Made by a program: the position numbers and the translations under genes. 15,743 bases of DNA from Octopus sinensis (taxonomy: Eukaryota), in contig NW_021825285.1 in the NCBI RefSeq assembly GCF_006345805.1, forward strand, positions 1-15,743, given 5' to 3'. The notes beneath the pieces were generated by a model. The model was not told where the DNA came from and made no database searches. It saw only the letters and a list, made by a program, of their open reading frames with translations. Positions 1 to 15,743 of the stretch are shown here, one piece after another. How positions within the stretch are numbered: position 1 is the stretch's first letter; the number at the start of each line of letters is the position of its first letter.

Positions 1-183
1 TCAGCTCTCCACCCGTTAAAAAGCCACCATTTATGGAATGGAGGATAACAATGTGCTTTCTCGCCTGTGCAACCATCATTCTATCGCGTGTGGTGGGTGG
101 ATCTTCAAGTTGCCACACGCACTCTTTGTAGCTTAGAGTAGGCTCGAATTAGAGATTATTCTTTGTGGCTAATGGCGTGAGTC
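1..183 (-). other. Possible terminal exon / 3' UTR of a minus-strand host gene
   Basis: Minus strand has a long polypyrimidine tract (TTC)n then CAATCAG| acceptor (AG at 185-184) into non-repetitive sequence. All three frames stop within 12 codons. The pyrimidine tract could just be a microsatellite. Confidence 0.25.
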
Positions 184-296
184 CTGATTGGAAGAAGAAA
201 AAGAAGAAGAAGAAGAGCAACGACGGCGACAACTGCTGCTGCTGCGGCTACTACTACTACTACTATCACATCAGCAACAACTACAATGGCAATCCT

Positions 297-340
297 TTCT
301 ATTTTAAGCACAAGGCCTGAAATGTTGAGGGAAGGGGGGG
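297..340 (-). repeat. Short degenerate SINE 3'-tail fragment
   Basis: Reverse complement reads CCCCCTTCCCTCAACATTTCAGGCCTTGTGCTTAAAATAGAA, resembling a SINE tail I recall from octopus repeats. No second copy in the window. Confidence 0.35.
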
Positions 341-520
341 AACAAACACACACACATACATATATACATATACATACATGCGACGGGCTTCTTTCAGTTT
401 CCATCTACCAAATCCACTCACAAGGCTCTGGTCGACCCGAGGCTATAGTAGAAGGCACTTACCCAAGGTACCGCGCAGTGGGACTGAACCCGGAACCATG
501 TTGTTGGTAAGCAAGCTACT
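341..520 (-). mobile_element. tRNA-derived SINE family A, 5' half
   Basis: Matches the head half of the full copies at 11034-11432 and 13286-13702: B-box-like GGTTCAGTCCC, CCTTGGG(C/T)AAGTG core, internal TA/TG microsatellite. Confidence 0.9.
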
Positions 521-521
521 G

Positions 522-822
522 GGGCCAACCAAAGCCTTGTGAATGGAGTTGGTAGACGGAAACTGAAAGAAGCCCGTCGTATATATGTATATATGTGTTT
601 GTGTGTGTGTGTGTGTGCTTATGTGGCTGTGTTATCCCCCCTCCATCATTGCTTGACAACCGATGCTGGTGTGTTTACGTCTCCGTGACTTAGCGGTTCG
701 GCAAAGGACACCAGTAGAATGAGTACTAGGCTTACAAAGAATAAGACCCGGGATCGATTTGCTCGACTAAAGGCAGTGTTCCAGCATGGCCGCAGTCAAA
801 TGACTGAAACAAGTAAAAGAGT
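522..822 (+). mobile_element. SINE family A, 5'-truncated
   Basis: Colinear with 6088-6403 and the reverse complement of 11034-11330. Ends in the GAAACAAGTAAAAGAGT tail. Confidence 0.9.
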
Positions 823-826
823 AGTA

Positions 827-828
<2 letters not shown>

Positions 829-874
<46 letters not shown>
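829..874. repeat. (AAT)n microsatellite
   Basis: Perfect AAT run. Confidence 0.97.
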
Positions 875-877
<3 letters not shown>

Positions 878-1705
878 GCCCTGATACGGTACCAGGCAGT
901 GGCTCTCATGGCTTCTGATCTTAACTGATTGAAGTGTTAATCATGTACATTGTTTTGTCTTGGTATAAAAGATGGCTACAGCAAAATTCTGCTCAATACC
1001 ACAGATTTGCTAATGCCCTGATGCAGTACCAGGCAGTGGCTCTCATGGCTTCTGATCTTAACTGATTGGAAGTGTTATCATGTACATTGTTTTGTCTTGG
1101 TATAAAAGATCTGCTACAGCAAATATTCTGCTCAATACCACAGATTTGCTAATGCCCTGATGCAGTACCAGACATTGGCTCTCATGGCTTCTGATCTTAA
1201 CTGATTGGAAGTGTTATCATGTACATTGTTTTGTCTTGGTATAAAAGATGGGCTACAGCAAATATTCTGCTCAATACCACAGATTTGCGTGTCTGTTGTT
1301 TGACCTAGCCAGTTGAGCATGTCCCTTAGTGGCTGACGATATGTGCATCTCTGATCACGAGCAGAAGTAGTGGGGGGCATCATAGCCGAGTGTTGAGAGG
1401 GATTCTTTGGGGTTTGAATAATTCACCTCTGGAAACTTGGGTGTTTCGTTCAATATCCTTAAACAACCCTTATTCAGGGCCCTTTTGAGCGGGATACGTT
1501 ACTCAACCAGAAGAAAATTCTAACTGGGCCCCACCTGCAAGGTCATGCGCTGTTTATCTTGATATGAGATCACCATGTCACGCACATATGGTTGTGATGC
1601 ATGTGCCTGGTGTACCCTTATCAGACGGGTAGTCATGATGAGTATACTGGGCTTTGTATATTTTACCCTAGTGTCACTTTGATGGCATGCACTGCTCTCT
1701 CACTC
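875..1705 (+). mobile_element. Non-coding interspersed element (~555 bp) embedded in (AAT)n, with its left-terminal ~138 bp present three times in tandem
   Basis: Units start AATGCCCTGAT at 875, 1012 and 1151. The third continues into a unique body to 1705. (AAT)n flanks both sides. Orientation is a guess. Confidence 0.7.

Positions 1706-1755
<50 letters not shown>
1706..1755. repeat. (AAT)n microsatellite
   Basis: Perfect AAT run. Confidence 0.97.
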
Positions 1756-1756
<1 letters not shown>

Positions 1757-1915
1757 TTCATTTATTTGCCACAAGGACGAAGGATGACGGGGACAGTAGT
1801 ACAAAGACAGACATAAATTGTGGGGGCTGTGTTCCCGCTGTGTCGAAATAGCAGCCAAATCTCCCTCAAACTACAAAGGGCCAGGTTGAATATCTGCAGT
1901 CTGCTGGTTACTTAC

Positions 1916-1925
1916 ATCGAGACGT
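1916..1925 (-). other. Possible 10-nt micro-exon
   Basis: Minus strand: TTCCCAATTTCTGTCAG|ACGTCTCGAT|GTAAGT (canonical acceptor and consensus donor). Confidence 0.2.
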
Positions 1926-1949
1926 CTGACAGAAATTGGGAATGCTATC

Positions 1950-2282
1950 GCCATCACCACCACCGACACCACCGCCATTACCAACACTATAACCATGCTA
2001 CAAGTGCTACCAATACCATCAGCCCACCACGACCAACACCACCAAACCAAATCATCATCGCTATCACGACCATCACCTCGACAGACACCACCACCGTCGC
2101 AAACACCGCGGCCAATGCCCTCACCATGACTACAACGTTTACTGACCATCGCCACCAACATCACTGTCACTAACTTCCCCCGTCACCACCACCGCCACCA
2201 TCATCACTACCATCATCACCATCATCATCATCATCATCATCATCACACCAAGCACACCTCCATCACTACGACCACCACTCAC
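1950..2282. repeat. Degenerate (CAC/CAT)n low-complexity tract
   Basis: CAC/CAT/ACC triplet-rich, with near-perfect (CAT)n at about 2210-2245. Confidence 0.9.
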
Positions 2283-2339
2283 CTCCTTACTCTTCCAGAA
2301 GCCTATCACTTTCAACCCACCCCCAACTCAACTGCCAAC

Positions 2340-2752
2340 CACACACACACACACACACATACACACACATGCATACATATACACACAGATACACACACAT
2401 ACACATACGCACACCTACATACATACACACACACATACATACACACACTTACACACACACACATACATGCATACACACACACATACATACACACATACAC
2501 ATACACACACCTACATACATACACACACCTACATACACACACACACATACATACACACACACCTACATACATACACACACACATACATACATACACACAC
2601 ATACATACACACACCTACATACACACATGCATACATACGTACACACACATACACATACATACACACACACACATACGTACATACACAAACACGTACGTAC
2701 GTACACGCACGCATGCATGCATACGTACATATACGCGCGCACTCACGCACAC
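2340..2752. repeat. Compound (CA)n/(CATA)n microsatellite
   Basis: Seen directly. Source of the HTY/VCM-rich spurious ORFs. Confidence 0.97.
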
Positions 2753-2768
2753 CCACCCGTCAACCCAC

Positions 2769-2818
2769 CCGAACGGAAGCCGTGAGGTCGTTGAGTACAC
2801 GGAAGGCAGACATGACGG
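2769..2818 (-). CDS. Candidate 50-nt internal exon of an unidentified minus-strand gene (xVMSAFRVLNDLTASVR)
   Basis: Non-repetitive GC-balanced island between microsatellites. Minus strand TTTTTTGTGTTGTGTTCCAG|CCGTC...GTTCGG|GTGGGT. Open frame. Confidence 0.35.
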
Positions 2819-2884
2819 CTGGAACACAACACACAAAAAATAACAACTGTAGCAACAACACCAACAACAACTACAAGACTTTTG

Positions 2885-3159
2885 ATACATACATACACAC
2901 ATATATATATATACCACACACATATATATGTATATATATATATGTATGTCTATATATGTATTATATATGCAACCACACAACACACACAATTATATTATAT
3001 AATCTATATATATATATATAATTATATATAATTATATATCTGTATGTGTATGTATATATTATATATATATATATTATATATATACATAAATATATACACA
3101 CGCTTGTGTGCTATGGAAGATATGTATACATGTATATATACAATTATATAGGGGCATAT

Positions 3160-3201
<42 letters not shown>

Positions 3202-3249
3202 TACACCACAAACAAACACACACTTACATAGACATATGTGCGTGCATAC

Positions 3250-3286
<37 letters not shown>

Positions 3287-3435
3287 CATGCAGACACACA
3301 CACATAGGTATGTATATATACATGCATACACACATTATTTGAATTGGCTATATAGAAAAAGAAAGAAAGAAAGAATGAAAGAAAGAAGATGAAAGAGTGA
3401 GAGACATACACACACATATATATACATACACGCAC
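2885..3435. repeat. Compound (TA)n/(CA)n/(GAAA)n microsatellite region
   Basis: Seen directly. Confidence 0.95.
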
Positions 3436-3689
3436 TCTATAAGGAGTGCTTTAAGGAGCATGCGCCTCCGATGGTTTCCACTTAGCTATTCGCTACCCTA
3501 ATCTTTATACACCCTACTTAACTATCTCCTACTCCTAATCTGTATACACCCCTACGCGCTCTGCCTCGGTCACATGACCAACACCACCACCACCACCACC
3601 ACCATCCATCATCCCTATTTCATCTGCAGTGCCTTACCGCTTTCTCATCGCAAACTAATCCCGGCCGCTTGTTTGCCGCTCACCAACAC

Positions 3690-3757
3690 CACTGCCAGCA
3701 CCAACAGGACCCACGTCACTGCCAGCACCAACAGGACCCACGTCACTGCCAGCACCA
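3690..3757. repeat. 27-bp minisatellite, about 2.5 copies
   Basis: CACTGCCAGCACCAACAGGACCCACGT starting at 3690, 3717 and 3744 (partial). Confidence 0.92.
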
Positions 3758-4145
3758 CCATAATAAAGCAGAAGACGTCTCGTACAGGTCTGCCCGGCCT
3801 GCTAGAAAAAGCAACTAAATCCCCTCTCAAGTAGTATTACCCCATGCACCCTACCCCCACCCACACCCACACACACCCTTTCCATCATCTTTAATGTTAA
3901 AAACGGTTATTTTCACTGGAAACAAAACCAATAACGATTCTTAATCGGTTGGTAGTTATGAGCACTGATTAGCAAAGTGCTTGTTCGCTGAAATTATAAA
4001 CAAAGTCAACGGCTTTTATTTAGGTTCAAAGGTCAGGGGTGGTGGTACTCATGGCTGATGAGTAGTGCCGGATTTACCATTGAGGAACATTCTAGTGAAG
4101 TTGAACATGGAGTTTTACCATCACGGAACAGTACATTTTATATAT

Positions 4146-4266
4146 AGGCGCAGGAGTGGTTGTGTGGTAAGTAGCTTGTTTACCAACCACATGGTTCCGA
4201 GTTCAGTCCCACTGCGTGGCACCTTGGGCAGGTGTCTTCTACTATAGCCTCGGGCCGAATAAAGCC
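4146..4266 (+). mobile_element. SINE family A, 5' head only
   Basis: AGGCGCAGGAGTGGTTGTGTGGTAAG (A-box-like), GAGTTCAGTCCC (B-box-like). Ends at GGGCCGAATAAAGCC. Confidence 0.9.
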
Positions 4267-4435
4267 GGATTTACTATGCTTAAGCATAGGGCCCCGTTGA
4301 CCAGGGGGACCCATCTTCAAAGATTAAAACGCTACATGATGCTGACTCAAATTACTGTTCTTTTTTTTTCAAGTTTGACCATTTCATCATGTGACCTGTG
4401 TAGGATAGTGTCAGGTGGGTTGGCGCTTTGGTTAA

Positions 4436-4834
4436 TCTTTATATATAAAAGAGAGGTTGTGTGAGTGTCTGTCTCCTACGATTTAGATTCCTAACTACTC
4501 CCACATTTTGCGGTGCAGTTTAACCAAAACCGGGTATCTTATAGTCGTGATTCATATCGAGCCCTTCTGGGTATTAGCGCACGTCTACGATGAGTCTACG
4601 ATTAAAAAAAAAAATTACCATCAATTTTTCCCATTTTTAATGCATTTTTGGCATATATAAGGGAAGTAACTCTTTAAAAATTTATTATTAAATCTCAGAA
4701 CGTAAAAAGCTACAGTGACACCACCCCCCTTTGTGGTTAGCCATATTGAGATGGCTATTATACTTTACATCTGTAAAAATGCTTATATAGTTATTTCCCT
4801 TACAAACCCGGGCAACGCCGGGCGATACTGCTAG
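4436..4834 (+). mobile_element. Non-autonomous Helitron (399 bp)
   Basis: Inserted A|TC...CTAG|T with no TSD. 5' TCTTTATATATAAAAG. Subterminal hairpin CCCGG-GCAACG-CCGGG (4807-4822) 8 nt before the terminal CTAG. Confidence 0.85.
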
Positions 4835-5140
4835 TATAATATACAATAGCTTCAAGTTTGTTGCAGTGTAGTTGTCTGACCTACAGCCCAGAAAGTCTAA
4901 ACCTGAATTTATCAATAAAACTCCAAAAATACATTCCCTGAGCCCTGATAATTCTAAAATTTGACTAAGACTTGTTTTTCAAAAACAATGATTGATCTGG
5001 TAAAACGTAATATTTTAACTACTGCTAAATTTCCTGAGCATGTATGCCTCACTGTCCAATTAAGGATCCTCGTAACTCAATTAGCACAAGGTTTCATTTG
5101 TCCTAAGTCCGACACTGCTGACGAGATATGCCGAATCTTT

Positions 5141-5947
5141 GGGTCTTTTCGGTTTGACCGGCAGTTTTTTAAAAATAATTTCTAGGTAACTAAAAAAATT
5201 TCGAACTTCGTATACTGGTAGAATGTGTTTATAAAACATCTTTTTTCTCTTGGCTTTATTGAGAAAATTCTATAGTTTGTAAGATATTTGTTGCTTTTTT
5301 TTTCTTCACTTTCTGCAATTTCAACCAATCAATGACGTCTATTGAGGTAAAAAAAAAAAACATTCTGTGCCGTATGAATATGTCCCTCGTTTAAGAAACA
5401 GATTGGGTCTATTTACATTTGTGAAGAAAAAAAGATACCCTTCCCCCCACCCCTAACCCTAACCCTAAAACAGATTGAAATGCAATAGATCGATTCTAGG
5501 GTCATAATTATGGGTGACAATTTCATATGACACCGCTGGGAAAAACTGCTGTTCAAACCGAAAAGATCCCCTAACCCTAACTAACCCTAAAACAGATTAA
5601 AATGCAATAGATCGATACTAGGGTCATAATTATGGGTGACAATTTCATATGACACCGCTGGGAAAAACTGCTGTTCAAACCGAAAAGATCCCCTAACCCT
5701 AACTAACCCTAACCCTAAAACAGATTAAAATGCAATAGATCGATACTAGGGTCATAATTATGGGTGACAATTTCATATGATACCGCTGGGAAAAACTGCT
5801 GTTCAAACCGAAAAGATCCCCTAACCCTAACTAACCCTAACCCTAAAACAGATTAAAATGCTATAGATCGATTCTAGGGTCATAATTATGGGTGACAATT
5901 TCATATGACACCGCTAGAAAAAACTGCCGTTCAAACCGGAAAGATCC
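5141..5947. mobile_element. MITE with 30-bp TIRs and 8-bp TSD (Merlin- or hAT-like)
   Basis: Left TIR GGGTCTTTTCGGTTTGACCGGCAGTTTTTT (5141-5170) vs reverse complement of 5918-5947, 27/30 identical. GAATCTTT duplicated at 5133-5140 and 5948-5955. Confidence 0.88.
5451..5947. repeat. Tandem array of four ~119-128-bp units, each with CCCTAA repeats and a right-TIR copy
   Basis: Units end in AAGATCC at 5569, 5691, 5819 and 5947. Confidence 0.93.
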
Positions 5948-6087
5948 GAATCTTTTGCAGCAACGAACCGAGCGTGTTATGAACGCATTGTCTTCGTAAC
6001 AAAAAGTGGTGCTTCTCCAGTGACACCAACAACAACGACAAACATATTTTGTGTTCAAATCTTCTGGAACTTATCAAAAATAAATAT

Positions 6088-6403
6088 GCCGACCAAAGCC
6101 TTGTGAGTGGATTTGGTAGACGGAAACTGAAAGAAGCCTGTCGTATATATGTATATATATATGCATGTGTGTTGTGTGTATATGTTTGTGTGTCTGTGTT
6201 TGTCCCTCTAGCATTGCTTGACGACCGATGCTGGTGTGTTTACGTCCCCGTCACTTAGCGGTTCGGCAAAAGAGACCGATAGCATAAGTACTGGGCTTAC
6301 AAAGAATAAGTCCCGGGGTCGATTTGCTCGACTAAAGGCGGTGCTCCAGCATGGCCACAGTCAAATGACTGAAACAAGTAAAAGAGTAAAAGAGTAAAGA
6401 GTA
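6088..6403 (+). mobile_element. SINE family A, 5'-truncated
   Basis: Starts GCCGACCAAAGCC and ends in an (AGTAAAAG)n-type tail. Confidence 0.92.
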
Positions 6404-6811
6404 AGTATGGAAACTCCAAAGAAGGCGGCATTTTGTCCCTTAATTCCCAGGCGGCGTTTATGCTTTTAAAGCGGTTGACACCGCTGGATAGAATGGTAAT
6501 GGTTTGAAATGGTTACTTTCAGTTTGAAAACAGCTATTTGAATCTCGAATCTCATATCAGAGTAACTCACTGTAAACATTATTATTAAGATTGAAATAAA
6601 AATTATCCCCACAAAAAAGCCATTTCTACTCATTCTTTCAAACACACACACACACACCACACACACACGCACACACACGCACACACACGCACACACATAT
6701 ATATATATATAAAGTTAATCCAAACAAGAAAGCACAAAAAAACACAACAACGCGAGGACGTGGAACAAGTATAGTATTATTGGACGCTCAGGAAAGAAGG
6801 GAAGAAGGAGG

Positions 6812-6846
6812 GTTTAACGTTTCGAGCGGAGCTCTTCGTCGGAAAC
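6812..6846 (-). ncRNA. Minimal type I hammerhead-like motif (Penelope-type) in a ~200-bp insert (about 6712-6916)
   Basis: Minus strand GUUU-CCGACGA-A-GAGC(UCC)GCUC-GAAA-CG-UU-AAAC. Stem I GUUU/AAAC, stem II 4 bp, loopless palindromic stem III. Core has U4C and an extra A. Confidence 0.5.
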
Positions 6847-6924
6847 ATAGGAGAAGGAAAGATCCAGAGAAGGGAAGACAGAGGGAAAACATCGCCAACG
6901 GTACACACGCGGTCAATGGCGATT

Positions 6925-6998
6925 GTATTTGTCTTCCTCCCACTAAACGTTTGACGTACCCGTAACTTAGCGGTTCGGCAAAAGAGTACAATAAAATC
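6925..6998 (+). repeat. Degenerate internal fragment of SINE family A
   Basis: CCCGTAACTTAGCGGTTCGGCAAAAGAG matches about 6248-6275. Confidence 0.7.
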
Positions 6999-7002
6999 AA
7001 TT

Positions 7003-7519
7003 AGCTTAATGACCACCTCGAGAACCCAGTTTCCATAACAACTGTTCGCCGGGAGCTGCACAAACCCGGATTTCATGGGAGGGTTGCAATCAGAAAACCA
7101 CTACTTTCAAAAACATACTTTGCAAAGCGCTTAGAGTGTGGAGTAAAAACCTACAGAATTGGTCCCTAGAGCAGTGGAAGAATGTTCTTTTCTTGGACGA
7201 GTCATCCTTTACCATATTTCCAAAGTTTACGTGTGGAGACAGCCAAAAGAAGCATTTGACCCAGACTGCCTTCTTCTAACTGTTCAACATGGAGGAGGAT
7301 CTGTGATGATCGGGTGTGTGTGTGTGTGGGGGGGCTATATCTCAGAAATCCACCGGTTCAGTGGTTTCCATTCGTGGCAGGATTATTTAAGCATTTTATC
7401 GGATCAAATTCATCCTATGGTTGCGAAACTGCTTCCGGAAGGAAGCGCAATCTTTCCGGATTCACAAAGCTAAAATTGTTACTGAATGGCACGAGGAACA
7501 TTCTAGTGAAGTTGAACAT
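7003..7519 (+). pseudogene. Internal fragment of the same Tc1-family transposase as 9499-11021
   Basis: Inverted copy of about 10035-10571. Encodes VYVWRQPKEAFDPDCLLLTVQHGGGSVMI and ILSDQIHPMVAKLLPEG, with frameshifts and deletions. Confidence 0.9.
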
Positions 7520-7541
7520 GGAGTGCTTCTTTTGGAACAGT

Positions 7542-7596
<55 letters not shown>

Positions 7597-7696
7597 TATT
7601 GATAAAAATGGTAAGACAACAAAAGAATGAAAGAGACCTCGATATTATGTAAAAAGAGAAATTTATCTGTAAATGTGACAATTATTCGGTAGCCAT

Positions 7697-7757
7697 GATA
7701 AAACTCCGAGTTTCGGATGCTGAGGTGGAAATCCACGCCGCCATCTCTTCAGTTATC
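7697..7757 (-). ncRNA. Type I hammerhead ribozyme motif
   Basis: Minus strand GAUAA-CUGAAGA-GAUG...GUGGA(UU)UCCAC...CAUC-C-GAAA-CUCGGAG-UU-UUAUC. Stem I GAUAA/UUAUC. One extra C at the base of stem II. GUU triplet. Confidence 0.65.
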
Positions 7758-7834
7758 AGGCCATCGGAAAAAAATGGTATGAAAATGACTGTTATATACA
7801 CTCGGAGTTTTATCATGGCAACCAAATAATTGTC

Positions 7835-7863
<29 letters not shown>

Positions 7864-7868
<5 letters not shown>

Positions 7869-8508
7869 CTAAATTCGGTGTGTGGTGAGGCAAATCGTTG
7901 CTAAACCCTTAATTACTTAGTATTACTTAAACTTTCCTCAAATGGGGCTTTTACATGCCGAAATCTACATGGTGAAATTAATGATTATTCTAAATTAATT
8001 AATTTCTCCCTACATTATTACTGATAACCATAGTTCATCCCGGTAAATGACCACAACATCTTGTCTTGGCTGCACGCTGGTAGGAGGGGGCTGGTGACAC
8101 AGACTTTCATTCACACTTTGAATTTGGCGATACTAGTAATGGCTTTGGCTCGCTCTGATACTATCAGTTGAGATGATGTCTTCTAGTACCGCGAAATTTA
8201 ATATACAATTATTCATAATTGTAATATCCTACGCTGATGAGAAAAGAAGTTGGGTAAGACAAGATTATCTAATCCTTATGCTTTCCTAAAACTTGATTTC
8301 GAAACGTACGTCCGTAGGTGACTTTTTATTGTATGATCGATTGTCGTCATTTTCTCTCTCTTGCCTGTCTGTGTTTGCCTTTCAAGTGCTGTGGTTTTAC
8401 TGAGATCTCCCTTTTAGTAGAAAGGAATAGCTATAACTCTTTGACTGCTATTTCTAAATTCGGTGTGTGGTGAGGCAAATCGTTGCTAAACCCTTAATTA
8501 CTTAGTAT
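7864..8508 (+). mobile_element. Retrozyme/Penelope-like non-coding element: 585-nt unit with 60-bp terminal direct repeats and an internal hammerhead
   Basis: 7864-7923 is identical to 8449-8508. (TA)n on both flanks. No ORF of 60 aa or more. Hammerhead at 8228-8318. Confidence 0.75.
8228..8318 (+). ncRNA. Type I hammerhead ribozyme with intact core
   Basis: CCUACG-CUGAUGA-GAAA...UUUC-GAAA-CGUACG-UC-CGUAGG. Stem I 6 bp perfect, stem II GAAA/UUUC extended by AAGUU/AACUU, palindromic stem III. Predicted cleavage after GUC at 8312. Confidence 0.85.
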
Positions 8509-8781
8509 ATATACATATATATATATATATATACGTGTGTGTGTGTGTCTCTTAAGCATTGTGAGACTAATAACCTAGTGTAGAACCAATATACATGTTT
8601 CAGAACGGCACCCCATCTGTCGAGAGATGAATGTTATTTACTAAGGCACAATACATGTTTTTATATGCGACTCATAGTTTCATACGTTGAAAAATATCCC
8701 AAAACATATTCATCAGGCACAAAACAAATATAGCAAACTAAAAACTGAATGAGAGAAGAAACGCGACAAGTTGAGATGGAA

Positions 8782-9181
8782 GGCAGACACGTTAGCGCGC
8801 CGGGCGAAATGCTTAGCAGTATTTCGTCTGTCGCTACGTTCTGAGTTCAAATTCCGCCGAGGTCGACTTTGCCTTTCATCCTTTCGGAGTCGATAAAATA
8901 AGTACCAGTTTCGCACTGGGGTCGATGTAATCGATTTAATCCGTTTGTCTGTCCTTGTTTGTCCTCTCTATGTTTAGCCCCTTGTGGGTAGTAAAGAAAT
9001 AGGTATTTCTGTTTTTACGTTCTGAGTTCAAACTCCGCCGAGGTCGACTTTGCCTTTCATCCTTTCGGGGTCGATAAATAAAGTACCAGTTACGCACTGG
9101 GGTCGATGTAATCGACTTAATCCCTTTGTCTGTCCTTGTTTGTTCCCTCTGTGTTTAGCCCCTTGTGGGCAATTAAGAAAT
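8782..9181 (+). mobile_element. tRNA-derived SINE family B, dimeric (head + two ~181-bp units)
   Basis: B-box-like GAGTTCAAA at 8843 and 9024. Central GTCGACTTTGCCTTTCATCCTTTCGG domain twice. Tail ...CCCTTGTGGG..AAGAAAT twice. Confidence 0.9.
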
Positions 9182-9549
9182 GTATATAGAAAACGTGGAA
9201 GGTTAACAAATACATTGATATGCCAGGTTTGGAGAAAGCTTCAATATGGTTATGATAACCCGTTCTTAGGTGGAGCTGGTGTTAAATGCCATTTGACAAT
9301 TATGATATTACTCTAAAGATGGGGAAAATTTCCTAAACCCAAGTATTTAATATATCTATGTTTGTCTACGTTGTTCAAATGCACGTCACTGGCCACTTTA
9401 AGTATTTCCCTTGGTTTATAGTTTTAATGCTTGCGAAAATGCAGATATGTGTGTGTGTGTGGGGGGGTGTATGTGTGTTGTGTGTGTGTGTGTGTTTACA
9501 GGGGTTGGGCAAAATAATGGAAGCACCTTAAAATTTCAAACAAATTTAA

Positions 9550-10832
9550 TTTAATACAGCTTGGATTCTACGAGGTATGTACTCGTACACTCATGCTCCA
9601 GAGCGTCGGCTGCGGGGTCACTCCGAAAAGCTCTATCTGCGACCATTTCATCTCATTCGAAGGAGAGGGGCTTTCTCCGTCCGGGTTGCGGATCCGTGGA
9701 ATAAGCTGCCGGACGGGATAGTGAAGATGCCGACGACCGCTCGGTTCAAAGTCTCTCTTGACCAGAAATGGCCTGAACTCTTTACATGAACACCCTCCCT
9801 GTACATAACTCCATGTCCCCCTACATGGCCTTGCTTTTTGCTTTTTGAGCCAAAAAATTAACTTAACAAAGTTTGAATCGTTTCCAAAGGAATTTTTGTG
9901 CATTCTTCAGCTAAAACAGTCTCCAGTTCTTGTAGTGACGATGGTGGAGGATATTGACTCCTTACTTTTTTTTCTAAAATGCACCATAAATGTTCAATAA
10001 TATTGAGATCTGGGGACTGTGGTAGCCAGATAAGATGTTCAACTTCACTAGAGTGTTCCTCGTGCCATTCAGTAACAACTTTAGCTGTGTGAATTGGTGC
10101 ATTATCACCCGTAAAGATTGTGTTTCCTTCCGGAAGCAGTTCCGCAACCACTGGATGAATTTGATCAGATTAAATGCTTAAATAGTCTTGACTATTAATT
10201 CGGTCATGAATGGAAACCATTGGGCCGGCGGATTTCTAAGATTAGCCCCCACCAGATCATCACAGATCCTCCTCCATGTTTAACAGCTGGAAGAAAGCAG
10301 TCTGGGTCAAATGCTTCTTTTGGCTGTCTCCACATGTATACTTGGCCGGTGGCCGGAAATAGGGTAAAGGATGACTCGTCCGAGAAAATAACATTCTTCC
10401 ACTACTCTAGGGACCAATTCTATAGGTTTTTACTCCACTCTAAACACTTTGCAACGTTTGTTTTTGAAAGTAGTGGTTTTCTGATTGCAGCCCTCCCATG
10501 AAATCCGGCTTTGTGCAGCTCTTGGGGAACAGTTCTTGTGGAAACTGGGTTCTCGAGGTGGTCGTTAAGCTCTGCAGTAATTCGGGGAGCTCTACTTTTG
10601 TGATCCTTTCTAACAATTCGCGAAGGATTTCAAAGGCCCTATCTCTAGGTTTTGGGGTTTTTCCGGAGTTTTGTTTCGACGAGAAGGTTTTTCTCTCTTT
10701 CTCGAAAGCTGTCATTACTTTCGAGACAGTAATTCTAGACACACCAAGCATTTCGGCAGTTTTCGTTACGCTAGCGCCTGTCATACGAGCATCAACAATT
10801 TGACCTCTTTGAAAGTTCGATAGATCTGTCAT
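9550..10832 (-). pseudogene. Tc1-like transposase pseudogene (DD36E), frameshifted and LINE-interrupted
   Basis: N-terminal HTH region MTDLSNFQRGQIVDARMTGASVTKTAEMLGVSR. Motifs VIFSDESS, GDNAPIH and WLPQSPDLNIIEHLW. C-terminal YEYIPRRIQAVL continues left of the LINE insert. Confidence 0.9.
9590..9867 (+). mobile_element. 5'-truncated CR1-group LINE 3' end inserted in the transposase
   Basis: Encodes RGHSEKL...FSVRVADPWNKLP...FKVSLD, typical of the CR1/L2-group ORF2 C-terminus. Stop at 9787-9789, short 3' UTR, TTAAC-repeat tail, ACA at both junctions. Confidence 0.82.
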
Positions 10833-11033
10833 TTTGATGCATTTTAATTACATTTTTCTGATGATATCGGAAAGGAAACGGCAATTTTAGCAAAACGTAT
10901 TAAGCAAAACTAATAATTAATCAAAAAATATTAAAATAAACAAGCTTTTGACGGTTTTATAGATATTTCAAAATTATGATGCTACGATGCTTGGTGTTCC
11001 CATTGTTTTGTCCAAGCCCTGTATATATATATA

Positions 11034-11432
11034 TACTCTTTTACTCTTTTACTTGTTTCAGTCATTTGACTGCGGCCATGCTGGAGCACCGCCTTTAGTC
11101 GATCAAATCGATCCCGGGACTTATTCTTTGTAAGCCCAGTACTTATTCTATCGTTCTCTTTTGCCGAATTGCTAAGTAACGGGGACGTAAACATACCAGC
11201 ATCGTTTGTCAAGCAATGCTAGGGGGACAAACACAGACACACAAACACACACATATATATATACATATATACGACGGGCTTCTTTCAGTTTCCGTCTACC
11301 AGATCCACTCACAAGGCTTTGGTCGGCCCGGGGCTATAGCAGAAGACACTTGCCCAAGATGCCACGCAGTGGGACTGAACCCGGAACCGTGTGGTTGGTA
11401 AGCACGCTACTTACCACGCAGCCACTCCTGCG
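11034..11432 (-). mobile_element. SINE family A, full length
   Basis: A-box-like TGGCTGCGTGGTAA, B-box-like GGTTCAGTCCC, tail (GTAAAAGA)n, flanked by (TA)n. Confidence 0.93.
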
Positions 11433-11608
11433 TATATATAATACCGTATGAATGGAATTCAACAAGCGTAAATTTTGTTAACGCTTGTTGTCTCTTTGTT
11501 TGTATGTATGCATGTCTATCTACCGATGAGTCTAACTCCCTGCATAGCCGTATAACTGTTTCTATATGTATCTATTTGTCAATCTGCTTATCTCTCTATT
11601 TTGTATTT

Positions 11609-12195
11609 ATTTCTTCATTGCCCACAGGGGGCTAAACATGGAGGGGACAAACAAGGATAGACAAACGGATTAAGTCGATTATATCGACCCCAGTGCGTGA
11701 CTGGTACTTATTTAATCGACCTCGAAAGGATGAAAGGCAAAGTCGAGCTCGGCGGAATTTGAACTCAGAACGTAACGGCAGACGAATTGCCTATTTCTTT
11801 ACTACCCACAAGGGGTTAAACACAGAGAGGACAAACAAGGACAGACAAACGGATTAAGTCGATTATATCGACCCCAGTGCGTGACTGGTACTTATTTAAT
11901 CGACCTCGAAAGGATGAAAGGCAAAGTCGACCTCGGCGGAATTTGAACTCAGAACGTAGCGGCAGACGAAATACCTATTTCTTTACTACCCACAAGGGGT
12001 TAAACACAGAGAGGACAAACAAGGACAACAAACGGATTAAGTCGATTATATCGACCCCAGTGCGTAACTGGTACTTATTTAATTGACCCCGAAAGGATGA
12101 AAGGCAAAGTCGACCTCGGCGGAATTTGAACTCAGAACGTAGCGGCAGACGAAATACCGCTAAGAATTTCTCCTGGCGTGCTAACGTTTCTGCCA
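11609..12195 (-). mobile_element. SINE family B, trimeric (head + three ~184-bp units)
   Basis: GAACTCAGAAC at 11761, 11945 and 12128. Head TGGCAGAAACGTTAGCACGCC at the right end. Confidence 0.92.
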
Positions 12196-12541
12196 CGATC
12201 CTTCTATCTATGTCTGTTAAAATATCTAAAAATATTAAAATATCCATCTATTTGCCAATCAAACTGTCTACATGTCTATTTGTCAATCTATCTGTTTACC
12301 TCTATCTATCTACCGAGCTATGAAACTGTCTATCTTTTTGTCTATCTGCATATTTAAATAATGAGGGAGATAAAAATTGAATATTAATTTATTAATATCA
12401 ATTTAAAACCAGGAATTTAGCGCGCCAGAACTCATACATTTTAAATTAACCCCAATGTAATCGGTGGAACTAAGCACGTGTCTGTTTTTTATACGGAAAA
12501 CCGGTGGTTAGTTTTACAAATTATATTGCTTTTGGAACGAT

Positions 12542-12610
12542 CGTACTGATGAGTCCTACAAACGAAGGACTACGTAAGTGATTTATTCGTTAATAGACGA
12601 AACCAGTATG
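12542..12610 (+). ncRNA. Degenerate hammerhead-like motif in an AT-rich insert (about 12355-12780)
   Basis: CGUA-CUGAUGA-GUC...GAC-GAAA-CCAG-UAUG. Both core halves and stems I/II are present, but stem III and the NUH triplet appear deleted. Confidence 0.4.
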
Positions 12611-12888
12611 CTTAATTCTTCATTTTTATATAATTTTCATCTGTCTCGCCTGCCTATTGTTCTGGTGTCCGCTGAATTTTCTCTAGAGAACATTCTTTCT
12701 TTCTTTGTAGTTTGATCGTAGGTGATCTATTTCTAGCATATGGCTGTCCACATAGTGGTTTTTAGCCCTTAAAATATACACATGTCTATCTCCATATGTA
12801 GCTTGTCTGTCTACCTGTCTGTCCCTCTGCCAGTCCGCCTATTTCTCTCTCTAGCTATGTCTACCCTACCTAACGGGCTTCTTTATCT

Positions 12889-13250
12889 GTAGCAAGGATG
12901 GCACGTATGAATGAAGAAGCCACTTTCAGCATGATCCCATGAACCGTAAAAATTTAAAACAGAGACTTACTTATTTGCAAATAAAAATGTTAATATGGGA
13001 CATTACTGCCCGAGGTTACTGTGGTTTTTTCGTAGGTTTTTCTTTCCACAGATAAACCTCCCCATTTCTTGAGAACTTTTTGTACCATTTTGACTTTTTT
13101 TTGCGTATATCCCCAACGATTTCGATCCATTTTGATCGTTGTCCCTATTTTTTTTTTTTTTACTTTGTTTCGCCCACCCCCCCTCGAAAACAAAAACTCT
13201 ACATTGTAATTGTCCGCTCTGTGTCTAGCCTGTGTGGCCAATAAAGAAAT
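12889..13250 (+). mobile_element. Putative LINE 3' end (ORF tail + 3' UTR) sharing its tail with SINE B
   Basis: Short frame VARMARMNEEATFSMIP* (12889-12942), T-rich UTR, terminal TTGTCCGCTCTGTGTCTAGCCTGTGTGGCCAATAAAGAAAT resembling the SINE B tail. Confidence 0.45.
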
Positions 13251-13285
13251 CTATCAATCTATCTATCTGTTTGTCTGTCTATATA

Positions 13286-13702
13286 TACTCTTACTCTACT
13301 CTTTTACTCTTTTACTTGTTTCAATCATTTGACTGTGGCCATGCTGGGGCACCGCCTTTAGTCGAGCAAATCGACCCCGGATCTTACTCTTTGTAAGCCC
13401 AGTACTTATTCTATCGGTCTTTTTTGCCGAACCGCTAAGTGACGGGGACGTAAACACACCAGCATCGGTTCTCAAGCGATGTTGGTGGGGGGGCAAACAC
13501 AGACACACAAACATATAAACACACATATATATATATACATATATACGACAGGCTTCTTTCAGTTTCCGTCTACAAAATCCACTCACAAGGCATTGGTCAG
13601 CCCGGGGCTATAGCAGAAGACACTTGCCCAAGATGCCACGCAGTGGGACTGAACCCAGAACCATGAGGTTGGTTAGCAAGCTACTTACCACACAGCCACT
13701 CC
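13286..13702 (-). mobile_element. SINE family A, near full length
   Basis: Colinear with 11034-11432. (TA)n on both flanks. Confidence 0.93.
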
Positions 13703-13761
13703 TATATATATATATCTTTTTATCGGTCTGTTTATCTATCTAGCTAGCTAAGAATCTATTT

Positions 13762-13762
13762 G

Positions 13763-13816
<54 letters not shown>

Positions 13817-13860
13817 AATTTATCTGTCTGTCTCGCAAGCTAGATAGAGAGCTATCTAAC

Positions 13861-13903
<43 letters not shown>
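13762..13903. repeat. (TCTA)n and (CT)n microsatellites
   Basis: Seen directly. Confidence 0.95.
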
Positions 13904-13906
<3 letters not shown>

Positions 13907-14138
13907 CCTCTGTCTTCCAGTCCATCTCTCTGTCCGTTATCTTTCTGCCTGCCTGCCTGTCTGCCTGACTGCCTGTCTATCCGTCGCCAGTCTGTCTATC
14001 CAAGCAATCCCAGTGTACAATATGTGGGTGTTAAAAGAGAGATAGAAGCGTTAGAAGACAAGGGATTGAAGTGACGGCGTTATGAAAGGGAGTGGCCCTT
14101 CCTTTTAACGTTTTTGGCACCGAGGACCGATCCCTTAC

Positions 14139-14201
14139 CGAAATTATTCCTAGTGTGTTTTGATTTCTGTTTTCAATTGTAGTTTGTGAATGAGTAGGTG
14201 G
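14139..14201 (-). other. Possible 63-nt exon ([21 protein letters not shown])
   Basis: Minus strand GTCTCTCAG|CCACCT...ATTTCG|GTAAGG, one open frame. Acceptor is weak. Confidence 0.2.
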
Positions 14202-14304
14202 CTGAGAGACTGGCTCTCTTCCTCTGTGTGTGTGTGTTGTGTGTGTGTGTGTGTGTTGTGTGTGTGTCTGTGTGTGTGGTATATTTATAATTGATACAGA
14301 CAGG

Positions 14305-14365
14305 CTGATAGATAGATATATAGAGATAGACAGATAGACAGATACAGATAAACAAATAAGAAAAC

Positions 14366-14419
<54 letters not shown>

Positions 14420-14440
14420 GTAGGTAGGTAGGTAGGTAGG

Positions 14441-14494
<54 letters not shown>

Positions 14495-14517
14495 TAGATA
14501 GATAGACAGAAGGTAGG

Positions 14518-14584
<67 letters not shown>

Positions 14585-14728
14585 GCAGAGAGACAGATAG
14601 ATAAAGACAGACAGACAGAGAGAGACAGATAGAAAGACAGACAGGTAGACAAGCAGACAGACAGACATATAGATAGAGAGAGAGAGGGGTAGAGAGAAAG
14701 AGGGGTGGAGAGAGAGAGAGGGGTGGAG

Positions 14729-14826
<98 letters not shown>

Positions 14827-14836
14827 GTAGATAGAT
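14305..14836. repeat. Compound (GATA)n/(GACA)n/(GGTA)n microsatellite
   Basis: Seen directly. Source of the LSIY-repeat spurious ORFs. Confidence 0.97.
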
Positions 14837-14913
14837 CAATTGGATCGATTAAATGGAGCCGCTCGAAACGGCCGTAATGTATTGATACCTGGACATCCTT
14901 GTTACTTATTTAC

Positions 14914-14963
<50 letters not shown>

Positions 14964-15030
14964 AATGGCGAGAGTGAGTGCTCAGAACACTGCATCAGTG
15001 AATAAAATTTCTTTATTTCTGTATTATTAA

Positions 15031-15087
15031 GGCTACTGTTGGTTTCATGTTAAGGTAAATATCTTAATCTGAACAATTTTTCAAGCC
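15031..15087 (-). ncRNA. Hammerhead-like motif with U3-A8 variant core
   Basis: Minus strand GGC-UUGAAAA-AUUGUU...AACAU-GAAA-CCAACAG-UA-GCC. Stem I 3 bp, GUA triplet. Lies in a ~170-bp insert between (TA)n and (CATA)n. Confidence 0.45.
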
Positions 15088-15133
15088 AATCACATGGAAA
15101 ACTGGCGTTCGTCTCCAATCTGGATGAAAAAAA

Positions 15134-15179
15134 ACATACATACATACATACATACATACATACATACATACATACCAAC

Positions 15180-15216
<37 letters not shown>

Positions 15217-15498
15217 TATACATACGTACATATATTTAAGATTCGATCTTTCCGTATATATGTAGCGCTATCTACCATCTATCAATATGAGTGTGTGTGT
15301 GTGTATGTGTGTATGCGTGTTTGTCTGAGTGTGGTGTGTATAAATACATATATATTCATGGATTCATGGCTGTCCATATCTCCCTCTTTACACACCACAC
15401 ACACACACACACACACATATATTTCCGTATCTATGTATCTGTGTATATACTTATCTATCTATCAATCTACCTATCCTATTTATGTGTCTACCTATATC

Positions 15499-15535
<37 letters not shown>

Positions 15536-15743
15536 ATATATATCCTTTATATATAATATATACGTATATATGTGTGTGTATGTCTGCCTGCCTGTCTTCT
15601 GTCTGTCTGTCTGTGTGCGTGTTTATGTGTGTATATCTAACTGATTAATTGGAGGCGGAAGTCAATTTCCTACCACAACCCACACATTACTACCACCACC
15701 ACCACCACCACCACCACTGCCAGCACAACCACCGCCACCATCC
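15134..15743. repeat. Compound (CATA)n/(TA)n/(TG)n/(CAC)n microsatellite region
   Basis: Seen directly. Confidence 0.9.

Follow-up and report, generated by a model that had tools for sequence, protein, structure and literature searches.

A dense cluster of hammerhead ribozyme motifs in octopus DNA and its probable origin from Penelope-like elements

The window, i.e. the whole stretch of 15,743 nt of Octopus sinensis DNA analysed here (NCBI RefSeq assembly GCF_006345805.1, contig NW_021825285.1, positions 1 to 15,743 of the forward strand), carries six different hammerhead motifs in about 8 kb of repeat-rich DNA and, in addition, one half motif. The features are:

6712..6915, minus strand: insert 1, length about 204 nt with the 5′ boundary judged by eye, 3′ end adjoining an (AT)n/(AC)n run at 6642-6711
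6812..6846, minus strand: motif 1, minimal hammerhead, cut between 6816 and 6815, GUU
7600..7837, minus strand: insert 2, flanked on both sides by (TA)n, composed of a minus-strand copy (end at 7600) and a partial copy in inverted orientation (end at 7837)
7696..7758, minus strand: motif 2, canonical core CUGAAGA, cut between 7702 and 7701, GUU
7800..7835, plus strand: inverted arm of insert 2, 36 nt, 34/36 match to 7711-7676, beginning at helix III and pointing outward
7864..8508, plus strand: insert 3, 585-nt unit plus terminal direct repeat, TA runs on both sides
8228..8318, plus strand: motif 3, canonical core, cut between 8312 and 8313, GUC
8548..8781, minus strand: insert 6, 3′ end adjoining a (CA)n/(TA)n run at 8506-8547, 5′ end meeting a SINE-like repeat at 8782
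8664..8721, minus strand: motif 6, canonical core CUGAUGA, cut between 8669 and 8668, GUC
12543..12611, plus strand: motif 4, canonical core, cut between 12608 and 12609, GUA, outside the read-covered stretch
14856..14879, plus strand: half hammerhead (3′ half) with GAAA, 8-nt palindromic helix III and GUA, no 5′ core
15031..15087, minus strand: motif 5, U3-A8 core variant (UUGAAAA plus A), cut between 15034 and 15033, GUA, outside the read-covered stretch

A strict type I descriptor, demanding at least 4 bp in helices I and II and a canonical, U4C or U3-A8 core, found three loci in the window: 8228-8318(+), 6812-6846(-) and 8664-8721(-). Block-shuffled controls gave 0.01 loci per window and none of 150 shuffles reached three. 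After the descriptor was relaxed to accept stems of 3 bp and a single bulge or mismatch within helix II, 7696-7758(-), 12543-12611(+) and 15031-15087(-) were added, resulting in six loci in total, whereas shuffled windows contained 0.07-0.13 loci each and six were reached in 0/200 shuffles at each of three block sizes. Since the descriptor was loosened with the motifs already known, this total overstates how secure the weak members are, particularly 15031-15087. An earlier note on this DNA had claimed five sequence-unrelated hammerhead motifs and suggested a comparison with shuffled sequence and with the Rfam hammerhead models. All five coordinates fit the type I descriptor, with the second refined to 7696-7758 and the fourth to 12543-12611, and the block shuffles bore the claim out; the Rfam 15 scan of the window did not, as its 78 matches up to E 10 contained no hammerhead family. 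Motif 6 at 8664-8721(-) had been overlooked in that reading.

The core criteria for type I hammerheads (C3 U4 G5 A6 N7 G8 A9 ... G12 A13 A14 A15, U16, H17; PMC3088659) hold for motifs 2, 3, 4 and 6, and the deviations in motif 1 (U4C) and motif 5 (U3-A8) are both variants known in print. The helices beside the core are clean in motifs 1, 3 and 6, helix II is bulged in motif 2, and motifs 4 and 5 are weak in this respect; overall, motifs 3 and 6 were graded as clean, 1 and 2 as good and 4 and 5 as weak. Motif 6 exhibits helices I, II and III of 5, 7 and 3 bp. In motif 3, helix I has 6 bp, helix II consists of 4 bp that its loop of 52 nt could lengthen, and helix III is a perfect 8-nt palindrome (self-duplex -9.8 kcal/mol). 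Motif 2 combines a helix I of 6 bp with a long helix II and a near-palindromic helix III. The three traits of hammerheads from Penelope-like elements (PLEs), namely an extra base after A9, the pair G10.1-C11.1 and a palindromic helix III, all occur in motif 1, which carries two 4-bp helices (I and II), the core CCGACGA, an extra A after A9 and a palindromic helix III of 2 nt, and which agrees with the min-HHR consensus of PMC4209133 except at U4. Motif 3 shares the palindrome and the G-C pair, motifs 2 and 4 have a near-palindrome, and the traits are absent from 5 and 6. The full hammerhead fold was the lowest-energy monomer structure in 0/6 motifs.

The weaker patterns deserve separate consideration. 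In motif 4, helix I has just 3 bp, helix II is long and imperfect, helix III is one base from a palindrome, and an alternative fold is favoured by about 9 kcal/mol; the motif has probably decayed. Motif 5, the weakest of all, has a helix I of 3 bp, an imperfect helix II and a non-palindromic loop III of 5 nt, and looks decayed as well. The half motif lies within a 79-nt insert, with (GATA)n on one side and (TA)21 on the other, and was found from the sequence, outside the shuffle control. It is conceivable, if rather doubtful, that these three are chance patterns in AT-rich repeat debris and that only motifs 1, 2, 3 and 6 are real. The post hoc loosening of the descriptor, the 3-bp helix I of motifs 4 and 5, the lack of a palindromic helix III in motif 5 and the position of both motifs outside the read coverage fit such a reading; the low yield of the relaxed descriptor on shuffled sequence argues against it, as do the printed core variant of motif 5 and its orientation, pointing into (TA)21 at 75 nt (insert 14959-15133, which ends at that run). 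Taken singly, motif 5 might well be a chance pattern, at somewhat below even chances, and for motif 4 this is unlikely.

Most inserts extend 39-193 nt beyond the cut site into TA-type repeats, the distance from cut site to 3′ end being 102-121 nt for inserts 1, 2 and 6. A perfect (TA)5+ run begins less than 200 nt 3′ of the cut at 5/7 sites and at 203 nt at a sixth, compared with 18% of background positions; the count does not represent seven independent events, since the seven sites share only four TA runs. The microsatellite borders reported in the earlier note stand for the 3′ ends of the inserts and fail for motif 4, which has no TA run within 900 nt. The inserts have a GC content of 33-46%, their frames are closed or give no protein match (as for the open frame of insert 1), and they are non-coding and devoid of LTR signals. 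SINE-like repeats in the window border TA as well. Target-site duplications are unreadable in microsatellites.

In run X1, each of the four read-covered inserts (1, 2, 3 and 6) is present as a repeat, at widely different abundance, although this run may be the window's own source and is not independent support. Insert 1 represents the most abundant family within the read-covered stretch, with a summed contig depth of 2.2-5.2 million versus 46 for the exact 209-nt contig, values which are not copy numbers. Insert 2 reached about 1 million over 7622-7761 and about 49,000 over 7762-7831, insert 3 reached 40,000-676,000, and insert 6 was of low abundance (1,300-3,400; exact contig 8557-8765). The raw-read runs X23 and X24 gave no copy numbers because they provided only 3 and 179 reads. 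Of 114 differences between the window and run X1, 40 were listed and none of these fell in any hammerhead core, a comparison that would miss core changes below about 97% share. The U4/C4 site of motif 1 (position 6841) is likewise not among these 40. In motif 3, no listed change occurred across 39 core and stem bases, which is not significant (P 0.20), and neither is the better fold obtained with the majority letters (369/2000 random triples).

Regarding the relationship of the inserts to each other, 0/21 downstream and 0/15 upstream pairs beat shuffles at the 1% level when the ribozymes were excluded, so that the description of the motifs as sequence-unrelated is upheld. A homology of inserts 3 and 4 was considered, as 5/300 shuffles matched it with the cores included, but was rejected with 27 and 133 of 500 without them. 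Exact-pattern scans yielded no relatives of motif 1 in metagenome and viral contigs and none of motif 3 in metagenome contigs. The view that several unrelated hammerhead-carrying repeat families gather at microsatellites is supported: the four read-covered inserts are repetitive, and the motif frequency is far above shuffles. The inserts may or may not be non-autonomous elements in their own right, as 5′-truncated pLTRs of autonomous PLEs yield the same picture.

Two of the seven inserts show a tandem or inverted 5′-truncated structure, the inverted arm of insert 2 and the terminal repeat of insert 3. According to fold prediction, the arm lowers the pairing probability of helix I in motif 2 from 0.88 to 0.00, and it is thereby predicted to lock the motif in read-through RNA. 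A type III reading of motif 2 via the arm was rejected, with G at position 17 and helix I failing.

The six motifs and the half motif are distributed over four minus-strand and three plus-strand positions, and the remark in the earlier note that three motifs would be sense if a host gene lay on the minus strand gained nothing from this. Maintenance of the motifs by selection as self-cleaving signals in a host-gene intron appears highly improbable. Although the minus strand carries 4/7 and, at 14139-14201, a sequence of 63 nt that by eye resembles an exon, a strand bias is absent, four inserts belong to repeat families, and the active form is not favoured by the monomer folds, quite apart from the predicted locking of motif 2 and the decayed appearance of 4 and 5.

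The hammerheads resemble those described for metazoan PLEs by Cervera and De la Pena in 2014 (PMC4209133), which are of type I with a short helix I, the extra base after A9, G10.1-C11.1, a palindromic helix III and the U3-A8 variant, belong to many unrelated families per genome, and in some cases form pairs 100-700 bp apart on opposite strands. As here, they are mostly solitary, because of 5′-truncated ends. The palindromic 4-nt loop III of motif 3 and the half motif is as in printed fly, mosquito and acorn-worm motifs, and the U3-A8 core of motif 5 is printed for a Schistosoma PLE family. Differences concern loop II, which in motifs 3 and 4 (about 40-50 nt) is far longer than in the printed alignment, and the U4C of motif 1, which is absent from the alignment rows considered and is known from a viroid (PMC3088659). 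Similarly, insertion units of PLEs (Arkhipova et al. 2013, PMC3846280; Craig et al. 2021, PMC8557442; Frangieh et al. 2024, PMC11167929) comprise 5′-truncated stubs, adjacent inverted 5′-truncated copies and partial tandems as standard forms, with 3′ ends about 100 nt beyond the hammerhead at AT-rich targets. In an anole PLE, which also uses AT-rich targets, reverse transcription starts 111-118 nt into the ORF with the hammerhead cut at +26, close to the 102-121 nt of inserts 1, 2 and 6, and (TA)n is named as the target for Naiad and Hydra PLEs, two Naiads from octopus among them. Based on these similarities, the six motifs are probably the hammerhead-bearing ends (pLTRs) of six or seven PLE families, or non-coding derivatives thereof, copied into TA microsatellites. 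Against a PLE origin stands the arm asymmetry of insert 2, which at about 76 nt exceeds the printed tail of 30-40 nt.

Unlike the published units, the inserts are not linked to an ORF: no PLE reverse transcriptase or GIY-YIG ORF lies beside them in the window, so that PLE membership has to be deduced indirectly; a missing ORF is expected, as the inserts are short stubs, and membership stays unproven. Two candidate PLE coding fragments were rejected as unproven, with a Pfam search matching 0 families: a stretch upstream of motif 4 (12352-12420), taken as a possible decayed GIY-YIG C-terminus, and a frame with YIGST that runs through motif 6. A homology search with the former gave only two matches, both repetitive and unrelated. 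Two short-word searches of the PLE consensus supplement of PMC8557442, each with five motifs of the window, had no success beyond an 11-mer that occurs in an unrelated Naiad, and six short peptide motifs were absent from it, too. The octopus Naiads in print lack canonical hammerheads and are therefore not an obvious source.

Insert 3 bears most directly on a further explanation, that some or all inserts are non-LTR retrozyme monomers, whose tandem-array transcripts are cleaved by the hammerhead, closed into circles and returned to the genome by a PLE reverse transcriptase. With 1.1 units of 585 nt, a single hammerhead (helices of canonical size, 6 and 4 bp, GUC), a GC content of 37% and many stops in all six frames, it resembles animal non-LTR retrozymes (Cervera and De la Pena 2020, PMC7229834; Li, Clavereau and Pollet, preprint of 2026, 10.64898/2026.07.22.740005), which are non-coding, below 50% GC, equipped with a type I hammerhead, 51-972 bp in published unit length and often monomeric, and circles of such units are expressed in mussels. 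However, no insert in the window contains the tandem of two hammerheads needed for activity according to the 2026 preprint, the majority of the motifs look more like the minimal hammerheads of PLEs, and the identical 60-nt terminal repeat (7864-7923 = 8449-8508) could be an assembly duplication. Furthermore, copies related to insert 3 show two strand-switch joints, each in a single contig of run X1, which like the inverted arm of insert 2 are of PLE type. A retrozyme origin is considered improbable, and it overlaps with the PLE explanation, since retrozyme units are proposed to derive from pLTRs.

Even less probable are SINE-like hammerhead elements of the Schistosoma alpha type, transcribed from a Pol III promoter of their own and mobilised by a non-PLE reverse transcriptase. 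Such elements exist according to a review, and the window contains many SINE-like, Tc1 and LINE-like fragments; on the other hand, the B-box pattern was found in 0/7 inserts, no tRNA gene is present in the window, no poly(A) tail was seen, and the hammerhead shapes resemble those of PLEs.

For the preferred origin from PLE ends, the following course is proposed. The GIY-YIG endonuclease of a PLE would nick (TA)n DNA, and reverse transcription of the element RNA would begin some 40-190 nt 3′ of the site where the hammerhead cuts. An early stop, presumably the usual outcome, would leave a 5′-truncated stub keeping the hammerhead, sometimes accompanied by an inverted arm, as in insert 2, or by a partial tandem, as in insert 3. 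Because TA would persist beside every new insertion, the same run could gather more of them, for which 7548-8781 and 14837-15133 serve as examples. Cleavage would take place only in dimers or with the aid of proteins, within tandem transcripts of the source elements, and the solitary copies here are probably inert.

Hammerhead-bearing elements of the PLE/retrozyme kind are already described in many animals and the present members are unusually dense, with six loci in 8 kb compared with published totals of thousands per genome. As the kind is known, the gain lies mainly in annotation and scale. A literature search found no cephalopod-specific account of such hammerheads, the alignment rows considered in PMC4209133 include no cephalopod, the main text of a 2026 octopus repeat annotation does not mention ribozymes, and Rfam overlooks all six motifs. 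If the density is typical, cephalopod-type genomes would carry a large unlabelled set of PLE-derived hammerhead families, many of them perhaps filed as unclassified SINEs, and their natural variants (U4C, U3-A8, 50-nt loop II) could be used to probe the role of the PLE hammerhead, which was dispensable for insertion in vitro.

Finally, the long loop II of both motif 3 and motif 4 includes GTAAG, a match to the 5′ splice site (at 8254 and 12574), followed 133-137 nt downstream by a pyrimidine-rich acceptor (8386 and 12710); the GTAAG pattern was spotted after the fact and has a background of about 4% per 50 nt, and spliced reads were not observed. This leads to a speculative and rather unlikely view, in which the genome would be among the most hammerhead-rich known and two families would use the ribozyme as a putative switch between splicing and cleavage; the insert 1 family, the largest here, might also be fixed for the U4C core. 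Splicing would remove the GAAA half and the cut site, and the unspliced RNA would keep the ribozyme and serve as the template for retrotransposition.

The hammerhead observation is real and was slightly under-counted in the earlier note. The motifs, the inserts numbered after them and the other repeats of the window are given below.

Hammerhead motifs, inserts and neighbouring repeats
6812-6846(-), motif 1, in insert 1 (6712-6915(-))
7696-7758(-), motif 2, in insert 2 (7600-7837(-))
8228-8318(+), motif 3, in insert 3 (7864-8508(+))
12543-12611(+), motif 4
15031-15087(-), motif 5
8664-8721(-), motif 6, in insert 6 (8548-8781(-))
14856-14879(+), 3' half of a hammerhead (half motif)
7003-7540 and 9858-10900, two Tc1/mariner-type fragments in mutually opposite orientation
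875-1288, 8835-9181 and 11608-12158, SINE-like units in head-to-tail tandem, 139-nt and about 181-184-nt

A type I hammerhead descriptor was purpose-built for this analysis and run in a strict and a relaxed form. With the strict descriptor three loci (motifs 1, 3 and 6) were found, the expectation being 0.01 loci per shuffled window (300-nt blocks), and none of 150 shuffles gave three. The relaxed descriptor, which permits 3-bp stems and one helix II defect and was loosened with the motifs already known, returned six loci versus 0.07-0.13 expected, and 0/200 shuffles gave six (blocks of 150, 300 and 1000). The motif frequency is far above that of shuffled sequence. All five motifs described in the earlier note match the relaxed descriptor; the count of "up to five" held for these and was low by one, 8664-8721(-) having been overlooked. 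The description of the motifs as sequence-unrelated was borne out as well, as no pair of inserts was significantly alike once the ribozymes were removed (21 downstream and 15 upstream pairs). In Rfam 15, a hammerhead was absent from the 78 matches listed for the window up to E 10. At 5118-5140(+) a lone CTGACGA, trailed by a short run of bases ending in GAA, fails the descriptor and was discarded.

The single motifs differ in quality. Motifs 3 and 6 have GUC sites, canonical cores and clean stems. In motif 2 the core is canonical and helix I is 6 bp long, but a bulge follows the first helix II pair. Motif 1 agrees with the published minimal consensus apart from U4C, for which lowered in vitro activity was reported, viroid infectivity still being allowed (PMC3088659). 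Motif 4 combines a canonical core with a helix I of 3 bp and a more stable competing fold, and motif 5 carries a U3-A8 core, as printed for a Schistosoma Penelope-like element (PLE) family, on poor stems. According to structure prediction, the full hammerhead fold was the lowest-energy monomer structure in none of the six motifs. Motifs 1 and 3 have a perfectly palindromic helix III (self-duplex -1.7 and -9.8 kcal/mol), and so, as judged by eye, does the half motif; palindromic helices III are thought to need dimers (PMC4209133). Only motifs 3 and 4 contain, within loop II, a GTAAG resembling a splice donor (8254 and 12574, both (+)), with a pyrimidine-rich AG 133-137 nt further on (8386 and 12710).

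From the cut site to the insert 3' end 104, 102, 193 and 121 nt were counted for motifs 1, 2, 3 and 6, 75 nt for motif 5 and 39 nt for the half motif. A perfect (TA)5+ run begins less than 200 nt 3' of the cut at five of the seven sites and at 203 nt at a sixth, compared to 18% of background positions with a run equally near, a count resting on only four runs, two of which are entered from both sides. Around motif 4 no TA run lies within 900 nt. Inserts 2, 3 and 6 are consecutive, with TA runs alone between them. Insert 2 further carries an inverted arm of 36 nt, directed away from the main copy, which in read-through RNA would lower the predicted helix I pairing from 0.88 to 0.00.

The inserts are best read as stubs of several PLE families or of their non-coding derivatives, and the motifs work like, and probably are, the hammerhead-bearing end of such elements, each mechanistic step being drawn from published parallels. 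PLE copies are 5'-truncated and occur in partial tandems and inverted pairs (PMC8557442, PMC3846280), and several PLE clades prefer (TA)n (PMC8557442). The enzyme of an anole PLE cuts AT-rich DNA, reverse transcription begins 111-118 nt into an ORF, the hammerhead of which cuts at +26, and this hammerhead needs the protein and is dispensable for insertion (PMC11167929); inserts 1, 2 and 6 are consistent with such a geometry. If reverse transcription ended early, the ORF would be lost and the hammerhead retained, and TA runs used again and again would bring unrelated families together. For insert 3, a 585-nt unit plus an identical terminal repeat of 60 nt, a monomer of a retrozyme, the proposed non-coding derivative, fits about as well as a PLE stub.

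Pfam, homologue and pattern searches yielded no PLE protein link for any insert. Pfam gave no family for two frames resembling endonuclease motifs; one of the two, compared with 1.84 billion representatives, retrieved two repetitive and unrelated proteins. The open frame spanning insert 1 had no homologue, and pattern scans of metagenome and viral contigs gave zero matches. A broken 20-codon frame at 12352-12420(+), ~125 nt upstream of motif 4, was considered as a GIY-YIG C-terminal end and dropped, the searches being unconfirming. Furthermore, the 15 bases of 7744-7758(-), which span motif 2's helix I and 5' core, recur unchanged at the ORF start of Naiad_Obim and Naiad_Ovul, as read by eye in the printed consensuses; the flanks differ, and the identity may be chance.

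The hammerheads of the inserts belong to an already described kind, of which the members here are new. Such motifs number thousands per animal genome, in many unrelated and mostly solitary families (Cervera and De la Pena 2014, PMC4209133), and the non-autonomous reading is already covered by non-LTR retrozymes (PMC7229834) and their proposed origin from the PLE terminal repeat unit, the pLTR (10.64898/2026.07.22.740005), a preprint in which, of nine Xenopus dimers, only one underwent cleavage. In giant squid 235 Rfam hammerheads were counted (PMC6962438). A 2026 repeat annotation of Octopus vulgaris reports 31 recently active Penelope-like families, and the words ribozyme and hammerhead do not appear in its main text (PMC13282606); our literature search for hammerhead with octopus or cephalopod returned no dedicated study.

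Four sequencing runs were compared with 6712-8800 (motifs 1, 2, 3 and 6). In X1, possibly the window's own source, an exact 209-nt contig had a depth of 46. Summed depths, which are not copy numbers, were 2.2-5.2 million for insert 1, about 1 million for most of insert 2, 40,000-676,000 for insert 3 and 1,300-3,400 for insert 6. All four inserts are repeats, with abundances ranging over about three orders of magnitude. Among the 40 differences listed of 114 none falls in a core, which is not significant (P 0.20), and three are substitutions within loop II of motif 3; the majority letters fold better by 2.4 kcal/mol, again not significantly (369/2000 random triples do so). In the raw-read runs only 3 and 179 reads matched. 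In X24, from a related organism, 6715-6768 (insert 1) and 7918-7982 (insert 3) occur as short tandem units, with a 65-nt back-joint in 119 reads and loose ends at 6715 and 6768, which suggests satellites born from the ends of inserts 1 and 3.

The window itself is non-coding animal DNA rich in repeats, and its repeat landscape appears octopod-like. It contains microsatellites, several SINE-like copies and fragments of Tc1-type transposases, the last recognised by Pfam matches to DDE_3 and HTH. Within the three SINE-like tandems the type I descriptor found no hammerhead. At 5453-5947 a 128-nt unit with CCCTAA telomere-like repeats is present in 3.9 tandem copies. The sole hint of a host gene is a 63-nt exon-like stretch at 14139-14201(-), preceded by CAG, followed by GTAAG and, by eye, open in one frame.

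Follow-up and report, generated by a model that had tools for sequence, protein, structure and literature searches.

A 585-nt hammerhead-bearing repeat of Octopus sinensis, a candidate non-LTR retrozyme present as 1.1 units in a TA microsatellite

Described hammerhead retroelements and the octopus locus

Non-LTR retrozymes, or non-autonomous Penelope-like elements (PLEs), have been described in mussel, coral and vertebrates (PMC7229834; bioRxiv 10.64898/2026.07.22.740005). Those of mussel, coral and axolotl form circles, with PLEs as their proposed movers (PMC7229834), and both the class and the model of reverse transcription over more than one unit are already published (PMC4209133; PMC7229834; bioRxiv 10.64898/2026.07.22.740005). 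PLE enzymes cut AT-rich DNA and start within the RNA at two sites (PMC11167929), and microsatellites are favoured by PLE insertions (PMC8557442). In Octopus vulgaris 190 PLE families have been reported, 31 of them recently active (PMC13282606); in the excerpts of that paper and its supplement the words 'hammerhead', 'ribozyme' and 'retrozyme' do not occur. Since cephalopod Naiads are inactive remnants (PMC8557442), a partner PLE is more likely to belong to another clade. No report of a cephalopod retrozyme or hammerhead was found in the literature, the search of which did not extend to subscription papers, Repbase/Dfam and supplements, where the family may be held under another name.

The window, that is the whole stretch of 15,743 nt of O. 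sinensis DNA analysed here, contains an insert at 7864-8508 with one type I hammerhead ribozyme motif and a redundant 60-mer at its ends, flanked by two further hammerhead modules. The features are as follows.

7599-7837, minus strand: left module, TA-bounded, with a hammerhead at 7696-7758 (CUGAAGA core, 6-bp stem I, UU site)
7838-7863, no strand: left (TA)n microsatellite, the presumed insertion target; its run of TA extends over the initial letters of the insert
7864-8448, plus strand: 585-nt non-coding unit, 37% GC, strong predicted self-pairing
7864-7923, plus strand: first copy of the 60-mer; inferred stop of reverse transcription (5′ end of the insert)
8020-8032, plus strand: alternative 3′ end of the family, behind which three contigs of run X3 leave the unit into (TA)n
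8228-8318, plus strand: type I hammerhead; stem I 8228-8233/8313-8318, core 8234-8240 and 8301-8304, predicted cut after 8312
8241-8300, plus strand: stem II domain of 60 nt; 4-bp helix, AG/GA internal loop, 5-bp helix, apical hairpin
8304-8311, plus strand: palindromic stem III; 2 bp plus tetraloop in the monomer, 8-bp duplex in the dimer
8449-8508, plus strand: second copy of the 60-mer (terminal redundancy); 8508 is the inferred start of reverse transcription (3′ end of the insert)
8509-8533, no strand: right (TA)n microsatellite
8546-8760, minus strand: right module, ending in (CA)n(TA)n, with a hammerhead at 8664-8721 (5-bp stem I, 7-bp stem II, UC site)

In common with animal non-LTR retrozymes, the element is non-coding, has a GC content below 50%, carries one type I hammerhead per unit and shows strong predicted self-pairing; head-to-tail units, solo copies and a PLE-rich host are likewise shared. 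The known mollusc retrozyme, that of mussel, measures 350-390 nt (PMC7229834), and the octopus unit of 585 nt lies above the 150-450 nt given in PMC7229834 but within the 51-972 nt of bioRxiv 10.64898/2026.07.22.740005. It differs from animal non-LTR retrozymes by its 60-nt stem II, by an insert of 1.1 units with one ribozyme, by the TA microsatellite and by the cephalopod host, its circle and its cleavage being putative. A retrozyme is regarded as 'active' where tandem repeats with at least two complete hammerhead units occur (bioRxiv 10.64898/2026.07.22.740005); the present locus holds 1.1 units, and in the four aligned runs described below no contig spans two whole units or two ribozymes.

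With endonuclease-bearing PLEs and their pseudo-LTR hammerheads the element shares the type I motif with palindromic stem III and the partial-tandem insert (PMC4209133, PMC8557442, PMC11167929). They also agree in a target of AT-rich DNA or microsatellites, in 3′ ends at more than one site downstream of the ribozyme and in variable 5′ truncation. In contrast to these PLEs, it has no reverse transcriptase (RT) or GIY-YIG frame. Minimal PLE hammerheads are marked by an extra base after position 9, a stem II of 7-8 bp and a stem I of 4-5 bp (PMC4209133), whereas the octopus element has no extra base, a stem I of 6 bp and a first stem II helix of 4 bp; its two 3′ ends lie 109 nt apart, compared to a PLE tail of 30-40 nt. 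Plant LTR retrozymes resemble the element in a unit of several hundred nt, a hammerhead, terminal direct repeats and a proposed circular intermediate (bioRxiv 10.64898/2026.07.22.740005, PMC7761336). However, their hammerheads, as described there, are of type III and lie within fixed LTRs, and they have PBS, PPT and target duplications of 4 bp, whereas the octopus ribozyme is of type I and located outside the repeat, and the ends vary; the element does not belong to the plant type.

As judged from its sequence, the element would work like an animal non-LTR retrozyme or non-autonomous PLE, of which it is a candidate member. What sets it apart is its occurrence in an octopus, a unit of 585 nt, a stem II of 60 nt and permuted copies targeted to TA; it is no new class.

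Structure of the insert, its ribozyme motif and its surroundings

The 60 bp at 7864-7923 recur at 8449-8508 with zero mismatches, the period is 585 and the match is not extendable on either side, in agreement with the exact terminal direct repeats of the preliminary description. The (TA)n reported there on both sides was found at 7838-7866 and 8506-8533, and both insert junctions share 1-3 letters with the adjoining TA run. The unit has a GC content of 37% and thus the <50% GC trait of animal non-LTR retrozymes. That the element is devoid of an ORF was likewise borne out: there is no stop-to-stop frame of at least 60 aa inside it, and 0 of 14 short frames (25-51 aa, drawn from the 16 listed as wholly or almost wholly inside the element) matched Pfam. 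By the frame list and Pfam, the RT and GIY-YIG frame of an autonomous PLE is absent from the element, and no tRNA genes were found in the window.

A hairpin is located at 8469-8492, about 16 nt before the right end of the insert, and a hairpin near the 3′ end is the Helitron end pattern. Together with the AT-only insertion context and the head-to-tail joints described below, it would fit a DNA-level rolling-circle or satellite-type repeat, either Helitron-like or from an extrachromosomal circle, whose hammerhead is incidental. The ends of the element do not match TC...CTRR, however, the RNA-level motif is preserved, and among the copies the 5′ ends are scattered and the 3′ ends lie at two or more sites, which makes such an origin very improbable.

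The complete type I hammerhead at 8228-8318 was confirmed with an intact core. Stem I comprises 6 bp between 8228-8233 and 8313-8318, the core consists of CUGAUGA at 8234-8240 and GAAA at 8301-8304, and the stem II domain of 60 nt in between (8241-8300) begins with a canonical G-C pair and a 4-bp helix. Stem III is the palindrome ACGUACGU at 8304-8311, with a GUC site and a predicted cut after C8312. With a 6-bp stem I, a 4-bp stem II with basal G-C and a 2-bp stem III the proportions are canonical, and 1 of 3000 dinucleotide-shuffled versions of the element yielded a hammerhead as good as this one (5 of 3000 a looser motif). The Rfam covariance models returned no hammerhead at E<=1 in the window or at E<=10 in 7590-8790; the remaining Rfam matches in the window were dismissed as microsatellite or hairpin noise. 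Published core searches used a 7-17-nt spacer, and eight Naiad 'half cores' lie 35-50 nt apart (PMC8557442).

In the predicted ensemble, pairing probabilities are 0.92-0.98 for stem I, about 0.77 for the base of stem II and 0.0 for stem III, and the active hammerhead fold is predicted to lie 3.8 kcal/mol above a competing fold that pairs the core with the cleavage strand. Because the palindrome at 8304-8311 is unfavourable as a monomer hairpin (+2.4 kcal/mol) and favourable as a two-molecule duplex (-9.8 kcal/mol), cleavage would likely be better in a dimer than in a monomer. Folded as a circle, the plus strand of the 585-nt unit reaches -155.7 kcal/mol with 63% of it paired, compared to -122.6 +/- 6.6 kcal/mol for 100 shuffles (z = -5.0), none of which is as low; the minus strand has z = -1.9, and five control stretches range from -2.9 to +0.8. 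In these models the unit has the retrozyme trait of a stable, highly self-paired circle, to which covariation (see below) adds no overall backing.

Besides this motif the window has just two hammerheads, at 7696-7758 and 8664-8721, both of type I and on the minus strand, and each lies in a separate module bounded by microsatellites; any hammerhead at all was obtained in 0 of 2000 shuffles of 7591-8790 and in 0 of 200 block shuffles of the window. The end of the left module at about 7802-7836 repeats 7676-7710, with its own ribozyme half, in inverted form. Such an inverted copy at the end is the layout described for PLE insertions (PMC8557442), and the module resembles a Penelope-type end that carries a truncated copy in inverted orientation. 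In the left hammerhead, stem II ends with one additional base, and ahead of the right module lies a pyrimidine-rich stretch that may contain splice acceptors. Taken together, these findings suggest that Penelope-type machinery has used the site as a landing pad on three occasions.

Further repeats surround these modules. Two broken, opposite copies of a Tc1/mariner family are found at 7000-7540 (plus strand) and 9858-10850 (minus strand), with arms that are 91% complementary; the latter gives HTH and DDE_3 Pfam matches, and the former breaks off at (TA)n. A 128-nt unit that starts with the telomere-like CTAACCCTAACCC is repeated in tandem about 3.9 times at 5453-5947. Tandem arrays at 875-1288, 8835-9181 and 11608-12158, with units of 139 nt and 181-184 nt, are presumably octopus SINE-type repeats, the second and third being of the same family in opposite orientation. 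A 79-aa frame at 9550-9789 gave no Pfam match; it seems to resemble the C-terminal part of a protein from a CR1/RTE-type LINE. Translation of a further repeat in the window yields a segment with 86% identity to a predicted protein of Octopus vulgaris, the species named in three of the five matches, which supports an octopus origin.

Copies of the element in public sequencing runs

The family was surveyed in assembled contigs of public runs, four of which were aligned to the element at 85% likeness; X1 and X3 are DNA runs, and X2 and X17 are taken as RNA by guess only. None of the listed runs with the element is registered as RNA. Individual contigs mentioned below are examples drawn from the 32 of 3268 pieces and 24 of 193 loose ends that were listed and do not represent frequencies. 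Part of the element was present in 20 of 24 listed runs (10 studies, 4 coded organism labels), the best share being 0.58. Per run, 1990 element contigs were counted in X1, 1157 in X3, 42 in X2 and 49 in X17. The counts in the DNA runs X1 and X3 show that the sequence is not single-copy, an outcome that would have spoken against the preliminary description. The aligned contigs show 99 variable places plus several deletion forms; the element family is many-copy and diverse.

Some contigs are near-identical to the present copy, with 0 of 135, 1 of 143, 1 of 111 and 1 of 76 letters different. Because of these 0-1 differences over 76-143 nt, the copy is assigned on sequence grounds to a young subfamily. 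The recent insertion that had been proposed from the identical repeats is weakly founded on them alone, as 0 differences in 60 bp bound the divergence only below 4.9%, and its youth stands on the near-identical contigs instead.

Many contigs cover just the junction block or continue into unlike sequence, and there are loose ends, both upstream and downstream, that are related but diverged; in addition, the two neighbouring hammerhead modules resemble plain PLE ends. On these grounds the element could have arisen from an abundant autonomous PLE by internal deletion, or be an end-piece of one (pseudo-LTR plus tail), with the 585-nt form as a rare by-product rather than a family in its own right. 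We regard this as improbable, since all 30 bins of the element are covered in each of the four runs, long contigs from diverged subfamilies either keep to the unit over 310-397 nt or swap its middle for sequence of similar length, and a coding remnant was not found in the element. Summed contig depth peaks around the junction and both halves of the ribozyme core, 13- to 57-fold over neighbouring bins; as contig depth cannot rank parts of the element, these peaks were not counted as evidence. The X1 joints 7914 to 8401 and 7917 to 8083 are deletion derivatives of the unit; in the first, the entire ribozyme would be missing, and what remains would be a mini-unit of about 100 nt that surrounds the junction.

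The 60-mer itself occurs in hundreds of contigs per DNA run, those fitting both of its places numbering 462 of 1990 in X1 and 271 of 1157 in X3. The border 7923/7924 is bridged by diverged contigs in X3 (record 25, 7881-7989, 15 differences) and X2 (record 17, 7874-7977), and the border 8448/8449 by one in X1 (record 8, 8404-8491), in each case with at least 31 letters on either side. By its sequence context the 60-mer is internal to the family, a terminal redundancy of a permuted unit. Long target-site duplications are known for animal retrozymes (PMC7229834), and the two copies are identical, as they would be in a 60-bp duplication of host DNA around a 525-nt insert; this is hardly credible, however, and was rejected because diverged contigs join the 60-mer to both of its inner neighbours.

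Consistent with permutation, a 260-nt X2 contig (record 20) runs through 8410-8493 and on to 7955-8097, head-to-tail past the redundancy, and an X2 loose end ahead of 7864 equals window 8435-8448. In the DNA run X1 a joint leads from 8465 to 7910; read as head-to-tail, it indicates that the junction probably exists in DNA too, and the RNA junction is therefore no proof of a circle. The ends also differ between copies. Three X3 contigs depart from the unit behind 8032 into (TA)n, while unrelated upstream sequence precedes 8087 in X3 record 29 (0 differences over 8087-8221) and 8387 in X1 record 7. TA flanks, 3′ ends at 8508 and 8032 and 5′ starts at 7864, 8087 and 8387, each from few contigs, constitute a Penelope-type pattern. 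In the DNA runs 37 and 47 contigs run past the ends of the aligned stretch, and there is a hint that junctions with TA recur among copies. Of the permuted or tandem copies with variable terminal redundancy for which the preliminary description proposed to look, head-to-tail contigs and differing ends are seen, and the fixed ends that would have told against it are not what the listed contigs show, the 3′ ends lying at 8508 and 8032 and the 5′ ends being scattered.

Conservation of the hammerhead among copies, as had been expected, is found in part. No change of the core is present among the 40 of 99 variable places listed, and the long stem II is retained in a 13%-diverged contig (X2 record 19, 7941-8337), the 60-nt stem II being a family trait. 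The expected covariation did not appear: the predicted pair is broken at 11 of 24 paired variant sites, where 52% would be expected (P = 0.2), and among the 40 of 99 listed places just one pair showed compensation (P = 0.4). The pair 8263-8274 is G-C in this copy, A-U in most DNA contigs and G-U in X2. A variant 8318 G>A, at 6% to 88% of depth depending on the run, would break the outer pair of stem I unless compensated among the 59 variable places outside the listing. A possible intron at 8318-8387 (GT...AG, pyrimidine tract) was rejected, as no contig has a matching joint and a common variant removes the GT. A hammerhead pattern scan of viral contigs gave 0 loci, and two pattern matches in metagenome contigs were rejected as chance, their similarity to the element being confined to 13-21 nt around the pattern; they are without direct repeats, have GC contents of 52% and 60% and by eye lack stem I.

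Cephalopod genomes consist of repeats to about two thirds, and cephalopod RNA is heavily edited. The X2 junction contig (record 20), of depth 5 and with a 13-nt deletion, differs from window 7909-7941 by six changes in 33 letters (compared by eye), all of them T>C. Given the spectrum of changes in DNA, the chance of six out of six T>C is about 1e-5, and 4e-4 to 2e-3 for any single change type. Changes of T>C only are the pattern of A-to-I editing by ADAR on minus-strand RNA, which suggests that X2 is a true RNA run and that the contig is an A-to-I edited antisense read-through of a genomic tandem copy rather than a circle of the ribozyme strand. A far more speculative reading, to which we give very little credence, is that the 585-nt RNA is a viroid-like circle also copied from RNA to RNA in octopus cells, the edited minus-strand head-to-tail contig being a replication intermediate modified by the highly active ADARs of the octopus, and that edited circles are written into TA microsatellites by a Penelope enzyme. 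If this were true, RNA-level variation would feed into the genome, and long-stem-II hammerheads would be a class missed by standard searches.

Proposed route of copying and its implications

Contigs, frame scans and motif together support the earlier proposal of a multi-copy, non-coding, hammerhead-bearing element of retrozyme or Penelope type. The element is very probably non-autonomous and copied by a Penelope-type RT/endonuclease, with a nick in (TA)n, an internal start on the RNA and a variable run length. With a more evenly balanced confidence we propose that the insert is a young 1.1-unit copy of a non-coding octopus repeat, namely a non-LTR retrozyme moved by Penelope-like enzymes from a probably circular RNA. 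Along this route, loci with two or more units would be transcribed, and the hammerheads are predicted to cut after 8312, probably aided by the pairing of two palindromic stems III; the 585-nt monomers freed in this way would be closed by a host ligase. A Penelope-type GIY-YIG endonuclease would then nick a (TA)n tract, and the RT would begin within the RNA at preferred sites via TA microhomology, at 8508 = 7923 in the present copy and at 8032 elsewhere. The copied length would vary, most runs halting early to leave 5′-truncated copies, whereas the run that gave this insert would have gone once round plus 60 nt, by which the ribozyme is restored in the middle of the element between identical ends.

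A linear monomer cut at 8312 is excluded as template, because the present copy extends across the cut site and is longer than one unit. Of the earlier suggestion that the 1.1-unit insert derives from copying a circle of about 585 nt, the longer-than-unit template stands; the circle does not follow from it, since an uncleaved linear tandem predicts the same insert, and one insert does not decide between circle and uncut tandem transcript. In the linear case the same Penelope-type element would be copied from an uncleaved tandem transcript, with an internal start in the second unit and a stop 645 nt later, the hammerhead being a slow or protein-assisted passenger and circles having no role. We consider this a possible, if tentative, alternative. 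For the Anolis PLE, the one Penelope-like enzyme assayed in vitro, uncleaved linear RNA is the main template, on which it initiates internally without processing, and ribozyme mutants had no effect on insertion (PMC11167929); similarly, most of the Xenopus retrozyme dimers assayed in vitro (8 of 9) remained uncleaved (bioRxiv 10.64898/2026.07.22.740005). The head-to-tail joint in the DNA run X1 and the 3.8 kcal/mol by which the active fold is disfavoured point in the same direction. The circular template is favoured, on the other hand, by the canonical shape of the ribozyme, which has the proportions of circle-forming retrozymes unlike the minimal PLE form, by the strand-specific folding, as the ribozyme strand of the unit folds far better than chance, and by the precedent in mussel.

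If confirmed, the retrozyme moved from circular RNA would extend circle-forming retrozymes to cephalopods, and a hammerhead with a 60-nt stem II, missed by Rfam and by searches with a 7-17-nt spacer, could stand at the centre of a large family. Since Rfam misses a long stem II and such spacer searches would miss it as well, elements of this kind may be undercounted. Moreover, dispersed and permuted copies with measurable ends would make the choice between circle and uncut-tandem templating by Penelope-type enzymes testable with one genome.
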